Assembly (NCBI GenBank): GCA_963716985.1
Contig: OY970323.1
Coordinates: 1,280,001 to 1,344,000, forward strand
Direction of reading: 5' to 3'
Length of the DNA stretch: 64,000 nucleotides
Origin: an uncultured bacterium
GTDB taxonomy: Bacteria; Chlamydiota; Chlamydiia; Chlamydiales; SM23-39
Notes under the pieces: model-generated
What the model saw: the letters and a program-made list of their open reading frames with translations, nothing else
Told to the model about the DNA's origin: nothing
Databases searched by the model: none
Shown: positions 1 through 64,000 of the stretch, in pieces
Position numbering within the stretch: the stretch's first letter is position 1
How the letters are laid out: every line of letters starts with the position of its first letter
Made by a program: the position numbers and the translations under genes

Positions 1-2
1 GA

Positions 3-974
3 TTAGGATCTTCTTTCTTTAGCAAAAATCAGCAGATTCGCTCCTTTGCCGAAGGGATTCGCTGGGGGGAGGGATTTCCGGGCATTTACCAGATTCGCAT
101 CACTCCCAAAAAAAACGGATCTCTCTTTTTCAATGGCATACAGTATGAAGGAAGCCTAAACGTTTATAAAATCGGCGAAAAGCTCAACGTCGTCAACGAT
201 CTTTCCATCGAGTCCTATTTGCAATCCGCCCTCTCGCAAGAGTTTACCTGTCCTCTTGAAAATGAAGTGATGTCTGCTATCGCTATTGCCGCGAGAACAA
301 CGGCTTATTATTACGTGCAAAAAAACAAAGATAGTTTTTGGCACATCGACGCAAAAGAAATGGGCTATCTGGGATCTGCCCTGATTTCTCCCCAATCCCC
401 CATTTGCAATGCCATAAAGGCAACACAAAACCTCATCCTCCTCCACTCCCAAGAGCAAACGAAAACTCCCTTCCTGGCCCTTTGGACCGAGCATAGCGCC
501 GGAAAAACGGCTGCCGTCTCCTCCATTTATCGAAAAGAAATGACAAGTCCGGACGGCGTCGATGCTCCGCATGCTGCACTGGCAAGGGAAGAGGCCAAGT
601 GGTTCTATTCCATTCCGAAAGACCGCCTTTGCCATCTGTTGCAAATCGATGGAATCTCGTCCATTGATCTCTTTATCGATCCTTCCTCAAACAAGGCCTA
701 TGGCGTGCGCATCAAGGATCGAAAGGGGAAGAAGCATGATATGGAATTTGCCGTTTTTCAAAAAACGATCGGGAAAAACTCTCTTTTAAGCAACGATCTG
801 ACCCTCGCGTTGAAGGGCCACGAAGTGGTCTTTAACGGTTATGGGAAGGGGCTGGGAGTTGGCCTCTGCCTCTATTCTGCCTCTGCAATGGCGCAAAATG
901 GAGAGCTGGCCCATACGATCTTGGCCAAATTCTATCCCAACACGGAATTGACCCATCTTTCGTCGGTAAAATAA
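3..974 (+). CDS. SpoIID/LytB-family protein, 5'-truncated by the window edge
   Basis: Frame is open from position 3 (…YEGSLNVY…VVNDLSIESYLQSAL); motifs AIAARTTAYY, GYGKGLGVGLCLYSASAMAQNG, ILAKFYPNTEL. Confidence 0.85.
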   Translation, partial: LGSSFFSKNQQIRSFAEGIRWGEGFPGIYQIRITPKKNGSLFFNGIQYEGSLNVYKIGEKLNVVNDLSIESYLQSALSQEFTCPLENEVMSAIAIAARTTAYYYVQKNKDSFWHIDAKEMGYLGSALISPQSPICNAIKATQNLILLHSQEQTKTPFLALWTEHSAGKTAAVSSIYRKEMTSPDGVDAPHAALAREEAKWFYSIPKDRLCHLLQIDGISSIDLFIDPSSNKAYGVRIKDRKGKKHDMEFAVFQKTIGKNSLLSNDLTLALKGHEVVFNGYGKGLGVGLCLYSASAMAQNGELAHTILAKFYPNTELTHLSSVK

Positions 975-979
975 AATTG

Positions 980-1012
980 GAGCCCGGACAAAAAAACGGG
1001 CTCTTATTTTTT
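980..1012 (+). terminator. Intrinsic terminator after the spoIID-like gene
   Basis: Stem GAGCCCG/CGGGCTC followed by TTATTTTTT. Confidence 0.6.
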
Positions 1013-1055
1013 TAATAATTGTTCGAATCCTGGATTCTTGTTAAAATTGCATTGT

Positions 1056-1156
1056 ATACCGGGGATCTTGTGGAATAGGGTCGTCTGAACCAGGTCAGGA
1101 CCGGAAGGTAGCAGCCTTAAGGACAAGGCTTTATGTCATAAGCTCGTCTCCGGTAT
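1056..1156 (+). ncRNA. ffs: Signal recognition particle RNA (4.5S)
   Basis: Core GTCAGGACCGGAAGGTAGCAGCC; ends pair (ATACCGGGGA/TCTCCGGTAT). Confidence 0.92.
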
Positions 1157-1792
1157 ATTTTTTTCTTCCCAGTCCAAAAACTCCTTCTCCAACTGGTTCA
1201 AACGTCGTCTCAGCACATCTTCTACAGGCAAATGAAGCGATTCTGCTCGTGCCAATAATCCGATCAAGACATCTCCGAGCTCCCTTTCGCTAGTAAAACC
1301 TTCCATTTCTCCTTGAGGGAGCAAAGAAGGAGCGTTTTTTCTCACCCTCTGCACCACTTTTTGCGCTTTTGCAAGAAGGGGAAGCGTTGCAGGTATGCCC
1401 ATTAAAGCAGAGGGCCTCTTCTTTTCTTTTTTTTTCTCTTCGTTCCAAATGTCTACAACCTCTTCTGCATTTTTGGCACTCTTGTCCCCAAAAATGTGGG
1501 GATGCCTGCGGATCAGCTTTTCACAAGAGGCGTCGATCAGATCTTGAAAAGAAAAAAAATCTTTCCGCTCGGCCAGTTTGGACAGAAAGATGAGCGTCCA
1601 TAAAAGATCAGCGGCCTCTTCTTTCATGGAAGAGGGGTCTTGCTCATCGATCGCTTCAATCAACTCATGCATCTCTTCCACCAGATAGGATTGGAGGGAA
1701 AAAAGAGTCTGTTTTTGGTCCCACGGGCACCCGCCGGGGCCAAGCAGGCGATCGCCAATTTCCAAAAGCTTTTCCATTCCTTTATTTTTCAT
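1136..1792 (-). CDS. mazG: MazG nucleoside triphosphate pyrophosphohydrolase
   Basis: GGCPWDQKQT, EEMHELIEAI, KLIRRHPHIFG. Confidence 0.92.
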   Translation of the reverse strand: MKNKGMEKLLEIGDRLLGPGGCPWDQKQTLFSLQSYLVEEMHELIEAIDEQDPSSMKEEAADLLWTLIFLSKLAERKDFFSFQDLIDASCEKLIRRHPHIFGDKSAKNAEEVVDIWNEEKKKEKKRPSALMGIPATLPLLAKAQKVVQRVRKNAPSLLPQGEMEGFTSERELGDVLIGLLARAESLHLPVEDVLRRRLNQLEKEFLDWEEKNIPETSL

Positions 1793-2107
1793 TTCTCAAT
1801 TCTCCGAGCGTTCGATAAATTGTAGCTTTTTGATGAAGAGAAATCGTAACAAAAAAGGTAGATTCCCATCAAAACTTTCCGACCTGTTCTTGAATGGAAC
1901 GTTAGAGAATCGTTAAAAAAAGCGCTACCATCTACGGGAGCGCACTTCTTTTTTCTCTGTTTTTTCGATTTTGGCAGAAGAGGGAGCCGATAACTTTTTT
2001 TTGGACGAAAGATCCTCGCATGATGTTAAAAAAAACAAGAAAACAACGAAGGAAAAAAGTGCAATTTTTTTCATATTTCTGCCCTATCTTTCCATATAAA
2101 TTGTACA

Positions 2108-3205
2108 CTATTTCCCGGCAAGTTCTTTTGAAGAAAAGAGGGTTTTACAAAGAGAAAACGCCTCCTCCATCTCTTGAGGAGAAACCTTTTTTAAACAACT
2201 TCCCTCTCGACAGGTGCGAAGATGCGGACAGCACTTTTGAAACACATGCATGTAAGGACATTGTCCTTGAAAGGCTAAATGGCGCCCACCCGGGGGCTTG
2301 AAGATCTCGTGCCGCGTCGGTCCAAAAAAACTAAAGGTGGCAAGATGGGGCAAAGTGGCTCCCAAATGGAGTACGCAAGAATCGACGGCCAAAAGCAGAT
2401 CCACCCCCGACATCAAAACCTGCAAAGCCGGCAAGGAGAGCTTCTCAACAATCATGCTTTGGGGAAAAGAGGAGGAGAGCTTTTGCACTTCTTCTTTTTC
2501 CGCTTCATTGCCCCATATGAAATAGAAAAAAGAGTCTTTTTCACAGGAAATCTTTTCCAAAAAGAATTTCCAGAGAGAGGGAGAAAGCTTCTTATTTTCC
2601 CAGCGAGAAGAGGGGCTCACCAGGACTCGAAAAGAGGCGTTTTGCTTCACAAGATCTTCGCAATACCGGCTCTCTCTGTTTTTAGAAAGACGCAACAGGA
2701 TTCCCTCTGCCGAAAAGGGCTGTGAATCCTTCAAAAACCTCTGTGCAATTTCCAAATATTGCAAGCTCATGTGTTTTGTCAAATCGGGGTCAAAATGAAT
2801 ATGCGTGACAAAAAGGTTGGGCCATTCGCGCACCGATTTTGCCCCAAACCCTATCTTTTTTTTGCCTTTGGCGAAAAAAGTGAAAAAAACCGATTTGCAA
2901 TTGCCCTGGAGATCAAAAATCCAATCATATTTTTTTTTGCGCAAAAAAAGAATTTGCCGAAAGAGAGAAAGAAGAGTCGAAAAACCGCCTTTGAGCCGCA
3001 CCCCAATGGCGCGGTCAATCTTCGGGTGGGCCGCCACCAGATCCTCATAGCTTTTTTCCACAAGCCAATCGATCTTCGCATCGGGATGGCGCGCGCGCAG
3101 ATATTCGGCAACAATAAAAGACTGAAGGATGTCTCCAAGCGAAGAGCATTTAACGATGAGAATCTTCTTTTTCAAAAGCAAAACCTTCTCTAAAGATCCA
3201 ACCAT
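2108..3205 (-). CDS. Glycosyltransferase family 9 (LPS heptosyltransferase, WaaC/WaaF-like)
   Basis: ILIVKCSSLGDIL, YDWIFDLQG, VDSCVLHL, FFGPT, Cys-rich C-terminus. Confidence 0.85.
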   Translation of the reverse strand: MVGSLEKVLLLKKKILIVKCSSLGDILQSFIVAEYLRARHPDAKIDWLVEKSYEDLVAAHPKIDRAIGVRLKGGFSTLLSLFRQILFLRKKKYDWIFDLQGNCKSVFFTFFAKGKKKIGFGAKSVREWPNLFVTHIHFDPDLTKHMSLQYLEIAQRFLKDSQPFSAEGILLRLSKNRESRYCEDLVKQNASFRVLVSPSSRWENKKLSPSLWKFFLEKISCEKDSFFYFIWGNEAEKEEVQKLSSSFPQSMIVEKLSLPALQVLMSGVDLLLAVDSCVLHLGATLPHLATFSFFGPTRHEIFKPPGGRHLAFQGQCPYMHVFQKCCPHLRTCREGSCLKKVSPQEMEEAFSLCKTLFSSKELAGK

Positions 3206-3217
3206 TATAACGCAAAA

Positions 3218-4099
3218 CTAGACAAAAGAAAAAGATTTCAATGGCATGACGCCCCCCATGACCTCGGAAAATTCTTGGGGAAGAGAAGATTCAAACACCA
3301 ATTTTTCTCTAGTGACTGGATGGGTAAATTCCAGTCTTGCGCTGTGGAGCAAAAGACGTTTTACGTGGGATGGATAGGCAAATTTTTTCGCATAAGTGTA
3401 ATCCCCCAAAATAGGATGGCCTTTTTCAAAAAAATGGACGCGCAGCTGATGGGTTCTTCCCGTAACGGGCTGACAGAGCACAAGCGTTGCCTTTTTGATT
3501 TTTTTGAGTTTGCGAAAAAGGGTCAGCGCATGCTGCCCATTCTGCATCGAGCCGAAAAGGGCCATTTTTTGGCTTCTTCGGGCAAGGCGACTTTCGATCC
3601 GGCCCTTCTCTTCTTCTAGCGCGCCGTCGAGGATGGCAAGATAAAACTTTTTGACGTTGCCCGAGGCAAAAAGAGTGACCATCTTTTCTTTGATCCCTCG
3701 ATTTTTCGCCACCATCATGACGCCGCTGGTTCCCTGATCGAGGCGGTGAACAAATGTGGACCCCTTGGGAAAAGAAGATGGCAGGTTGCGATCTTCGCAA
3801 ACAAGGCCGCTTGGCTTATCGATGATAATGAGAAAATCATCCTCAAAAAGAACGCTTAGGGACTCTTGTCTTTCCGCTAAAAAATCCTTCCAATGGGAAA
3901 AAACTTCTAAACAATCTTTTTCCCTTAACTTCCTGGAAGCGAAAAGCTCTACCGCTCCGTTGATTTTACAAAATCCCTTCTCAATGAGTTTTCGTGCATA
4001 GCGGTTGGAAAGAGCGCATTTGATCTTGACAAAAGCAAGAAGAGAACTTCCTTCTTCAAATGTAGTTACGGTAAAGAGAAGAGTTTTTTCGTCTGTCAT
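3218..4099 (-). CDS. RluA-family pseudouridine synthase
   Basis: DKPSGL, VHRLDQGTSG, TGRTHQLRVH, GHPILGD; ATG 4099 overlaps the pepA stop (ATGA). Confidence 0.9.
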   Translation of the reverse strand: MTDEKTLLFTVTTFEEGSSLLAFVKIKCALSNRYARKLIEKGFCKINGAVELFASRKLREKDCLEVFSHWKDFLAERQESLSVLFEDDFLIIIDKPSGLVCEDRNLPSSFPKGSTFVHRLDQGTSGVMMVAKNRGIKEKMVTLFASGNVKKFYLAILDGALEEEKGRIESRLARRSQKMALFGSMQNGQHALTLFRKLKKIKKATLVLCQPVTGRTHQLRVHFFEKGHPILGDYTYAKKFAYPSHVKRLLLHSARLEFTHPVTREKLVFESSLPQEFSEVMGGVMPLKSFSFV

Positions 4100-5577
4100 T
4101 TTTCTTCTGCGAGGCTTTCTAAGAAACGAATAAAGAGCCTTACCCCCACTCCGGTTGCATGTGTTGTGTAAATCCCTTTTGGCTTGGCCGCCCAAGAGGA
4201 GGACCCGATATCCAAGTGGACCCAAGGAACCCGGTCCACAAATTCCTTGAGAAAAAGAGCGCCCATAATCGCCCCTCCCTTGCCATTTCCGATATTTTTT
4301 AGATCGGCAAGATCGGATTTAAGCTGTTCCTGATAGGCTTCATGAAGGGGAAGTCTCCAGAAAAGCTCGCCGGTGCTCCGAGAGGCCTCTTCGATCTTTT
4401 TCGCTAATGAATCGTTGTTGGAAAAAAGTCCGGCAATCTCCTCGCCCAAAGCAACGGAAACTGCCCCCGTTAAAGTGGCAATATCAATGATTCGGGAGGG
4501 TTTTAAATTTTTCACACCATAGGCCAAAGCATCGGCCAAAACCAGTCTTCCTTCCGCATCGGTGTTCATCACCTCGACCGTTTTTCCGGAATATCCCCGA
4601 TAGACATCCCCCGGCTTGTAGCTGCGAGAACCTATCGCATTTTCCGTCGCGGGAATCAGTCCGGTAACATGGATGGGGAGATCTAACAGCGCAAGCGCTC
4701 TCATCGTACCAATAACTGCAGCAGCTCCGGCCATGTCCGATTTCATCGTTTCCATGCTAGTCGTCGGCTTCAGGCTAAGACCGCCCGTGTCGTAGGTCAG
4801 CCCCTTTCCCACTAAAATCGTATGATCTGAAGAAGAGGCGCCTTTGTACTCAATGACGATAAAAACCGGATCCACGGCAGCGCCTTGGCCAACTGCTAAA
4901 AGAAGACCCATCTTCTCTTTGATCAACTGCTCTTTTTTGAATAGGGTGACCTTGATTTTTTTGGAGAGCTTTTCAAGAGACTTCGCGGTTTCGGCAAGGT
5001 GCGCGGGCGTGATCTGATCTGCATTGTCATTCACAAGATCGCGCACTAAATAAACGCTTTCGGCAACGATTTGATCACGGGCCAGGAAAGGCAAACTTTT
5101 TTGATCCGCCCCAATGAAAGCCACATCCGAGAGAAGCGTCGCTACCTGATCTGCATGCTTGAACTTGTCAAATGCATAGTTCGAAAGAAAAAATCCTTCG
5201 CACATGCATCGCAACAGCTCTTTCAAAGCCATTTTTGCAAGATCGGGAATAAGAAAATTTGCCGTCTTGATTTTTTTGGAGATCAGGGCTGCGGCAGCGG
5301 CTGCCACTGCGGACCTGATTATCTCCTCCGTCAGTTCGGATGAGTTTCCCAAACCCAATAGGAGGACTCTTTTTTCCTTCGTACCGCTTCCATAGAGAAA
5401 AACAACCTCACCCGCTTTCCCGGAAAAGTCGCCCAGTTTTAAGGGCTCGAAAAAAAGAGGGTCCAATTTTTTTTGGGAAAATGCGGGAATCGCCCTTTTT
5501 TGATCTTGAAAAAATGGCAAAATCAAGCAATCGAACAACTTCCTTTCTGAAAAATGTTTACATCCAATAATCTTCAT
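4096..5577 (-). CDS. pepA: Leucyl aminopeptidase (M17)
   Basis: VGKGLTYDTGG, MKSDMAGAA, NTDAEGRLVLAD. Confidence 0.97.
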   Translation of the reverse strand: MKIIGCKHFSERKLFDCLILPFFQDQKRAIPAFSQKKLDPLFFEPLKLGDFSGKAGEVVFLYGSGTKEKRVLLLGLGNSSELTEEIIRSAVAAAAAALISKKIKTANFLIPDLAKMALKELLRCMCEGFFLSNYAFDKFKHADQVATLLSDVAFIGADQKSLPFLARDQIVAESVYLVRDLVNDNADQITPAHLAETAKSLEKLSKKIKVTLFKKEQLIKEKMGLLLAVGQGAAVDPVFIVIEYKGASSSDHTILVGKGLTYDTGGLSLKPTTSMETMKSDMAGAAAVIGTMRALALLDLPIHVTGLIPATENAIGSRSYKPGDVYRGYSGKTVEVMNTDAEGRLVLADALAYGVKNLKPSRIIDIATLTGAVSVALGEEIAGLFSNNDSLAKKIEEASRSTGELFWRLPLHEAYQEQLKSDLADLKNIGNGKGGAIMGALFLKEFVDRVPWVHLDIGSSSWAAKPKGIYTTHATGVGVRLFIRFLESLAEEK

Positions 5578-5589
5578 ATACCCCCCTGA

Positions 5590-6057
5590 TCAAAAGGGAA
5601 TTTCATCATCTAATTCGGATTTTGCATTATTATTTGATGGCTGCGCTCCGGAGGAAAAGGAGGCGAAAGCGGCCTCTTCTTTGGGCGCCGCTTCTTTGGA
5701 AGAGTCGTGAGTGGCCTGCCCCTCAACACTAGGTTTTTCTCCGCCCTTGCCAAAGGGGCTAAACATCAAATGGACCGCAGTTACGTTCATGGAAATTTGG
5801 GAATTGCCTTCGCGGTCTTTAAAGATTTCGGGTTTTTGCAAATCCCCAACCACCATAATAGCGCTTCCCTTTTTCAAATAGGGCATCATCTTATCGAACT
5901 GCTCACCCCAAACCGTTGCGCGCCACCAAATCGTGTCGTCCTGTCCGCCTTTACGCACACGGGCCGCTACGCGAAGAGTTGTAACCTTCTGGCCTGAAGA
6001 TGTAAAGCGAACTTCTGGATCTGCGCCTAAATGTCCTGCAATATGTACGAGATTCAT
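5590..6057 (-). CDS. ssb: Single-stranded DNA-binding protein
   Basis: GHLGADPEVRFT, C-terminal DDEIPF. Confidence 0.97.
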   Translation of the reverse strand: MNLVHIAGHLGADPEVRFTSSGQKVTTLRVAARVRKGGQDDTIWWRATVWGEQFDKMMPYLKKGSAIMVVGDLQKPEIFKDREGNSQISMNVTAVHLMFSPFGKGGEKPSVEGQATHDSSKEAAPKEEAAFASFSSGAQPSNNNAKSELDDEIPF

Positions 6058-6113
6058 AAAACCTCTCTCCCCTTTGATTTTAAAGTAATTATGAAACTTC
6101 TACTATTAAACAT

Positions 6114-7319
6114 TCAAGAAAAAAGAGACTCCGCATACTTCTGTTTTGAATCTCTGCTGAAAAACAAAAAAAGGCCTAAAATGATAAAAGGCAGGCTTAA
6201 ATATTGGCCCATTTCCAAAAAGGAAGTTTCCTTGAGAAGCAAGCTTTGCTCCTCCTTCAAAAATTCAATCAAAAATCGAAAACTGAACACGCATGTTAAA
6301 AACAAACCGATCAACTTCCCTTTTTTCAGTAAAAACCGAGGATTCCTGCTCAAAAAGGTCAGGAAGAGAAAAATGAAAAAATAAAAAATTGATTCATACA
6401 GCTGCGCAGGATGCCTTGCGATCGGAGCGCCGCCATCCATAGGATGGCCGAAAACCACTGCCCAGGGCAGCGAAGAGCTCTTCCCCAAAATTTCCTGATT
6501 GAAAAAATTGCCGAGGCGAATGCACATGGCAGCAAAAGCGGTGGGAATCGCCATCAAATCCAAAAGGGATCTCCAATCGATCGAATAAGAAAATCGCCTC
6601 TTCATCCACCGGCAAAAAGAGAACAAAGCAATCAAAATCGCAAGCGCCGCTCCATGGCTCGCAAGCCCCCCTTCCCACGTCTTGAAAATCAGCAAGGGGT
6701 GGTGTATGTAGAAGGAAAAATGCTCATAAAAAACCAGATGGCCCAGCCTTGCCCCAATAATCGTAGCAAGCATCATCGAAATAAACAGCTTTTCGGCAAT
6801 TGCAAAAACTCTTTTTTTCAACGTATGCAAGCTAGCGGAAAACTGCTTTTCGAAAAAAATCCTCATCGCAGCATGGATGGGATTGCGATAACAGCTTTGG
6901 CAAGAAAGCTTTTTCAACAGAGGATCTTTTTGCATGACGGAAATCAACTCGGAATCGTCAAACAGTCGATTCAAGGTCAAAAGAAGGATCCTCTTCGCAT
7001 GTGCCTCCTCTCCGTGTGTATTCAAAAGGATCTTTTTCTTCTGCGGGCCCAAAAGAGAAAAAAAGGAGTTTTGCACCAGCTTTTGCATCTCCCCATCGGG
7101 ATGGCGCAGGAGTTCCAAAAGAGAGGAAAAGGAGCAGATATCTCTTTCGGCAAAAAGAGCAGATTGTAAAAAATAGCGCTTTAAAAAAAAGGCAAAGAGA
7201 AAATAAGCGCCTAAAAATCCCACCGCAAAAAGAAGGCTATACCATAAGATAGGGAAATTCCAATAAGGAATCGAAAAAATTTCTCTTGAGGGATCCCAAA
7301 AAAAAGATGCAATGTCCAT
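6114..7319 (-). CDS. lgt: Prolipoprotein diacylglyceryl transferase with an approximately 120-aa insertion
   Basis: IIGARLGH, WEGGLASHG, RLGNFFNQE, RHPAQLYE. Confidence 0.95.
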   Translation of the reverse strand: MDIASFFWDPSREIFSIPYWNFPILWYSLLFAVGFLGAYFLFAFFLKRYFLQSALFAERDICSFSSLLELLRHPDGEMQKLVQNSFFSLLGPQKKKILLNTHGEEAHAKRILLLTLNRLFDDSELISVMQKDPLLKKLSCQSCYRNPIHAAMRIFFEKQFSASLHTLKKRVFAIAEKLFISMMLATIIGARLGHLVFYEHFSFYIHHPLLIFKTWEGGLASHGAALAILIALFSFCRWMKRRFSYSIDWRSLLDLMAIPTAFAAMCIRLGNFFNQEILGKSSSLPWAVVFGHPMDGGAPIARHPAQLYESIFYFFIFLFLTFLSRNPRFLLKKGKLIGLFLTCVFSFRFLIEFLKEEQSLLLKETSFLEMGQYLSLPFIILGLFLFFSRDSKQKYAESLFS

Positions 7320-7343
7320 ATGGGGAAAAGTATAGAGGGAAAA

Positions 7344-7769
7344 ATGTTTAGAATCAAGGTCCTATCCATCGGAAAAACAAAAGAAGAATGGCTTTGTCTT
7401 GCACTCAATGAATACGAAAAAAGGCTATCTTCTCGAGTGCGGATCACATGGGTTTTAGCCAAGGATGAAAAAGATTTTTTGAGACAAGTCGAAAAAGAAA
7501 ACCGCTTTGTCTGCTTCGATCCCCATGGAGAACTTCTCACCAGTGAAGTGTTTAGTAAAAAGGTGATGGCCCTTTTCGCGCAAAATAAAAACCATCTCAC
7601 CTTTCTCATTGGAGGGGCGGCAGGTCTCGACCCGGCCATAAAAGGACGATCGAAAGCCAACTTGAGTCTTTCTCCGATGACCTTCACGCATCAAATGACC
7701 CGGCTCATTTTGATCGAACAGCTCTATCGTTCATTTGAAATTTGCGCAAATAGCGCCTATCATAAATAA
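7344..7769 (+). CDS. rlmH: 23S rRNA (pseudouridine1915-N3)-methyltransferase
   Basis: FLIGGAAG, SLSPMTFTHQMTRLILIEQLYR, C-terminal YHK. Confidence 0.92.
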   Translation: MFRIKVLSIGKTKEEWLCLALNEYEKRLSSRVRITWVLAKDEKDFLRQVEKENRFVCFDPHGELLTSEVFSKKVMALFAQNKNHLTFLIGGAAGLDPAIKGRSKANLSLSPMTFTHQMTRLILIEQLYRSFEICANSAYHK

Positions 7770-7797
7770 AAAAAATTTCAATTTACATTTATCTTCA

Positions 7798-7826
7798 TCG
7801 ACAAAAAAATCGCGCCTTTTTACAAT
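7798..7826 (+). promoter_or_regulatory. Putative sigma66 promoter of the PIN/TRAM-acpS operon
   Basis: TCGACA-17 nt-TACAAT. Confidence 0.5.
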
Positions 7827-7860
7827 TTGCCTCGTTTACTTTTTTTTAAACTAGGAGGCC

Positions 7861-8013
7861 CGGGGTGTTAACTTTCGATAAAAAAATCCCTGATCCCCCT
7901 ATGAATAATCCGGCATGTTTAAGCCCCCCTCTGCCCAATGAAAACAGGGATGGATTACAAAGGGAAGTTCCTGAGCATAGAAACGGGACACGCCACCAAA
8001 AATTAACACCCCA
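7861..8013. mobile_element. 153-bp MITE with (C/T)GGGGTGT ends resembling the IS at 39137
   Basis: TIRs CGGGGTGTTAACTTT / AAAATTAACACCCCA; 9-bp direct repeats TAGGAGGCC at 7852-7860 and 8014-8022. Confidence 0.8.
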
Positions 8014-8023
8014 TAGGAGGCCT

Positions 8024-9085
8024 ATGAATGTAGCTCTTTTTTTTTCAAGAATTCTTTTTCTTGTGTTGAGTTCTTTTTTCATCACCACCTATGTGATGTC
8101 GATCCCTTCGGAATCAAAAACCATCGCCGCCTTTTTGGGAATCGGAATCGGCGTGCTATTTAGTTCTGTTCTTTTTGGCTTTGACATCCTTTTTCGCAGA
8201 GCGAACTTGCGATCTTTCAACATCGCTACGATCGGTCTTTTTGTTGGCTATCTCATGGGAGAAGCGCTCGTTTTAATTTTGCGAACTATCACTGATATCG
8301 GATCGTGGACGATCCATCTATCTCCAGAGGTCCTAGAAATACTCAAGATCTCCCTTTTCCTCTTTGGAACATATCTTGGGCTAGTCATGACTCTGCGCGC
8401 CTCCGACGAGCTCTATGTGAGCATTCCCTTTGTCAAATTCCATCCTCTTGCGCACAAGAAAAAAGATCTCTTGCTCGACGGATCTGTTCTCTCGGATGCG
8501 CGAATCATCGATCTTGCCGCCTCCGGAATTGTCGACCACCATTTCATCTTATCCAAATTCGTCCTCAAAGATCTCTATATGCAAGCGGAATCTTCAGACG
8601 AAGCAGTTGTCGGAAGGGCAAAGCGCTCGCTTGAAAATCTCAAAAAGCTCGAAAACCTGCTCTCCCTTGAGATCCGCTCCAGCGATACGGACTTTCCGGA
8701 AATTAAAGACATCATGGGAAAACTCATCCGTCTTGCGCGGCTTCTCGATGCGAACATTCTGACGACCGATATCAATCGAGTGCAGATTGCGGCCATTGAA
8801 GGAGTGAAAATCATCAATTTGCATGCCCTTTCCAATGCCCTTAAACCCTTAATGCAAACCGGGGAAAAGCTCAAGATTAAAATCCAACGCTTTGGAAAAG
8901 AGCCTCGGCAGGGAGTAGGCTACTTGGATGACGGCACGATGGTTGTCGTCAATGGAGGCGGGGATTTCATCGGAGAAACGATCGATGTCTACGTCCTTTC
9001 CGTCAAACATACGGCATCGGGCAGAATGATCTTTTGCAACACGATTGAAGAAATAGTTCCAACCCCCATGCTCACGAATGTCTAA
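8024..9085 (+). CDS. Membrane PIN/TRAM-domain protein (YacL-like)
   Basis: N-terminal TM segments, LLLDGSVLSDARI, GKEPRQGVGYLDDGTMVVV, TASGRMIF; alternative GTG start at 7865 inside the MITE. Confidence 0.9.
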   Translation: MNVALFFSRILFLVLSSFFITTYVMSIPSESKTIAAFLGIGIGVLFSSVLFGFDILFRRANLRSFNIATIGLFVGYLMGEALVLILRTITDIGSWTIHLSPEVLEILKISLFLFGTYLGLVMTLRASDELYVSIPFVKFHPLAHKKKDLLLDGSVLSDARIIDLAASGIVDHHFILSKFVLKDLYMQAESSDEAVVGRAKRSLENLKKLENLLSLEIRSSDTDFPEIKDIMGKLIRLARLLDANILTTDINRVQIAAIEGVKIINLHALSNALKPLMQTGEKLKIKIQRFGKEPRQGVGYLDDGTMVVVNGGGDFIGETIDVYVLSVKHTASGRMIFCNTIEEIVPTPMLTNV

Positions 9086-9485
9086 CGGTAATACTTCCCC
9101 TGCCCCCATGACATCTATTCGAGGCCTTGGCACGGACATTGTAGAAATCGTGCGCATCAAAAAAAGCATCGAGCGCCATGGGCAATATTTTCTCAATCGT
9201 CTTTTTACGGAAAGAGAGCAGAATTATTGTCTGCGCTTTCGCGATTCTGCTCCCCATTTTGCCGCTCGTTTTGCAGCAAAAGAATCGGCTGTCAAGGCCC
9301 TCGGGATCGGCTTTGGGAAAGAAGCGTCCTGGCACGATATTGAGCTTCTGAATGACCCCATCGGCAAACCCTTCTTCTCCCTCTCTTTGCACTTAAAAAA
9401 GATTTTTCAAGATCCGAGGCTTCTCGTAAGCTTAAGCCATACGGAAGAATATGCGACGGCAGTTGTGATTTGGACGACGGGCTAA
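9078..9485 (+). CDS. acpS: Holo-ACP synthase
   Basis: GLGTDIVEI, AARFAAKESAVKALG, VSLSH. Confidence 0.95.
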   Translation: MSNGNTSPAPMTSIRGLGTDIVEIVRIKKSIERHGQYFLNRLFTEREQNYCLRFRDSAPHFAARFAAKESAVKALGIGFGKEASWHDIELLNDPIGKPFFSLSLHLKKIFQDPRLLVSLSHTEEYATAVVIWTTG

Positions 9486-9493
9486 ACCTTTTT

Positions 9494-10309
9494 CTAAAAA
9501 GAAAAGGGAAATAGATAAGAGATTTCGAATGTGTTGACATTTTTCGGACAAAGCTTGGCCAGGACACGCCGTCCATAAGTGAATTTCAGAGTTCCCCATA
9601 CGCCCAGCTGGTACCCATAGCGAAAGGCAAGATCGATTGATTTTTGTCGCATTTTTCCATACCCATGGAAATGATCGATGTTCAAAGAATGTTTTCTGCC
9701 AAATCCATGCATCCCGTCTAAGAAAACCGAGAACTTATGGGTCTCATGAATATTTGTGTCCAAACCGAAAAGACCCTCGACCCAAGGAGATCCGATGGTC
9801 GCCTGACCAAGAGCGCCACAGAGCCAAATGCGCGCTCTCCATGAATCGTTATCTACAAACTCATTGCCGAGCGCAAAGTTTGCCGCAATTTCCAATGGCC
9901 CATGATAGGGCGAGCTGACATCTCTTAAGCTCGTATCCGACACATAACGCGCCGAAAGCCCCGTGGTAATAGTGAGTGGATCGCCCACGATATCATCCAT
10001 CCAAAGATAGCGAAACTGAACGGCCGTTGTTTCAAACCCAAACGAATGTCTCGGCGTATGAATCAGATGCAAATCAATGTCGACATCCCAATAGGGAGAT
10101 GCATGATAATCCAAATCCCAAAAAACATGATGGTCGTTGGATGTCGAGGACAAAGGAGGTGTGGCGCCCTGCACCTCGCGATAAAAATCATAAGCATAGC
10201 CCGTCAAAAAATGAAATTCATACACCCCGCCAAACCAGGGCTGCACTTCAAGTGCGGATGCTAAAAAAGGAAAGCAAAGCAATAAGGAAAAAAACCAATT
10301 TTTACACAT
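9494..10309 (-). CDS. Probable outer-membrane beta-barrel protein
   Basis: Signal peptide, alternating aromatic strands, C-terminal YLFPFSF. Confidence 0.55.
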   Translation of the reverse strand: MCKNWFFSLLLCFPFLASALEVQPWFGGVYEFHFLTGYAYDFYREVQGATPPLSSTSNDHHVFWDLDYHASPYWDVDIDLHLIHTPRHSFGFETTAVQFRYLWMDDIVGDPLTITTGLSARYVSDTSLRDVSSPYHGPLEIAANFALGNEFVDNDSWRARIWLCGALGQATIGSPWVEGLFGLDTNIHETHKFSVFLDGMHGFGRKHSLNIDHFHGYGKMRQKSIDLAFRYGYQLGVWGTLKFTYGRRVLAKLCPKNVNTFEISYLFPFSF

Positions 10310-10312
10310 GAA

Positions 10313-11257
10313 CTACCCCTTTTCCGAAAGAAAGCGCTCTGCATCAAGAGCAGCCATGCATCCCGAGGCGGCAGCCGTGATTGCTTGTCGATACACGGGA
10401 TCTTGTACATCCCCCGCTGCAAAAACCCCTTCGATGTTTGTCATAGGAGACCCCGTTTTGGCGGCAATGTACCCATGCGCATCCAATTGCAGCTGGTTCT
10501 TTAAAAATGCGGTATTGGGCTGAAATCCAATGGCGAAAAAGACACCTCCCGCCTCTCTTTTTTCCAACCGGCCCGAAGATACCTCTCTTAATACAACTTC
10601 TTTGACTAGCTTGTCGCCAAGAATCTGCACCATTTCGCGGTTCCAGAGAATTTTTATATTCAGGTTTTTGAAGACGCGATCTTGCATGATTTTAGAGGCT
10701 CTCAAAGAATCTCTTCGATGAACGATAAAAACGGTTTTTGCATATCTGGTCAAAAAAAGAGCTTCTTCAATGGCCGTATCCCCTCCCCCGATAACAAAGA
10801 GATCTTTCCCCCGAAAAATGGGGGAGGCTCCGTCGCAAACAGCACAGGCAGTCACCCCTTTTTGCCAAAACTCACCCTCCCGGCTTCCCGGAATATCCAG
10901 ACGCTTCACAGAAGCGCCGGTCGCAATGATCAGGGCTTTTGCCGTCACAGAAGTTTTCGTCCCTTGCACTAAAAAGGGGCGCGAAGAGAGGTTGACCGAA
11001 AGAACGTCTTCCCCAATCATTTGCGTACCAAATCGAAGCGCCTGCTTGCCGATCATTTCCATCAGCTCGCCCCCCATAATCCCTTCGGGAAAGCCGGGAA
11101 AATTCTCAACTTCGGTCGTCGTTGTGAGCTGTCCGCCGATGGGCCCTGACTGAAATCCTTCAAAAAGGAGAGGCGCCAGATCCGCTCGAGCTGCATAGAT
11201 GGCTGCCGTCAAACCAGCAGGTCCGCCTCCAATGATAACCAGTTCTTTTTCTTCCAT
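10313..11257 (-). CDS. trxB: Thioredoxin reductase
   Basis: [32 protein letters not shown]. Confidence 0.97.
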
Positions 11258-11544
11258 ATAATCAATCGTTTGAAAAAAATAGATTATACCGAATAGAAAA
11301 AGAACACAAGAAGAACGCACGGCATCCCTTGCCTACAAAGGGAAGATGGCGTTTTTTAAAAAACTTAAATCCATTAAACTCACACTGCTACAAGCCCGAA
11401 AAAGAACGAAACATACAAATCTTGAGAATTTATGGAAAATTCAATATGACTTAATTGACAATATCCATAAAATATCGTCGTTTTTTAGAGAAAGTTTCTC
11501 TTAATTAAAGTAGTGTAAAAAACAAGAATCATTGAAGGCAAAAT

Positions 11545-14343
11545 ATGCGAAGGCTCGTTCGCAAAGCATTTGGCATTTATACGGGAGAGGGAAGGAACAC
11601 CTTCCGCTTTGGCCTGCTTGGCATTACTTGGGCATTTGCCTCGGGCACTGCCAATACGCTCGCCATGAGCTTTCTGTTGGAAAAATGCGGAATCGGTTTT
11701 TTGCCCTTGGCCTACCTGATCATCGCATCGGGCATGATCGGCGTCTCCTCGCTATTGATCTACTTTATTAGGAAAACCTCTTCTCATCGCATCTTTTTAT
11801 GGACAACCGCCATCGCTTCTTCCATTTTTTCCTTGGCAACGCTTCTGCTTTCCCACCACCCGGGAAGCTGGTTTTGGACTTTTTTCTTCATTTTTTCCTA
11901 TATTGCGGAAGCTGCCTTGATTGCCTGTTATTGGACCTTTGTCGACCAGTATCACGATCTTCAGGAAGCAAAGAGACTCTATGGCATCTACAATGCAGCT
12001 ATTTTTTTAGGATACGTCCTCTCCGGCGCGCTCATCAATCAGCTCATCAATGTCCTTGGAATCGCTCCCTTCTTCGCGGCAACCGCAATCTCCCTCTTCT
12101 TCTGTATGGGACAAATTCGAAAAATCGCCCGCAAATGCAGCCCTGTGGAAGATGATGCTCTGGATGAGGTTTTTTCTTCGGGAAAACGGGGCCTTTTGAC
12201 CCTTTTGCAAAATTTTTGCAAATCTCCCTATGCGCTCATCCTGGTGGGAATGAGCGTTCTCGCTCAAGTGCTCCGCACCTGCACCGAGATCAATTTTATG
12301 GAAACTTTTAGCAAGGTATTTGACCCATCTCATGCGGCAGTAACTCCTCGCCTAGAGGAGAATTTGATTGCGGAATTTATCGGAAAGCTCAAAGCCTTCA
12401 TCTATCTTGGAAATATCATTTTTGCCATGTTCTTCTATCGAAACTGCGTGCGGCGCTTTCAGCTTCCCAACATGCTGCTCATCCCCCCTATTTTCTTCCT
12501 TGTCGTCTTCGGCGACTGGCTCATTTACGACGCCCTTTTCGTCGCTGTCCTCGGAGTTATTGCCGTTGAATTTTTCCTCTTTTCGATCGAAGATAACAAT
12601 TTTAATCTCCTCGTCAATGCCGCCCCTTCCAAACTTAAAGGAGTTTTAAGAATCGTCAACGACTCCTTTTTTGAGCCGATCGGCATGCTCTTGAGCTCGG
12701 CCTTTCTTCTGCTCGTTCACACGAATAGCAAGTGGTTCGGCTTTGCTTTGGCAATTGCCTTCTTGCTCTCTGCATTCTTCATGAAAAGCATCTATTCCCA
12801 ATCCATGCTGGCACACTTGAAACAAAATGCCATTCGCTTTGAAAAGCGGATACGCGACTGGATGCACCTCTTGAATGCGAAAGAAAAAAGAGATCTTAAA
12901 AACGATCTGCTCAAAGCTCTTCATAGCGAAAACGAAGAAGACAAGCTCCTTGCCTTCGAGGCGCTCATTTCTTTTCAAGACGCTTCCTTTTTAGAAGATC
13001 TGGTCGGCCATGCCGATTCTCTGAGCATAGCCGGAAAAATTTCCTGGATCCGGTTCGTGGATGAGAGCAGTTTTTCGAAGGATCCCCAAATACTCGAACA
13101 GATCGATTCCTGGTCCAAAGCTTCTTCCTCGGAGCTCTTGAGCAAAACCGCCTCTCTTTTCTTGGCAAAAAGAGGGCTGCTTCATCCCGAAAAGGTCATC
13201 CAGCATTTGGACGGACGCGATCTTTACGAACGAACGGCCGCCATCATTACACTCAAAAAATCGCTCGCCAATCAATCCGCTGCAAAAGCCGGCCTATACA
13301 GAACCATCGCCTCGAAAGAGAGAGACCTGCTTCTCAAATCGGAAGAGTTGGACGAAATTGCCATGGGGCTTGAAATCTTAAGCGAGGAGAGCGGAAGAGA
13401 GGCCATGGAGAAAGCGCTTCCTTTTTTGAGCCACGAATCTTTGCGCATCAAACGATCGGCAGCAAAAAGCATCGAAAAACTCGCCGATAAAACGCAAAGC
13501 CGCTACGCATCGACAATACTCGATGCCCTGCAGTCGTCCGGCGATTCCATATTCCGCCTATCCTGCCTAGAAGCTCTTGGAAAAATTGGAGATTCCACAA
13601 CCGTCGCAGACATCATCCACTCAACCACCTATTTTCGACCCAATGAACGTAGGGTCGTCGAAAGCATCATCACCGGCATGGGGCTAAAAACCGTCCCGGT
13701 CTTGCTCTCCATTATTAAAAACGCCTCGATTCATAATCGCTGCCGCATATTGGCTGCGAAAATTTTGGGATCGATTGCGCTCCCGCAGCTGCAGGGCAAT
13801 CTGATGGACATCATCAATGCCGAGATCGAAAGAGCCTATTTTTATTTTTTATACGGCCATACCATTCCCAAACAATACCCCCTTTATGACTTGAGCCTGT
13901 TGCAAAACACACTCCTTTCCGGCTTCCAATCGGTCATCGACTTCATCGTCTATCTTTTAGGAATCGCCAGCTCCATTGAAGCGTGCGATTTCCTCGTTCA
14001 TGCTCTCCACGGAAAGAACGCGAAGGCCAGGACCAACGCCATTGAAACGCTTGAAAAAAACTCAGACTTCAAAATCTTTCGAGAGATCTCTCCTCTTCTT
14101 GACGATGTTCCCTGGGAAAGCAAAATTGAATCCTTTTCCGAGCTGAAGAACAAATTCCCAAAGCTTACGCTCACAAAACTGCTGGATCGCTTGGAAAACT
14201 CTCCCTCTCTTTTTGATCGCACAGTGAGCGCTCATTTAAAAGCCCAGATGCAAATTCCCAATTGGAAGCAATCATTAAGAGAGCAAATCAAAACAAGTGA
14301 TGAACTTTTTCACCATTTTGCCTATGAGTTATTGGACATATGA
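11545..14343 (+). CDS. NTT/TLC-like MFS membrane domain fused to HEAT repeats (CT234-like)
   Basis: About 12 hydrophobic segments incl. WTFVDQYHDLQEAKRLYGI, then HEAT-like helical repeats (LEALGKIGD, LAAKILG). Confidence 0.8.
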   Translation: MRRLVRKAFGIYTGEGRNTFRFGLLGITWAFASGTANTLAMSFLLEKCGIGFLPLAYLIIASGMIGVSSLLIYFIRKTSSHRIFLWTTAIASSIFSLATLLLSHHPGSWFWTFFFIFSYIAEAALIACYWTFVDQYHDLQEAKRLYGIYNAAIFLGYVLSGALINQLINVLGIAPFFAATAISLFFCMGQIRKIARKCSPVEDDALDEVFSSGKRGLLTLLQNFCKSPYALILVGMSVLAQVLRTCTEINFMETFSKVFDPSHAAVTPRLEENLIAEFIGKLKAFIYLGNIIFAMFFYRNCVRRFQLPNMLLIPPIFFLVVFGDWLIYDALFVAVLGVIAVEFFLFSIEDNNFNLLVNAAPSKLKGVLRIVNDSFFEPIGMLLSSAFLLLVHTNSKWFGFALAIAFLLSAFFMKSIYSQSMLAHLKQNAIRFEKRIRDWMHLLNAKEKRDLKNDLLKALHSENEEDKLLAFEALISFQDASFLEDLVGHADSLSIAGKISWIRFVDESSFSKDPQILEQIDSWSKASSSELLSKTASLFLAKRGLLHPEKVIQHLDGRDLYERTAAIITLKKSLANQSAAKAGLYRTIASKERDLLLKSEELDEIAMGLEILSEESGREAMEKALPFLSHESLRIKRSAAKSIEKLADKTQSRYASTILDALQSSGDSIFRLSCLEALGKIGDSTTVADIIHSTTYFRPNERRVVESIITGMGLKTVPVLLSIIKNASIHNRCRILAAKILGSIALPQLQGNLMDIINAEIERAYFYFLYGHTIPKQYPLYDLSLLQNTLLSGFQSVIDFIVYLLGIASSIEACDFLVHALHGKNAKARTNAIETLEKNSDFKIFREISPLLDDVPWESKIESFSELKNKFPKLTLTKLLDRLENSPSLFDRTVSAHLKAQMQIPNWKQSLREQIKTSDELFHHFAYELLDI

Positions 14344-14774
14344 AACAATTAAGCTTGATTGAAAAAGCCTTTTTCCTAAAAAAAACACGCCTCTTCCAAG
14401 ATCTAGATCTGGATCTGCTCGTCGCCATTGCAGACAAGATGAACCAGGATGTCTATGAAGCCGGAGAAAAGATCTTTGATCAAAACCAAAGAGCGAATCG
14501 CATGTATTTGATCGCCAGCGGAAAGGTCAACCTTTTTGATGAAAATGAGAGCATCATGGCACAGCTGTCCAGAGCAGATTTTTTTGGAGACGAATCTCTA
14601 TTTAACGATAAGGAGAGGGGATATCTGGCAATTTGCGAAGAGCAAACCCTCTTTCTCACTCTTTCCAAAAGCCACCTGTTGAACGTTCTCTCCGAATGTC
14701 CCAGCGTCGCCATCTCCCTGTTACAATCCTACGCACAAAACGTGAAAAGCCGCTATCTTCGAGAAAAAATATGA
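14340..14774 (+). CDS. Cyclic-nucleotide-binding domain protein (CT235-like)
   Basis: GEKIFDQ, MYLIASGKV, DFFGDESLF…R; ATGA-coupled to the upstream gene. Confidence 0.9.
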   Translation: MKQLSLIEKAFFLKKTRLFQDLDLDLLVAIADKMNQDVYEAGEKIFDQNQRANRMYLIASGKVNLFDENESIMAQLSRADFFGDESLFNDKERGYLAICEEQTLFLTLSKSHLLNVLSECPSVAISLLQSYAQNVKSRYLREKI

Positions 14775-16225
14775 CGATTCGCTCGCGCCTTCTTTTCTTT
14801 TTGCTGCCCCCAATGATCGCCGCCATTTTATTTATCTCTTCTGCACTGGCCTATTATTGGTATCAGGAGCTACTCGAGGGATTTCGAACGCGGCTGCGCT
14901 CTGCTATCGTCACCTCATCTGCCATGATCCACCCCGACGAGATTCCCGCTTCCGACGCAAAAAAGAACAAAAATCCGCGCGCCTTCCTCTTTGAAGCTTT
15001 GAAGGAAATTCAAGCCGAATTGGACATCACCCACCTTTATATCATTCAGATGAAGCCAAACCTCAAGCATGAAGAGAGCGCCTTTCCTTATCTCTTCCAT
15101 ACCGTTGCCCTCTCCCCCTCTGAGCATGCGCAAGAGCCCCACGTTCCTCTTTTTGCCCAAAGCCATCTCCCCTTCTTCACTCAAGAAGTATTCATCACCC
15201 CCATCTACAAGGCAAAAGACGGTTCTAAAATCATGACCGGATATGCGCCGATACTCGATGCGCAAGAAAGCGTCATCGGCGTCGTTGCCGCAGATGCGAG
15301 CGTGAAGATCATCGACAAAAAGCTTCATGAAGGGCTGTGGATGATCGCACTTTCTTCCGGAATGACCATCCTCATCATCACAACCATCCTCTTCATCATT
15401 GCCAATAAGATTGCCCATCCCGTCCAAAAACTGAACAACTCTGCGCTTGCCATCGCCGGCGGAGGATATGGCCAACAGATCCAGGTCAAAGGGCCCAAAG
15501 AGATCGTCGAGCTTTCCAACACGCTTTCCACAATGAGCGAATGTCTTTATGAAAACATCAACCGCCTCAAGGAAAATTCTCTATTAAAAGAAAAGATGTA
15601 TGGAGAGTATGAGTGCGCTCTTTTCTTGCAAAACCACATGCTGCAAAAGGTCATTGACGAGTGCGACACTGACGCGATTGGGCTCAAGGCCATCTCCTTC
15701 TTTTCCCGCAATCCCCGCGGCCTTCTTTTAGATCTTCCCGAAACCGAGGATCAAGAGCAGATCCTCATTCACCTAGTGGAAGCCAAAGACAAGGGTTTTG
15801 AAGAGATGTACCAGCTTCTCACCAACTACAAACTTTTCAAAGAGAATCCCAAAACCGATCTTGGAGATGAGTTTCCCTTTCTTCAAATATTTCTTCTCAA
15901 AGAAAAGCATCAGATGGCGATCCAATCCAACCAATTCCTTCCCCCCTTTATCTGGTCCACCAAACAGCAAAAGCTTCTCGATACCAAAGCCAAAACCTTT
16001 ACTCTTGAGCCGGGGGACCTCTTCTTCCTCTCTTCTTCGGGTCTTGTGAACTTTTTTGAAGGAAAAGAAGAGATCGGCAATCTTCTCATCAAGGTACTCA
16101 AATTCTTTGCCGAAGATGGTCTTGAGATCTGCGTCAGCATGCTGCAAAAAGAGCTCTCTTTTGCCACGAAGAAAAAAGAGCTGCTCCATGATATGCATTT
16201 ACTCTGCTTTCAACTACTCTATTAA
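14771..16225 (+). CDS. Membrane sensor: TM-periplasmic domain-TM-HAMP-degenerate PP2C/SpoIIE
   Basis: Two TM segments, MTGYAPILD sensor-like motif, HAMP (PVQKL…KEIVELSNTLSTM), LEPGDLFFLSSSGL. Confidence 0.72.
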   Translation: MTIRSRLLFFLLPPMIAAILFISSALAYYWYQELLEGFRTRLRSAIVTSSAMIHPDEIPASDAKKNKNPRAFLFEALKEIQAELDITHLYIIQMKPNLKHEESAFPYLFHTVALSPSEHAQEPHVPLFAQSHLPFFTQEVFITPIYKAKDGSKIMTGYAPILDAQESVIGVVAADASVKIIDKKLHEGLWMIALSSGMTILIITTILFIIANKIAHPVQKLNNSALAIAGGGYGQQIQVKGPKEIVELSNTLSTMSECLYENINRLKENSLLKEKMYGEYECALFLQNHMLQKVIDECDTDAIGLKAISFFSRNPRGLLLDLPETEDQEQILIHLVEAKDKGFEEMYQLLTNYKLFKENPKTDLGDEFPFLQIFLLKEKHQMAIQSNQFLPPFIWSTKQQKLLDTKAKTFTLEPGDLFFLSSSGLVNFFEGKEEIGNLLIKVLKFFAEDGLEICVSMLQKELSFATKKKELLHDMHLLCFQLLY

Positions 16226-16256
16226 AGGATTAGAAAATGACATAAGAGCACTCTTG

Positions 16257-16455
16257 CTAATCGTTACCCACAAGTTCTGTTTGCCTTTGAAAAACCATGC
16301 AAAAAGATGGTTTAAGGAGGCGCATCATGCGACCCTTTTTTACAAGAGAAAATGGGGGTATCGACGCAAAAAACAGCAAGTGCCTTAGCTGTTGACGCGC
16401 CGGATTCAAAGACCGTTGAACATCAGTCTGTTATATACTTGTGGGTAAGGATCAG
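16257..16455. mobile_element. 199-bp MITE or internal-deletion derivative of an IS50-like element
   Basis: Ends CTAATCGTTACCCACAAGT / ACTTGTGGGTAAGGATCAG (right end identical to the ends of IS 48034-51341); direct repeat GAGCACTCTT at 16246-16255 and 16456-16465. Confidence 0.8.
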
Positions 16456-16499
16456 GAGCACTCTTACGCGCGATTAGAGAACAAGGTCAAAAAATTACC

Positions 16500-18284
16500 A
16501 CTGGAGTTTGGACTAATTTCGCGCCGAAGCGGCGCTCAATCAGTTCAAAATTTTTCATTCGATTTAACATCGCATAGGTGCAGGACGATTTTTTGACCAA
16601 ATCCGCCGTACGCGAGAATATCTTGCTTGAGACTTAGATCTCCCACGAGTAAGAAGCTTTTTCTGTCGTTCCAATAAATCTCGGCTTGCAGGCGTGATTT
16701 CTTTTTCAGCTGATTTCCGGATCACAGAACGATCGGGTCTTTCTCCACTTTTCTGCCCCAATTGCCTTCCGGGCGATTTTCCTCGGGGTTTGGGAACGGG
16801 AGCTGGTGTCCCAATCTCCCGGATTATTCGACGGTAGTCTCTTTGTACTTGCGACGGCCGCTCGATAGAACCGAGGACTTGGATCTTTTTCTTTTCCCAA
16901 GGATATCGCACTGCCAATGCCAAGGATCTGGCATGATAGAGCATATTATATGCCAAAAGTCCTATCCAATGCCAATTTTCTTCGTGCCGGGTCTCGCATG
17001 TTTGCGCATTTACTAACTGCAACCGTTGTTTCCCAAAGCGGAAAAAGTGCTCTATATCATACCTTCTTCCATAAGCAATGTGAGCATCCTTGCTGCTCAC
17101 TTCTCGGCGCCTGGCACCAACGATTATCACCCAAAGGGGGCGTCGATATACCGGTTTCCCTTTTTTATCTGTTACTGTCACTTTCAACAAGTCAAAAGGG
17201 TGCTCATGTGTCCGCTCTTCCTTTGAGCCCTGCATGATGATATCGTTCCAACGTTGTAATAAAACTTGGCATTCTTTTCCCCTCCTGGTGATTATTGTTG
17301 TGATTTCTTCCAAATCGGGTTCAGATGGGTCATGAAGTAATAATTCTTCACCATAAGCTTGAGGCCGGCCTCTTCGCGTCTGATCATTTGAAGCTGGCAT
17401 TCGAAATAATTTTCGGTTGCCTCTCACTCTCGCAATTTGGACGACATGAGGCCATTTACTGACACCAATGACCCAACTTTTAGTGCTATATGCAGCATCT
17501 GTAACACTGATGCAAAAGTGATCTTTGAAATCTGTTCGGTTTGCAATTTCCTCCAATTGTCTTAGACCTACCTGAGGCCCGGATTGGTCTGACTGAACTC
17601 GCCTGACTGATAACGGGACCACCCAATGTAGCTCTCGATCCTCTGCTCGATTCGGTAAATAAACCAAAACGCTATACTCATGACCTATAGTAATTGGCTT
17701 TTGCCCTGGCACATGGTTGGGAGCATGAACACTTGTGCGATCATCCACTTTACTCGCGTAGATTCTCGGATTGGCAGTACAATCAATCGCAAACAGGACA
17801 CGGCCATTTTCCGACAGGCTGGGTGCGCACTTCTCTGCCAACAGCTACGTTACTTTGAAAACTTGCTTTTGCCTGTCCTCATCTGTTGGCGGTATTTTTA
17901 AATTCGTCCGAAATAGGCTGTCCAGTACGTCTGTAAGACTAGAGTAGGTTCTCCTGAACAAATCTGACAAACTCAATTTAACCACGCTATCCGCTGTAGT
18001 CGTTGCGGACACTGCATCTATAAGATCCACTGTCGCTCCAGCTCTGTAAGGAAAGAGCTGAAATAAGCGATGACGAAAAGTTTGGAATTTAGCTACTATT
18101 AATTCGATCATGGGGCCTTTGGTTGTTTTTTTGTCTTTCAACAAAAAATTCCAACCCATGATCATTTTTTTGGAAAGTAATTTTTTTGATTTTGCCTAAA
18201 CATTAATCAACTACTGGGCAGCGAGACTCAAATTCCTTTGAACTGATTTCGCGACAAAGGAGCGAAATTAGTCCAAAGTCCAGT
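16500..18284 (-). mobile_element. IS701-like (DDE_5) insertion sequence
   Basis: TIRs ACTGGAGTTTGGACTAATTTCGC / GCGAAATTAGTCCAAAGTCCAGT; flanking duplication TACC (TTACCA if the ends are 1 nt shorter). Confidence 0.85.
16564..18111 (-). pseudogene. IS701-like transposase with an in-frame TAG at 17845-17847
   Basis: Two track ORFs are in the same frame (KVT*LLAEKC); LFAIDCT, DAAY, YGRRYDIEHFFRFGKQ. Confidence 0.85.
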
Positions 18285-18432
18285 TACCAAAAGCAGACAT
18301 TTCTAAACGCCTGAAAGCGAACATCTTAAAAAACGCTAACAAAAGCTCCGATTTTTCTTGCGGAAAATTGCTAAATTTTATTATAATTATAATTGTTTTT
18401 ACAAATTAAAATTAAAAGAGGAGTGAAATAAT

Positions 18433-18699
18433 ATGAGTTCAATAATCCTTGCTAGACTTTCAGAGAGCACCAGAGGTTGGCGTTTAGTATTGGCCGCACA
18501 AGATGGCGACCGAAAAACTGCGCAAGCGCTACTAGCTTCTGGACCCATTTCAGATAGCGATAAACAGTGGGCTATAATACCAATGGGTGGCGACCCATAC
18601 TTGACAGAGCTGATAAAAAAAACCTTGTCCGCCGATTGTCAACCCATTAAGTCTTTGGACACTACTGCTTGGTATAGATACATAAAGCCACAAGAGTGA
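18433..18699 (+). CDS. Small protein with one ankyrin-like repeat
   Basis: RBS AGAGGAG, AT-rich upstream region with TATAAT, LVLAAQDGDRKTAQALLASG. Confidence 0.5.
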   Translation: MSSIILARLSESTRGWRLVLAAQDGDRKTAQALLASGPISDSDKQWAIIPMGGDPYLTELIKKTLSADCQPIKSLDTTAWYRYIKPQE

Positions 18700-18864
18700 G
18701 AACCAAGATTCTTGCTGACAATTGACAAGCAGCCGGTTGCGCATTGAAAACTCCAAAAATAAGGAGTTTTTATGTTGGATCAAAGGGAAGCAGAAGAAGG
18801 ATTGAAGACCTATGTGCAAAGGATCTTCAGTCCTGCATGATAGATTACTCAAGAAAGTTCACAT

Positions 18865-19242
18865 TCAAGCCTTGGGCTTCTTTTGCCGATAATCTTCGAT
18901 CGCCTTTTTTAAAGCTTCCGCTCCAAGTACGGAACAATGGATCTTCACGTCAGGCAATCCTCCTAGATGATCGACAATATCCCGGTTGGTGATTTTGAGC
19001 GCCTCTTCCGGGGTCTTCCCAATGACCATTTCCGTTAAAGCGGAGCTCGTTGCAATTGCCGCTGCGCACCCGAAGGTCTTGAATTTGGCATCGGTGATTC
19101 TGCCCTCTTCCACCTTGATGGTGATCTGCATGATATCGCCGCATTTTGCATTGCCTACCTTGCCAAGGCCATCCGGACAAGAAATTTCCCCTACGTTGCG
19201 AGGACTCGTAAAATGATCTAAAACTTTTTCATTATAGGACAT
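18865..19242 (-). CDS. iscU: Fe-S scaffold protein IscU/NifU_N
   Basis: YNEKVLDHF…PRNVG, CGD, KTFGC, KIHCS. Confidence 0.95.
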
Positions 19243-19249
19243 CGTTTTC

Positions 19250-20428
19250 TCACCTGGTTAAAGGAGACATGTTTCGTAACTTTTCTACAATCGATGTAAA
19301 AATAGGAATAGCCGCTTCGAGATCCTCTTTTTTTACCGATCGTCCCAAAGCAAAGCGAACGGAGCCATGGGCCATCTCATGGGTAATTCCCATCGCCAAA
19401 AGAACATGGGAGGGCTCTAAGGAATGAGAAGAACAGGCAGAGCCCGTAGAGGCGGCAATGCCCGCTTGACTCAAATGAAGAATAATCGACTCCCCTTCAA
19501 TGAAAGGAACCGAGACGTTCAAGAGATGAGGCAAACGATCCGTGGGGTGGCCATTGAGAACAAGGCCGTCTATCTTCTCCATCAGCTCTTGTTGGAAAAA
19601 ATCGCGCAAAGCCTTCATCTCCAGAGAAAAACTTTGCATCTCCTGCCGTGTCAGGGAACAGGCTTTGCCAAAACCAATAATGCCGGCAACATTCTCCGTT
19701 GAAGCACGCATCATTCGTTCCTGATGGCCTCCATGAAGAATAGCCCGGATCGGCGTTTTCTTGCGAATGTAAAGAGCGCCGACTCCCTTAGGCCCGTAAA
19801 GCTTGTGAGAAGAGAGGCTCAAAAGGTCCACGCCGAGAGTCTGAACGTCGATCGGGACGATCGGGGCGGTTTGCACTGCATCGGAATGAAAATAGATCTT
19901 TTTCCCAAACTCTTGTGATTTTTTTTGGATGATCCGGCTGATTTCGGATAAAGGCTGAATGGTCCCCACCTCGTTGCTCGCATGCATGATCGAAACCAAA
20001 AGCGTCTCTTTGCAAATCGCTTTTTCTAAAGCAGAAAGATCCACTTTTCCAAAAGCATCCACCGGCAAATAGGTCACCTGCCCGCCTTTTTTCTCGAGCT
20101 CATGGGCAGGAGATAAAACCGAGGAGTGTTCGATCTTGGAAACAATCAGGTGACTCTGCTCGCTACTGTTTAACAGCAGGCCAAAAAGAGCTAGGTTATT
20201 CGATTCGGTCCCGCTAGAAGTAAAAACAATTTCTTCCGCATTTGCCCCAAGAAGGCGAGCCACCTCTTCTCGTGCATTTTCCATCGCTCCCTTTGTTTCC
20301 TGACCCCACAGGTGGATGCTAGAAGCATTGCCAAATCGCTCGGAAAAATAGGGCATCATGGCATCGAGGACCTCCTTTCGTACGTAGGTAGCCGCAGCAT
20401 AGTCTAGGTAGAGCTTTTTTGATGGCAT
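19250..20428 (-). CDS. iscS: Cysteine desulfurase (IscS/NifS type)
   Basis: [26 protein letters not shown]…EPSHVL. Confidence 0.95.
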
Positions 20429-20817
20429 AAATCCTCCAGCGATGTCTCATGTAAAATTTGAAAAAGAGCTTGGCTCATCTTTTCCCACAAAGGGCGCGTC
20501 AAGCACTTGCCTTCGAGCAAGCATCTCGTCTGCGTGAGACATTCGACAAGAACCAGCTGCTCTTCGACTGCAGAAAAGACTTGGAAAACACTGATTTCCG
20601 AGGCCGGTCTTGCCAGCTCATACCCGCCGTTCGGACCTCGTTTAGACGCAACTAAGCAATGACGTTTCATTGAAGAGAGAAGCTGTTCCAAAAAAGGGAG
20701 AGGAATTCTTTGCCTCTTGGCAATGTCTCTAGCAGAGGCAAGCCCTTTCTTCTCCCGGCCTTGGACAAGATCGAGAAGAGCCGATAGAGCATATCTTCCT
20801 CGCCTGGATAGTCGCAT
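20404..20817 (-). CDS. iscR: Rrf2-family regulator, IscR-like
   Basis: LSRRGRYAL, SKRGPNGGYEL, three Cys in CLTQTRCLLEGKC. Confidence 0.85.
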   Translation of the reverse strand: MRLSRRGRYALSALLDLVQGREKKGLASARDIAKRQRIPLPFLEQLLSSMKRHCLVASKRGPNGGYELARPASEISVFQVFSAVEEQLVLVECLTQTRCLLEGKCLTRPLWEKMSQALFQILHETSLEDLCHQKSST

Positions 20818-20840
20818 AAACACCTTTGTTTTTTATCCTG

Positions 20841-20872
20841 ATTCTATATACCTGACTCATTTTGTCAACAAT
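20841..20872 (-). promoter_or_regulatory. isc promoter overlapped by an IscR type-1-like operator
   Basis: TTGACA-16 nt-TAGAAT on the minus strand; ATACCTGACTCATTTTGTCAACAAT at 20848-20872. Confidence 0.7.
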
Positions 20873-20880
20873 TAAGTCAG

Positions 20881-20910
20881 AAAAAAGCCCTATCAAAGTT
20901 TTGATAGGGC
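20881..20910 (-). terminator. Intrinsic terminator after acpP
   Basis: Stem GCCCTATCAAA/TTTGATAGGGC plus T-run on the minus strand. Confidence 0.8.
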
Positions 20911-20918
20911 CGCCTTTG

Positions 20919-21152
20919 TTATTTTTTCTTGGCTTTAATATAGTCCACAACATCTTTGACGGTTTTCAGTTTTTCAGCATCTTCTTCCGAAATCTCAAAC
21001 CCAAAGCGTTCTTCAAACGTCATGATGAGCTCTGTCAAATCCAGAGAATCGGCATTCAAATCTTCAACAAAAGACTTCTCAAGAGTCACATCTGAAGGAT
21101 CCAAACCCAGTTGCTCTATGATGATGTCAATGACATTCTGTTCTATCGTCAT
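20919..21152 (-). CDS. acpP: Acyl carrier protein
   Basis: [14 protein letters not shown]. Confidence 0.97.
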
Positions 21153-21194
21153 AATGTTTTGCTCCTATTTTTTTCTAATGTTCTCATCCAAAAT

Positions 21195-21950
21195 CTATAA
21201 AACCATTCCCCCATCCACGTTGACCACGTGTCCGGTCATATAATCGGACAAATGGCTAGCCAAAAAGAGCGCAACATTGGCTATGTCTCGAGGAGCACCT
21301 AAACGCTTCATAGGAATTTTACCTATCATCTCTTCCTTGATTGACTCGGGAAGAGCCGCCGTCATCGGGGTTTCTATATATCCGGGGGCAATACAATTCA
21401 CACAAATTCCCTTTCGTCCAAATTCCTTAGCCAGAGATTTGCTAAAGCCAATAATTCCTGACTTAGAAGCAGCATAATTCACCTGCCCCGCATTTCCTGT
21501 CAAGCCCACAACCGAAGAAATGTTTATGATTTTTCCGCTTTTTGCCCTGATCATCTGACGGCAGACGGCTTTGCAAGTATTGAAAAGGGATTTTAAATTG
21601 ATGTCCAATACCCGATCCCACTCCTCTTCGCTCATCTTCATTATGAGGTTGTCTTTCGTAATACCTGCGCTATTGACCAAAATGTCCAACCGGTCCCAGC
21701 GGGAAAAAATACGCGCAAACGCTTCTTCGACTTGGGCATAGCTGCCGACATCGACCCGATCGAAAGCAACTTCTTGAGAGGAAGAGAGGCAGGATTGCCG
21801 GATCTCTTTGAGGGCCTCTTCAGCTTTTTGAGGATTCGTTCCGAAAATGACAATGTCGGCGCCATTTTCTGCAAAGATCTTCGCAATTTCTTTCCCGATG
21901 CCCGATGTTCCTCCGGTCACAATCGCTTTTTTTCCTTTCAATAGCTCCAT
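21195..21950 (-). CDS. fabG: 3-oxoacyl-ACP reductase
   Basis: TGGTSGIG, NSAGITKD, YAASK. Confidence 0.96.
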   Translation of the reverse strand: MELLKGKKAIVTGGTSGIGKEIAKIFAENGADIVIFGTNPQKAEEALKEIRQSCLSSSQEVAFDRVDVGSYAQVEEAFARIFSRWDRLDILVNSAGITKDNLIMKMSEEEWDRVLDINLKSLFNTCKAVCRQMIRAKSGKIINISSVVGLTGNAGQVNYAASKSGIIGFSKSLAKEFGRKGICVNCIAPGYIETPMTAALPESIKEEMIGKIPMKRLGAPRDIANVALFLASHLSDYMTGHVVNVDGGMVL

Positions 21951-21955
21951 CTCGT

Positions 21956-22894
21956 TTACACTCCCGCCATTTTTTGCAGCTCGACAAGATCTTCTACTTT
22001 TTCAATTGAAAGCGTTGGGGCCGCAACACCAATTTTTCGATTCATCCCTGTCAGCGTTTTCCCGCTTCCAATTTCCAAGAAAAGATCCACTCCCCTCTCT
22101 TGCATCTTACGAACGCCGCGATCCCAACGAACACTCTGGGTTACCTGTTGCACCAAAAATTTCTTTACATCCTCTAGAGAATCTACAAAATCGCCGGGGA
22201 CATTCATCACAAGCAGGCGACTACTCGCATGAAAAGCTGTGGTCAAAATCTTCGGTTCCAGTTTTGTTTGCGCATCGTGCATGAGCCCGCTATGAAAAGC
22301 TCCCTGAACTTGAAGAGGCAGCACCCTCTTAGCACCCTTTTCTTTTAGCTTTAGCGAGGCCGCTTCCACCCCTTTTCTGCTCCCCGAGATCACCACTTGG
22401 CCCGGACAATTATAATTGGCCACCCAAATCGCTTCTGTTAAAGACAATTCCCGAACCACAGCATCGACCTCTTGTTCTTCCAGGCCCAAAACGGCGGCCA
22501 TCGCCCCTTCCTGCTTTTCACAGCAGCGGGACATCAGAAGGGCCCTTTCTTTCACCAAAAAGAGGGCCGATTCAAAGGAAAGACAGCCCGATGCGCAAAG
22601 GGCCGTATATTCTCCAAGGCTCAGGCCTGCACAAACCATTGGTGCGAGTTGGGGAAACTTTTCTTCTATTACTTTTAAAATAGCAAAGCTCACGACAAAG
22701 ATTGCCAGCTGCGCATGCAGTGTCTTTTTCAGCTCTTCTTCAGGGCCGTGAAACATCAAATCAGAGAGAGAAAATCCCAAAAGCAGGTCCGCATCCCGGA
22801 AAATTTTTTTCGCCGTCTCAAAACGGTCAAAAAAATCCTTCCCCATACCGACGCATTGCGATCCTTGTCCCGGGAATAAGAAAGCAATTTTCAT
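21956..22894 (-). CDS. fabD: Malonyl-CoA:ACP transacylase
   Basis: FPGQGSQ, GLSLGEY, GAFHS. Confidence 0.96.
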   Translation of the reverse strand: MKIAFLFPGQGSQCVGMGKDFFDRFETAKKIFRDADLLLGFSLSDLMFHGPEEELKKTLHAQLAIFVVSFAILKVIEEKFPQLAPMVCAGLSLGEYTALCASGCLSFESALFLVKERALLMSRCCEKQEGAMAAVLGLEEQEVDAVVRELSLTEAIWVANYNCPGQVVISGSRKGVEAASLKLKEKGAKRVLPLQVQGAFHSGLMHDAQTKLEPKILTTAFHASSRLLVMNVPGDFVDSLEDVKKFLVQQVTQSVRWDRGVRKMQERGVDLFLEIGSGKTLTGMNRKIGVAAPTLSIEKVEDLVELQKMAGV

Positions 22895-22897
22895 ACG

Positions 22898-23908
22898 CTA
22901 AAGATCCTCGCTTCGGGAAGTCAAGACCGCAGCACCCCAAGTAAATCCTGCCCCAAAAACGGTCAACAACAAGTGTTCTCCATTCTTCACGCTCCCTTTT
23001 TTCTTGAGCTCATCCAAAGCAATGCCGATCGAAGAAGCGGAGGTATTGCCATACTTTTGTATCACCTTAAATATGCGCTCTTCGGATAGATGTTCGAAAC
23101 GCTTGGCAATGGCAGAAATGATGCGTTCGTTGGCCTGATGGGGAATTAACCAGCTGATATCCTCTTCTTTTAGGCCCACCATGTCCATGCATTCTTTAGA
23201 GACCATTTCCATGCGGCGCACTGCATGTTTAAACGTTTCGTTGCCGCCCATGCGAATATAATGGCATCCTTGGCTGACCGATTCTTGGGTCGCAGGCATT
23301 CTGGAGCCTCCGGCGGGAAGCTTTAAAAGCTCTGCTTGCCCTCCATCCGCGCCAAGAGACACCCCTTGAATTTCAAGCCCGCTTCCCTTCATGCTGACCA
23401 CACAGGAGAATGCGCCGTCGCCAAAAAGTACGCAGGTCGAACGATCTTTATAGTTAATGATAGAGGACATTTTATCAGCGGCAACGATCAAAATATTTTT
23501 GTAAACCCCTTTTTCCACAAAAGAAGATGCTATTTTCAAAGCATAAATAAAACCGGAACAAGCAGCAGAAATGTCTAGAGCAGGAACATTTTTTAACCCC
23601 AACTGCTCCTGAACCAAACAAGCAGTGCTGGGGAAAAGATAGTCGGGGGTCACGGTTGCAAATAGGATAAAGTCGATCTCTTCCGGAGCAATACGAGCGT
23701 CGTGAATGGCTTTTTTAGCAGATTCACAACCCATCTGAGAGGTATATTCCGACTCTTCGGCAATCCTTCTTTCTCGAATTCCGGTCCTTGAAACAATCCA
23801 TTCGTCCGAAGTATCGACCATCCTCTCAAGATCTGCATTGGAAAGGACTTTTTTCGGCACATAGGAACCGATTCCTATAATCTTAGATTTCAGTGTCTTA
23901 AGAGTCAC
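22898..23908 (-). CDS. fabH: Beta-ketoacyl-ACP synthase III
   Basis: AACSGF, PHQAN, GNTSASS; GTG start at 23908 with GGGAGG RBS. Confidence 0.95.
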   Translation of the reverse strand: MTLKTLKSKIIGIGSYVPKKVLSNADLERMVDTSDEWIVSRTGIRERRIAEESEYTSQMGCESAKKAIHDARIAPEEIDFILFATVTPDYLFPSTACLVQEQLGLKNVPALDISAACSGFIYALKIASSFVEKGVYKNILIVAADKMSSIINYKDRSTCVLFGDGAFSCVVSMKGSGLEIQGVSLGADGGQAELLKLPAGGSRMPATQESVSQGCHYIRMGGNETFKHAVRRMEMVSKECMDMVGLKEEDISWLIPHQANERIISAIAKRFEHLSEERIFKVIQKYGNTSASSIGIALDELKKKGSVKNGEHLLLTVFGAGFTWGAAVLTSRSEDL

Positions 23909-24297
23909 TAACCCTCCCAGTTTAATAAGGAAAATTTTCCTATCTCTTCTCTGTTGAATTACCTCAGATCGAGTCTCCCATTTTACCTTTTTTTGCCACT
24001 TTAAAAAAAGAATAATCTGCACACGATGCCTGAGGGAAAAGCCCTGACAAACAGGGAAAATAAGAATCGGCCCTACTGTTTTTTTCTCGGACGCCAAGTT
24101 TTTTCGCAAATGACTGACAAACACTCGCTTAAGAAGACATTTTCCTCATACTTTGCGCATGCGTAAAACGATTCGACGTGAAGGTTCGGGACAAAAAATG
24201 GGCGCATTTCGCACACACAAAGAACACCCTCATTCTCCATTTTTTCTTTCAAAAATCTCTCGAGTCGGCTATTTTTTCTTTTAAAAAGAGGTTTTTT

Positions 24298-25320
24298 ATG
24301 CCGCCCAGGTCTCCAAGGTCAAAACGCTCAAAAGCAGAAGTAGAGCAAGAATTTTCTCTTATCGAACAGCAAGTTGATGCAGAAAAAAGTTCTGTATCGA
24401 CAAAATTGGAAGCTGCAGCGCAAATGCAGGAGGCAGAGATTAAGGCGGCCGTCAGCGAAATTACCGTTGAGGTCATCTCAAAAAAACTCACAGACCTTTC
24501 GTCAGAAATCTCGAAGACTTTCGTCAATTTAGCAGAAAAAATGACAAACGAGGTTCATCTCTTAAAGACGCTTCGAGAAGCCTCCTCTCTTGAAACAAAG
24601 GAGCTGGAACAGCTCCACGGGATTGATATAGCGGCAACAAGTCTTCATCAATTGATTACCGACTACTCCGAGAAGAAAAAAGCTTTTGATACCGAAATGG
24701 AAGAAACAAAGAAAATCTGGCAAAAAGAGAAAGAGGCCAACGACCAAAAAGATGCGGAATACGAAGAATCCCTTCAAAAAACTCGCTTGCGGGAGGCGGA
24801 AGAATATGAATATAAGAAGAATCTGGAAAGAAAAAAGGTCCAGGATTGTTTCGACGAAGAGATAAAGCAAAGGGAAAAGAAGAATCTTGCAACGCAAGAA
24901 ATGCTCGAAAAGAGCTGGAAAGAAAGAGAAGCGATTTTAAAGCAGAAGGAAGAGGAATTTGCCCAGCTCAAAAAAGAGGTCGAACAGTTTCCCTCCCGGC
25001 TTTCGGCAGAATGCAGCAAGTCTGCGAAAGAGGCGGCAAAAGAAGCGGAGGCCAAGTATGCTCAGGAAATTGCTCAACTGAAACGAGATCTCCTTGTAGA
25101 AAAGCAGATCGGAGAGTTGAAACTCAAGCAGCAGCAAGAGCTGCTTTTAGCCCAGCAAAATCAAATGTCTTCTCTTCAAACCCAATTAGATGAGGCAAAA
25201 CGACAGGTGCAAGACATCGCCATTAAGGCGATTGAAGGAGCTTCGGGAGCAAAGGCATTGTCGCACATTAATGAGATTGCAATAGAACAGGCAAAAAATA
25301 GAACGCAAAATAGACCTTGA
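24298..25320 (+). CDS. Long coiled-coil hypothetical protein
   Basis: E/K/Q-rich heptad pattern throughout; C-terminal QVQDIAIKAIEGAS. Confidence 0.75.
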   Translation: MPPRSPRSKRSKAEVEQEFSLIEQQVDAEKSSVSTKLEAAAQMQEAEIKAAVSEITVEVISKKLTDLSSEISKTFVNLAEKMTNEVHLLKTLREASSLETKELEQLHGIDIAATSLHQLITDYSEKKKAFDTEMEETKKIWQKEKEANDQKDAEYEESLQKTRLREAEEYEYKKNLERKKVQDCFDEEIKQREKKNLATQEMLEKSWKEREAILKQKEEEFAQLKKEVEQFPSRLSAECSKSAKEAAKEAEAKYAQEIAQLKRDLLVEKQIGELKLKQQQELLLAQQNQMSSLQTQLDEAKRQVQDIAIKAIEGASGAKALSHINEIAIEQAKNRTQNRP

Positions 25321-25428
25321 CCTTCTTCCCTTTCGATCAGAAAATTGCTCGAACTTTATGTAATTTGCAATTTTTCGTGAATGGGTAGATTTTTAATGGT
25401 TTGCGAAATCCCAGTTTCCTTTTAGATT

Positions 25429-25794
25429 TTAAGGTTCTTTGAGCTTGCGTGCCAGCTCTCTCCCTTTTTCCGGAGGATATTTTTGCGCATTCTTCTCCAT
25501 CTTCTCCAAAAAAGCTTTGTACAGATCGATCTTAAGACAATCGCTCAAGCGCAAAAGATAGATCAAAACATCGGCAACTTCATCTTTTACCGCCTGAAAT
25601 CTCTCGGCGTGATCGCGGACATTTTGCGATTGCTCGTCCGAAAGCCATTGAAACACTTCTAAAAGCTCAGCCGCCTCTACGCTCAAAGCCATGCTCAGGC
25701 TTTTTGGATTATGAAAGCTCTCCCATCCCCTTTCTTTAACGAATGCCCGATGCACTTCTTGCATTTTTTGAATGTCCAAACATTTGCTCGACAT
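25429..25794 (-). CDS. MazG-like (dCTPase-type) nucleotide pyrophosphohydrolase
   Basis: ERGWESFHNPKSLSMALSVEAAELLE, DEVADV, KNAQKYP. Confidence 0.92.
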   Translation of the reverse strand: MSSKCLDIQKMQEVHRAFVKERGWESFHNPKSLSMALSVEAAELLEVFQWLSDEQSQNVRDHAERFQAVKDEVADVLIYLLRLSDCLKIDLYKAFLEKMEKNAQKYPPEKGRELARKLKEP

Positions 25795-25988
25795 AGGTTT
25801 TCTCCGAATGACTGCTGCAAGCAGAAATAGTAGTCGATTCTCCCTTGTTTGAGAAACTTTTTTTTCCGGCTATGAGAAGAAGATCTAAATCGACAGATTT
25901 TTCGAAAAAGAAAGGATCAAGAGGAGCAAAATTTCATTTCATCTTTGATTTTTTTGCTGTATAAAGTAAGAAAAAAACAGGATGAACC

Positions 25989-26588
25989 ATGTCTCTCAAA
26001 TATCCGAAGGATCTACTTTCTCTGATCGCCTTTTTTAAGAAATTTCCGGGCGTGGGAAGCAAAACAGCCGAGCGCCTTTGCTTCCATCTGCTCCAATGGA
26101 ATGAAAAAGAATTAGAGCAGTTTGGCCATCTGCTTTCTCGACTTAAAAAAACAATCCAGCATTGCCCCGAGTGCGGCTGCATCATGGAAGAGGCCGTCTG
26201 CTGCTTTTGCAATCAAAAATTTCGCTCTTCGCATCTGCTTTGCATCATCGCTTCTCCCAAGGATGCCTTTTCAATCGAGATGACCCGAAGTTATTCGGGC
26301 CTCTACCATGTCATCGACCACCTCCTGTCCCCCATTGAAGGACGCCTCGATTTGCATTTGGAGTCCTTGGACATAAGAATCGAAAAGCTTGCGGTGCAAG
26401 AGCTCATCATTGCCCTCGACTCTACTTTGGAAGGGGATGCCACCTCTCTTTACTTAAAAAATCATCTCAAAAACCATCCCCATATCAAAGTTTCCCGCCT
26501 GGCTTTTGGGCTGCCCGTCGGAAGTAGTTTGGACTACATCGACGACAGCACCTTGTCGCGCGCTTTAGCAGGAAGGCAGAGCTTTTAG
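25989..26588 (+). CDS. recR: Recombination mediator RecR
   Basis: PGVGSKTAER, C4 zinc finger, EGDAT, RLAFGLPVG. Confidence 0.96.
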   Translation: MSLKYPKDLLSLIAFFKKFPGVGSKTAERLCFHLLQWNEKELEQFGHLLSRLKKTIQHCPECGCIMEEAVCCFCNQKFRSSHLLCIIASPKDAFSIEMTRSYSGLYHVIDHLLSPIEGRLDLHLESLDIRIEKLAVQELIIALDSTLEGDATSLYLKNHLKNHPHIKVSRLAFGLPVGSSLDYIDDSTLSRALAGRQSF

Positions 26589-26703
26589 CTTGCCTGCATT
26601 TAATAAGTTTTTCTATAATTTAGCTTTTGTCATTTAGGACGTGGACTGAAAAGGAAAAAGTCGATAGCCTGTCTTATGACAAATAATACCAAAAAGAAAA
26701 AAC

Positions 26704-29061
26704 ATGCTGAAAAAATTCTACTGCCTGATTGCTTTTTTATTTCTTTTTTCCACGGCTCTTGCGGCTGAAGAACCTTTGGATGGACGCATTGTTTCTAAAG
26801 TGCAAATCTCTTTGGAAACCACTGACAAAAACAGATCGTTCGACACGAAAAGCCTTGCCAACCGACTCAAAACAAAAGAGAAACACCACTTTTCTCAAAT
26901 CGAGTTCGATGAAGATCTTAAAATGCTGGCAAAAGAATATGCCCGTATCGAACCTTACGTTCTTCCGGAAGATCATGAGCTTCTCATTACAATCAAACTC
27001 TGGCCCAAACCACGCATTCGATCGATCCATTGGATCGGAAACCAGGCCATGCTCACTAAAACCCTTCAAAAAGAGTTGGGAGTCAAGACGAATCAGATTC
27101 TTGACCGGGAATCCTTTACCCAGTCGCTAAATAAGGTGAAAGAGTATTATCTCAAAAAGGGTTATTTTGAATCCTCCCTCTCCTATTCAACTCTCTTAGT
27201 TCCCGAAAAAAATGAAGTGGATGTAGAAATTCGAGTGACCGAAGGCAGATTGGGACATATCAACAAAATCCATTTTACGGGTTTCACCAAAGAGGAAGAA
27301 AAAGCCCTTGGCGACCTGGTCCACACGAAGACCTATAACCGCCTCATCAGCTGGTTCAATGGGAATGGAATTTTCCGCGAAGAGGGGGTCGAGCAAGATG
27401 AAATGTTGATCCTCAACTATTTGCAAAATGAAGGTTTTGCCGATGCCAAAGTGGCCACCAAAATCGATGAGAGCAAAAAAGGAGTTCTTCTCGATTGGAC
27501 CTGCACCCGAGGCGTGCTCTATCATTTTGGAAGGATCACTTTTGAAGGCAATACGATTCTTCGCGACGAGGACATTGAAAAGCGTTTTTTGATCCACCCG
27601 GAAGATCTTTATTCCACCGATAAGCTCAGAGAGACGGCGCAAGCAATGAAAGACGCTTATGGACAAAAAGGATATATCGAAACCGAAGCAAACTACACGC
27701 TCAAGCTTCATGAAGACAAGCCCATCTATGACGTGGATTTTACGATCACTGAAGGGGGCTCCTTCAAAATCGGCTACATCCATATTTGCGGCAACGCGCA
27801 AACGCAGTCCCACGTGATCTTAAGAGAATCGCTTCTTGTCCCGGGAGAACTGTTCAACACCAAAAAACTCAAAGCAACCCAGGAAAGGCTGCAAAACATC
27901 GGCTATTTTAAGAACGTCAATGTCTATGCCGTAACTTCGCCCGAAGATTCCGGCCTCGGATCGAATTACCGCGATGTGCATATCGAAGTCGAAGAAACGT
28001 CGACGGGCAATGCCAGTATTTTCTTGGGATTCAGCTCTTTGGAAGATCTCTTTGGCGGACTCGATATTTCCGAGCGTAATTTTAACTATAAGGGGTTTGC
28101 CGCTCTCTTTAAAAAAGGCCCCTCCTCTTTGAGAGGAGGCGGAGAATTTGCTCATGCCAAATTCACAATCGGCGTAAAACAGCAAAGCTACGTCGTATCT
28201 TGGATGACCCCCTATTTCCGAGATAGCCTCTGGAGAACGGGTTTCGAGGGAAGCGTCACCGAGAGCACCTTGACCTCCACTGATTATATTGTCCGCACCT
28301 ATGGCTTGACTCTCTTCGCAGCTTATCCTGTCACTACTTATTGGACCTATGGAACGAAATATCGCATTCGCAATTCTTCGGTAAACGTCAAACACAAAGA
28401 ACATAAATCCGCGAAGGAAATTCACGAGGAGAAAGAGGCCGAAGGCGTTATTTCAGCTATTGGCACTAGCATTTCCTATGATTCCACAGACAACCCGCGC
28501 AAAGCACACAGAGGCCTGCGATTCTCCGTAGAGGGTGAAGTTGCCGGCCTTGGCGGAAGCAGCGCCTTTCTCAAAGTGGGAACGGTCAATACTCTCTACC
28601 TGCCTCTTTGGACAAAAGGAACCATGAAATATCGGGCCGATTTTCGATTCATTGAGCCTTTTGGGGGAAATAGACCAAAAGAAAAGATTCCCTTGAGCGA
28701 ACGCTTTTTCTTAGGGGGTGAGGGAACGGTCCGTGGTTATCGTCCCTACATCTTAGGACCTAGATTTATCGACGGCAGGCATGATAAAGATGACCCTACC
28801 GGCGGTATCTCTTCTGCACTCTTGTCAGTTGAATACTCACAAGAAATCATTCGAATCTTCGATATCTTTGTCTTCGCGGATGCCGGCAGCATTTCCATGA
28901 AACATTTTACAATTCCCGAACTCAGGGCCAGTTATGGTATTGGAATGCGCCTTGAAATCATGAACCAGATGCCCCTCATCATCGGATATGGCGTCCCCGT
29001 AAATCCGGAGCGACGCAGCGATAAACAAAAATTCTTCTTCTCCATGGGGGGACAATTCTAA
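26704..29061 (+). CDS. bamA: Outer-membrane protein assembly factor BamA
   Basis: POTRA repeats, FFLGGEGTVRGY, C-terminal GGQF. Confidence 0.96.
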   Translation: MLKKFYCLIAFLFLFSTALAAEEPLDGRIVSKVQISLETTDKNRSFDTKSLANRLKTKEKHHFSQIEFDEDLKMLAKEYARIEPYVLPEDHELLITIKLWPKPRIRSIHWIGNQAMLTKTLQKELGVKTNQILDRESFTQSLNKVKEYYLKKGYFESSLSYSTLLVPEKNEVDVEIRVTEGRLGHINKIHFTGFTKEEEKALGDLVHTKTYNRLISWFNGNGIFREEGVEQDEMLILNYLQNEGFADAKVATKIDESKKGVLLDWTCTRGVLYHFGRITFEGNTILRDEDIEKRFLIHPEDLYSTDKLRETAQAMKDAYGQKGYIETEANYTLKLHEDKPIYDVDFTITEGGSFKIGYIHICGNAQTQSHVILRESLLVPGELFNTKKLKATQERLQNIGYFKNVNVYAVTSPEDSGLGSNYRDVHIEVEETSTGNASIFLGFSSLEDLFGGLDISERNFNYKGFAALFKKGPSSLRGGGEFAHAKFTIGVKQQSYVVSWMTPYFRDSLWRTGFEGSVTESTLTSTDYIVRTYGLTLFAAYPVTTYWTYGTKYRIRNSSVNVKHKEHKSAKEIHEEKEAEGVISAIGTSISYDSTDNPRKAHRGLRFSVEGEVAGLGGSSAFLKVGTVNTLYLPLWTKGTMKYRADFRFIEPFGGNRPKEKIPLSERFFLGGEGTVRGYRPYILGPRFIDGRHDKDDPTGGISSALLSVEYSQEIIRIFDIFVFADAGSISMKHFTIPELRASYGIGMRLEIMNQMPLIIGYGVPVNPERRSDKQKFFFSMGGQF

Positions 29062-29078
29062 CAACAAAAGGAGCTCAC

Positions 29079-29699
29079 ATGCGTAGTGCAAAAACACTCA
29101 TGTTTTTTATACTTTTAGCCATTGGACAAACTTTATGTGCCGCAGATATTGCAAAATCCTCAACGGCAGTTGTGAATTTCGGCACCTGTGTCCAAGAATC
29201 AAAATATGGCAAACACGAACAAGATCAATTCATGAACGTCCGCAAGCAATGGGACTCGCTCATCGAGGAAACGGAAAAAGAGCTCAAGAATCTCGCTGCA
29301 AAATTTGAAGACCAGGAATATATGGACGGTCTTTCTCCCGAAGCAGAACAGGAATTGAAAATGAAATACAAAACTTTGAATGAAGATTTGGCAAAATATC
29401 AAGGACAACTCTATCAAATCATGAACCAGGCCAATATGCTTTTCTATCAAAAGCTCTCTGCCGTCGTTGCCAAAGCTGCCGAAAAAATTGCAAGCGAAAA
29501 AAAGCTCACACTTGTTCTCAATAAAGAAATCTGTTTCTATCATGAGCCTAACATGGACATCACCCCCCTTGTGATTTCTGAAATGGACAAAAACTTTGAG
29601 AGCGAAATGAAATCTCAAAAAGAGAGTGAAAAGGGCGCATCGTCCCAACCCATGATGCCTCCAAAAACAACGCCTCCGAAAGCTGCTCCCAAAAAATAA
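29079..29699 (+). CDS. skp: OmpH/Skp chaperone
   Basis: Signal peptide, coiled coil, DIT motif, position between bamA and lpxD. Confidence 0.9.
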   Translation: MRSAKTLMFFILLAIGQTLCAADIAKSSTAVVNFGTCVQESKYGKHEQDQFMNVRKQWDSLIEETEKELKNLAAKFEDQEYMDGLSPEAEQELKMKYKTLNEDLAKYQGQLYQIMNQANMLFYQKLSAVVAKAAEKIASEKKLTLVLNKEICFYHEPNMDITPLVISEMDKNFESEMKSQKESEKGASSQPMMPPKTTPPKAAPKK

Positions 29700-29705
29700 A
29701 AGCTT

Positions 29706-30788
29706 ATGGAGAAACGAACGTTTACACTCGAAGAACTTGCGCAACTTACGCAAGCTCGCTTCGTCGGCAATCATAAAACCCTTGTCGACGGGGTGAATAC
29801 ATTGGAAGACGCATCGGAAACCGATGTCTCTTTCTTAGCCAATACTCGATATGTTGAGTCCATGAAGCGTTCCAGGGCCGGTATTATTTGTGTCGGCCCA
29901 ACTGCACAACTCATCGAAGGGAAAAGCTACCTCATCTCGGACAACCCTTCGGCGCTCTTCCAGAAGATAGCCGAAATGATGCTCACGGAAAAAACCCTCT
30001 TTACGGGCTTTGTCGGGATCCATCCCACGGCTGTGATCCATCCAACTGCCGTAATTGATCCAAACGTGCAGATCGGCCCCTTTGCCGTGATCGACATGCA
30101 TGCCACCGTCGGACAGCATACCTTTATTGGATCTTCCGTCTATATAGGCCCCTACACCCGAATCGGCAACGAATGCACGGTCCACCCGGGATGTATCATT
30201 CGAGAACAATGCCGGATTGGCAATCGCGTCATTCTACAGCCGGGATGCGTGATCGGATCCTGTGGTTTTGGCTACCTGACAGACGAGAAAGGAAGGTTTC
30301 AGAGGCTGCAGCAGCTCGGCACCGTCGTTTTGGAAGATGATGTGGAAATCGGGGCCAATACGACCATCGATCGCTCCCGCTTCAAAGAAACAAAAATCTG
30401 TCGAGGGACAAAAATCGACAATCTCGTGCAAATAGCACATAATGTCATCATCGGGGAAGATAATGCCATCGCAGCCCAAACGGGCATTGCAGGATCATCC
30501 AAAACAGGCCGTAATGTCATCATGGGCGGACAGGTAGGAGTCTCAGGGCACGTCTTGATTGGAGACGGCACCTCGCTCGGCGCGCAGACGGGAGTCAGCA
30601 AAACGTTGCCGCCCGGTGGAAAATATCGGGGGACCCCCGCATCGCCCATCAACGATTATCATCGTCAAAAAGTGTTCGTCAAAAAGCTTCCCCTTTATAT
30701 CGAGCAAATCGAAATGCTCCGAGAACAGATCGCTCAACTGCAAGAAGAAATGCAAGATCTTAAAAAAACAGAGCGCACACGATCTTAA
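29706..30788 (+). CDS. lpxD: UDP-3-O-acylglucosamine N-acyltransferase
   Basis: Hexapeptide repeats, [18 protein letters not shown]. Confidence 0.96.
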
Positions 30789-30898
30789 GATCTCCCTTTT
30801 TTTCTCAAAAAAAGACCCTTTCCCCTGAACCTCATCAAAAGAGGAAATCAGTGGTCGAAAAAATTCTGCTCTGATACCCTTGAACTTTTGGTCTTTTC

Positions 30899-31525
30899 AT
30901 GAAAAAAGCATTCATTACCGGCCTTTTGACCCTGTTGCCGATCGTCGTCACCATTTGGGTGGTTGTCTTTGTCGTTCAACTATTGACAAAACCCTTTATG
31001 GGATTGACGACCCATTTTTTGACATCAACCACTTGGCTCCATTTGCCGTCCGAGAACGCCGTCCGCTGGACAAGCGAGATTCTGATTCTGATCTCACTTT
31101 TTTTTCTTCTTTGGGTCCTGGGCTTTATTGCACGCTATTTTCTTTTTAAATCCCTCATTCACTTCGGAGATTTACTTCTTCATAAAATTCCGATCATCAA
31201 TAAGCTTTATCGCTCGTTTCAGGAGATCATCCATTCTCTCTTCATATCCGACAAGGACTCCTTCAAACAGGTCGTGTTGATCCCCTTTCCAAATAGGGAG
31301 AGCTATTGTTTAGGATTGATCAGCAGAAGCGCGCCCGACTCTTGCAAAGAAAAGCAGGGAGAAGAGCTTGTTTCCGTCTTTTTTCCTTCCACTCCCAACC
31401 CCGTCAATGGCTTTCTTCTGATGTTTCCAAGAAGCGAGCTCATCTATCTCGATATGAACACAGAAGAGGCTCTGAAATACATCATTTCCTGCGGAGTTAT
31501 TCTCCCGGAAGGGAAAAATCCATGA
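30899..31525 (+). CDS. DUF502 membrane protein (copy 1)
   Basis: FITGLLTLLP, KIPIINKLY, VFFPSTPNPVNGFL, IISCG. Confidence 0.88.
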   Translation: MKKAFITGLLTLLPIVVTIWVVVFVVQLLTKPFMGLTTHFLTSTTWLHLPSENAVRWTSEILILISLFFLLWVLGFIARYFLFKSLIHFGDLLLHKIPIINKLYRSFQEIIHSLFISDKDSFKQVVLIPFPNRESYCLGLISRSAPDSCKEKQGEELVSVFFPSTPNPVNGFLLMFPRSELIYLDMNTEEALKYIISCGVILPEGKNP

Positions 31526-32151
31526 AAAAAAATCTATTCGCCGGACTTGCGATCGTTCTTCCAATGGCGCTCACCATTCTGGTCTTGATGTTCCTCTTCC
31601 ATCTTTTTACCGAACCATTCCTTCTTTTTGCCGAATCTGAGATTCTTTCCCGCTTTCCTCATATCGATCCCTACTATCTTCCTCTAGCAGCCCGATGCAT
31701 CACGCTGTTGCTACTTATTATCGGCATATTACTGTTTGGGGTGATTGCTCAATGGCTCTTTGTTCGCTCGCTGATTCAAAAGCTGCATTCTCTCATATTC
31801 CGCATTCCCGTTATCAAAACCATCTATAAAGTTGCAAAAGACATCATTTATGCCCTCCTCTCAAAAGAGGGAAGAAAAGCATTTAAACATCCTGTCCTTG
31901 TCCCCTTTCCCTGCGACGCCAGTTTTTCAGCAGGTCTTTCGTCAGGAGAAGTGCCAAAAGAAATCGCTGACAAATTCCCTTTTCCTTTAGAGCCGGTCTT
32001 TGTGCCAACAGCGCCCCATTTAATCTCCGGGTTTCTCATTTTCTTTCCAAAAGACAGAGCAGAATCGATCGATATGACCCACCAGGAATTTGTAAAATTT
32101 GTCATTTCCTGCGGCATCGTGGTGCGCGAGAAATCCGCTAAAAAGAAATAG
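31522..32151 (+). CDS. DUF502 membrane protein (copy 2)
   Basis: LFAGLAIVLP, RIPVIKTIY, VFVPTAPHLISGFL, VISCG; ATGA-coupled to copy 1. Confidence 0.88.
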   Translation: MKKNLFAGLAIVLPMALTILVLMFLFHLFTEPFLLFAESEILSRFPHIDPYYLPLAARCITLLLLIIGILLFGVIAQWLFVRSLIQKLHSLIFRIPVIKTIYKVAKDIIYALLSKEGRKAFKHPVLVPFPCDASFSAGLSSGEVPKEIADKFPFPLEPVFVPTAPHLISGFLIFFPKDRAESIDMTHQEFVKFVISCGIVVREKSAKKK

Positions 32152-32215
32152 TCTTTTCCGAAAAGGCGCAAGCACTATGAAAAAACAGAAAAGAACAAAG
32201 TTCTAGGAACTCCCC

Positions 32216-32635
32216 ATGGACACAGCTGCTGCGAAAGCAATCTTTTTCGATGTAAAAAATGCCACGGATAAGTTGAAAAAGATCTACCAGACGGCAACTT
32301 CCCATTTTGAAAAAAAAGAGCCCCTGCTTATTCTCGTTTCCGATGCTGCCGCAGCATTATTCATCGACGAATGGCTCTGGAAGATCGAAGACGCGAGTTT
32401 TTTGCCCCATGCAGTATCGGACACACCCTCAAAAGAAATCATTTTAATCTCTACCACCCAAGAGGCCCATGAGCGTCCTTTTCTTTTTAACTTAGGCGCC
32501 GATCTCCCAATGCGTACGGACAAGATAAAAATTTTTTATGAATTCGATGATAGCTCTTCCCCTTCAAAAAAAGAACTTTCCAAAAAAAAATTCACTTACT
32601 ATCGGAACCTTGGGTTTTTGATTGAATCTCGTTAG
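32216..32635 (+). CDS. holC: DNA polymerase III chi subunit-like protein
   Basis: IDEWLW…SFLPH motif. Confidence 0.75.
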   Translation: MDTAAAKAIFFDVKNATDKLKKIYQTATSHFEKKEPLLILVSDAAAALFIDEWLWKIEDASFLPHAVSDTPSKEIILISTTQEAHERPFLFNLGADLPMRTDKIKIFYEFDDSSSPSKKELSKKKFTYYRNLGFLIESR

Positions 32636-32641
32636 AAACCC

Positions 32642-32670
32642 TTGCCTCTATTGGCTCTTTGTACTATCAT
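32642..32670 (+). promoter_or_regulatory. Putative sigma66 promoter
   Basis: TTGCCT-17 nt-TATCAT. Confidence 0.5.
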
Positions 32671-32703
32671 TTTTTGCATGTTTAAATAGGGAGTCTTTCG
32701 CAA

Positions 32704-32883
32704 ATGACACGCATGTCTAAACAGGGAAAAATCAGAAATATCAGTCCCCACAAAAGAAGAAAAAGAATCGTCAATAAAACGGGACCTAAAAAAGATCAAT
32801 TAGCTTTAGGATTTAAAGAAAGAGTCAATGCCCTTTCTTTAGATGCCGCATCTCCTTTAACCTTCATCCCCAAAATTTCATAG
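32704..32883 (+). CDS. 59-aa basic protein, CT421.1-like (absent from the ORF track)
   Basis: MTRMSKQ…NALS…FIPKIS, translated by hand; GGGAG RBS. Confidence 0.75.
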   Translation: MTRMSKQGKIRNISPHKRRKRIVNKTGPKKDQLALGFKERVNALSLDAASPLTFIPKIS

Positions 32884-32889
32884 GATTTT

Positions 32890-33045
32890 ATGTCGCGCCA
32901 TCAAAGCTACGGAAAAGCCAGTAAAAACGTCAAAAAACGCAATGTTTTGAAAAGATTCGAAAGGGTCGAGATTCTTCAAAAGCTTGGAAAATGGGATGGC
33001 AAAAAGGTCACGGCCCTTCCTAAAACACTAACGACTGCGAAATAG
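32890..33045 (+). CDS. 51-aa PVC-superphylum signature small basic protein (CT421.2-like; absent from the ORF track)
   Basis: MSRHQSYGK…KRNVLKRFERVEILQKLGKW…TALPK. Confidence 0.9.
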   Translation: MSRHQSYGKASKNVKKRNVLKRFERVEILQKLGKWDGKKVTALPKTLTTAK

Positions 33046-33050
33046 TTTTT

Positions 33051-33503
33051 GTGAAGGTCTCGATCTTCAATAGACAAAAAGCTCTTCCGGTAGATAAAAG
33101 AGTCGTTAAGAAAATTGTTGCTTTTTTTCTTTTGCAGGAGAAAATCTCTTGTGATGAAGTGGGCATTTATTTTGTCGAAAAAGAAGAAATATGCCCTCTT
33201 CACGAGAAGTTTTTTGAAGACCCCTCCCCCACTGATTGCATCTCCTTTCCGATTGCCCCTCCGAAAAGCCGTTCAACGGAGTTTTGTTTTTTAGGAGAGA
33301 TTTTTATCTGCAGTGAAGTTGCGCTTGAATACGCCTCTTGCCATCGTTTGGATCCTCTGGAAGAGCAGGCTCTTTATCTGATTCATGGACTTTTGCACCT
33401 GATCGGGTATGACGATCAATCCTTAACCGAGCGAAGATGCATGCGAAAAAAGGAAAAAAACTATATGAAGGTAGTAAGAGAAATTTTGAAGAAGAAAAAA
33501 TGA
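33051..33503 (+). CDS. ybeY: rRNA maturation endoribonuclease
   Basis: PTDCISF, LGEIFI, HGLLHLIGYDD. Confidence 0.92.
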   Translation: MKVSIFNRQKALPVDKRVVKKIVAFFLLQEKISCDEVGIYFVEKEEICPLHEKFFEDPSPTDCISFPIAPPKSRSTEFCFLGEIFICSEVALEYASCHRLDPLEEQALYLIHGLLHLIGYDDQSLTERRCMRKKEKNYMKVVREILKKKK

Positions 33504-34849
33504 TGCATGAATCTTTGACCCCCTATTTGCTACTTATTTTCTTAAGCGGAGCGAGTCTCCTTACGACCTTTAGCACCGCTCTTTTGCGTCTTGGCAAATT
33601 CCGATGTACAACTCTTTTAGACGAAAAAAAATCTCATCTCTTCTTCTTTTTTTTCCTTTTCGAACGTCTTTTCCCTGCAAACGAGTGGGAAAATCTTTAC
33701 TTCATCATCAGCTTCACAAAATATATCCTGCACATACTCTATGCCATATCTGCTTTTCTTTTTTTGGACCACTATCTGCCCCTCTCTACTTCCCATTTTT
33801 TGCCAGAACAAAACTGGGCGCATATTGCCATCTATCTCGTAGGAATCGTCGCCCTTTCTATCCTACTTGACTTCCTCATGCGCTTGGCAGCGACCCTTCG
33901 GCCCAAAAATCTTTTTGAACTCTCCGCTCCATTATCTTCCATTTATCTCTTCTTTTTTTTCCCGCTCACCGGACTTCTTTTAAAAGCCACTGCCTATTTT
34001 TTTCAAAAACTCCATATTGAAGAAACACCGGGCCAATATTTTCTTGCCAAAGACCGCCTCGCAGAGGTGTTGCAAGATTCCGGCCTTTCAAAGCTCTTGG
34101 ACACTCAAGATCAAAAAATGATCCATTCCTTTTTCTCCTTTCGAGAAAAAGTGGCCAGAGAAATTATGGTGCCCCGTGTCGATCTTTTCTGCCTGCCGTC
34201 GACCGCAACGATCCGTGAAGCAACAAAGCTTTTTGTAGAAGAAGATTTTAGCCGCATCCCTGTCTATAAAGATGATCTGGACAATATCATTGGCGTGCTC
34301 CTATTCAAAGACGTCCTTAAAATTTATAAGAAAAACGAAGATAAAAAAGACACGCAAGACCTGCTCAATTTAACGCTGGAAAGCATCGCCAAGCCCGTGA
34401 TCTACGCCCCTGAAAATAAAAAAATTTCCCATCTGTTCCAAGAGCTGCGAACAAAGCAGATCCATTTGGCCATTATCGTCAATGAATATGGGGGAACGGA
34501 AGGAATTGTGACTATCGAGGACATTCTGGAAGAGATCGTCGGCGACATCGAAGATGAGTTTGATACCGAAGCGGATCGTTCCTATTGGAAACTTCCCGAT
34601 GGAAGCTGGGTTGTCGATGCCAAAATGAGCATCGTGGACATCGAAAGCAAGCTCGATGTAAAAATTCCTCATCATCCTGAATATGAGACCATTGGAGGAT
34701 TCGTCTTCCATCGGGCCAGCGCCATTCCGTCAAAGGGGTGGAAACTGATTCATGACAACTTCCATCTAGAAGTTTTGGCTTCGAACGAACGTTTTATTGA
34801 AAAAATCCGCTTGATCCCGATTGTTTCTGAACTCCTTGAAAAAGAATGA
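33500..34849 (+). CDS. Hemolysin/CorC-family CBS-domain membrane protein
   Basis: AREIMVPRVD, FSRIPVY, NEYGGTEGIVTIEDILEEIVG. Confidence 0.92.
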   Translation: MMHESLTPYLLLIFLSGASLLTTFSTALLRLGKFRCTTLLDEKKSHLFFFFFLFERLFPANEWENLYFIISFTKYILHILYAISAFLFLDHYLPLSTSHFLPEQNWAHIAIYLVGIVALSILLDFLMRLAATLRPKNLFELSAPLSSIYLFFFFPLTGLLLKATAYFFQKLHIEETPGQYFLAKDRLAEVLQDSGLSKLLDTQDQKMIHSFFSFREKVAREIMVPRVDLFCLPSTATIREATKLFVEEDFSRIPVYKDDLDNIIGVLLFKDVLKIYKKNEDKKDTQDLLNLTLESIAKPVIYAPENKKISHLFQELRTKQIHLAIIVNEYGGTEGIVTIEDILEEIVGDIEDEFDTEADRSYWKLPDGSWVVDAKMSIVDIESKLDVKIPHHPEYETIGGFVFHRASAIPSKGWKLIHDNFHLEVLASNERFIEKIRLIPIVSELLEKE

Positions 34850-34897
34850 CCTCTCTGGCAAAATTTCGAACAATTAACGGAAGGGAGAATAGATCCG

Positions 34898-36799
34898 ATG
34901 CGTCGTTCCATTTGTTTTTGCGAGCCTAGCTTTGCCATCGCCGGCGAAAGCAATACCTGGAAGTTTGTCTATACCCCTTCGATCGACCTTCCCAAAGGCA
35001 CATCTTTGACCTTCGACCTGCTCTCCAGCAAGAAACCGGGAGAGTGGCAGATCCCGGAGTCGAACCCTAAAGCAAAAACAAACCTGATTTGGGCTACGAT
35101 AGCAGCAGGCAAGCCCATCTATGCAAAAATCCATCAAGGCTCTGCTTTTGAATCTCCCAAATTTGAGTTTTCCCTGCCGTCGGCTCTTAAATCAGGAGAG
35201 CATTTCTCAATTTTTATGGGCAGCCCCGCGTCCGGTGCGAAAACCGGCAATTTTTGCCAAACTAACATTCAAAGACGACGCCCTTTCAAGTTATTGATCG
35301 ACACAAAGGTCAAAGGCCAAATCGTCGAGCCGGAAATCTTCCATATGGACGTGAAGGGAAACCTGCTCAAAACTCTTCGCATCATCGTTCCCTCTTTTGT
35401 TGCCAGAAATCGACGATTTGACATTGTGATCCGCTTTGAAGACGTGTTTGGAAATCTTACGTCCAATGCTCCCAAAGAAACCTTGATTGAACTTACTTAT
35501 GAGAATCTTCGGGAAAACCTTTATTGGAAGCTCTTCATCCCGGAAACCGGATTCATTACTTTGCCAAATCTGTACTTCAACGAACCCGGCATCTACCGTA
35601 TCCAACTCAAAAATCTTTCCACAAAAGAATTATTCTTTTCCCCTCCAATCAAATGTTTCCCCGAGTCCAGCGATTCTCTATTTTGGGGACTTCTTCATGG
35701 AGAGTCCGAAAAATTTGACGCCGGTGAAAATATCGAAAGCTTCTTAAGGCAATGCCGCGACGAAAAAGCGCTGCAATTTATCAGCACATCTCCTTTTGAT
35801 AGCGAGCAAGAGACGTCCAACGATAAATGGAAGAACATCTCCAACCAGATTGCCGAGATCAACGAAGAGGAGCGTTTCATCACTTTCCTGGGATTCCAGT
35901 GGGAAGGAACTCCTAGAGAAGAGGGTATTCGTGAGTTCATTTATACAAAAGATAGCAAACCCATTCTTCGCAAAAAGGACATCAAGCACAATTCCCTAAA
36001 AAAGATCTACAAGATCTACCAGCCCAAAGACTTAATTTCCATCCCCTGTTTTACGATGAGCGCGGATTTCTTGTTTGATTTTAAGGAATTCAATCCGGAA
36101 TTTGAGAGAGTTGCCGAAATCTACAACTGCTGGGGATGCTCTGAATGCACGGAAAAAGAGGGCAATCCCTTCCCCATTCGGAAATCCGTAAAAAAGACAG
36201 AAGAAAATGAAGCGGGAGCTCTTCGAAAAGCGCTGAATAATAATTGCCGTTTTGGCTTTGTTGCCGGAGGTCTTGATGACCGGGGGATTTACAGCTCCTT
36301 TTATGGCTCGGAACATGTGCAATATTCTCCTGGGCTTACCGCCATCATCGCAACGACCCAAACCAGAGATGTGCTTTTAGATGCCCTTTACCATCGTCGC
36401 TGCTACGCAACGACAGGAGAACGCATAGTCATTGATCTCCAGGTCGCGCAAAGCCCGATGGGGTCAGAGCTTGATACGCAAAAAAGGCCCGGGCTTGCTT
36501 ATAGCCGCCATCTCACCGGATATGCCATCGGAACAGATTACATCCAAAAAATCGAAATCATTCGAAACGGCAAGGTCTATGCGACCTTCACCCCGGAAGG
36601 AAATAGCTACGAGTTTGCTATCGACGATACAGATCCGATCGCATCGATCACCCTAGACGGAGGCAGTGAAAAACCGCCCTTTGTCTATTATTATCTTCGC
36701 GTGCTACAAAAAAATGGCCATATGGCCTGGAGCTCTCCTGTCTGGATCGACCATTTCGAAGAAAAAAATGGAAAAAAGATGAAGAAAAAGGGCTTGTAG
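34898..36799 (+). CDS. DUF3604/PHP-like protein (CT425-like)
   Basis: FWGLLHGESE, AEIYNCWG, RRCYATTG, YYYLRV…AWSSPVW. Confidence 0.8.
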   Translation: MRRSICFCEPSFAIAGESNTWKFVYTPSIDLPKGTSLTFDLLSSKKPGEWQIPESNPKAKTNLIWATIAAGKPIYAKIHQGSAFESPKFEFSLPSALKSGEHFSIFMGSPASGAKTGNFCQTNIQRRRPFKLLIDTKVKGQIVEPEIFHMDVKGNLLKTLRIIVPSFVARNRRFDIVIRFEDVFGNLTSNAPKETLIELTYENLRENLYWKLFIPETGFITLPNLYFNEPGIYRIQLKNLSTKELFFSPPIKCFPESSDSLFWGLLHGESEKFDAGENIESFLRQCRDEKALQFISTSPFDSEQETSNDKWKNISNQIAEINEEERFITFLGFQWEGTPREEGIREFIYTKDSKPILRKKDIKHNSLKKIYKIYQPKDLISIPCFTMSADFLFDFKEFNPEFERVAEIYNCWGCSECTEKEGNPFPIRKSVKKTEENEAGALRKALNNNCRFGFVAGGLDDRGIYSSFYGSEHVQYSPGLTAIIATTQTRDVLLDALYHRRCYATTGERIVIDLQVAQSPMGSELDTQKRPGLAYSRHLTGYAIGTDYIQKIEIIRNGKVYATFTPEGNSYEFAIDDTDPIASITLDGGSEKPPFVYYYLRVLQKNGHMAWSSPVWIDHFEEKNGKKMKKKGL

Positions 36800-37068
36800 C
36801 AGCTTGACAAAATATAGAGGGAATTGCAAAACCAATACAACTTTTTGTTCATAAGTCCCTCCAAAAAGTGTGCGCTGCTCCCCAAAAATTGGGCACTTGA
36901 ATAAGCCATAATTTCTTCCTCTCTCCATTTTCTGCTGCGCCATCCACGTTTTTTTGCCTTTTTCGAGCTACTCGATTTTTTGAATCTTTTTGGTCACAAG
37001 AATGTTTTTTTTCTAGATAAAACAATTCCCGATCTTTTAAATTGGATGCCTATTTTTGGAGAATGGAC

Positions 37069-38970
37069 ATGTATTGGTTTTTCCGCCTCTTACTGACTGG
37101 ACTTACAATGTTCAACGTCTGTTTTGCTGAAGAAGAGGAGGATGAATATCCCTGGATTGATAGCTACACAATTTCTTATGGTGGGATCAGTTTTGAATGC
37201 ACTAAAGGATGTGGCGATCCATTCTATAATCCGGGAATGGAAACGATCGATTCTATGTTTTATAACTGTCTTGAAAAAACAGTGGGTCATCCATCCCCTG
37301 CCTTATGGTGGTTATTCCCAAATGGCATGTCGGAAAAGCTGTGGGAACGAGAGGATATCTGTAAATATTCTGTCATGAATTGGCAGAGAGGAAAAAATAA
37401 AGCTAAAATTCAAGGATATGACACCTTCTTGCTAGATTCATATTCCCGTTTGCCAGTTGTTATCGAAAGATTTTACAAAGACTTGGGATATAATCACATT
37501 CAATCTCTTTCTGTTTACAATGAAAAAATTAAAGAAAAAAAATCCATTCTGGAAACTCTTGTGTCTTTGAAAAAGGATGGCTGTTTAAGCATTGACTATG
37601 ATCCTGATGGAAAAATGCTTGGGAATCATTACGCAGGCGGATATTCAATTGATATCGATGAGGCAATCGAGAGTGCTCAAGAAAAACTCAAGGAAGTAGA
37701 GAATGATATAGAGAGCGAACATGAGGAGTTCCATGATTCGATTGAAATTGCTGAAGAGACATTCAGAGAAATTGACGAACAATTCAAAAAAATCTTCATC
37801 CGGTGTCTTAATAACCACCAGCCCGAGGGGATCGCATTTAATAGTGCCTTAGAAAATTTTCTGCTGGGCGATATAGATGGAGGCGTCGCACAAATTCGCG
37901 AGCTCATTCAAACGGCAGAAGAGTGCGAATTAGGAGATGATCTCATCGCAAAGCTCTATTTTCTCAAAGGAGAAATACAAGCCGAAGGTTCTCTTTACGC
38001 AGATGCAATTGCAGATCTCACCACAGCAATCCAAAAAATGCCTTCCATGAAAGAAGCCTATCTTGAACGCGCTGCTAGCTATTTTGAACTTGGGAAGTTT
38101 GATCAGTCGATCCAAGATTATCTTTCATCGGGTATTCGCCCGACCTATGACACAAATCCTACAGATTGGGGTCTTGGCATTAGTGCAGGATTATTCAAAG
38201 GTGCCGGACAATCGGTGGCTGATTTTATCCCTTCTTCTCTTGTCACCCTACGTGGACTTGGCAATGGATTATGGACTTTTGTTAAAAGCCCAGTAGGGGC
38301 TTCTCGCGAATTGATTGAGTCTACGAAAAAACTTATCGAATTATTGCAGTCCAATTCAGCTATTGAAACATTGCAAGAAATCGTCCCTGAATTGAAAGAA
38401 CTCATTCAAAACAACAACAAGCTCAGCGATTTTAGAAAGGGTGAGTTGGTAGGTCTTGCGATCGGTAAATATGGAGTTGACATTTTTCTCGCCAAATATG
38501 GAACAACCGCGATTAAAGCATATCGTGAACTCAAACAGGCCAATCAGCTTATGACATTAGAAGCATTGGCAACTCCTCAAAAAACACAAACAATTCTTTC
38601 CGAAGCAAATAAACGATGGGCTCATCGAGAACAAGTCTTAAAAAACGCCACGCTCAATATCCAGTGGGATAAACTGGGGAAACATATGGAAGGCCATTAG
38701 AATTATGAAAAATTAGTGAATGATCATCGAAACCCAAGCATTTTTACTCATCCGAATCCTGAGAAGTTAATTAAAGAATATGCCGGAACTGGCATCAAAG
38801 ATATTAATCTTATACCTGGTACTCCAGCATATAGAGAGCTTGTGAATTTTAAAGAGTTTATTGGATATGCTGTTGACCCAAATACTGGGGAAAAAACTGC
38901 AACAACATGGGGCAAGATTCACTATGCAAAAGATGGAGTTCATATTGTTCCAAGCTTGCCAAGGAAATGA
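37069..38970 (+). pseudogene. Secreted TPR-containing polymorphic toxin with a C-terminal Ntox50-like domain; in-frame TAG at 38698-38700
   Basis: Signal peptide, TPRs, frame continues past the stop: GKHMEGH*NY…SIFTH…AGTG…ELVNFKEFIG…TTWGKIHYAKDGVHIVP. Confidence 0.8.
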
Positions 38971-39303
38971 CAGTTCTGCTTCCTCCAATATATGCAGCAT
39001 TATTCATTGAGATTGTTTAAGAAAAAAGATTGAGATATTAGGGATTTATAATTATGCTCTCGCCTTTAAATACTTTACTATTGGATATTCAAGGTGCATT
39101 AATCAATGCCGTCGCACCTTCCTTGAGGGCTGTTACTGGGGTGTGACAAACAATCAGAAGACGTCCAACAATGGCCCAAGAGAGCCGTAGTACTACCCCC
39201 CTATTTTTTGTCCAACTTTACTACACAAACCTTTCAATAAAATCTTGACTTCACAACAACAAAACCGTCACAATGTTTAGTCATTTTTCCCGATAGGATA
39301 AAA

Positions 39304-39669
39304 ATGAAGAAAGAACGGCCTGGTGAATTGCACCAGAAAATCAAGCGGCTACGAACATCCAGAGATGCGCTGAAGCATCACAATTATGAAAAAACCCAGC
39401 AGAACAAAAAACTTCGCGACAGGAATGTAGAGATTGCTGAAAGTCGCGATCATTGGAAAGATCGTAATAAAGAGCTTGACCAGCAAAAGGAAGGCCTGGA
39501 GCAACAAATACAAGTTGCGCAGGAGAGATTACTGGAGGCTCAAGAGAAGATACAGACTGCAAAGAAAGAGATAGAGCGCGAGCGAATACGAGCTGATGAG
39601 GAACGCAGGCGCGCAGATCAACTCCAAACTGAAATTGAAGCAGCTCGAAAAAAAAAACAGGGGTCTTGA
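39304..39669 (+). CDS. IS orfA, coiled-coil protein
   Basis: 121-aa charged helical ORF ending just after an A10 run. Confidence 0.75.
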   Translation: MKKERPGELHQKIKRLRTSRDALKHHNYEKTQQNKKLRDRNVEIAESRDHWKDRNKELDQQKEGLEQQIQVAQERLLEAQEKIQTAKKEIERERIRADEERRRADQLQTEIEAARKKKQGS

Positions 39670-41020
39670 AAATTTGATTCCAAAGATGGGAGAGAAAGCC
39701 CCGCGTGGTTGGTATCCCATCTTGATGATCATCATGTGCATTAGGCTAGTGCTCCAAGCTACTATTTCATTTCGCGCAGCTCCTAAGGCGATTCATATTG
39801 CATTTTCTCAATTCGATGCTGTCAAAGATCAACCGATTCCAACATACAAAAGCATCAGCAGATGGCTAACGCAGATAGGTCTCTATAAGTTGAATTGCCC
39901 GAAAGAACAAGCAAATGACTGGGCACTAGTCATTGACAATTCAGTCCAAATTGGTACTCAAAAATGTCTTGTAATTTTAGGAATGCGTCTGAGTAAGTTT
40001 CAGAAGGGAAAAGCACTAACTCTCGAGGACATGGAAGTACTGATTATAGAGCTCCATGATCAGTCCAACGCGAATATTGTCTGCAGGGCATTGGAGAATG
40101 CACAGAAAAAAATTGGAAAGGCTGCTATGGTATGCGCTGATGATGGTTCAGATCTCCGAGGCGGAATTGAACTGTTTTGTCAGAAGCATGGTGCTGGCCG
40201 CGTTTTTGACACTATTCATAAAATTGGCACTTTTTTAAAAAAGATTTTCGAGGATGATTCGGAATGGCAAGCTTTTTCAACAGCTGCGGCAGCTGCCAAG
40301 AATAAGATGCAGCAAACACAGGCAGCTCATCTCATGCCACCCAACCAAAGGACGAAGTCTCGATTCCTCAATATCGAGATTCTTGCGCGATGGGGAATTG
40401 ACATTATGGTTGCCATAGATACGCCGAACCATCCTGACAAGGATCTGCTCGAACAATACTGTGGCTGGATTCGTCAATATACAGGGCTCATTGAAAGATT
40501 GAAACAATTTGACCTCATCAGTCGGAAAACTAGACAGTATATCCGCGAGAATGGAGTGAGTTTTAGCACAGGAGAGCAGATAGATGCATTTTTGGAAGAG
40601 GAAATGAAGTCCTTAAATTTTAATGCAGAAGCATGCGAATACGCTGGAGCGCTGATAGATTTCTTCTACGAACAGTCGAAAGTCGTCCCTTTTGGACAAA
40701 CCTGGCTTGGTTCAAGCGAAATCATAGAATCTCTATTTGGAAAATTGAAAAGTCTCGAGAATGACCAAAGCAAGGGAGGCTTCACGCCGCTTATTCTGGG
40801 AGTAGCTGCGTGCGTCGGTAAAGTGGATATTGCTTTGGTGAAGGCAGCCATGACACATATAAAGATAAGTGATGTCGACACGTGGACAAGAGAACAGGTC
40901 GGATCGACGCTACTTTCCAGAAGAAGGAAAGCTTTGGCGTTCTGGAGAAAAAAGAATTTTCAAAAAAATATTGTACACGAATCGGCTGGAGCCGTCAGGA
41001 GCGAAGCGATTGGTTTTTAG
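39596..41020 (+). CDS. IS orfB, DDE transposase (start uncertain)
   Basis: LVIDNS, CADDGSD, DTIH (DxxH), SSEIIESLFG. Confidence 0.8.
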   Translation: MRNAGAQINSKLKLKQLEKKNRGLENLIPKMGEKAPRGWYPILMIIMCIRLVLQATISFRAAPKAIHIAFSQFDAVKDQPIPTYKSISRWLTQIGLYKLNCPKEQANDWALVIDNSVQIGTQKCLVILGMRLSKFQKGKALTLEDMEVLIIELHDQSNANIVCRALENAQKKIGKAAMVCADDGSDLRGGIELFCQKHGAGRVFDTIHKIGTFLKKIFEDDSEWQAFSTAAAAAKNKMQQTQAAHLMPPNQRTKSRFLNIEILARWGIDIMVAIDTPNHPDKDLLEQYCGWIRQYTGLIERLKQFDLISRKTRQYIRENGVSFSTGEQIDAFLEEEMKSLNFNAEACEYAGALIDFFYEQSKVVPFGQTWLGSSEIIESLFGKLKSLENDQSKGGFTPLILGVAACVGKVDIALVKAAMTHIKISDVDTWTREQVGSTLLSRRRKALAFWRKKNFQKNIVHESAGAVRSEAIGF

Positions 41021-41717
41021 TGGTCAACTATCAATTTGTCACACCCCAGGCTGTTACTGCTGATATTGACTTAAAGAACAAAAAGTTAATTTTGTTTTTT
41101 TTCTACGATGGAATCATTACTGATAAATTATTTGACTTAGCAAGTGTTGCGGCTACTGAAGCCGGCGTTTCGCTGCCCGAATATTTTACTGATGATCACT
41201 ATGTTCAATTGGATTATCCCAAAGAAATTCCCATTCAAGGCAAACTTGCTTATTTACGATACGAACCTCATTTACCGAAATTTAAGAAAGAAAACCGATC
41301 TTATCTTCTAAAACAATCGAGGCCATCCGTTGTTCTTCTGCTTGATATGCAAGAAGCTTTGTTGGGAAAAGTAACCCCCTCTTTACGTCGCGCAGCAGGA
41401 GAAGTCGACATCGAAAATAAACGATTGATCTTTTATTTTGTATACGATGGAAAAATCTCTGAAACAGATTATCGATTGGCTACTGCTGCAATTCAAGAGT
41501 CCGGCTCTTCTTTTCCCGGCTATATAATAGAATCTCACATCGATAGAATCGACTATCCAAATGAAAGATCCACATACAAATGTTATGGAGCTTATTTAAG
41601 ACAAGAAGATTGAGGAAGCTCAGGCGAGCCCGGCTTTGCCAGGAGATGTAGGCGCACCTCATGTTTTCTGGAGAAAAATTGAGCGGCTGTCGGGCTGTGT
41701 TCTCTACTGATGGAGAG

Positions 41718-42332
41718 TTAAATTTTCCATGTGCATTGGATCTTTTCGCTTAAGAGCGGATAGAATCGATAAGAAAAGTATGCAAGGAAAAGGGCGTTGA
41801 TCATCTGAGTAGCCATGCACTCTATTTCCGGACGGCCGAAAGAAGCGAAGACAGGCTTTTTCCCTTTCTGAAGAAAGTCTAGTCGCTTCCGGTAAAACTC
41901 CAAGAGAGGAGAAAACATCTCTTCGTTTCCCTGTTTCAACAGAGCATCTCTTCCCATAAAGGAATAAGAAAAGGGAGCATACGCCCAAAAGGAGTTGATC
42001 CAATATCTCCAAAAGATATTGCTTCTTTGATATGCCTTTTTTCCACAGGCTCGATAAAAGCTATTGATTTCTTTAGGATAAAGGGTCTGGGCTTCATGGA
42101 CCATCTCATAAAGAAGGGTATTTCGAGGGAAGCTATGCGCAAGAAAGAAAACGCGATTGGCAAGCCTCGTCTCTTCTTTGCCGCTCGCACGGGAAAAAAA
42201 TTCTCGAATACTCGAGAAGACCCAGAAGACCGCATGCCAAATTTTTTCGATTCCCCTAGAAAAAAAATACATGTTGGAGCTTTTTGCAATGAGCAGATTT
42301 TGAAGATGCAGTGGATTGATCATTGGGGCCAT
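41718..42332 (-). CDS. Hypothetical protein
   Basis: 204-aa ORF, 10 bp downstream of a co-oriented ORF; no recognised motif. Confidence 0.5.
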   Translation of the reverse strand: MAPMINPLHLQNLLIAKSSNMYFFSRGIEKIWHAVFWVFSSIREFFSRASGKEETRLANRVFFLAHSFPRNTLLYEMVHEAQTLYPKEINSFYRACGKKAYQRSNIFWRYWINSFWAYAPFSYSFMGRDALLKQGNEEMFSPLLEFYRKRLDFLQKGKKPVFASFGRPEIECMATQMINALFLAYFSYRFYPLLSEKIQCTWKI

Positions 42333-42342
42333 CGAATGTGCA

Positions 42343-42867
42343 TCACTTCTGTGTTTGCGATGTGTTTGAGAAGAGGGCCGATATTGCTACCAAACAGCCC
42401 AAAGAGCTTCCAACGACCTTATAGATGAGACTTTTGGCTCTCTCTGAATCGCATCTTGGGAGCTGTGGCATGGGGCCAATGCGTAGATTGTCATTTTCGG
42501 CAACCATCCAGCGCGCCTCCCTCCCCTTTTGGATCAGTCGATTATAGGCCAGTGCATACACGTTGTAGAGAAGAGAGCTGGGGGCAAAACAAACAATGTC
42601 TAACACCCCGAGAATCGGGAAGGTGATCAGATATGTAAAATTTTCCCAAATTCTATTACCGAGGCGATTTTCGAGAAAGGAGCGCGCAGCGTTGGGTGCA
42701 ATCATGACAGAAAAAGTCGAACCGTACCGATATCCCCCAGCCGGCGAGTCGCCCCCGCAAACACTCTTTACAATGCGCCCAAGAAGCAAACATTTACGGA
42801 CACAAAGGTCAACACCTGACCAAAGAACTTCTCCATAAAGGCAAGGTAAAACTGCCGGAGTACCCAT
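42343..42867 (-). CDS. Hypothetical membrane protein
   Basis: 174-aa ORF with two hydrophobic stretches; AGGA upstream. Confidence 0.55.
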   Translation of the reverse strand: MGTPAVLPCLYGEVLWSGVDLCVRKCLLLGRIVKSVCGGDSPAGGYRYGSTFSVMIAPNAARSFLENRLGNRIWENFTYLITFPILGVLDIVCFAPSSLLYNVYALAYNRLIQKGREARWMVAENDNLRIGPMPQLPRCDSERAKSLIYKVVGSSLGCLVAISALFSNTSQTQK

Positions 42868-43078
42868 AAACTTTTCCTGACTTTCAAAGAGTTAAGTTTA
42901 GCCGAAGCGGCAAAACAAAACCAGGAATTGCTGCATGACAAACGGGAGTTTTTTTTGAACGTTAAAAATATCGACGCATTTTGTAATTATTTATATCTCA
43001 AGTTTTTAAAAAATTCATAATCTCAGATATTTTATTTTAATTCGAAAAAACTTAAAATGCAAATAAAGAGAGAATTTT

Positions 43079-43516
43079 ATGAAAAAACCCAAATCCTCAA
43101 AGCATAAGCTGAAAGAAGATAAACTGAAAAAAGGCCTCAAAAGATTGATTGATCATTGGGAAAAGTTTCTGGCAGCAAAAAAAGGGCGAAAGAATAAAGA
43201 ATATCTCTTGCAAATCGCAAGAGATATTAAAGAACTGGAAAAGGAGAGCTCTCTTTCTTTAGAGATGCCCGATCTCTATCCTGCCAGTTATTTGATCCAC
43301 CATTTTCTGATCAGTCCTTACGGATCGGCCTACATGACAAACCGCTCGCTGCTCGATGCCGCATTGGATTTTAGCGAGGCCGGAGGCGAAGAAACAAGCC
43401 TCCTTTCTGAAAAAGCTAAAGAATCCGACCTTTCCCATCTTCTTGAAGAGCCCAAGGAGGATCTTCCTATGATCTTTTGGTCGCTCTATGAAATCATCAA
43501 AAAAGAGAAAACCTAA
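43079..43516 (+). CDS. Hypothetical protein with a basic N-terminus
   Basis: 145-aa ORF with AT-rich upstream region. Confidence 0.6.
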
Positions 43517-46263
43517 AGCGCAAGATCGGCAAAAATCCGCTTCGTCTCTTCCTCGACTGAAAGCTTAAATCCCAATTTTTCGCAAATCTTCTGCATCTCC
43601 TTGTTCTCAGGGAACATAGAAGCTACGATATGCTGCACCTTTTCGTCTTTGGCCACCTGGATGAGCAGTTGCAACAGGCGAAATCCGATTCCCTTTTTCT
43701 GCCACTTGTCTTTGACCAAAATGGCAAAGGTAGCCTCCTCGGTTAAGGGAATTTTGCTCAATCGGCCAATGGCCAATATCTCCTTTTTGCCATCCTTGTG
43801 TTTATATTCGAAAACAAGGGCTATTTCCCGATCATAATCCGTAAAACAGATGCGGATGAGCCTCTCTTTTGCAATAAGCTGATCATATTTCATCTCTTTC
43901 AAGTATCTTTGGAAAAGGGTTCTCTCTGAAAGCTCTTTGAAGAAATCAATCATGAAAGGTTCATCTTCAGGCCGGACAGGACGTATGACCACCGGCGTCT
44001 TGTCCTTCAAAGCCCATTCTTGCACATATTGAACCGGATAGGGCCGAATCGCCAATTGCGGCAGTTTTCCGATTTTTGCCGCATCATGCAAAACAATACG
44101 TGCATCCAGTGCGATGATCTGTTCGGGAGATGCCCATATCGGATTGATATCGCACTCTTCGATCTCCGGGTATTCTGCAATCAGGTTGCTAAAACGAACA
44201 AGAACCTTTTCCAACAGGGCAAGATCGACCGATTTTCTTCCTCGCACTCCTTTCAGAGCATGGTAGATTTTGGTCCTTTCCATCATTCTTTTTGCTAAGG
44301 TAGAGTTCAAAGGAGGCAGAGCAAGAGAGCTGTCCTTAAACACCTCTACGAGCTGCCCGCCCATCCCGAAAAGAAGGACAGGGCCAAACTCCGGATCCAC
44401 CGAGCTTCCTAAAATCAACTCATAACCATTTGAGAGATTGACCATCGGCTGAACAGTAACGCCTTGAAAATCGCTTTCTTTGGCAAGTTTTTTCACCGAT
44501 GCATAGATTTCCCCGTAGGCAGTATACACGGCTTCTTTGTTGTTCAAATGCAGCTTTACCCCCCCAACATCAGTCTTGTGGGTAATGGTCTCTGAAAAAA
44601 GCTTTAGAACTACGGGGAAGCCCATTTTTTCCGCAAGTTTCACAGCTTCCTCTGCATTTTTGGCAATTTCCGTGGGGACAATGGGGATGCCGCAAGCTTC
44701 CAAAACTTTTTTTGCTTCATATTCGGAGAGAAGAACTCTTTTTTCCCCTCTTGCCTTAAGAAAAATCTCCCGGATCATTTTCCCCCCTTGAGCTACCTTG
44801 ATCCGTTCATTTTCTTCTTCATAAAGTGTGGGAGTTTGATAAAGAGCTTTTAAGTTGTCGCTATGCGACCACATATAGCCAAACGTCTTGCAAGCAGCGT
44901 CGGGAAATTCATAACAAGGGATATTATTATCGGTGAGCAGCCGCGTCCCTTGAGCCACATTTGTCCCTCCCATCCAGCTGGCTAAAATGGGCTTATCTTT
45001 TGAACGCCCATAAGGTTTTAGCTTTTCAGCGGTTAAGGTAGGATTGGTCATGTACTGAGGGGTCAAAATGACAAGAACGCCATCCGTTGCGGCATCATTG
45101 ATAGCCACGTCCAATGCTTTGGCATAAAGCTCAGGACTCGCATCTCCTAATATATCGATGGGATTATTGTGACTCCACTCTTTGGGTAAAAAACCGCTTA
45201 GCGTTTCTATTACCTTCGGATCAAAAGTCGTTAGCTTACCACCGCTTTGAATGAGAGCATCCGTTGCAATCACGCCGGGACCACCCGCATTCGTAATGAC
45301 GCTTAAATGAGGTCCTTTTGGCCTTGGTTGTTTGGAAAGAATCTCGGCCATGTTAAAAAGATCTGAAATCATCTCCACGCGAAGCACTCCGACCCGTCTG
45401 AGCGCAGCATTTAACACTTCATTGCTTCCGGCAAGCGACCCTGTATGGGAAACCGCGGCTTTCGCCGACTCTTCGGTCACCCCTGCTTTAATCAAAATAA
45501 TCGGCTTGGCAAGTGCGACTTCCCTTGCAGCAGACAAGAATGATCTCGTATCCCCTACGCTTTCCATGTAGATCAGAATACTATGCGTATTGGGATCGCT
45601 TCCCAAATAGGTAATGAGATCGCCCCAATCCACATCCATCATCGTACCGATCGAGAGAAAAGAACTAAAACCCACTTTTTCTCGCAAGCTCCAATCCAAC
45701 ACGGCAGTGCAAAGAGCCCCGGATTGGCTGATAAAGGCAATATTCCCCTTGAGTGCCATGTCGGCAGCAAAGGTTGCATTCAGGCCCGTCATGGGGTTCA
45801 TCACCCCAAGACAGTTAGGGCCGATAATGCGCATTTTCCCTTTTTTGGCATGCTTCATGATTTGGTGTTCAAGTTCGATGCCGGGAGCCCCGAGTTCTTT
45901 GAATCCGGCAGAAATAATAATTGCGGACGGCACTTGAGCTTTTACGCACTCTTCAATAATCAACGGAACTGCTTGAGCCGGGGTCACAATGACTGCTAAA
46001 TCAATCTTCTCGGGAATATCTCCGATGCTTTTGTAAGCCGGTATGCCAAGCACGTTGTTTCTCTTGGGATTGATCGGATAGATCGTTCCCCCGAAAGGAG
46101 ATCGCATGAGATTCCAAAGAATTGTCCTTCCCACACTATTCTCTCTCTCGGTAGCTCCTATGACCGCTACGTTCTTTGGGGCAAAGAGAGAGTCCAGCTG
46201 TCTTTGTTTTCTATACAAAATGTTCAAAGTAGAATCAAAAGCATATTCCTTCATAATACCCAT
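43513..46263 (-). CDS. NDP-forming acyl-CoA synthetase-like/GNAT fusion (Pat/YfiQ family)
   Basis: [49 protein letters not shown]. Confidence 0.92.
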
Positions 46264-46332
46264 CACGTTTCTTAAAACCCTATATATAGAGATTAATAGA
46301 ACGAGATGCAACCCCAAATTTAAAAGAAAGGA

Positions 46333-46974
46333 TTATCTTTGAATTTTTTTTCCCAAAATCTCTTCGATTCTTTCTTTGGATATAGGCCCTTCTCGAAAAA
46401 GACGCGGAGGGTCATCGGCCAAACTCAAGACGGTCGATGCCTTTTTGCAAAACACCTCTCCTCCATCGATCAAAGCCGCTATCTTTCCCATAAAAGCTCG
46501 ACTGACAGCTTCTGCGCGGCACGCCGGCGGCTGGCCGGAGATATTGGCAGATGTGCCAAGAATTGCTCCTCCCATTTTTTCAATCAAAAAAAGCAGCCCT
46601 GCGTGAAAAGGCATGCGCACACCAACCGTTTCATTCCTTGAGATCTTGGAAGATATGCAAGAAGACTTTTTTAAAACAATGGTCAAAGGACCCGGCCAAA
46701 AAATCTGAATCAACTCATAGAAAGAAGGCGGTATTTCAACGGCGATCTCCTTCACGACAAGGTCGGAAGAGACATGGATAGTCATGGGATGGTTCGGATC
46801 CCTGTTTTTAAGTGCAAAAAGCTTCTCTATTGCATGTTCATTTTGCCAATCGACCCCGAGTCCATAAACGGTCTCCGTCGGAAAAGCGATCACCTCGCCC
46901 TTGAGCAAAAGGGACTTGATTTCTTGAAAATCGACCTCCTGAAGACCTTGGGCTGAAAAAATACGTGTCAACAT
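46333..46974 (-). CDS. tsaC: Threonylcarbamoyl-AMP synthase (TsaC/Sua5)
   Basis: AFPTETVYGL, FWPGPLT, TSANISG. Confidence 0.93.
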   Translation of the reverse strand: MLTRIFSAQGLQEVDFQEIKSLLLKGEVIAFPTETVYGLGVDWQNEHAIEKLFALKNRDPNHPMTIHVSSDLVVKEIAVEIPPSFYELIQIFWPGPLTIVLKKSSCISSKISRNETVGVRMPFHAGLLFLIEKMGGAILGTSANISGQPPACRAEAVSRAFMGKIAALIDGGEVFCKKASTVLSLADDPPRLFREGPISKERIEEILGKKIQR

Positions 46975-47077
46975 GGATGGCGTCCTTGAAGAAGCTGCGA
47001 CATTTTACCCTGAATATTCCTTTGTTGTCCAAAAGAAGAGAAAACTTTATAAAACAAACTTAAAAGGAAGTGTATTT

Positions 47078-47380
47078 ATGAAACCCAATCCCATATTTTT
47101 CATTTTCTATGGCGGCATTGTATTTTTGGATGGCGCTATGGCCTATTTTGCGGGAAGATCGGGACTCATCGAAATCCTCGCAGGCCTTGTCCTTTTCGCC
47201 GCTCTCCCATGGATAATAAAGGAACAGATAGCCGCAGAAGGGCTGGGGCTGGCTATTTCCATCGGTTTGCTGATCTATTATAGCTATTATTTTGCCGCCA
47301 CGACCTATTTTTTTTCCGCAGCGCTTGGGCTTGCGAGTTTCTTTATGAGCCTCTATCTCGTCTTGAAAATCTTTCGCTAA
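47078..47380 (+). CDS. Small 4-TM membrane protein (TMEM14-like)
   Basis: Four hydrophobic segments, YGGIV…GAMAYF…S. Confidence 0.6.
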   Translation: MKPNPIFFIFYGGIVFLDGAMAYFAGRSGLIEILAGLVLFAALPWIIKEQIAAEGLGLAISIGLLIYYSYYFAATTYFFSAALGLASFFMSLYLVLKIFR

Positions 47381-47528
47381 ATAGCTTATATGTAAATCAT
47401 TACATTGTTCCCTTTTCGTTTCTCTCGGGACTTTCATTCTTGAAAAAGGGCCTTGCCGGACGGACAAAAAAAAATCGGACAAATCGTTGACTTGCCCGAT
47501 GAGATCATGCAGATAGAAAAAGGGCCGC

Positions 47529-47666
47529 TTATCTTGAAGCGACTCTTTTGCCTCTTCGAGATTTAGCTTTTCGCTTTACTCTTTTGCAGCTGCGGCAAGC
47601 TTTACGCGCTTTTCTTCGCTTAACAGTACGTTTTTTTGCCGATTTTCTTCCTTTTCTCTTTAACAT
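47529..47666 (-). CDS. 45-aa protamine/histone-like protein (absent from the ORF track)
   Basis: MLKRKGRKSAKKRTVKRRKARKACRSCKRVKRKAKSRRGKRVASR; RBS AAAGGAGG; AT-rich leader. Confidence 0.8.
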   Translation of the reverse strand: MLKRKGRKSAKKRTVKRRKARKACRSCKRVKRKAKSRRGKRVASR

Positions 47667-48051
47667 AGACTTCCTCCTTTAATTTTTTAGAGCTATGTTT
47701 ATAAAAACATCAAAATTTAACAATTTTTCTTTCTTAAACTTAATATATTAAATTTATTATTTATTTATCAACTGTAAAATAAAAACTTACAAGCTTTAAA
47801 ACAATTCCAAATGGCGACAAACGCCTCCAGAGACACCCTTGGGCAAGGTTTTTTAAGATAAATGAATTTTAAAAAAAATTATTTTTTACATAAAAAATAA
47901 AAAAGAATCGAATAAATTTTCATTAAAGATGGTCGAGTTTTTTTAAATATTTTAAATTTTTTAAAAAGTTAAAAAAAACCGATAGTTTCGGTTTGTTAGA
48001 ACCGGAAGACTTTTTTAGAGATAGGCCAAGAACCTGATCCTTACCCACAAG

Positions 48052-51000
48052 TCAATACCCACAACCTAAAAGCGCTCCCGTTAACATGTCTTGCAATCGT
48101 TTATAACCCTTCCAAATCGTTTGCCATCCAGGCTCCCCATCTGATTTGCGCCCTATAAAACCTCCCATACGAGCCAGAGAACGCCAGAAATCTTTCACCG
48201 TTTTCAATTTCACCATCAGATGCCTTTCTATGAGCGTAATCCAAGACTTGGGCACTTTTTCTTCGACCGGTGTTTCCGGAGACAACCGACACCGTTCTCT
48301 CATCGATAAAAGTTGCGTCGCTATCACCCCAATCATTCCAAATAGTGCAAGAATTCGGCTCGCCTGTTTAAGCTGATTATCTTCGATTCGAAAGCCCGTT
48401 TTGACCGCCTTATGATAATCCTCTATAAGCCAGCGTCGGCGGTAGATCCTGACGATTCTTAGGGAGTCTTCTTGATTGTTGACAGGAAGATTGGTGAGTA
48501 GAGGAGCGGATTGCTCCGCTCCCCCCTCCTCAGAACCAGGACTTGCAGGTTTCCCGCATCCGGCTCCCGAACAGTCCTTTTAGGTTTTGATTACCTTAGG
48601 AGTTCCTATGATGCATTTGATTTTCCACTTCATTGGAAAGCCCACTTTTTCCAGAACTTTCTCGAATTTCTCCCAACTCATTTTCTTTCTGCCACCTTTC
48701 CTGTTGATCCATTTGAAGATAGCTCTTTCGCATTGGAAGATAAATCCGTTTACCGCTCTAGAGTTGTCGGTCACTGCATGATAGTTGATCCACCCTTTGA
48801 TGATTGGCAGTATCTGTTGAAACATTATCAAGGTTTTCATGGCTTTATTCTCTTTCAGAAATTTTGATAATCCCTGAAGTTTCGAGTGCTTCCGATCTCC
48901 TCTGCTGCGGACTTTTAATCTCCAGAAGTTCCCTTTCTGCGCTTTTTCCCAGAAGAAGGTAAATCCCAGAAATTTGAAAACAGGCAGCTTTTGTTTCTTG
49001 GCCGCCATTTCTGCTATTCTTTTCGATCCCGAGGAGTGCAGATGCGACTTGTCTTCGTGAACCGCAAGTCCATATTTCTGCAACCTTTGGGTAAACGCTC
49101 TATAGAACCTTTCCGCATCTTCACTGCATTCGAATACAAATACCATATCATCGCAGAAACGAATCGGAAAGATCTTTCCCTTGAGATATGTTCGAATGGA
49201 TTCTATCCAACTATCCACCACTTCATGTAGGTAGATATTTGATAAAATCGGTGAAGTGACCGATCCCTGTGGGCATCCGACTAAATTCTTTTGCACTACC
49301 CCATCGTTTGTGATGGTTTCTGCTTGCAACAGAATATGTATCAGCCTCAGGAATTTTGGATCGTTGATTTTCTTCTGTAGTATAGCCTCCATTTCCATAT
49401 GTGGAATAGAGTTAAAATACTTCCGAATATCAATCTCCAATAGAGCGCCATCTTTGCACTCGTATACTGCTTGGTGCAAAGCGGTAATAGCATCATGGCA
49501 GCTTTTCCCGGGCCTATATCCAAAAGAACTCGGCAGAAAGAGCGGTTCATAGATTTTGTTCAAAATCTCTCCCGCTGCCATCTGCACCAATTTGTCCTCT
49601 ATGCAGGATATTGCCAGAGGTCTTTTGCCTCCATCTGCTTTGGGTATTTCAACTATCTTTGATGGTTGTGGCGCATATTGCGCCCGATGCACTTTCGCAG
49701 CGAGCATTCGGAGATTTTCCTCCAGATTTTTGCCATATGCTTCTTTTGTTATACCATCAATTCCTACAGCTTTAGTTCCATCAAGCTGTGCAAATGCTCT
49801 CATCAGCATTTCCTCGTTGATAAGATGTCCCAGATTATTGAACACCAGATCATGATTTCCTGCCGAAAGATCTCCTATACGATCCAGCTTCATTGACACT
49901 GTATATCTGTCTTTGCTGTGTACAGACATTGTTTCCACCTTTTCGTTCGTTTCTGTTCTATCCACCCTTTGCTCCCCGATCGTTACTCGGTTCCTCGCTA
50001 CTATGGTGGACTCCGCCATCCTTATCCCATCTTTGCAGTCTTACGTTCATGGCGCTTGAACCACAAATACTCCCTTCGGAGAGCAATAAGGACTTCCCAA
50101 GTTCCGTCACACTTCTCTACAAGCTCGCCAATGCTTAATATCCCGGTGCTTGATGATCGCAGGGTTTCGCCATTTTGACCCGCTTCCCATCTGTTGCCTG
50201 CTCCTAATACGAAAGTTTCGGCTTGCACGATATACCTCTCGAGACTTAACGCATTCACCTCACGGTTTTGGCTCGAATGTTTCGCTATCTACGCTTCAGC
50301 TCTTTTGTTACCTCCGGAGTTGCAAGATTCGCTACATAATGTGGTGGCTATCCACTTTTTATGCCTGGACTTTCACCAGTAGAAGTGCGCAGCTTCTCTT
50401 GGCGCACCGTAACCAATAACCATTCTAACCTGGGCCTATCGGGACACCACACTCGAATATACGTCACTTCTTCACCTGCTGCAGAACACCCATTTCCTGG
50501 AGGAAACAGCTTCGCTTTGACCCAAGTTATTTCTAGTGTCACTTCACCACCAAATTCTTCGCCTTTTGCCTTCATATACAGCGCGGATGTGCACTTGGCT
50601 GTCTGTTGACGAATCCATGAAAAAAGACGTGTCTTCTCGCCATTAATCTCGACTTTGCGATCATGTCGCGCCCGCACTACATATTTCCACCCAAGCCTGT
50701 TTGCATTATTCAGAAAATCATAAATATCATTGGCGCGATCGCCAACGCTCACCCAGTTCTCCTGAGGGCGCCCCATTTTCTCTAACGTCCTCAGCCACAC
50801 CTCAGATTCCTTCGAATCACTCGCCGATTTTTCTTCGGGCCGCACCCAAGCCTCCTGGTAACCAAGTCCCAAAATTTCGGTTTCTTCAGATTCATGATAT
50901 TTGGCGACCAGGCATGAGTGAAACATGAGTCCATTTCCGTTACTGTCGGAAGTTGGTCCAAGTCCATGTGTCCATGGATGGGAATTGAACAAAAGTTCTG

Positions 51001-51274
51001 AGCCATCCTGAATGAACAAGACAGTCTCTTCCGAGAAGCGGGCCTTTTCCAACACCCGATGCCAGTGGGGCTGTTGAAGCGCCTGATGCGTGATTTTGGG
51101 ATTACTAAAAAAGCGATACGTCGCTTTGAGATCTGCCCAATCTTCAAAGCGTCCCGCTAATGACTTTTCAGGATCTTCTGCGCAGCCTATTGCAATATCA
51201 ACAGCTCTCTTCTGCAAACGAGGGTCACCTACATCGATCTTGGCAAATTGGTCGTACATCCATTGTTCTTTCAT
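48052..51274 (-). CDS. IS50-like transposase, 435 aa after intron removal (exons 51274-50408 and 48492-48052)
   Basis: GDPRL, IQDGSEL, VGDRANDI, junction WLLVT|NLPV, YRRRWLIEDYHK, GGFIGRKSDGEPG. Confidence 0.9.
48493..50407 (-). mobile_element. Group II intron, 1915 nt
   Basis: 5' GTGCG; domain V GAGCCGGATGCGGGAAACCTGCAAGTCCTGGTTC (48566-48533); domain VI with bulged A; 3' end CTCACC. Confidence 0.95.
48580..49929 (-). CDS. Group II intron reverse transcriptase/maturase, no endonuclease domain
   Basis: AVGIDG, IPKADGGKRPLAI, SFGYRPGKS, GCPQGS, RFCDD, FLGF, domain X GWINYH. Confidence 0.95.
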   Translation of the reverse strand: MSVHSKDRYTVSMKLDRIGDLSAGNHDLVFNNLGHLINEEMLMRAFAQLDGTKAVGIDGITKEAYGKNLEENLRMLAAKVHRAQYAPQPSKIVEIPKADGGKRPLAISCIEDKLVQMAAGEILNKIYEPLFLPSSFGYRPGKSCHDAITALHQAVYECKDGALLEIDIRKYFNSIPHMEMEAILQKKINDPKFLRLIHILLQAETITNDGVVQKNLVGCPQGSVTSPILSNIYLHEVVDSWIESIRTYLKGKIFPIRFCDDMVFVFECSEDAERFYRAFTQRLQKYGLAVHEDKSHLHSSGSKRIAEMAAKKQKLPVFKFLGFTFFWEKAQKGNFWRLKVRSRGDRKHSKLQGLSKFLKENKAMKTLIMFQQILPIIKGWINYHAVTDNSRAVNGFIFQCERAIFKWINRKGGRKKMSWEKFEKVLEKVGFPMKWKIKCIIGTPKVIKT

Positions 51275-51466
51275 GATACCTGCTCCTTCTTGAAAAACGG
51301 AGCACATGATACTAAATTTTAGACTTGTGGGTAAGGATCAGGCCAAGAACCGCATACATCACCGGAAATGCTTGCCAGCGCCGCAAATCCATCCTTTTCG
51401 CTCAGGGGCGGCTCACAGGCCAAACCTTAAGACGAAAAGAGACAGGGAAATACTTCCGGGAACAAT

Positions 51467-51614
51467 CAATGCTGTCAACTTAAGGATTCGAGAGCTGCGC
51501 TCTCGAGCTCTCCCCAAAGGGCATGCCCTTTGGAAACCCAAAGCTTAGGTTTCCAAAGGACTGCGTCCTTTGGCGGGGGTTTAAGGGGCAGGGCCCCTTA
51601 TGTTGACAGCATTG
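51467..51614. mobile_element. 148-bp hairpin-rich MITE (IS4-like ends)
   Basis: 19-bp TIR CAATGCTGTCAAC(T/A)TAAGG, 18/19 match; 10-bp TSD CGGGAACAAT at 51457-51466 and 51615-51624. Confidence 0.88.
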
Positions 51615-51792
51615 CGGGAACAATCAGGATATGATGTGAAAAACAGGGCGCAAGACTCTCTTTTTTCCCATGGACGGAGGAGCATCCCGCTTATTCTCTT
51701 TTTTAGGAAAACTCTCTTCCCTTTATAGCAGGATCTCGCCACCGGATAAGGTCGGTCAACGAAAAAGGAGCCTGTTTTTTTGCATATGGGAT

Positions 51793-51833
51793 AAAAAAAA
51801 AGTGCCTTGAAATCGAACTTCCAAAGCACTTTT
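51793..51833 (-). terminator. Terminator after DUF378 copy 3
   Basis: AAAAGTGC…GCACTTTT imperfect stem plus T-run on the minus strand. Confidence 0.6.
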
Positions 51834-51854
51834 ATTGGCGATCATTGAAAAAGC

Positions 51855-52067
51855 TTATTTTCTGGCTTTGATCCAGCGGGCACCTTTGCTTTTCCAAACA
51901 ACAGCGGTATAAATCGCTGCCGCTCCGAAGATAAAATAAGCCAATCTAACTACCCATTCTCTTCCAAAAATGTAGTAAATTAGATTAAATTCAAATATCC
52001 CCCAAAGACCCCAACAAATGCCGCCAATAATTAGGGCGGACATTACCAATTGATCCATTTTTGTCAT
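51855..52067 (-). CDS. DUF378 small membrane protein (copy 3)
   Basis: LIIGGICWGLWGIFEFNLI…IFG; GAGGT RBS. Confidence 0.85.
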   Translation of the reverse strand: MTKMDQLVMSALIIGGICWGLWGIFEFNLIYYIFGREWVVRLAYFIFGAAAIYTAVVWKSKGARWIKARK

Positions 52068-52233
52068 ATTTACCTCATGGCTAATGGGACTTCCCATGTC
52101 TTTATTATTAAACAATGAAATTAATCATTCAATAATAAATTGAATTAATTTAAAAATAGTTAATAATTGGTGAAAAATTTAAATTATATTTGAATTAAAT
52201 TACATTTAAAAGAATCAGAGGATCGCTTGAAGG

Positions 52234-52272
52234 CAAAAAAAATGCTTTGAAACAGCGATGTTTCAAAGCATT
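52234..52272 (-). terminator. Terminator after DUF378 copy 2
   Basis: AATGCTTTGAAACA/TGTTTCAAAGCATT plus T-run on the minus strand. Confidence 0.8.
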
Positions 52273-52304
52273 CACAAACCTTGAACTCCAAGGCCTTATG
52301 GTGA

Positions 52305-52523
52305 TTATTTTCTTCGAGGAGCTTCGGCCCAACGAATTCCAATCTTCCTCCAGATCACTGCCATATAAATAGCAGAGGCTCCGAAAAGGAAATAAATAAG
52401 CCTATCGACCCATTCTTTTCCAAACAGGTAGAAAACTAAATTGAACTCAAAAACACCCCAAAGACCCCAGTTAACGCCAGCAAAGATCAGCATGGCGAGA
52501 ATTAATTGATCTAATTTGCTCAT
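52305..52523 (-). CDS. DUF378 small membrane protein (copy 2)
   Basis: LIFAGVNWGLWGVFEFNLV…LFG. Confidence 0.88.
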   Translation of the reverse strand: MSKLDQLILAMLIFAGVNWGLWGVFEFNLVFYLFGKEWVDRLIYFLFGASAIYMAVIWRKIGIRWAEAPRRK

Positions 52524-52658
52524 GAACGCCTCACTTAAGTGTAATTTACTACAATTATTATTATTAACAGTTAAAATTTTATTTATCAACGATAAACTTT
52601 TTTTGTTAAAAAGGCAATGAAGCCTCTTTTGTCATTCAAGTCGCTAAAAATAAGTTGT

Positions 52659-52877
52659 TTATTTCTTTGCCCGACCGAACCAATTGAGTTGATATACTTT
52701 CCACGCAATCGTTGCATAAATGGCTGCCACGGCCAGTAGAAAATAAATAAAACGCTCAAGCCAGATTTGTCCAAAGATATAATGTACGATATTTATATCC
52801 CAAATGCCCCACAAACCCCAGTTCAGCCCAGCGATAATGAGCAGAGCTGAAGCTATGATATCTACAATTTTTTTCAT
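52659..52877 (-). CDS. DUF378 small membrane protein (copy 1)
   Basis: LLIIAGLNWGLWGIWDINIV…IFG; GAGGAG RBS. Confidence 0.88.
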   Translation of the reverse strand: MKKIVDIIASALLIIAGLNWGLWGIWDINIVHYIFGQIWLERFIYFLLAVAAIYATIAWKVYQLNWFGRAKK

Positions 52878-53003
52878 ATATAAACTCCTCCAATAAAGTA
52901 AGGTAATTATCTTACCTAGTCTCAAAAAATGAATTTCATTGCAAGGTTTTTTTTCCAACAAAATGAAAATTCGATTATAATTGCCAAAAAACAGGGAATC
53001 CCG

Positions 53004-54287
53004 ATGAACATTCCTCTAGCTGAGCTCCTGCGCCCTCAATCTCTGCATGAAGTCGTCGGACACAAACAACTTCTTACAAATGAAGGGTTTTTAAAAGAAT
53101 CCATGGAACGGAAAAAACCCCTCTCTCTTCTTCTTCATGGCCCTCCCGGATGCGGAAAGACCACGCTGGCGAAAATCTATGCAAGCTCTTTTCCCCTGCC
53201 GTGGATTCAAATCAGCGCTGTTTTTAGCGGAATCGCTGAGATCAAAAAAATCGTTCAGGACGCCAAAGAAAACCCGCTCTTTCAAAGACAGGTGATCCTA
53301 TTCGTCAATGAAATCCATCGCTTCAATAAAGCACAGCAAGATGCTTTTCTCCCCTATGTGGAAAATGGAACGATCGTCTTGATCGGAGCAACCACTGAAA
53401 ACCCCTCTTTCGCCCTCAACAATGCTCTATTGTCAAGACTTCGCATCTTAACCCTTTCTCCATTAGAAACGAAAGATTTGGAAACCATTCTTTCTCGATA
53501 TGAAGAACGCATAGCACCCCTGCCCATGACTCCGGAAGCAAAAGACTTTCTCATTGCGTCCTCTCATGGAGATGCCAGGCACCTTCTTAATATGATCGAA
53601 AACGTAGAAGGAAAAAAAGAAACGCTCGATCTTGCAAAAATCACAACGCTCCTTCAAAAAAAAGCGCCTCTCTACGACAAACATGACGATCATCACTACA
53701 ATCTCATATCTGTTCTTCACAAAGCCGTTCGCAGTTCGGATGCGGATGCGGCCCTCTATTGGCTTGCACGAATGTTCGATGGAGGAGAGGATCCGCTTTT
53801 CATCGCAAGACGATTGATCCGCATGGCAAGCGAAGACGTAGGACTTGCCGACCCAAATGCTTTGCATATCGCCCACTTGGCCTGGCAAACCTACCATCTC
53901 TTGGGCTCTCCCGAAGGAGAGTTGGCCATTGCACAAGCAGTGCTCTATCTAGCGCTCTCGCCTAAAAGCAATGCTCTCTACATGGCTATGAATACCGCCA
54001 AAGAAAGCGCCCAAAAAGATTCCCATCTCCCGCCTCCAAAATTCGCTTTAAATGCGCCCACTTCCTTAATGAAAGAAATGGGCTACTCTGACGGGTATCT
54101 TTACGACCATGACACAAAAGATTGCTGTTCGGGACAAAACTACTTTCCGGAAGGGTTGGAGCGCATTTCCTTTTATCGCCCCGTAGACAGAGGCTTTGAA
54201 AGAGAATTAAAAAAACGCGTTCACTATTTTGATTCCTTCCGGACAAAATCTAGCGGCTCTCTCCCCTCTTCGGAAAAAGAGATTTAA
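53004..54287 (+). CDS. rarA: Replication-associated recombination protein A
   Basis: PLAELLRP, GPPGCGKTT, GATTENPSF, ASEDVGLADP. Confidence 0.95.
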   Translation: MNIPLAELLRPQSLHEVVGHKQLLTNEGFLKESMERKKPLSLLLHGPPGCGKTTLAKIYASSFPLPWIQISAVFSGIAEIKKIVQDAKENPLFQRQVILFVNEIHRFNKAQQDAFLPYVENGTIVLIGATTENPSFALNNALLSRLRILTLSPLETKDLETILSRYEERIAPLPMTPEAKDFLIASSHGDARHLLNMIENVEGKKETLDLAKITTLLQKKAPLYDKHDDHHYNLISVLHKAVRSSDADAALYWLARMFDGGEDPLFIARRLIRMASEDVGLADPNALHIAHLAWQTYHLLGSPEGELAIAQAVLYLALSPKSNALYMAMNTAKESAQKDSHLPPPKFALNAPTSLMKEMGYSDGYLYDHDTKDCCSGQNYFPEGLERISFYRPVDRGFERELKKRVHYFDSFRTKSSGSLPSSEKEI

Positions 54288-55062
54288 GGTCGCCCTCAAA
54301 AGAAAAAAGCTTTTGTTTTTCTTTCGGCTGCTCCATTGAAGACTTTTCCTTGCCCTGGTAAATGCCATGTTTCGAAATGAAAACCTTCAACTGGCCCGCC
54401 TCATCCATGACCATCATGCCGCTGGGCTTCCCGCCATGAATTAAAACACCCTCTTCCCCACTCTCTCCGGCCACTAACAGGTGAGGCACTTTTTCCAAAA
54501 GACCAAACACGGCTCCGGGAAGATCGCTCTGGTCATAAAAGGCAAGACCGGGTTTGTCTCCCCCGCGCAGAATAGCCGAGACCATTCCATTCGACTTTGC
54601 GAGTCCGAATCCACAACCGCCTTCTTGAAATAAAGACCAAGAACCGACAACGGCTTCTTGCGGAGTTTTCAAATAAATTGCAGGAAGAGTTCCCCCTTTG
54701 ATCTCCAAACGATTGGCGTTATGCTCGTCATTGAGTAAAATTTGTGCCTCTTCGTGAGCATTCACCAAAAGAGAAGCCAAGGGAACTCCCTGCTCATTGC
54801 ATAGGGCAACCATAGGCTCTTTCCCGCCTTTCAGCGAAAGCGTGACATTTCCCGACTCGTCCAAAAAGCGAATTTGCGCTTTTCCGTCAAAAAAACCAAT
54901 TTCGATTTTCTCTTTTTGATCCGCAGAAAGGATGCTCATTTTTTCCGCTTCTATGCGAGAAGGGCTATTCTCATTGAGGCCCATCAGAACAAGCCCGACA
55001 AAGAGGGCCATATTCACGATGGGAAAAACATTGCGCGCGGCGACGCTCCAAAAATTTTTCAT
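54250..55062 (-). CDS. Hypothetical membrane-anchored protein with repetitive beta-rich segments
   Basis: N-terminal TM segment; recurring GGxxPxxxL/F units. Confidence 0.7.
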   Translation of the reverse strand: MKNFWSVAARNVFPIVNMALFVGLVLMGLNENSPSRIEAEKMSILSADQKEKIEIGFFDGKAQIRFLDESGNVTLSLKGGKEPMVALCNEQGVPLASLLVNAHEEAQILLNDEHNANRLEIKGGTLPAIYLKTPQEAVVGSWSLFQEGGCGFGLAKSNGMVSAILRGGDKPGLAFYDQSDLPGAVFGLLEKVPHLLVAGESGEEGVLIHGGKPSGMMVMDEAGQLKVFISKHGIYQGKEKSSMEQPKEKQKLFSFEGDLKSLFPKRGESR

Positions 55063-55244
55063 AAAAAACTTCCTTTTCCTTTTATCAAAACATTTCTCTA
55101 CATTATACTATTGCCAACTTAAGTCAATATTTCTTAAGTTTTTTCAACAAGATCGATTGGAACGCAATAGAAAAATCTTCAGCCATAAAATCTTTGCACA
55201 TTAATTTCGCTTCCAAGGATAATTAAGAAAAAGGGATTTTTTTC

Positions 55245-55691
55245 GTGAATTCTTCAAACGACCTTATTTCTAATCGCAAGGCGTTTCATGATTATGAAAT
55301 CTTAGAAGCCTTTGAGGCCGGCATGGTCTTGCTTGGAACGGAAGTAAAATCCTTGAAAGGGCATGAGGGATCTTTGCAAGACGCATACGTCATCGCACGA
55401 GGGGGCGAACTTTTCCTCTTGAATGCCAGCATCCCTCCTTATCGTCTAGGAACGCATGAAAACCATGAAGAAAGAAGAGAGCGTAAGTTACTCATGCATT
55501 CTTACGAAATTGAAAAGATTAAAAAACTTACCCAGGAAAAAGGGATGACCATTGTCCCTTTAGCCATTTATCTCAAAAAGGGAAGAATCAAGATTCGCAT
55601 TGCGGTCGCAAAAGGAAAAAAAAGCTACGATAAGCGCGCCGCCCTCAAGGAAAAGGCAGAGAAGAAAGAAATCAGCAAAATCTATCGTTAA
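55245..55691 (+). CDS. smpB: SsrA-binding protein
   Basis: NRKAFHDY, GTEVKSL, RKLLMH, YDKR. Confidence 0.96.
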   Translation: MNSSNDLISNRKAFHDYEILEAFEAGMVLLGTEVKSLKGHEGSLQDAYVIARGGELFLLNASIPPYRLGTHENHEERRERKLLMHSYEIEKIKKLTQEKGMTIVPLAIYLKKGRIKIRIAVAKGKKSYDKRAALKEKAEKKEISKIYR

Positions 55692-55765
55692 ATCCTTGAC
55701 AGCTCGCAAAAGAATCTTCTATCGTTGTAAAATAATTGCGATTCAATTTTTCAAGGGATGGGTTT

Positions 55766-56914
55766 ATGAAAATTGTAATTTCCAAAACAGATCTTATCGC
55801 CCTATGTAGCAAACTGCAAAGCATTGTCGCCAACAAGCCTGCGATTCCCATCCTTGCCAATGTTCTTCTAGAAGCCTATGACGACCAGCTTGTTTTGAGT
55901 GCAACAGACCTCACAACCAGCATGCGCTCCTACTGCAGCGCCAAGGTAATCGAAGAAGGGGCAATTGCCCTTCCCGCCAGACGATTTTTTCAATTGGTCC
56001 GCGAATTGACAACATCCCAAATCAAAATCAGCGCCTCTTCTTTCGATTTCGCTGAAATCACATCGGGAAGCTCTTCCTTTAAAATTCACGGAATGAACAA
56101 AAATGAATTTCCAACCCTTCCCAATCTCACCGGAGCTCTGCAGTTCTCCATTTCTCCTAGTCTTTTAAAGGAACTTCTGGCGCGATCTTCTTTTTCCGTC
56201 TCACGCGAAGAAAACCGCTATTTCCTCAACGGCATACTTTTGCAGATTGCCAATCAAACGGCCACCTTCATTGGAACCGATGGAAAGCGTTTGGCAAAGA
56301 CCTGGACCAAAATCTCTTCCGATGCCTCCTTTCAAGGAGCTTATATCATTCCGCTCAAAGCCGTCGAAGAGATGGGAAAGATGCTCGAAGAATCTGAAAA
56401 AGAAGCAACTCTTAGTTTAACCCACGACAAGGTCTTCCTGGAATATAACAACACTCTTCTGATCACAAAGCTTTTAACGGGCCAATATCCCGATGTGGAG
56501 AGGGCCATTCCCCCAAATCCCGCCCTTTCGCTGACGTTGCATCGAGAAGAGCTGATGGTTCTTTTGCGGCAGGTCTCGCTCTTCACCTCTGAGACCAGCG
56601 CTTCGATCCGCTTTATTTTTACCAATGGGCAGCTCCAGCTCAATGCAGCCAGCAACGAAATTGGCGAAGGAAATGTCATTATGCCCGTCGATTACGCAGG
56701 TGAAAAATTAGAAATTGCGTTCAACCCCCACTATTTCCTCGACATCTTGCGCCACAGCAAAGATGAAACCGTTCGATTTTCCTTCACCGACTCTTATACC
56801 CCAGGCCTTCTTTCCGACGCCTCCTCTGCCCTTTTCGCCATTATGCCGATGAGGCTGATGGATCCATCTCCAACCGGCAGTGAGCATGATATTAAAAAAC
56901 CTGCTTTTGCATAA
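55766..56914 (+). CDS. dnaN: DNA polymerase III beta clamp
   Basis: IPILANVL, ATDL, GTDGKRL, IMPMRL. Confidence 0.96.
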   Translation: MKIVISKTDLIALCSKLQSIVANKPAIPILANVLLEAYDDQLVLSATDLTTSMRSYCSAKVIEEGAIALPARRFFQLVRELTTSQIKISASSFDFAEITSGSSSFKIHGMNKNEFPTLPNLTGALQFSISPSLLKELLARSSFSVSREENRYFLNGILLQIANQTATFIGTDGKRLAKTWTKISSDASFQGAYIIPLKAVEEMGKMLEESEKEATLSLTHDKVFLEYNNTLLITKLLTGQYPDVERAIPPNPALSLTLHREELMVLLRQVSLFTSETSASIRFIFTNGQLQLNAASNEIGEGNVIMPVDYAGEKLEIAFNPHYFLDILRHSKDETVRFSFTDSYTPGLLSDASSALFAIMPMRLMDPSPTGSEHDIKKPAFA

Positions 56915-57956
56915 TTTTCGCAATTATGAGCAGCTAAGCGTCTCCTTTCATCCTCGCATCAATGCTTTTTGCGGAGGAAACGGACAGGGGAAAACAAATC
57001 TTCTCGAAGCCATTTATCTTCTCAGCACCGGAAGATCTTTTCGAAGCAGCCATTTGCAAGAGCTCATTTCTAAAAGCAAAAACTTTTTCTATATTGAAGC
57101 TGAAGTCCATAAAGATGGCTTGGATCAAATACTTTCTCTTTACTACGATGGCAAGGAAAAAAAAATTTGCCACCAAAAAAATCTGTGCAGCAGTTTTTCT
57201 TCTCTTCTGGGCCTCCTGCCCTCTATCCTTCATGCACCTGATGATCGCGACCTTCTCTCGGGAGCTCCTTCGATCCGCCGCCGCTTTTTAAACATCCACT
57301 TAAGCCAAGAGGATCCACTCTATACCCATCACCTCTTTCGCTTTGCATCTGCGCTCAAACAGAGAAACTTTCTTTTGAAAACAAAAAACACCAAGACAAT
57401 CTCTCCTTGGGAAGAAGAGCTGGCCATTTCTGCTATTTACCTCATGGAAAAAAGAAGCCGTCTGCTCCAAGAGCTGGACGGATTTCTTCCGACCTATCTC
57501 TCTCTGCTTGCCCAAGACGAAGAGATCTCTCTTCGCTATCTCCCCTCTTTTTCCCAAGATCCTCCGCTTTTTGAAAACTACTTAAAACTCTTAGAGAAAA
57601 ACCGGGCTAAAGAACTTTATTTTGGCGCCACACTCATCGGACCCCATCGCGATGATTGGATGCTCGCCTTTCAACAAAAACAAGCCTCTACCTATGCAAG
57701 CGAGGGGCAAAAAAAATCCTTTCTTCTCGCGCTGCGTTTGTCCGAATGGAAACGTCTTTCGCAAAAATTGGGAGAACCTATCTTGATGAATCTAGACGAT
57801 GCGGCCATTCACTTAGACGCCGTAAGACAATCTCTTTTAAAGCCCCTTCTGTCCCAGTTGGCCCAAGTCTTTTTTACCTCTCCCAGTCCCCTATTCGAAG
57901 AAAAGGATCTCTTGCAAACCTACTTCATTGAAAAGGGAACGATTCGCAGGGCCTAA
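56886..57956 (+). CDS. recF: DNA replication/repair protein RecF
   Basis: NFRNY, GNGQGKTNLLEA, GPHRDD, SEGQ. Confidence 0.96.
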   Translation: MILKNLLLHNFRNYEQLSVSFHPRINAFCGGNGQGKTNLLEAIYLLSTGRSFRSSHLQELISKSKNFFYIEAEVHKDGLDQILSLYYDGKEKKICHQKNLCSSFSSLLGLLPSILHAPDDRDLLSGAPSIRRRFLNIHLSQEDPLYTHHLFRFASALKQRNFLLKTKNTKTISPWEEELAISAIYLMEKRSRLLQELDGFLPTYLSLLAQDEEISLRYLPSFSQDPPLFENYLKLLEKNRAKELYFGATLIGPHRDDWMLAFQQKQASTYASEGQKKSFLLALRLSEWKRLSQKLGEPILMNLDDAAIHLDAVRQSLLKPLLSQLAQVFFTSPSPLFEEKDLLQTYFIEKGTIRRA

Positions 57957-57987
57957 TTCTTTTTCTTAAAAAAACCAAGGGCCGTTT

Positions 57988-59562
57988 TTAAAGAAGATCT
58001 TCCATCAGCTCGAAGTAGCCATCTGCCAAAGGAAAAGGAGGCGCCGCGGGAGGCTCTCTTCTCGAGCGAAACGCTTCCGTCATCTCTTGGGATAGTTTTT
58101 TTCCAAGCTGAACGCCCTCTTGGTCAAAGGAGTTAATGCCCCAAATGAATCCTTGAAATGCAATTTTATGTTCAAAATAGGAAAGAAGCGCTCCCATACG
58201 ATAGGAGTCTAGCATTTCGGTCAAAAGAAGGTGGCTCGGACGATTTCCTAAAAAGAGCCGGTTGGGGTTTTCGCTCTTTTGACCCACTGCAAGCGCAATC
58301 ATTTGAGCAAAGAGATTGGACAGAAGTTTTTCTTGCGAAAAGGTTCCTTTCTGCAACAAATCATCCCCATATTGACTTTTGATCGACCCGATGAACGCAA
58401 GAGGAACGACTTCGCACCCCTGATGGAGAAATTGGAAAAAAGAGTGCTGGCTGTCGGTTCCGACATCTCCAAAGAGAATTTCGCCTGCTGCAAAATCCAA
58501 AAGCCTCCCTTTTTTATCGATCTGCTTGCCATTGGACTCCATATCAAGCTGCTGTAAATGGGCAGGCAGATAGCGAAGTGCGTGCACATAGGGAATCACC
58601 CCGATGGCCGCATGGTGCAAAAAATTGCGATTCCATATGCCAAGCAGAGCTCCCATCAGAGGAAGATTTTCCACGTCCGAAGAAGATCTTGCCACCCGGT
58701 CCATCATTTGCGCTCCCTCTAAGAGCTCCCAATAAATATCAAAACCCAAAGACAAACTCAGCAAAACACCTCCAACCATCGAAGTGGCTGAATATCTCCC
58801 GCCGATGAAATCCCAAATGGTAAAAATGGCATGGTAGCGCGAGGGATTGTCCATCGGACTATTTTTTCCCGTAATCGCAAGAAAATGATCTCTCGAATCC
58901 AGCCCTTCTTTCTCAAAAGCCGTTCGTATTCTTTCTTCATTTACCAATGTCTCTAAAGTCGTGCCCGATTTGGAAACTGAGATGAAGAGAGATTGGGACA
59001 AATGCACGCATTGCAGAACTCTTGCCGCACAATCGGGATCGATATTGGACAAAAAATGAACGCGTACGGTCTTTTTTTGATAGACGCAAAGTGCCTCATA
59101 GATTGCCTTTGGGCCAAGAGAAGATCCCCCAATTCCGATTTGAATGATGTCGGTAATTTCCCTCTCTTCTACGCTCTCTACATACCTTTCTAGCTTTTCT
59201 ACCTCTTTATAAGCCTCCCTGCGGGCAAAATCAGCTTCTGCGGAGGTCAGAGGATCTTTAAAAAAATCACGCGTGGCCGTATGCAATGCAGCCCTTTTTT
59301 CACTCTCGCAGCCCTCGACTTGATTGACGATTTTTCCTTCCTGCATCGACACCATAGAGTCCAAAGCCCTTGTCTCTATCGCCAAATCCAAAAGAGCCTC
59401 TACTATCTGTTCATCGACCCTCTCGGTTGCATAGGAAAGCTTCCATCCGGCATTCCGGGCCTGCATCCGTTCAATACGCCCTTGGGTCATCTGCGTCGTT
59501 AAATCAGGAGGTTTTTGGCTCAACGCCCGAAGTTCGTTGAAACTTTTGCACTTGGAAAACAT
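57988..59562 (-). CDS. pgi: Glucose-6-phosphate isomerase
   Basis: GIGGSSLG, SKSGTTLET, GGRYS, MESNGK, FDQEGVQLGK. Confidence 0.96.
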   Translation of the reverse strand: MFSKCKSFNELRALSQKPPDLTTQMTQGRIERMQARNAGWKLSYATERVDEQIVEALLDLAIETRALDSMVSMQEGKIVNQVEGCESEKRAALHTATRDFFKDPLTSAEADFARREAYKEVEKLERYVESVEEREITDIIQIGIGGSSLGPKAIYEALCVYQKKTVRVHFLSNIDPDCAARVLQCVHLSQSLFISVSKSGTTLETLVNEERIRTAFEKEGLDSRDHFLAITGKNSPMDNPSRYHAIFTIWDFIGGRYSATSMVGGVLLSLSLGFDIYWELLEGAQMMDRVARSSSDVENLPLMGALLGIWNRNFLHHAAIGVIPYVHALRYLPAHLQQLDMESNGKQIDKKGRLLDFAAGEILFGDVGTDSQHSFFQFLHQGCEVVPLAFIGSIKSQYGDDLLQKGTFSQEKLLSNLFAQMIALAVGQKSENPNRLFLGNRPSHLLLTEMLDSYRMGALLSYFEHKIAFQGFIWGINSFDQEGVQLGKKLSQEMTEAFRSRREPPAAPPFPLADGYFELMEDLL

Positions 59563-59696
59563 AGAAGCTCCTTATGATAGGATCAATGTACTCCTACAAT
59601 GACACAAAAATTTCTTCTATACAAGAGTGGTTTTCCTTGCGACTTTTTGATTGATCAAAAGAACTGTTTGGGGCTAACATAGATTTGTTTTTTATG

Positions 59697-59771
59697 CGGG
59701 GCATAGCGCAGTTTGGCTAGCGCGGCTGGTTTGGGACCAGTAGGTCGGGGGTTCAAATCCCTCTGCCCCGA
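59697..59771 (+). tRNA. tRNA-Pro(TGG)
   Basis: CGGGGCA/TGCCCCG acceptor stem, anticodon loop TTTGGGA, GGTTCAAATCC. Confidence 0.96.
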
Positions 59772-59776
59772 TACTT

Positions 59777-60811
59777 TTAGGACCTCTCTTTTTTCAATTC
59801 CTTTAGCAAGTTATAAAGAATTTTTTTCTGAACGTCAGAGATATTGGGATCTTTCAAAGCCTTCGCTCCCTCTTTGACACTTTCTAGAAAAAAATCTCGC
59901 TGCAGCCGGTCATAATGGTTTTCAAATTCTTTTTGCGTCACGAAGGTGGTTTTTTCTCTCTCCACCCTTTGCAACTTAAGAAAAAGATGGGAAAGGACCT
60001 CTCTTGAAAAGGGGAGCAACATCTCTTCATATTCCTTTTCATGCTCCGACCATGTGGCAATGATTTGATCATCTGCAAGAAAATCAAAACCATCCAGCTC
60101 CTGCAAAAGCGCACTTTCTTCTTTTTCCCTAGCGGGAAGAAGGGACATGAGTCCCAGACGGGTTTCCATCCACACCTCATCATCTTCCTCTCTCTGACGC
60201 TCCATTCTCTCCCTTTCTCTTCGTGCACGTGCTCGTGCCTCGGCATCGGTCTGGTATACTGCGACAAAAACCAACAGCCTCGGGTCGAGGGCTCTGGCAT
60301 CTTGAATATCAACAGTCCAAGCATCGCGAAAAAACCGAAGCCAAGGTCGATGGATGGTCGCAATCTCCTTTTTTTCGCTAGGATCGCTAATGACAAACTT
60401 GGTGCCCCAAAAATCCATACGGGCAATTGCAACCAGCCGATTATCGGCATCAAAAATGCGATACTTGGCAGGCGATATCCAGGTAAAAAGCACCTCTTCA
60501 ATCCAACCGATTTCTTTCTCATGAGCATCAAATACATGAGCCACCGTACCAAAGGAAAAGAATTCTGCAATGGCCCGTGCGATCTTTTCTTCTTTTGGGC
60601 CCTGATAATCAAAAGCCGTCGTCAGACTAAAAAGCCTCTTGGTGACCGAGCCGAGTTTTTTTGTATCTGTTTCAAGATCGAAAGTTTCTAATAGAGAAAT
60701 GATCCTCTCGGTAATGTAAAAACTTAAAGGAAGATCCTCGCCGGAATCGGCAACAAGAGGGCTGCAGACCGAAGATGTGGCCCATATCGCTCCAACTAGA
60801 AATTTCTTCAT
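59777..60811 (-). CDS. Putative secreted LURP-one/scramblase-like protein with a helical C-terminal extension
   Basis: Signal-like N-terminus; repeated beta units (VFDAHEKEIGWI, IFDADNRLVA), LDPRLLVF. Confidence 0.6.
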   Translation of the reverse strand: MKKFLVGAIWATSSVCSPLVADSGEDLPLSFYITERIISLLETFDLETDTKKLGSVTKRLFSLTTAFDYQGPKEEKIARAIAEFFSFGTVAHVFDAHEKEIGWIEEVLFTWISPAKYRIFDADNRLVAIARMDFWGTKFVISDPSEKKEIATIHRPWLRFFRDAWTVDIQDARALDPRLLVFVAVYQTDAEARARARRERERMERQREEDDEVWMETRLGLMSLLPAREKEESALLQELDGFDFLADDQIIATWSEHEKEYEEMLLPFSREVLSHLFLKLQRVEREKTTFVTQKEFENHYDRLQRDFFLESVKEGAKALKDPNISDVQKKILYNLLKELKKERS

Positions 60812-61014
60812 GCATGTACCCTCCTCTCAAAACTCGTGGTGGATCGATTCGAAAAATTCCACACATTTCCTTAAAGCTTACGAAAAAACGATAGCACAAA
60901 AGAGAGTTCCAAAAAAGGATTTGATGCTTTTGGAAAAAGGACTCCTGACAAAAATCAGAGAAAAAGACTCGCGCAAAAACGATCAGACAGAAAACCGGAC
61001 TTAAAGCGCGTAGG

Positions 61015-61668
61015 TCAGATCGTTTTAACAAACTGCATATATCGAATGAACTTGCCTTTGTCTCTCCAAAGTCTTTCAAAAAAGGAAGATCCATAGGCGG
61101 GCCAATCCGTTATATAATAAGGCGCTGGAAATGATGACTGAAATGCCGCACATGCGCACATCTCTTGGGCGCTCAGCTCGCAATAACCCGGATCGTCCGT
61201 CACAAGGGTTGCTGTCCCCCCTATTTTCAATACCCGGGAAAGCTCATTTACGAACTTTTTTTGGATCAGGCGATGCTTACCATGGCGGCGTTTGGGCCAG
61301 GGGTCTGGAAAATTGACAAAAATTTCAGAAACGCTTTGATCGGGAAGATAGTGGAGCGTAAAGGTAAGGGCTTCCGCATAGACAACAAGAAGATTTTCCA
61401 GATTCATTTTGGACATCTTCTGCCAAATCTTACGCGCTCGCATCCATTTTTTCTCTACCGCGACCCAAAAAATGGAAGGATCTTTCAGAGATCTCTCCAA
61501 AATCCACTGTCCGTTGCCGCTACAATATTCAATCGCTACTTTTTTATCCGCAGGGAGGAGGGGGAACTGCTCAAAATGCTCCCTATCGTGCTGGGGAATA
61601 TAGAAAAGACGGTCCTGAAGAAAGGGCCTATTCTCTTGCCTTAAGTAAGAAATTGTCAAATGAGACAT
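61015..61668 (-). CDS. trmB: tRNA (guanine-N7)-methyltransferase
   Basis: IEYCSGNG, NFPDPWPKRRH, LVTD. Confidence 0.95.
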   Translation of the reverse strand: MSHLTISYLRQENRPFLQDRLFYIPQHDREHFEQFPLLPADKKVAIEYCSGNGQWILERSLKDPSIFWVAVEKKWMRARKIWQKMSKMNLENLLVVYAEALTFTLHYLPDQSVSEIFVNFPDPWPKRRHGKHRLIQKKFVNELSRVLKIGGTATLVTDDPGYCELSAQEMCACAAFQSSFPAPYYITDWPAYGSSFFERLWRDKGKFIRYMQFVKTI

Positions 61669-61754
61669 AAGCAAATTTTTCAAAAGAACCTTGAACAATT
61701 CTACCCCAAAATGTAATTTTCAGATAATCAAATGAAAACTGGAGAAGAAAGAAC

Positions 61755-62567
61755 ATGAAACATCTCGTCAAAAAACTTTTAGCACTCTTCTGCCCTTTAT
61801 TTTTTTTATGTCTTCCTCTTCATCTATACAGTGAAGATGCAAAAGAGATAGGAATTGAAAAGTCGGGCATTTTTCAAGAGGCAAAAGCTCCTCTGAACGG
61901 AAAAACAATGATCAGCGCCCCGGAAGAATCGTCCCATGGCCTTTCTTCCCTCAACCTCAAAGAAATTTTTTCAGCCGCTCCCGTAATTTATACCGCACTC
62001 CTCCTTCTTTCCATCATCTCCTTCAGTCTTTGGTCCTATACACTTTTGACCTTTCGGGGAAAAGATGCCCTGCTCGGAAAAAGCGGAGAAGATCTTAAAA
62101 AGCTACTTCTGGAAAAAAAATACGATGCAGCGCTTGCTTTTTGCAATGCGCAAAAAAAATCGATCATCGCAAGACTTCTCCTGACAGCAATCTCTTCCCG
62201 CCACCATGGAGCCCAGTTTGCCGTCGAAGCAATGAAGGCTGAAGGAAAGCGGGTCACTTCCGGCACCTGGCAAAAGATTTCTCTTCTCAATGACATCGTC
62301 ATCGTATCTCCCATGCTCGGGCTTTTAGGAACCGTTCTGGGCATGTTCTATGCATTCTACGATCTGAACAGATCCGCAGAAACTCTTTCCACTCTCTTTG
62401 ACGGGCTGGGTATTGCAGTAGGATCCACAGTCGCCGGACTCATCGTAGCGATTCTCTCCATGCTTTTTGCGACAACTCTCAAATATCGAACAATGAAGGC
62501 GCTTTCAACAATCGAAAATGAAGCCATCTCTTTGAGCCATCCCATCTTTTCCAAAGACAACCTTTGA
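61755..62567 (+). CDS. MotA/TolQ/ExbB proton-channel protein
   Basis: SPMLGLLGTVLGM, STVAGL. Confidence 0.92.
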   Translation: MKHLVKKLLALFCPLFFLCLPLHLYSEDAKEIGIEKSGIFQEAKAPLNGKTMISAPEESSHGLSSLNLKEIFSAAPVIYTALLLLSIISFSLWSYTLLTFRGKDALLGKSGEDLKKLLLEKKYDAALAFCNAQKKSIIARLLLTAISSRHHGAQFAVEAMKAEGKRVTSGTWQKISLLNDIVIVSPMLGLLGTVLGMFYAFYDLNRSAETLSTLFDGLGIAVGSTVAGLIVAILSMLFATTLKYRTMKALSTIENEAISLSHPIFSKDNL

Positions 62568-62576
62568 GGTGAATGT

Positions 62577-63050
62577 ATGGATCTTGATCTTATCCCCGAT
62601 GACAAGTTAAAGATAGCGCCCGCATTTTCACCAGCTCCCATGCTCGACTTTTTCTTCCTCATGCTTGCCTTCTTCGCAACTTTGGCCGTCACTCGGATTA
62701 CCCTCTTTGACACGCAGCTCGATCTCGTGCAGCTTGCCAAAGAACCTAACGCGGCCCAAGTCTTTCCCTCATCGGAAAATATTCATGTCAACATCGGCAT
62801 TTCAGAAGGAGGCGATTATCGTTGGATTACCGACATTCACGACTATCCCATGGAGACAGCAGAAAAAATACAAAAAGAGCTGCTCTATCAGTATAGCATT
62901 GGAGTTTTGCCGGCAGAGAAATCCAAAACCCAAGTGCTCTTGCACGTCGATCGAAAAGCCCCTTGGGAAAAAATTGCCAAACTGATCTTTTCCGTCCGAG
63001 AAATCGGATTCGATGCTTTTCCTGTTTATCAACCAGACGGTGGGTCATGA
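62577..63050 (+). CDS. ExbD/TolR-family protein
   Basis: APMLDFFFLML, LHVDRKAPW. Confidence 0.9.
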   Translation: MDLDLIPDDKLKIAPAFSPAPMLDFFFLMLAFFATLAVTRITLFDTQLDLVQLAKEPNAAQVFPSSENIHVNIGISEGGDYRWITDIHDYPMETAEKIQKELLYQYSIGVLPAEKSKTQVLLHVDRKAPWEKIAKLIFSVREIGFDAFPVYQPDGGS

Positions 63051-63649
63051 AAGAGAGCCTTCTCTCTATTCTTCGAAATAAAAAATGCAATCTTTCTTCT
63101 TTCCGAAAAGCCTCCGACCAGCTCTCTTTTCTCATCGCAGCGGACGGAGCCTCGATGGTCAAAGAAAAACCGATCTCCCTCCAAACGCCTCTCTCTTCCT
63201 GCAAGGGCAGATGCGTTGCAGAAAAAATCGTTTTGATTCCCATTTTGCGCTCCGGAATTGCGCTTCTTCCCGCTTTCCTCTATTTCTTTCCCGATGCCAC
63301 AGTGGGTTTTCTCGGTCTGCGGCGGGAGGAGAAGACCGCAGAGCCTATCCTCTACTATGAAAAACTCCCCCCCCTCTCTTCTCAAGATCTCATCTTTCTA
63401 TTAGACCCCATGCTTGCAACCGGAGGAAGCTCTCTTCTGGCCATTGAAAAAATTCTCAAAAAAGGCGGAAGAGAAGATCAAATCCATCTGACAGGAATTA
63501 TTGGTTCTGTCCCCGGCGTTCATGAAATCAAAGCACGCCATTCTAAGGTGCATATTCATCTTGCCGCCATCGACAAAAAGATCAATAAAGAGAAATTCAT
63601 TGTCCCGGGCCTTGGTGATTTTGGAGATCGCTATTTCGGAACACCCTGA
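63047..63649 (+). CDS. upp: Uracil phosphoribosyltransferase
   Basis: PILRSG, LDPMLATGGS, IVPGLGDFGDRYFGT. Confidence 0.95.
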   Translation: MKESLLSILRNKKCNLSSFRKASDQLSFLIAADGASMVKEKPISLQTPLSSCKGRCVAEKIVLIPILRSGIALLPAFLYFFPDATVGFLGLRREEKTAEPILYYEKLPPLSSQDLIFLLDPMLATGGSSLLAIEKILKKGGREDQIHLTGIIGSVPGVHEIKARHSKVHIHLAAIDKKINKEKFIVPGLGDFGDRYFGTP

Positions 63650-63777
63650 CCGCAGGGCTTTTTCAGCCCATCAAAAACACGAATTTATCGACATTGATCT
63701 GCTGCTTTTAGCGGGAACTATACTGGACATCTTCTTGACGAAAACCAAACTTGTGCCTAAATTTAAATCTATCTTAA

Positions 63778-63859
<82 letters not shown>

Positions 63860-63955
63860 CATCTCCGGAGACATTTTCAGAAAGGAAGACGTCTCCGTAT
63901 TTTTCTTTTTCTAAGTTATTGGATTTCTGCAAGATAATGGCAAGCGCTGGATTCA

Positions 63956-64000
63956 ACTGGAGTTTGGACTAATTTCTGGGACCAGGAGGCGCAGAAATCA
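63956..64000. mobile_element. Terminus of a second IS701-like element or MITE, truncated by the window edge
   Basis: ACTGGAGTTTGGACTAATTTC is identical to 16500-16520. Confidence 0.75.

Follow-up and report, generated by a model that had tools for sequence, protein, structure and literature searches.

On the forward strand of the window, the whole 64,000-nucleotide stretch of DNA that was analysed, lies a locus that is very probably a decayed member of a Sec-dependent polymorphic toxin-immunity family widespread in Chlamydiota, for which we infer toxicity, secretion and target. An earlier note on this DNA had proposed a candidate polymorphic toxin system at this place, and the proposal is borne out by interchangeable toxin tips with matched downstream genes and by orphan cassettes in a paralogous locus; the features it had named can be recognised on the plus strand where it had placed them, the signal peptide and the TPRs as predictions. 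As judged from its sequence, the toxin-immunity system of the window no longer works, the RNase domain being cut by an in-frame TAG and the immunity gene by an insertion sequence that was active recently.

The interrupted carrier gene and its Ntox50 tip

The open reading frame of the carrier (37063..38700, plus strand) starts with an ATG at 37063 or 37069, with a TTG lying upstream at 37042, and ends at a premature in-frame TAG (38698..38700). Past this TAG the frame stays open up to a TGA at 38968-38970, giving a whole coding span of 37063-38970. The database holds 76 homologues of the carrier, the full-length forms of which comprise 600-650 amino acids, and 57 of them bear the Pfam domain PF15542 (Ntox50).

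In the window, this BECR-fold RNase domain covers positions 38662..38952 on the plus strand in interrupted form, as supported by Pfam, profile and fold matches. The 89-residue piece following the TAG matches Ntox50 with 70.4 bits (E 2.2e-19, profile positions 21-92 of 92) and the read-through protein, with an X for the TAG, with 80.7 bits (E 1.4e-22, profile positions 3-92, residues 534-629), both at a cut-off of 22.2, which turns what had been described as an Ntox50-like tip into a strong Pfam assignment. Because the read-through match spans residues 534-629 and the X is residue 545, the TAG is located inside the toxin domain, at about position 14 of the profile. The signature residues K539, H540, S558, H619 and H626-x-V628-P629 are all present, the K539-H540 motif being separated by the TAG from the others. 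A scan of the genome returned the domain with 84.9 bits and one TAG inside, and as the only Ntox50 of the genome.

The profile of carrier alignment A1 finds YxiD-CTD with an E of 1.6e-20 and MafB2 with an E of 9.6e-12, both of them Ntox50 toxins of solved structure. The modelled tip superimposes on 9v8i_B with a TM of 0.80 in Foldseek (E 1.8e-4, rmsd 1.8, 104 columns, 38% identity) and with a Z of 15.0 in VIA (rmsd 2.6, 103 aligned residues). According to the published descriptions, YxiD and MafB2 are RNases, YxiD being a tRNase, and are neutralised 1:1 by an adjacent immunity protein (PMC12700104, PMC9970974).

The window copy does not encode the Ntox50 domain as a single uninterrupted polypeptide and is, by its reading frame, a pseudogene of the Ntox50 family. 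It is very unlikely that the toxin gene is still active, the TAG being an assembly error or being read through and the locus thus only half broken. Such activity would be compatible with a lesion that consists of one stop codon without a frameshift, followed by 89 open codons that keep all conserved residues; however, suppression of the TAG was rejected, as none of the 41 tRNAs of the genome is a suppressor and TAG closes 173 of the 918 open frames of at least 300 codons. Moreover, none of the three immunity-family genes of the genome is intact, which fits a toxin that had become harmless beforehand, and copies with internal stops occur in other genomes as well. The window copy itself is a case of ordinary gene decay.

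Carrier domains ahead of the toxin tip

The carrier starts with a predicted Sec signal peptide (37063..37128, plus strand), recognised by eye as a hydrophobic helix with a small-residue motif at its end, i.e., a plausible cleavage motif, and an acidic run next to it. The structural model places a helix at residues 2-19, and a hydropathy script finds the hydrophobic N-terminal segment in many of the 75 homologues with complete 5' ends. It is followed by an N-terminal alpha/beta domain with a long acidic helical hairpin (37153..37815, plus strand; residues ~30-250; model pLDDT ~90), in which C45, C49, W93 and W106 are conserved. This domain varies among the carrier subfamilies and is covered by only about half of the homologues.

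After an invariant motif, C247..H251-Q252..E254-G255, about three TPR-like helix pairs follow (37828..38130, plus strand; residues 255-355), assigned by Pfam scores and fold matches. On the window copy the model TPR_1 scores 24.0 bits and stays below its cut-off of 27.8; homologues pass it, e.g., the paralogue with 34.5 bits, and residues 250-360 of the fold model match TPR structures with Z values of 14-16, a range into which helical repeat proteins often fall as well. TPR and Ntox50 structures took up the matches of the fold searches with the whole model. The Gly-rich helices noticed in the same way correspond to glycine-zipper helices (38164..38286, plus strand) with the pattern G371xxxG375xxxG379 ... 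F387-x-P389 ... G397xxxG401-L-W403, invariant in alignments A1 and A2; in A1, the first three glycines are conserved in 34/34, 34/34 and 33/34 rows, respectively. The region is modelled at low confidence (pLDDT 33-45). A helical pre-toxin region (38305..38646, plus strand; residues 414-527) with the motifs VPELKEL and IGKYG leads to an LKxANxxxTLE junction, and beyond it the tips differ from one another. For this central glycine-zipper/helical module no family was found in Pfam/NCBIfam. It is the most conserved part of the carrier and lies behind the TPRs, the role of which in delivery is putative.

None of the trafficking domains of known systems, i.e., RHS, CdiA, LXG, MafB-N or T6SS domains, was found by Pfam in the carrier at E <= 1, in agreement with the earlier note, which had seen none of them. 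Similarly, the paralogue lacks CDI, Rhs, T6SS (PAAR/VgrG) and T7SS (LXG/WXG) trafficking domains at E <= 0.1.

An insertion sequence splits the immunity gene

The immunity gene downstream of the carrier encodes two repeats and spans 39054-41613. It had been described as a tandem-repeat gene, and both the repeats and the downstream position are real; it is not contiguous, however, and contains a 1912-bp insertion sequence (39137..41048, plus strand). The 5' piece (39054..39136, plus strand) encodes the first helix of repeat 1 (E 1.1e-5) and corresponds in alignments to the N-terminal end of intact homologues, and the MafI2-like 3' piece (41058..41613, plus strand; 246.6 bits) encodes the rest of repeat 1 and a complete repeat 2. 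The insertion sequence has perfect terminal inverted repeats of 14 bp, is flanked by a 9-bp target duplication (39128-39136 and 41049-41057) and contains open reading frames at 39304-39669 and 39596-41020. It is present in eight copies in the genome, seven of which are identical, with 9-bp target duplications at all of them. A tblastn search of the genome with its transposase returned these eight copies and one relative of 71% only. The transposase is without a match in Pfam/NCBIfam; in the protein atlas it falls next to unnamed clusters (0.98-0.99), the Mutator-like families that follow at 0.79-0.82 being of lead level only.

No Pfam/NCBIfam family matched the immunity pieces. The immunity profile A3 has MafI2 (8hhj_A) as its sole match below E 0.01 (E 2.7e-4, 91/108 residues), and the model of the immunity protein (pLDDT 91.1, pTM 0.89) likewise has 8hhj_A as its sole Foldseek match at E <= 0.001 (E 1.3e-5, TM 0.72, rmsd 2.5, 98 columns). 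By profile and predicted fold, the two-repeat protein is related to MafI2 and is thus no new kind of immunity protein. In 70 of 78 related loci, homologues of its gene directly follow the toxin gene in the same orientation, often in tandem arrays. For an intact natural toxin-immunity pair (L013), complex prediction resulted in a score of 0.86, versus 0.01 for the best of three controls, with a contact agreement of at least 88% between runs and a partner pLDDT of at least 88; the score mark applied is attained by 116 of 157 solved complexes and by 2 of 215 mismatched pairs. This score may reflect memory of the similar solved complexes 8HHJ and 9V8I.

The other two immunity genes of the genome, located at G000:C1:493779-495114, are frameshifted, so that the sole Ntox50 gene and all three immunity genes of this genome are broken.

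Swappable tips with matched downstream genes

Among homologues, the C-termini are not invariant. Behind one central module, 112 non-redundant carriers bear eight tail classes (T1-T8), which have their own downstream classes, with no cross-pair among 100 pairs. The Ntox50 tail T1 (n = 89) is followed by downstream class D1 in 73 cases, D3 in five, D5 in two and none in nine; its count is inflated because the locus set was gathered partly with Ntox50 patterns. T2 (n = 12) is followed by D2 in 11 cases and by no class in one, all five T3 tails by D4, and the two T4 tails (DUF6883, 62.1 bits) by no downstream class; T5 to T8 each have a singleton downstream class of their own. The one case of D5 after T1 that was checked is an overlapping out-of-frame open reading frame. 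T7 is an LHH/colicin-pyocin DNase (32.6 and 28.5 bits), and three tail classes in total exceed the cut-off of Pfam toxin or DUF models; no match was found in Pfam/NCBIfam for tips T2, T3, T5, T6 and T8. A weak match of Ntox35 to the protein P0075 (E 0.0065, below the cut-off) was not relied on. As most close homologues carry one and the same tip (57 of 76), much of the family resembles a stable orthologue group rather than a rapid shuffler.

A paralogous locus (G000:C1:541953-546783) contains two orphan tip-plus-immunity cassettes, and at their 5' ends the DNA shares 96% and 94% identity with the preceding copy; none is present at the window locus. Related loci in the genome contigs were missed with a single carrier protein as query and were found with alignment queries. 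A search of the flanks for a conserved helper gene of the MafA or CdiB type gave none, and no other flanking family occurs in more than 6 of 109 loci. The carrier profile matches in 176 of 400 sampled Chlamydiota genomes, representing 108 of 212 genera, and all relatives come from Chlamydiota-type genomes. The genome of the window holds GspE-like and GspD-like genes.

Proposed function and alternatives

An intact protein of about 630 amino acids would comprise a signal peptide, a variable N-domain, about three TPRs, the invariant glycine-zipper/helical pre-toxin module and a swappable C-terminal toxin, which at the window locus would be the Ntox50 BECR-fold RNase. The gene directly downstream encodes a cytoplasmic immunity protein made of two tandem copies of a MafI2-like domain, which is predicted to shield the RNase on its catalytic face. 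The toxin would be exported by Sec, probably together with the type II secretion genes of the genome. The TPR and N-terminal domains may bind the target or a partner, and the glycine-zipper module may engage the membrane and thereby let the RNase enter a rival bacterium, in which it would cut tRNA or other RNA. The organism is presumably obligately intracellular and a bacterial target therefore requires co-infection.

An intracellular toxin-antitoxin (addiction) module instead of a secreted weapon is extremely improbable. The presence of a neutraliser gene behind a toxin gene would suit such a module, and BECR RNases are listed also for toxin-antitoxin systems in the 2012 survey (Zhang et al., 2012, PMC3482391); however, a conserved non-toxin part of about 530 amino acids that has a signal-like helix at its N-terminus, the toxin-first order, the polymorphic tips and the orphan cassettes argue against it.

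Next to this, the protein might be a host-directed effector, i.e., an RNase that acts on eukaryotic RNA after its export to the inclusion or host cell, with the downstream protein serving only to guard the producer before export. We consider this unlikely. All relatives come from genomes of the Chlamydiota type, i.e., of dwellers in eukaryotic cells, TPRs are common among effectors of intracellular bacteria, and the survey judges endosymbiont toxins with TPR, Sel1 or ankyrin repeats to be probably host-directed (Zhang et al., 2012, PMC3482391). The same survey takes the lack of an immunity gene as the hallmark of a host-directed toxin (Zhang et al., 2012), whereas here such a gene follows in 70/78 loci. 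Moreover, tips and downstream genes vary together, there are orphan cassettes as well as orphan immunity genes, and one tip is a DNase of the colicin/pyocin type, all of which speaks against a host-directed effector.

More tentatively, and with a chance we put clearly below even, signal peptide, TPRs, glycine zipper and helical module might form a self-contained, Chlamydiota-specific delivery platform by which obligate intracellular bacteria secrete bacteriocin-like nucleases that enter and kill rivals in the same host cell or inclusion, the zipper acting as membrane-crossing device. If so, the family would underlie superinfection exclusion and the protection that symbionts give amoebae against other bacteria living inside cells. 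Chlamydiae are usually seen as fighting hosts, not one another. A carrier family with profile matches in 176 of 400 sampled genomes, with swappable tips, matched immunity genes and orphans, would make conflict between bacteria routine for environmental chlamydiae. How a chlamydial symbiont shields amoebae from Legionella was asked by König et al. (2019, PMC6520448), whose account notes only polymorphic toxin domains in the genome; for this question the carrier family is a concrete candidate.

Comparison with known systems

Colicins are not known to carry signal peptides and are released by lysis. The family resembles the colicin/pyocin bacteriocins in its modular build, with parts for uptake at the N-terminus, a nuclease at the C-terminus and an immunity gene right behind, and one of its tips matches the colicin/pyocin DNase model; it differs from colicins in that no colicin translocation or receptor domain was matched by Pfam in the chlamydial carrier. 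The closest solved relative of the tip is YxiD of Bacillus subtilis, which has an LXG/type VII carrier. In the YxiD-YxxD pair (9V8I), a BECR-fold tRNase of the Pfam family Ntox50 is described to be neutralised 1:1 by the adjacent protein (PMC12700104); YxxD is without a match to immunity profile A3, MafI2 alone matching.

The Maf system of Neisseria (MafB2-CT2/MafI2, 8HHJ) shares, as described, a Sec-signal toxin with a conserved N-part, swappable tips, orphan cassettes and an immunity gene that comes right after the toxin gene (PMC9970974), and moreover the tip family Ntox50 and a related immunity domain. Unlike in Maf, the chlamydial carrier is unrelated, DUF1020/MafB-N being absent at E <= 1, and has its own N-domain, TPRs and glycine-zipper/helical module; a MafA-like or other conserved helper is absent near the 109 chlamydial loci, the immunity domain is tandemly duplicated, and phylum and lifestyle differ.

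The general class is that of the Sec/T2SS polymorphic toxins of intracellular bacteria, which bear TPR, Sel1 or ankyrin repeats (Zhang et al., 2012, PMC3482391). There, a signal peptide is described as leader and TPR as one of the repeats; chlamydiae appear in the list of phyla with Ntox50, and T2SS in that of its export routes. The suggestion that this delivery class had not been described is thus only partly true: TPRs on Sec/T2SS toxins and chlamydial Ntox50 were listed in 2012; the survey does not seem to define a pre-toxin domain that matches the glycine-zipper/helical module, and it terms immunity-linked polymorphic toxins in endosymbionts "relatively rare" (Zhang et al., 2012). Three of the features by which it recognises polymorphic toxins are found here: variable tips on a conserved region, a covarying downstream immunity gene and orphan cassettes with a shared tract. 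For Ntox50, the 2012 catalogue gives no immunity partner (PMC3482391), and the family connects this toxin domain, across phyla, with an immunity domain of the MafI2 type.

Carrier architecture and the toxin tip

The toxin-bearing carrier protein of the window is encoded on the plus strand by an open frame that starts with ATG at 37063 or 37069 (upstream TTG at 37042) and ends at an in-frame TAG (38698–38700), past which the frame remains open up to a TGA (38968–38970). The 89 residues past the TAG match Pfam Ntox50 with 70.4 bits (E 2.2e-19, profile positions 21–92; cut-off 22.2 bits). Translated through the TAG with an X (P0001, to which all residue numbers refer), the protein reaches 80.7 bits, confirming the Ntox50-like tip proposed in the earlier note, and the match extends to profile positions 3–92. 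This places the TAG within the toxin domain, five residues past a K539-H540 motif.

Aligning the carrier to 33 homologues (A1) and modelling it with AlphaFold (mean pLDDT 76.9) defined its parts. A signal-like helix (residues 2–19) precedes an alpha/beta domain that contains a long, acidic hairpin of helices (about 30–250, pLDDT about 90), followed by about three TPR-like helix pairs (255–355), glycine-zipper helices (367–407, pLDDT 33–45), further helices with VPELKEL and IGKYG (414–527) and the Ntox50 domain (534–629, pLDDT about 94). The putative signal peptide, helical N-terminal part, TPR-like repeats and Gly-rich helices initially read from the sequence are all present in alignment and model, with TPR_1 scoring 24.0 bits on the window copy, under the cut-off of 27.8 that relatives exceed. 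Fold searches match residues 250–360 to TPR structures, and Pfam/NCBIfam searches of the carrier gave no family outside the TPRs and the tip. In A1, the zipper glycines of G371xxxG375xxxG379 are conserved in 34/34, 34/34 and 33/34 sequences, respectively; a more diverse carrier alignment (A2) gives 21/21, 21/21 and 19/21. The N-domain is joined to the TPRs by the motif C-L-x-x-H-Q-x-E-G (C247 to G255, window 37804–37830), which is invariant in 34/34 close homologues, with C247 and H251 present in at least 90% of diverse carriers; it could conceivably serve processing or metal binding.

The A1 profile matches two solved Ntox50 toxins, YxiD-CTD (9V8I, E 1.6e-20) and MafB2 (8HHJ, E 9.6e-12), and the modelled tip superimposes on 9v8i_B with a TM of 0.80 (rmsd 1.8, 104 columns, 38% identity). 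YxiD is described as a BECR-fold tRNase (PMC12700104), and MafB2-CT as an RNase needing three histidines and bound 1:1 by MafI2 with a Kd of about 40 nM (PMC9970974). By our own reading of the alignments, these histidines would correspond to H540, H619 and H626.

Covariation of tips and downstream genes

With the 544-aa carrier as query, 76 proteins were retrieved from the database, mostly of 600–650 aa. Ntox50 is present in 57 of them and absent from the remainder, which diverge past the common junction LKxANxxxTLE into different tails, one of them DUF6883 (62.1 bits). Two scans of species-representative genomes yielded 78 and 79 loci, all in Chlamydiota-type MAGs, some of them labelled Verrucomicrobia. 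A script run over all loci collected 157 ORFs with the central module, 115 of them 3'-complete and non-redundant and 112 with a tail of at least 60 aa. The interchangeable C-terminal toxin domains with matched downstream genes by which the earlier note proposed to recognize a polymorphic toxin system were found here, as the 112 tails form eight classes (T1–T8) with which the classes of the first downstream ORF (D1–D5 and singletons) pair with zero crossing. T1 (Ntox50, n = 89, a count inflated by one locus scan in which two out of three search patterns lay in Ntox50) is followed by the window-type immunity gene D1 in 73 cases, by D3 in 5, by D5 in 2 (the one checked is an overlapping out-of-frame ORF) and by none in 9. 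T2 (n = 12) is followed by D2 in 11 cases and by none in one, T3 (n = 5) by D4 in all 5, T4 (DUF6883, n = 2) by none in both, and T5–T8 (n = 1 each) by a singleton of their own. For T7, scores of 32.6 and 28.5 bits, both over the cut-off, identify the tip as an LHH/colicin-pyocin DNase. In the flanks, no other gene family recurs in more than 6/109 loci and no linked MafA-, CdiB- or VgrG-type helper is evident. Some Ntox50 carriers are followed by a 229-aa protein without Pfam match (locus L023:4071–4760 and relatives), which is unrelated to the MafI2-like gene and takes its place; it is the first downstream ORF in 5 cases, its family occurs in 10/109 loci, and it may represent another Ntox50 immunity family.

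The immunity protein

The profile of the window-type immunity protein (A3) matches MafI2 (8hhj_A, E 2.7e-4), the sole other match listed to E 10 being at E 0.83. An intact homologue was modelled (pLDDT 91.1, pTM 0.89) as two alpha-beta-beta-alpha-beta-beta repeats, for which MafI2 is the sole Foldseek match at E ≤ 0.001 (E 1.3e-5, TM 0.72). In 70/78 loci, homologues stand directly behind the toxin, either with a single domain, as a fusion of two domains or in tandem arrays. For the intact natural pair of locus L013 the complex prediction scored 0.86, a value attained by 116/157 solved complexes and 2/215 mismatched pairs, and the best of three controls scored 0.01. Contacts agree by at least 88% between runs, the pLDDT of the partner is at least 88, and both immunity repeats are predicted to contact the face bearing K539, H619 and H626. 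Because like complexes have already been solved, this prediction shows likeness to them and is not proof of binding.

In the window, the immunity gene on the plus strand is split into a 5' piece (ATG 39054 to 39136), its frame broken by an insertion sequence (IS), and a 3' piece (41058–41613), both collinear with intact homologues of 209–260 aa, in which a repeat unit of about 95 aa occurs twice. The downstream two-repeat gene seen earlier is therefore real but not contiguous. The IS (1912 bp, 39137–41048) is bounded by perfect terminal inverted repeats of 14 bp and flanked by a 9-bp target duplication (39128–39136 and 41049–41057). Eight copies are present in the genome, the others at 105200, 236243, 468020, 727935, 1607493, 1839904 and 1973467 of G000:C1 (the window's own genome). 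Every copy has a 9-bp duplication and the 14-bp terminal repeats, and seven are identical base for base, so the IS has transposed recently. Neither Pfam nor NCBIfam gave a match for the 474-aa transposase of this unclassified IS; a 121-aa coiled-coil ORF overlaps the transposase start in a different frame. An insert of about 1.9 kb is nested in the copy at 727935–731761, and a 71–72% relative lies at about 154462–156137.

Decay in the window's genome

The window gene is the sole Ntox50 of the 2.07-Mb genome (genome-wide scan, 84.9 bits, one TAG inside), and the same scan was positive in 0/14 control genomes. Since no suppressor tRNA is present among the genome's 41 tRNAs and 173/918 open frames of at least 300 codons end in TAG, the TAG at 38698 is a true stop unless the assembly is in error. 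A second immunity locus (G000:C1:493779–495114; L149:3280–4621) holds two tandem two-repeat genes with no adjacent toxin gene, both broken by frameshifts and a TGA. Thus, the single Ntox50 gene and all three immunity-family genes are disrupted; this genome's entire Ntox50 system is in decay, and the window copy is a case of ordinary pseudogenisation. Upstream of the tandem genes lies a small gene pair (L149:2615–2947 and 2847–3263), HigB/HigA-type toxin-antitoxin-like by eye.

A paralogous locus with other tips (G000:C1:541953–546783; L004:3954–8783) looks intact. It comprises a gene for a carrier of 670 aa, which has a hydrophobic stretch in its interior and a helical tip without annotation, then a 79-aa downstream gene and two orphan tip-plus-immunity cassettes, whose 5' ends share 96% and 94% DNA identity with the copy before them. 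Such cassettes with shared 5' tracts are the classic substrate for tip switching. Their tips form an unannotated class (GFxTFPRPKGIP...RVMPG...AHIPL) and their immunity genes (122–123 aa) weakly match the SCO4402 family (E 2.5e-5, sub-cut-off). The locus adjoins a minus-strand gene (L004:2292–3668) whose 458-aa product combines a RING-finger-like N-terminus (sub-Pfam cut-off) with ankyrin repeats and resembles an E3 ligase effector of eukaryotic type.

Distribution

The carrier was found in 11/30 relatives (9/18 of the same family), with an internal stop, among these copies, only in that of the window's genome; the sole same-genus genome (99% complete) has no carrier. Among 400 genomes sampled evenly across the phylum, 176 match the A2 profile at E ≤ 1e-10; because A2 includes tip columns, the carrier itself occurs in at most this many. 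Matches occur in 146/334 high-quality genomes and 108/212 genera, and in 0/29 genomes of one family.

Proposed mechanism

While the analysis shows the order of domains, the family relationships, the covariation of tips with immunity genes and the decay, the mode of action is inferred from them. The toxin might be exported by Sec, perhaps with the type II secretion genes of the genome, where a GspE-like gene (618.8 bits, cut-off 630) adjoins a GspD-like secretin (168168–171532). Separate from this pair, a single 1449-codon open frame (G000:C1:1866195–1870262) has several secretin (GspD-like) matches. The variable N-domain and the TPRs may bind the target, the glycine zipper may serve membrane crossing, and RNA would be cut in a rival bacterium. 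The immunity protein, by inspection without a signal-like N-terminus, would shield the producer in the cytoplasm. Immunity genes that are arrayed or orphaned, together with a DNase tip of colicin type, weaken the main rival explanation, an RNase directed against the host.

Relation to known systems

Zhang et al. 2012 (PMC3482391) already name TPRs as one of the repeat types in Sec/T2SS polymorphic toxins and include chlamydiae in the phyla with Ntox50, give Ntox50 without an immunity partner in the main tables and passages, and describe polymorphic toxins with linked immunity as "relatively rare" in endosymbionts. In passages of König et al. 2019 (PMC6520448), polymorphic toxin domains are merely remarked on in Protochlamydia. 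The suggestion of an undescribed delivery class holds in part: TPR toxins and chlamydial Ntox50 were known from Zhang et al., but full-text searches on Ntox50, chlamydial polymorphic toxins and immunity, and chlamydial interbacterial competition turned up no description of the carrier family. Maf of Neisseria is the closest system: its tip family is shared, its immunity domain is related and it follows the same logic, whereas the carrier is unrelated and no linked MafA is evident here.

Follow-up and report, generated by a model that had tools for sequence, protein, structure and literature searches.

An endonuclease-less group II intron within the transposase gene of an IS4/IS50-type insertion sequence in a chlamydia-like bacterium

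A complete ORF-bearing group II intron was found in sense orientation inside an otherwise intact transposase gene of an IS4/IS50-type insertion sequence (IS) in the window, i.e., the whole 64,000-nucleotide stretch of DNA analysed here. The original prediction had proposed this arrangement, and Rfam matches, Pfam matches and the strand of the two elements corroborate it (Table 1). In our judgement, the arrangement is quite probably the product of a one-off insertion of a young intron without an endonuclease into a solitary, diverged copy of the IS, which itself is probably largely silenced. As one mobile element nested in another, it is a tidy but ordinary case.

Table 1 Features of the intron-bearing insertion sequence in window coordinates
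Feature	Position	Strand	Basis
Target-site duplication, upstream copy (GTTCTTGGC)	51342..51350	-	Same 9 bases at both IS ends
Left terminal inverted repeat of the IS (CTGATCCTTACCCACAAGTC)	51322..51341	-	20/20 complementary to the right end
Transposase exon 1, 289 codons; Tn5-type DNA-binding domain and both catalytic D motifs	50408..51274	-	PF14706, 63.9 bits; D motifs via alignment of the sister copy to Tn5
Group II intron, 1,915 nt, GUGCG to CUCACC	48493..50407	-	Rfam matches, shared copy ends, empty-site comparison
Intron domain I region	50132..50373	-	Full model 1-225 of Rfam RF02005 (group-II-D1D4-6), E 7e-22, 81.2 bits (gathering score 49)
Candidate EBS2 GGUAUA, internal loop of the Rfam consensus structure	50231..50236	-	Putative pairing with -8..-13 of four distinct target sites, 4-5/6
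Candidate EBS1 CGUAUU, hairpin loop of the Rfam consensus structure	50206..50211	-	Best 5-/6-mer against -1..-6 of four target sites, 4-6/6; putative
Intron-encoded protein (IEP), 449 aa from the ATG after GGTGGA; RT and maturase domains	48580..49929	-	RVT_1, GIIM, TIGR04416
Intron domains V and VI	48493..48568	-	RF00029, 39.0 bits, E 1.2e-5, full model 1-77
Transposase exon 2, 146 codons and stop; YREK with catalytic E, and Tn5 dimerisation domain	48052..48492	-	PF01609 tail, PF02281
Right terminal inverted repeat of the IS	48034..48053	-	Complementary to the left end
Target-site duplication, downstream copy (GTTCTTGGC)	48025..48033	-	Same 9 bases as the upstream copy

The IS runs from position 51341 to position 48034 on the minus strand and measures 3,308 bp including the intron. 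Its terminal inverted repeats and the 9-bp target duplication on either side are perfect, as had been claimed. Joining the exons gives ...EWLLVT|NLPVNN... within an open frame of 435 codons that starts with the ATG at 51274, and the intron lies between codons 289 and 290 in phase 0. The D motifs FIQDGSE and VGDRAND are both encoded by exon 1 and the YREK/E motif, YRRRWLIEDYHKAVK, by exon 2; an intron-free sister transposase from the same genome aligns with the Tn5 transposase at Y-x2-R-x3-E-x6-K as well as at the two D motifs, which supports the DDE/YREK assignment made earlier. The transposase matched the Pfam families Tnp_DNA_bind (PF14706, 63.9 bits), DDE_Tnp_1 (PF01609), and Dimer_Tnp_Tn5 (PF02281, 35.6 bits), and the NCBIfam IS4-family model NF033590, run on the sister copy, scored 267.7 bits against a cutoff of 160. 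The dN/dS ratio between the interrupted transposase and the sister was 0.14 over 434 codons, suggesting that the interrupted gene was functional until recently.

Since the intron and the transposase share the minus strand, the intron is in sense orientation. It begins with GUGCG (50407-50403), in agreement with the GUGYG consensus of group II introns, and the domain I-IV ribozyme structure was recognized over the full RF02005 model. The RF00029 match to domains V and VI falls one bit below the gathering score of 40 and stops exactly at the last base of the intron. Domain V (D5) has 34 nt with an AGC triad, and in domain VI (D6) the A located 7 nt before the 3' end is unpaired. A class IIC assignment was rejected in view of the 34-nt D5 and the presence of an EBS2-like element. 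The ends of the intron are fixed by three lines of evidence: five copies in the genome share the same ends, six empty sister sites are gapless, and the D5/D6 model terminates at 48493. Only 0-1 nt in 1,915 separate the five copies from one another, and the IEP frame is open in all of them, so the intron was clearly active recently, judging from its sequence.

The longest ORF of the IEP encodes 479 aa and starts at 50019. The protein scored 112.2 bits for RVT_1, 27.9 bits for GIIM, and 296.5 bits for TIGR04416 (cutoff 300); in the Pfam search, only RVT_1 and GIIM matched, and no endonuclease or HNH domain was found. Its nearest solved structures are group II reverse transcriptases, with the IIC type at E 1e-33 and LtrA nearly as good. 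Full-length matches at 50-63% identity, of equal length and domain content, came from metagenomes, Legionella longbeachae, Regiella, Cysteiniphilum, and an Armatimonadota MAG, and no relative above 63% identity was present among the best 120 matches listed. These relatives form a family of ~440-450-aa endonuclease-less group II IEPs, with which the IEP described here agrees in length and domains. In a sample of 301 genomes of the phylum, matches to the IEP at E <= 1e-60 were confined to eight, this genome counted, and identity peaked at 40% outside it. The earlier impression that such introns are few in the phylum is thus borne out, and the intron lineage looks imported, not native to its phylum.

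Six intron-free, full-length sister copies of the IS are present in the genome, each flanked by a 9-bp duplication and differing mutually by 0-3 nt, besides two partial copies. The matches to exon 1 and exon 2 abut in all six, with neither gap nor overlap, confirming the prediction that removal of 50407-48493 would restore WLLVT|NLPV and a stop-free 435-aa frame. From -11 to +30, all six sister sites have the same sequence as the occupied site. The window IS is diverged from these paralogs (90% identity in exon 1 and 97% in exon 2), and the intron-bearing variant exists as a single copy. Because six identical sister sites are empty, the IS50 site does not appear to be an efficient homing site for this intron. 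The empty sister copies might postdate the intron burst. It should be noted that six paralogs hold the GTTACG|AATCTT junction in their DNA, and a plain test of that junction, as proposed for detecting splicing, is therefore confounded.

The other four intron copies are also in sense orientation and lie inside genes of other insertion sequences. Occupancy was 1/7 for the IS4/IS50-like family, 1/6 for an IS66-like family, 1/8 for an unclassified 1.9-kb IS, and 2/2 for an IS200-like element. Five IS66-like and seven unclassified-IS copies are uninterrupted at sites identical to the occupied ones, so that excising the intron exactly would restore the host sequence there as in the IS50-like element. 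For the ORF of the unclassified IS (474 aa), an atlas search returned unnamed clusters and weak Mutator-like leads only. Across the four unrelated IS families, every copy is in sense in the transposase (or sole) ORF of its host element, and IS DNA appears, from the sites found, to be hit far more than base pairing predicts. Endonuclease-less introns that use a lagging-strand template are expected to point with the replication fork. Four of the five copies follow fork direction (ori ~105 kb, ter ~1,205 kb), a pattern that is not significant whether counted as 4/5 or, with the IS200 pair as one event, as 3/4.

A 1.9-kb repeat present in five near-identical copies is a well-known source of assembly errors, and the repeat could in principle have been wrongly threaded into the IS. 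However, the flanks on either side belong to this IS variant alone, as their divergence from the paralogs indicates. A mis-join would also not be expected to coincide exactly with the GUGCG and D6 ends, to preserve phase 0 and to hit a site obeying the pairing rules of the other copies, as the junctions do here. We regard an assembly artefact as very improbable.

The original prediction went further and proposed that the 3.3-kb composite could move as one unit, spreading the intron together with its homing site. For this to happen, the intron would have to splice productively so that transposase is made. The perfect ends, the 9-bp duplication, the intact spliced frame and the past purifying selection are in line with such movement, as is the evident activity of the intron, and the IS200 pair makes joint movement of IS and intron conceivable in this organism. 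However, the genome contains exactly one composite of this IS, the other four intron copies being in other elements, and no further copy of it was found among the 60 other genomes of the family. The sole close relative of this IS variant in those genomes is a truncated, intron-free relic in another genus with 96% identity; this copy breaks off 17 nt short of the intron site, has no intron adjoining, and is uninformative on the site for that reason. Moreover, the intron-free sister variant multiplied while the intron-bearing variant did not. The proposed count of IS copies with and without the intron gave one against six; a single composite was half of what the prediction had named as evidence against itself, the other half being a lack of spliced product. 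This comparison of copy numbers is, however, only one, and chance could account for it. Overall, we consider joint transposition of the IS50-like composite unlikely, and a one-off insertion into a solitary IS copy remains our preferred explanation.

The IS200-like pair makes a stronger case for joint movement, or else for true homing. This 622-bp element occurs only as two intron-bearing copies, which are 100% identical, lie at different loci and share a private base change in the intron; no empty full copy exists in the genome, and a search of the 60 other family genomes did not detect the element. A hairpin lies just upstream of the IS200 insertion site; it belongs to the IS200-like element itself, and the other three sites have none. 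The intron sits immediately behind the start codon of tnpA, and joint movement of this composite would consequently require productive splicing. A broader possibility is that target choice goes beyond EBS/IBS pairing and that at least the IS200-intron composite moves as a unit. The intron might, for example, reverse-splice into the abundant transcripts of transposase genes and then recombine as cDNA, or it might make use of single-stranded transposition intermediates. If this were true, one ribozyme would gate transposase production of several IS families, although we hold the combined proposal to be rather doubtful.

A search of genome contigs for loci related to the IEP yielded, among 36 pattern matches, three distant loci with 34-46% identity. 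These are too distant for aligning ribozyme loops, so the candidate EBS1 and EBS2 were assigned solely from the Rfam consensus and the four target sites that differ in sequence. Their pairing scores thus come from the same four sites from which they were derived, without covariation from related introns. An alternative EBS1, CGUAAG (intron nt 363), would pair perfectly at the IS50 site and poorly at the other three, and CGUAUU was preferred. Position +1 is A at all four sites, and the occupied sites otherwise have in common only about A-Y-A-Y-G|AA plus U-A at -11/-10. Under the putative pairing, the IS50 site shares the lowest total among the four sites, with an IBS1 of 5/6 including an internal mismatch and an IBS2 of 4/6, two of which are G-U; about 1,600-1,750 sites in the genome would pair at least as well.

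WLLVT|NLPV might nevertheless be a true retrohoming site, with the sister copies empty either through a base change at -12 or because they originated after the last homing event. Within -40..+30, the only difference between the occupied copy (T at -12) and the six empty copies (C at -12) is indeed this base, which falls in the span of about -8 to -13 normally covered by IBS2. However, the candidate EBS2 would face -12 with a U, and neither T nor C pairs with that base. The occupied sites, four in kind, have little in common and none repeats another, and two other IS families, in which occupied and empty copies have fully identical sites, show equally low occupancy. We therefore find retrohoming to this site no more credible than joint transposition of the IS50-like composite. 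The pairing model is built on four sites only, and the IEP could read base -12.

Under the preferred explanation of a one-off insertion, an intron with IIB-like EBS1/EBS2/EBS3 target recognition would have entered the IS once, in sense and in phase 0. The most likely route would be ectopic retrotransposition at low frequency, as opposed to homing to a site that the intron prefers. The two catalytic aspartates in exon 1 are thereby parted from the catalytic glutamate/YREK and the dimerisation domain in exon 2. If the unspliced frame is read, a stop follows 19 codons into the intron, before these exon 2 parts, and the unspliced RNA would give only a 308-residue end-binding fragment. A full transposase from the window copy consequently requires accurate splicing and exon ligation, as originally proposed. 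Low splicing would go together with silencing, and the window copy is probably largely silenced and a harmless parking place for the intron, comparable to ISRm2011-2 for RmInt1.

For annotation, automatic gene calling will give two transposase fragments and a reverse transcriptase where there is really one intact, intron-bearing gene. The window also offers a clean, empty-site-controlled example of an intron parked in a transposase gene, in a chlamydia-like lineage in which group II introns are uncommon. The spread of occupancy among the IS families (1/7, 1/6, 1/8, and 2/2) provides a small natural experiment on whether introns restrain their host IS or ride along.

The IS described here and Tn5/IS50 have the same Pfam domains, a 9-bp target duplication, and D motifs and YREK that can be aligned (E 6e-35 against sequences of Tn5 transposase structures), and the end sequence of the IS presumably resembles the IS50 outside end. 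However, the transposase has 434-435 aa compared with 477 aa for the Tn5 transposase, the gene is interrupted by an intron, and the alignment consists of three separate stretches with modest scores, which indicates a distant relationship.

The closest parallel for the intron is RmInt1 of Sinorhizobium meliloti, which carries the label of bacterial class D. ISRm2011-2, the host of RmInt1, is of the IS630 type, whereas the host here is IS4/IS50-type. RmInt1 has four cytidines across the 3' splice site, and no such run is present here (CUCACC|AAUC). Both IEPs lack an endonuclease domain, and both introns lie in sense inside an IS transposase ORF, where intron stops end translation early. As described in published work, RmInt1 interrupts the ISRm2011-2 transposase, IS mobility needs splicing, splicing in vivo amounts to 0.07%, and the intron has been proposed to limit the spread of its host IS (PMC3035460, PMC4238363). 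The same papers report that RmInt1 homes efficiently to its natural IS site (PMC4238363, PMC3035460), whereas six equivalent sister sites are empty here. Splicing-dependent transposase expression has thus been published for RmInt1/ISRm2011-2 since at least 2010-2014, and the case predicted here from sequence leaves that understanding unchanged.

The transposase gene of the window's IS4/IS50-type element is split by a group II intron, and the original prediction of this anatomy was correct throughout, including the boundaries, the restored junction WLLVT|NLPV, the 435 codons, the DDE/YREK motifs, the terminal inverted repeats (TIRs) and the target site duplication (TSD), a 9-base GTTCTTGGC on both flanks. 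The intron was inserted exactly between transposase codons 289 and 290, with both D motifs in exon 1 and YRRRWLIEDYHKAVK in exon 2. Since the unspliced frame runs through 19 intron codons and then meets a stop, it follows directly from the split-gene sequence that transposase synthesis from this copy requires splicing, as had been proposed.

Coordinates and properties of the split element, its intron and the other elements that carry the intron (window positions, or positions on G000:C1, the sole contig of the window's own genome)
Feature	Location	Strand	Properties	Copies with intron
Window IS (IS4-type)	51341-48034	-	3,308 bp; perfect 20-bp inverted repeat CTGATCCTTACCCACAAGTC at ends	1/7 full-length copies
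Transposase exon 1	51274-50408	-	289 codons; Tn5-type DNA-binding domain	
Group II intron	50407-48493	-	1,915 nt; 5' end GUGCG	
Transposase exon 2	48492-48055	-	146 codons; DDE_Tnp_1 tail and Tn5 dimerisation domain	
IS66-like element			1,756 bp; 8-bp duplications	1/6 copies
Unclassified IS			1,912 bp; TIR TGGGGTGTGACAAA; 9-bp duplications; 474-aa ORF	1/8 copies
Unclassified IS, empty copy	39137-41048	+	seven further genome copies	
IS200-like element			622 bp	2/2 copies
IS200-intron composite (loci L003, L005, L041, L042)	G000:C1:755320-757856	+		
IS200-intron composite (same loci)	G000:C1:1969993-1972529	-		

The domain I region of the intron matched the whole length of the Rfam model RF02005 (81.2 bits, gathering score 49). 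RF00029 (D5/D6), also matched in full, fell on the last 76 intron nucleotides and ended exactly at 48493 (E 1.2e-5), with a score of 39.0 bits that was one bit below the gathering score. The domain IV ORF carries RVT_1 and group II maturase domains, and a domain search found no endonuclease family in it. The intron-encoded protein (IEP) scored 296.5 bits against TIGR04416 (cutoff 300), and its closest solved structures are group II intron reverse transcriptases. Among the best 120 matches, the closest IEP relative was a metagenome protein with 63% identity, followed by proteins with 50-54%; these relatives included proteins of Legionella longbeachae, Regiella, Cysteiniphilum and an Armatimonadota MAG. 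Within a 301-genome sample of the phylum, eight genomes, the window's own included, had an IEP match at E <= 1e-60, consistent with the earlier statement that such introns are few in Chlamydiae. None of the matches outside its own genome exceeded 40% identity, and the single same-genus genome of the sample had no match at E <= 1e-60.

The genome, a single 2.07-Mb contig, contains six more full-length copies and two partial copies of an intron-free sister variant of 1,385 bp, whose regions matching exon 1 and exon 2 are 90% and 97% identical to the window copy, respectively. These two regions meet end to end in all six full-length sister copies, which independently fixes the intron ends. Around the insertion point these copies are identical to the window copy over positions -11 to +30, and the sole difference within -40 to +30 is at -12 (C in the sister copies, T in the window copy). 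Among themselves they show 0-3 nt differences; each has a separate 9-bp duplication, and every one encodes an intact 434-aa transposase. One intact copy scored 267.7 bits against the NCBIfam IS4-family model (cutoff 160), and its transposase aligned with Tn5 transposase sequences (E 6e-35), matching both aspartate motifs and Y-x2-R-x3-E-x6-K.

The dN/dS of 0.14 between the window's spliced coding sequence and the sister copies indicates that purifying selection acted on the interrupted gene during most of the time since the variants separated. Between the window IS (48052-51274) and the sister copy at G000:C1:629443-630827, dS was 0.35 in exon 1 and 0.085 in exon 2, and this unevenness hints that IS variants have undergone recombination or gene conversion with one another, in the vicinity of the intron site or downstream of it. 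A partial sister copy at G000:C1:497828-499408, whose first 248 bp show 81% identity and are separated by a gap of ~175 bp from the remainder, is rearranged or hybrid. A 3'-truncated relic in a genome of another genus of the same family (locus L045, G172:C39:9855-13771, positions 1501-2417, minus strand) is 96% identical to the window variant, closer than the own-genome paralogs (90%), which points to IS exchange between lineages.

Five intron copies, with 0-1 nt differences, occur in the genome, all in sense within an open frame and inside repeated mobile elements. A sixth match at G000:C1:383069-383148 (80 nt, 73%, to intron nt 1553-1635 in the IEP maturase region) probably belongs to another group II intron or is a relic. 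The eight copies of the unclassified IS match at 100% over aligned segments of 1.84 kb and 69-71 bp; its 474-aa ORF had no Pfam or NCBIfam match and fell into unnamed Atlas clusters, which gave weak Mutator-like/DUF6399 leads. The intron of the IS200-like element immediately follows the tnpA ATG. Both IS200-intron composites are 100% identical, have the private intron change G1887A in common and differ in their flanks; instead of an empty full copy, the genome contains only a 3' fragment of 144 bp (G000:C1:861868-862011). This pair may have arisen by joint transposition of IS and intron, or its target may be the true homing site of the intron.

The four distinct target sites have in common about A-Y-A-Y-G|AA, plus U-A at -11/-10. 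When the first 520 nucleotides of the intron were scanned, CGUAUU (window 50211-50206) ranked top for pairing with -1 to -6 and GGUAUA (50236-50231) for pairing with -8 to -12. In the Rfam consensus they fall in a hairpin loop and an internal loop of the D1 d-arm, where the exon-binding sites EBS1 and EBS2 of IIB-like introns lie; we infer that they are EBS1 and EBS2. As scored on the same four sites from which the assignment was derived, the putative pairing with IBS1 and IBS2 (each out of six) was 6 and 4 for IS200, 5 and 5 for IS66, 4 and 5 for the unclassified IS, and 5 and 4 for the window IS, with equal values for its occupied and empty variants. Pairing at least as good is available at about 1,593-1,754 sites in the genome; 12.5% of these sites are in repeats, which make up 11.4-11.8% of the genome. 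That all four independent insertions are in repeats is thus unexpected by pairing alone (chance roughly 2e-4). Such a bias is usually explained by purging of insertions into host genes, and targeting bias may also be its source. Four of the five copies are oriented with the replication fork, which suggests a lagging-strand-template route; the excess is not significant, and origin and terminus were placed by GC skew only.

The proposal that the composite moves as one unit was not supported. The count of IS copies with and without the intron that it called for gave one intron-bearing and six intron-free full-length copies; there is one composite only, it is the intron-free sister variant that has multiplied, and its sites are still empty. 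The arrangement is most economically read as a rare ectopic insertion into a dispensable transposase gene, an insertion that would be tolerated because nothing depends on the interrupted gene.

Among the papers returned by one full-text search, none dealt with native group II introns of chlamydiae, as judged from titles and abstract openings. The closest case described is that of RmInt1 of Sinorhizobium meliloti, which, as in the window IS, lies within an IS transposase gene, that of ISRm2011-2. For RmInt1, splicing is described as indispensable for mobility of the IS, a splicing level of 0.07% was measured in vivo, and the intron has been suggested to keep its host IS in check (PMC3035460, PMC4238363); the splicing-dependent mechanism of the original prediction is therefore already in print.
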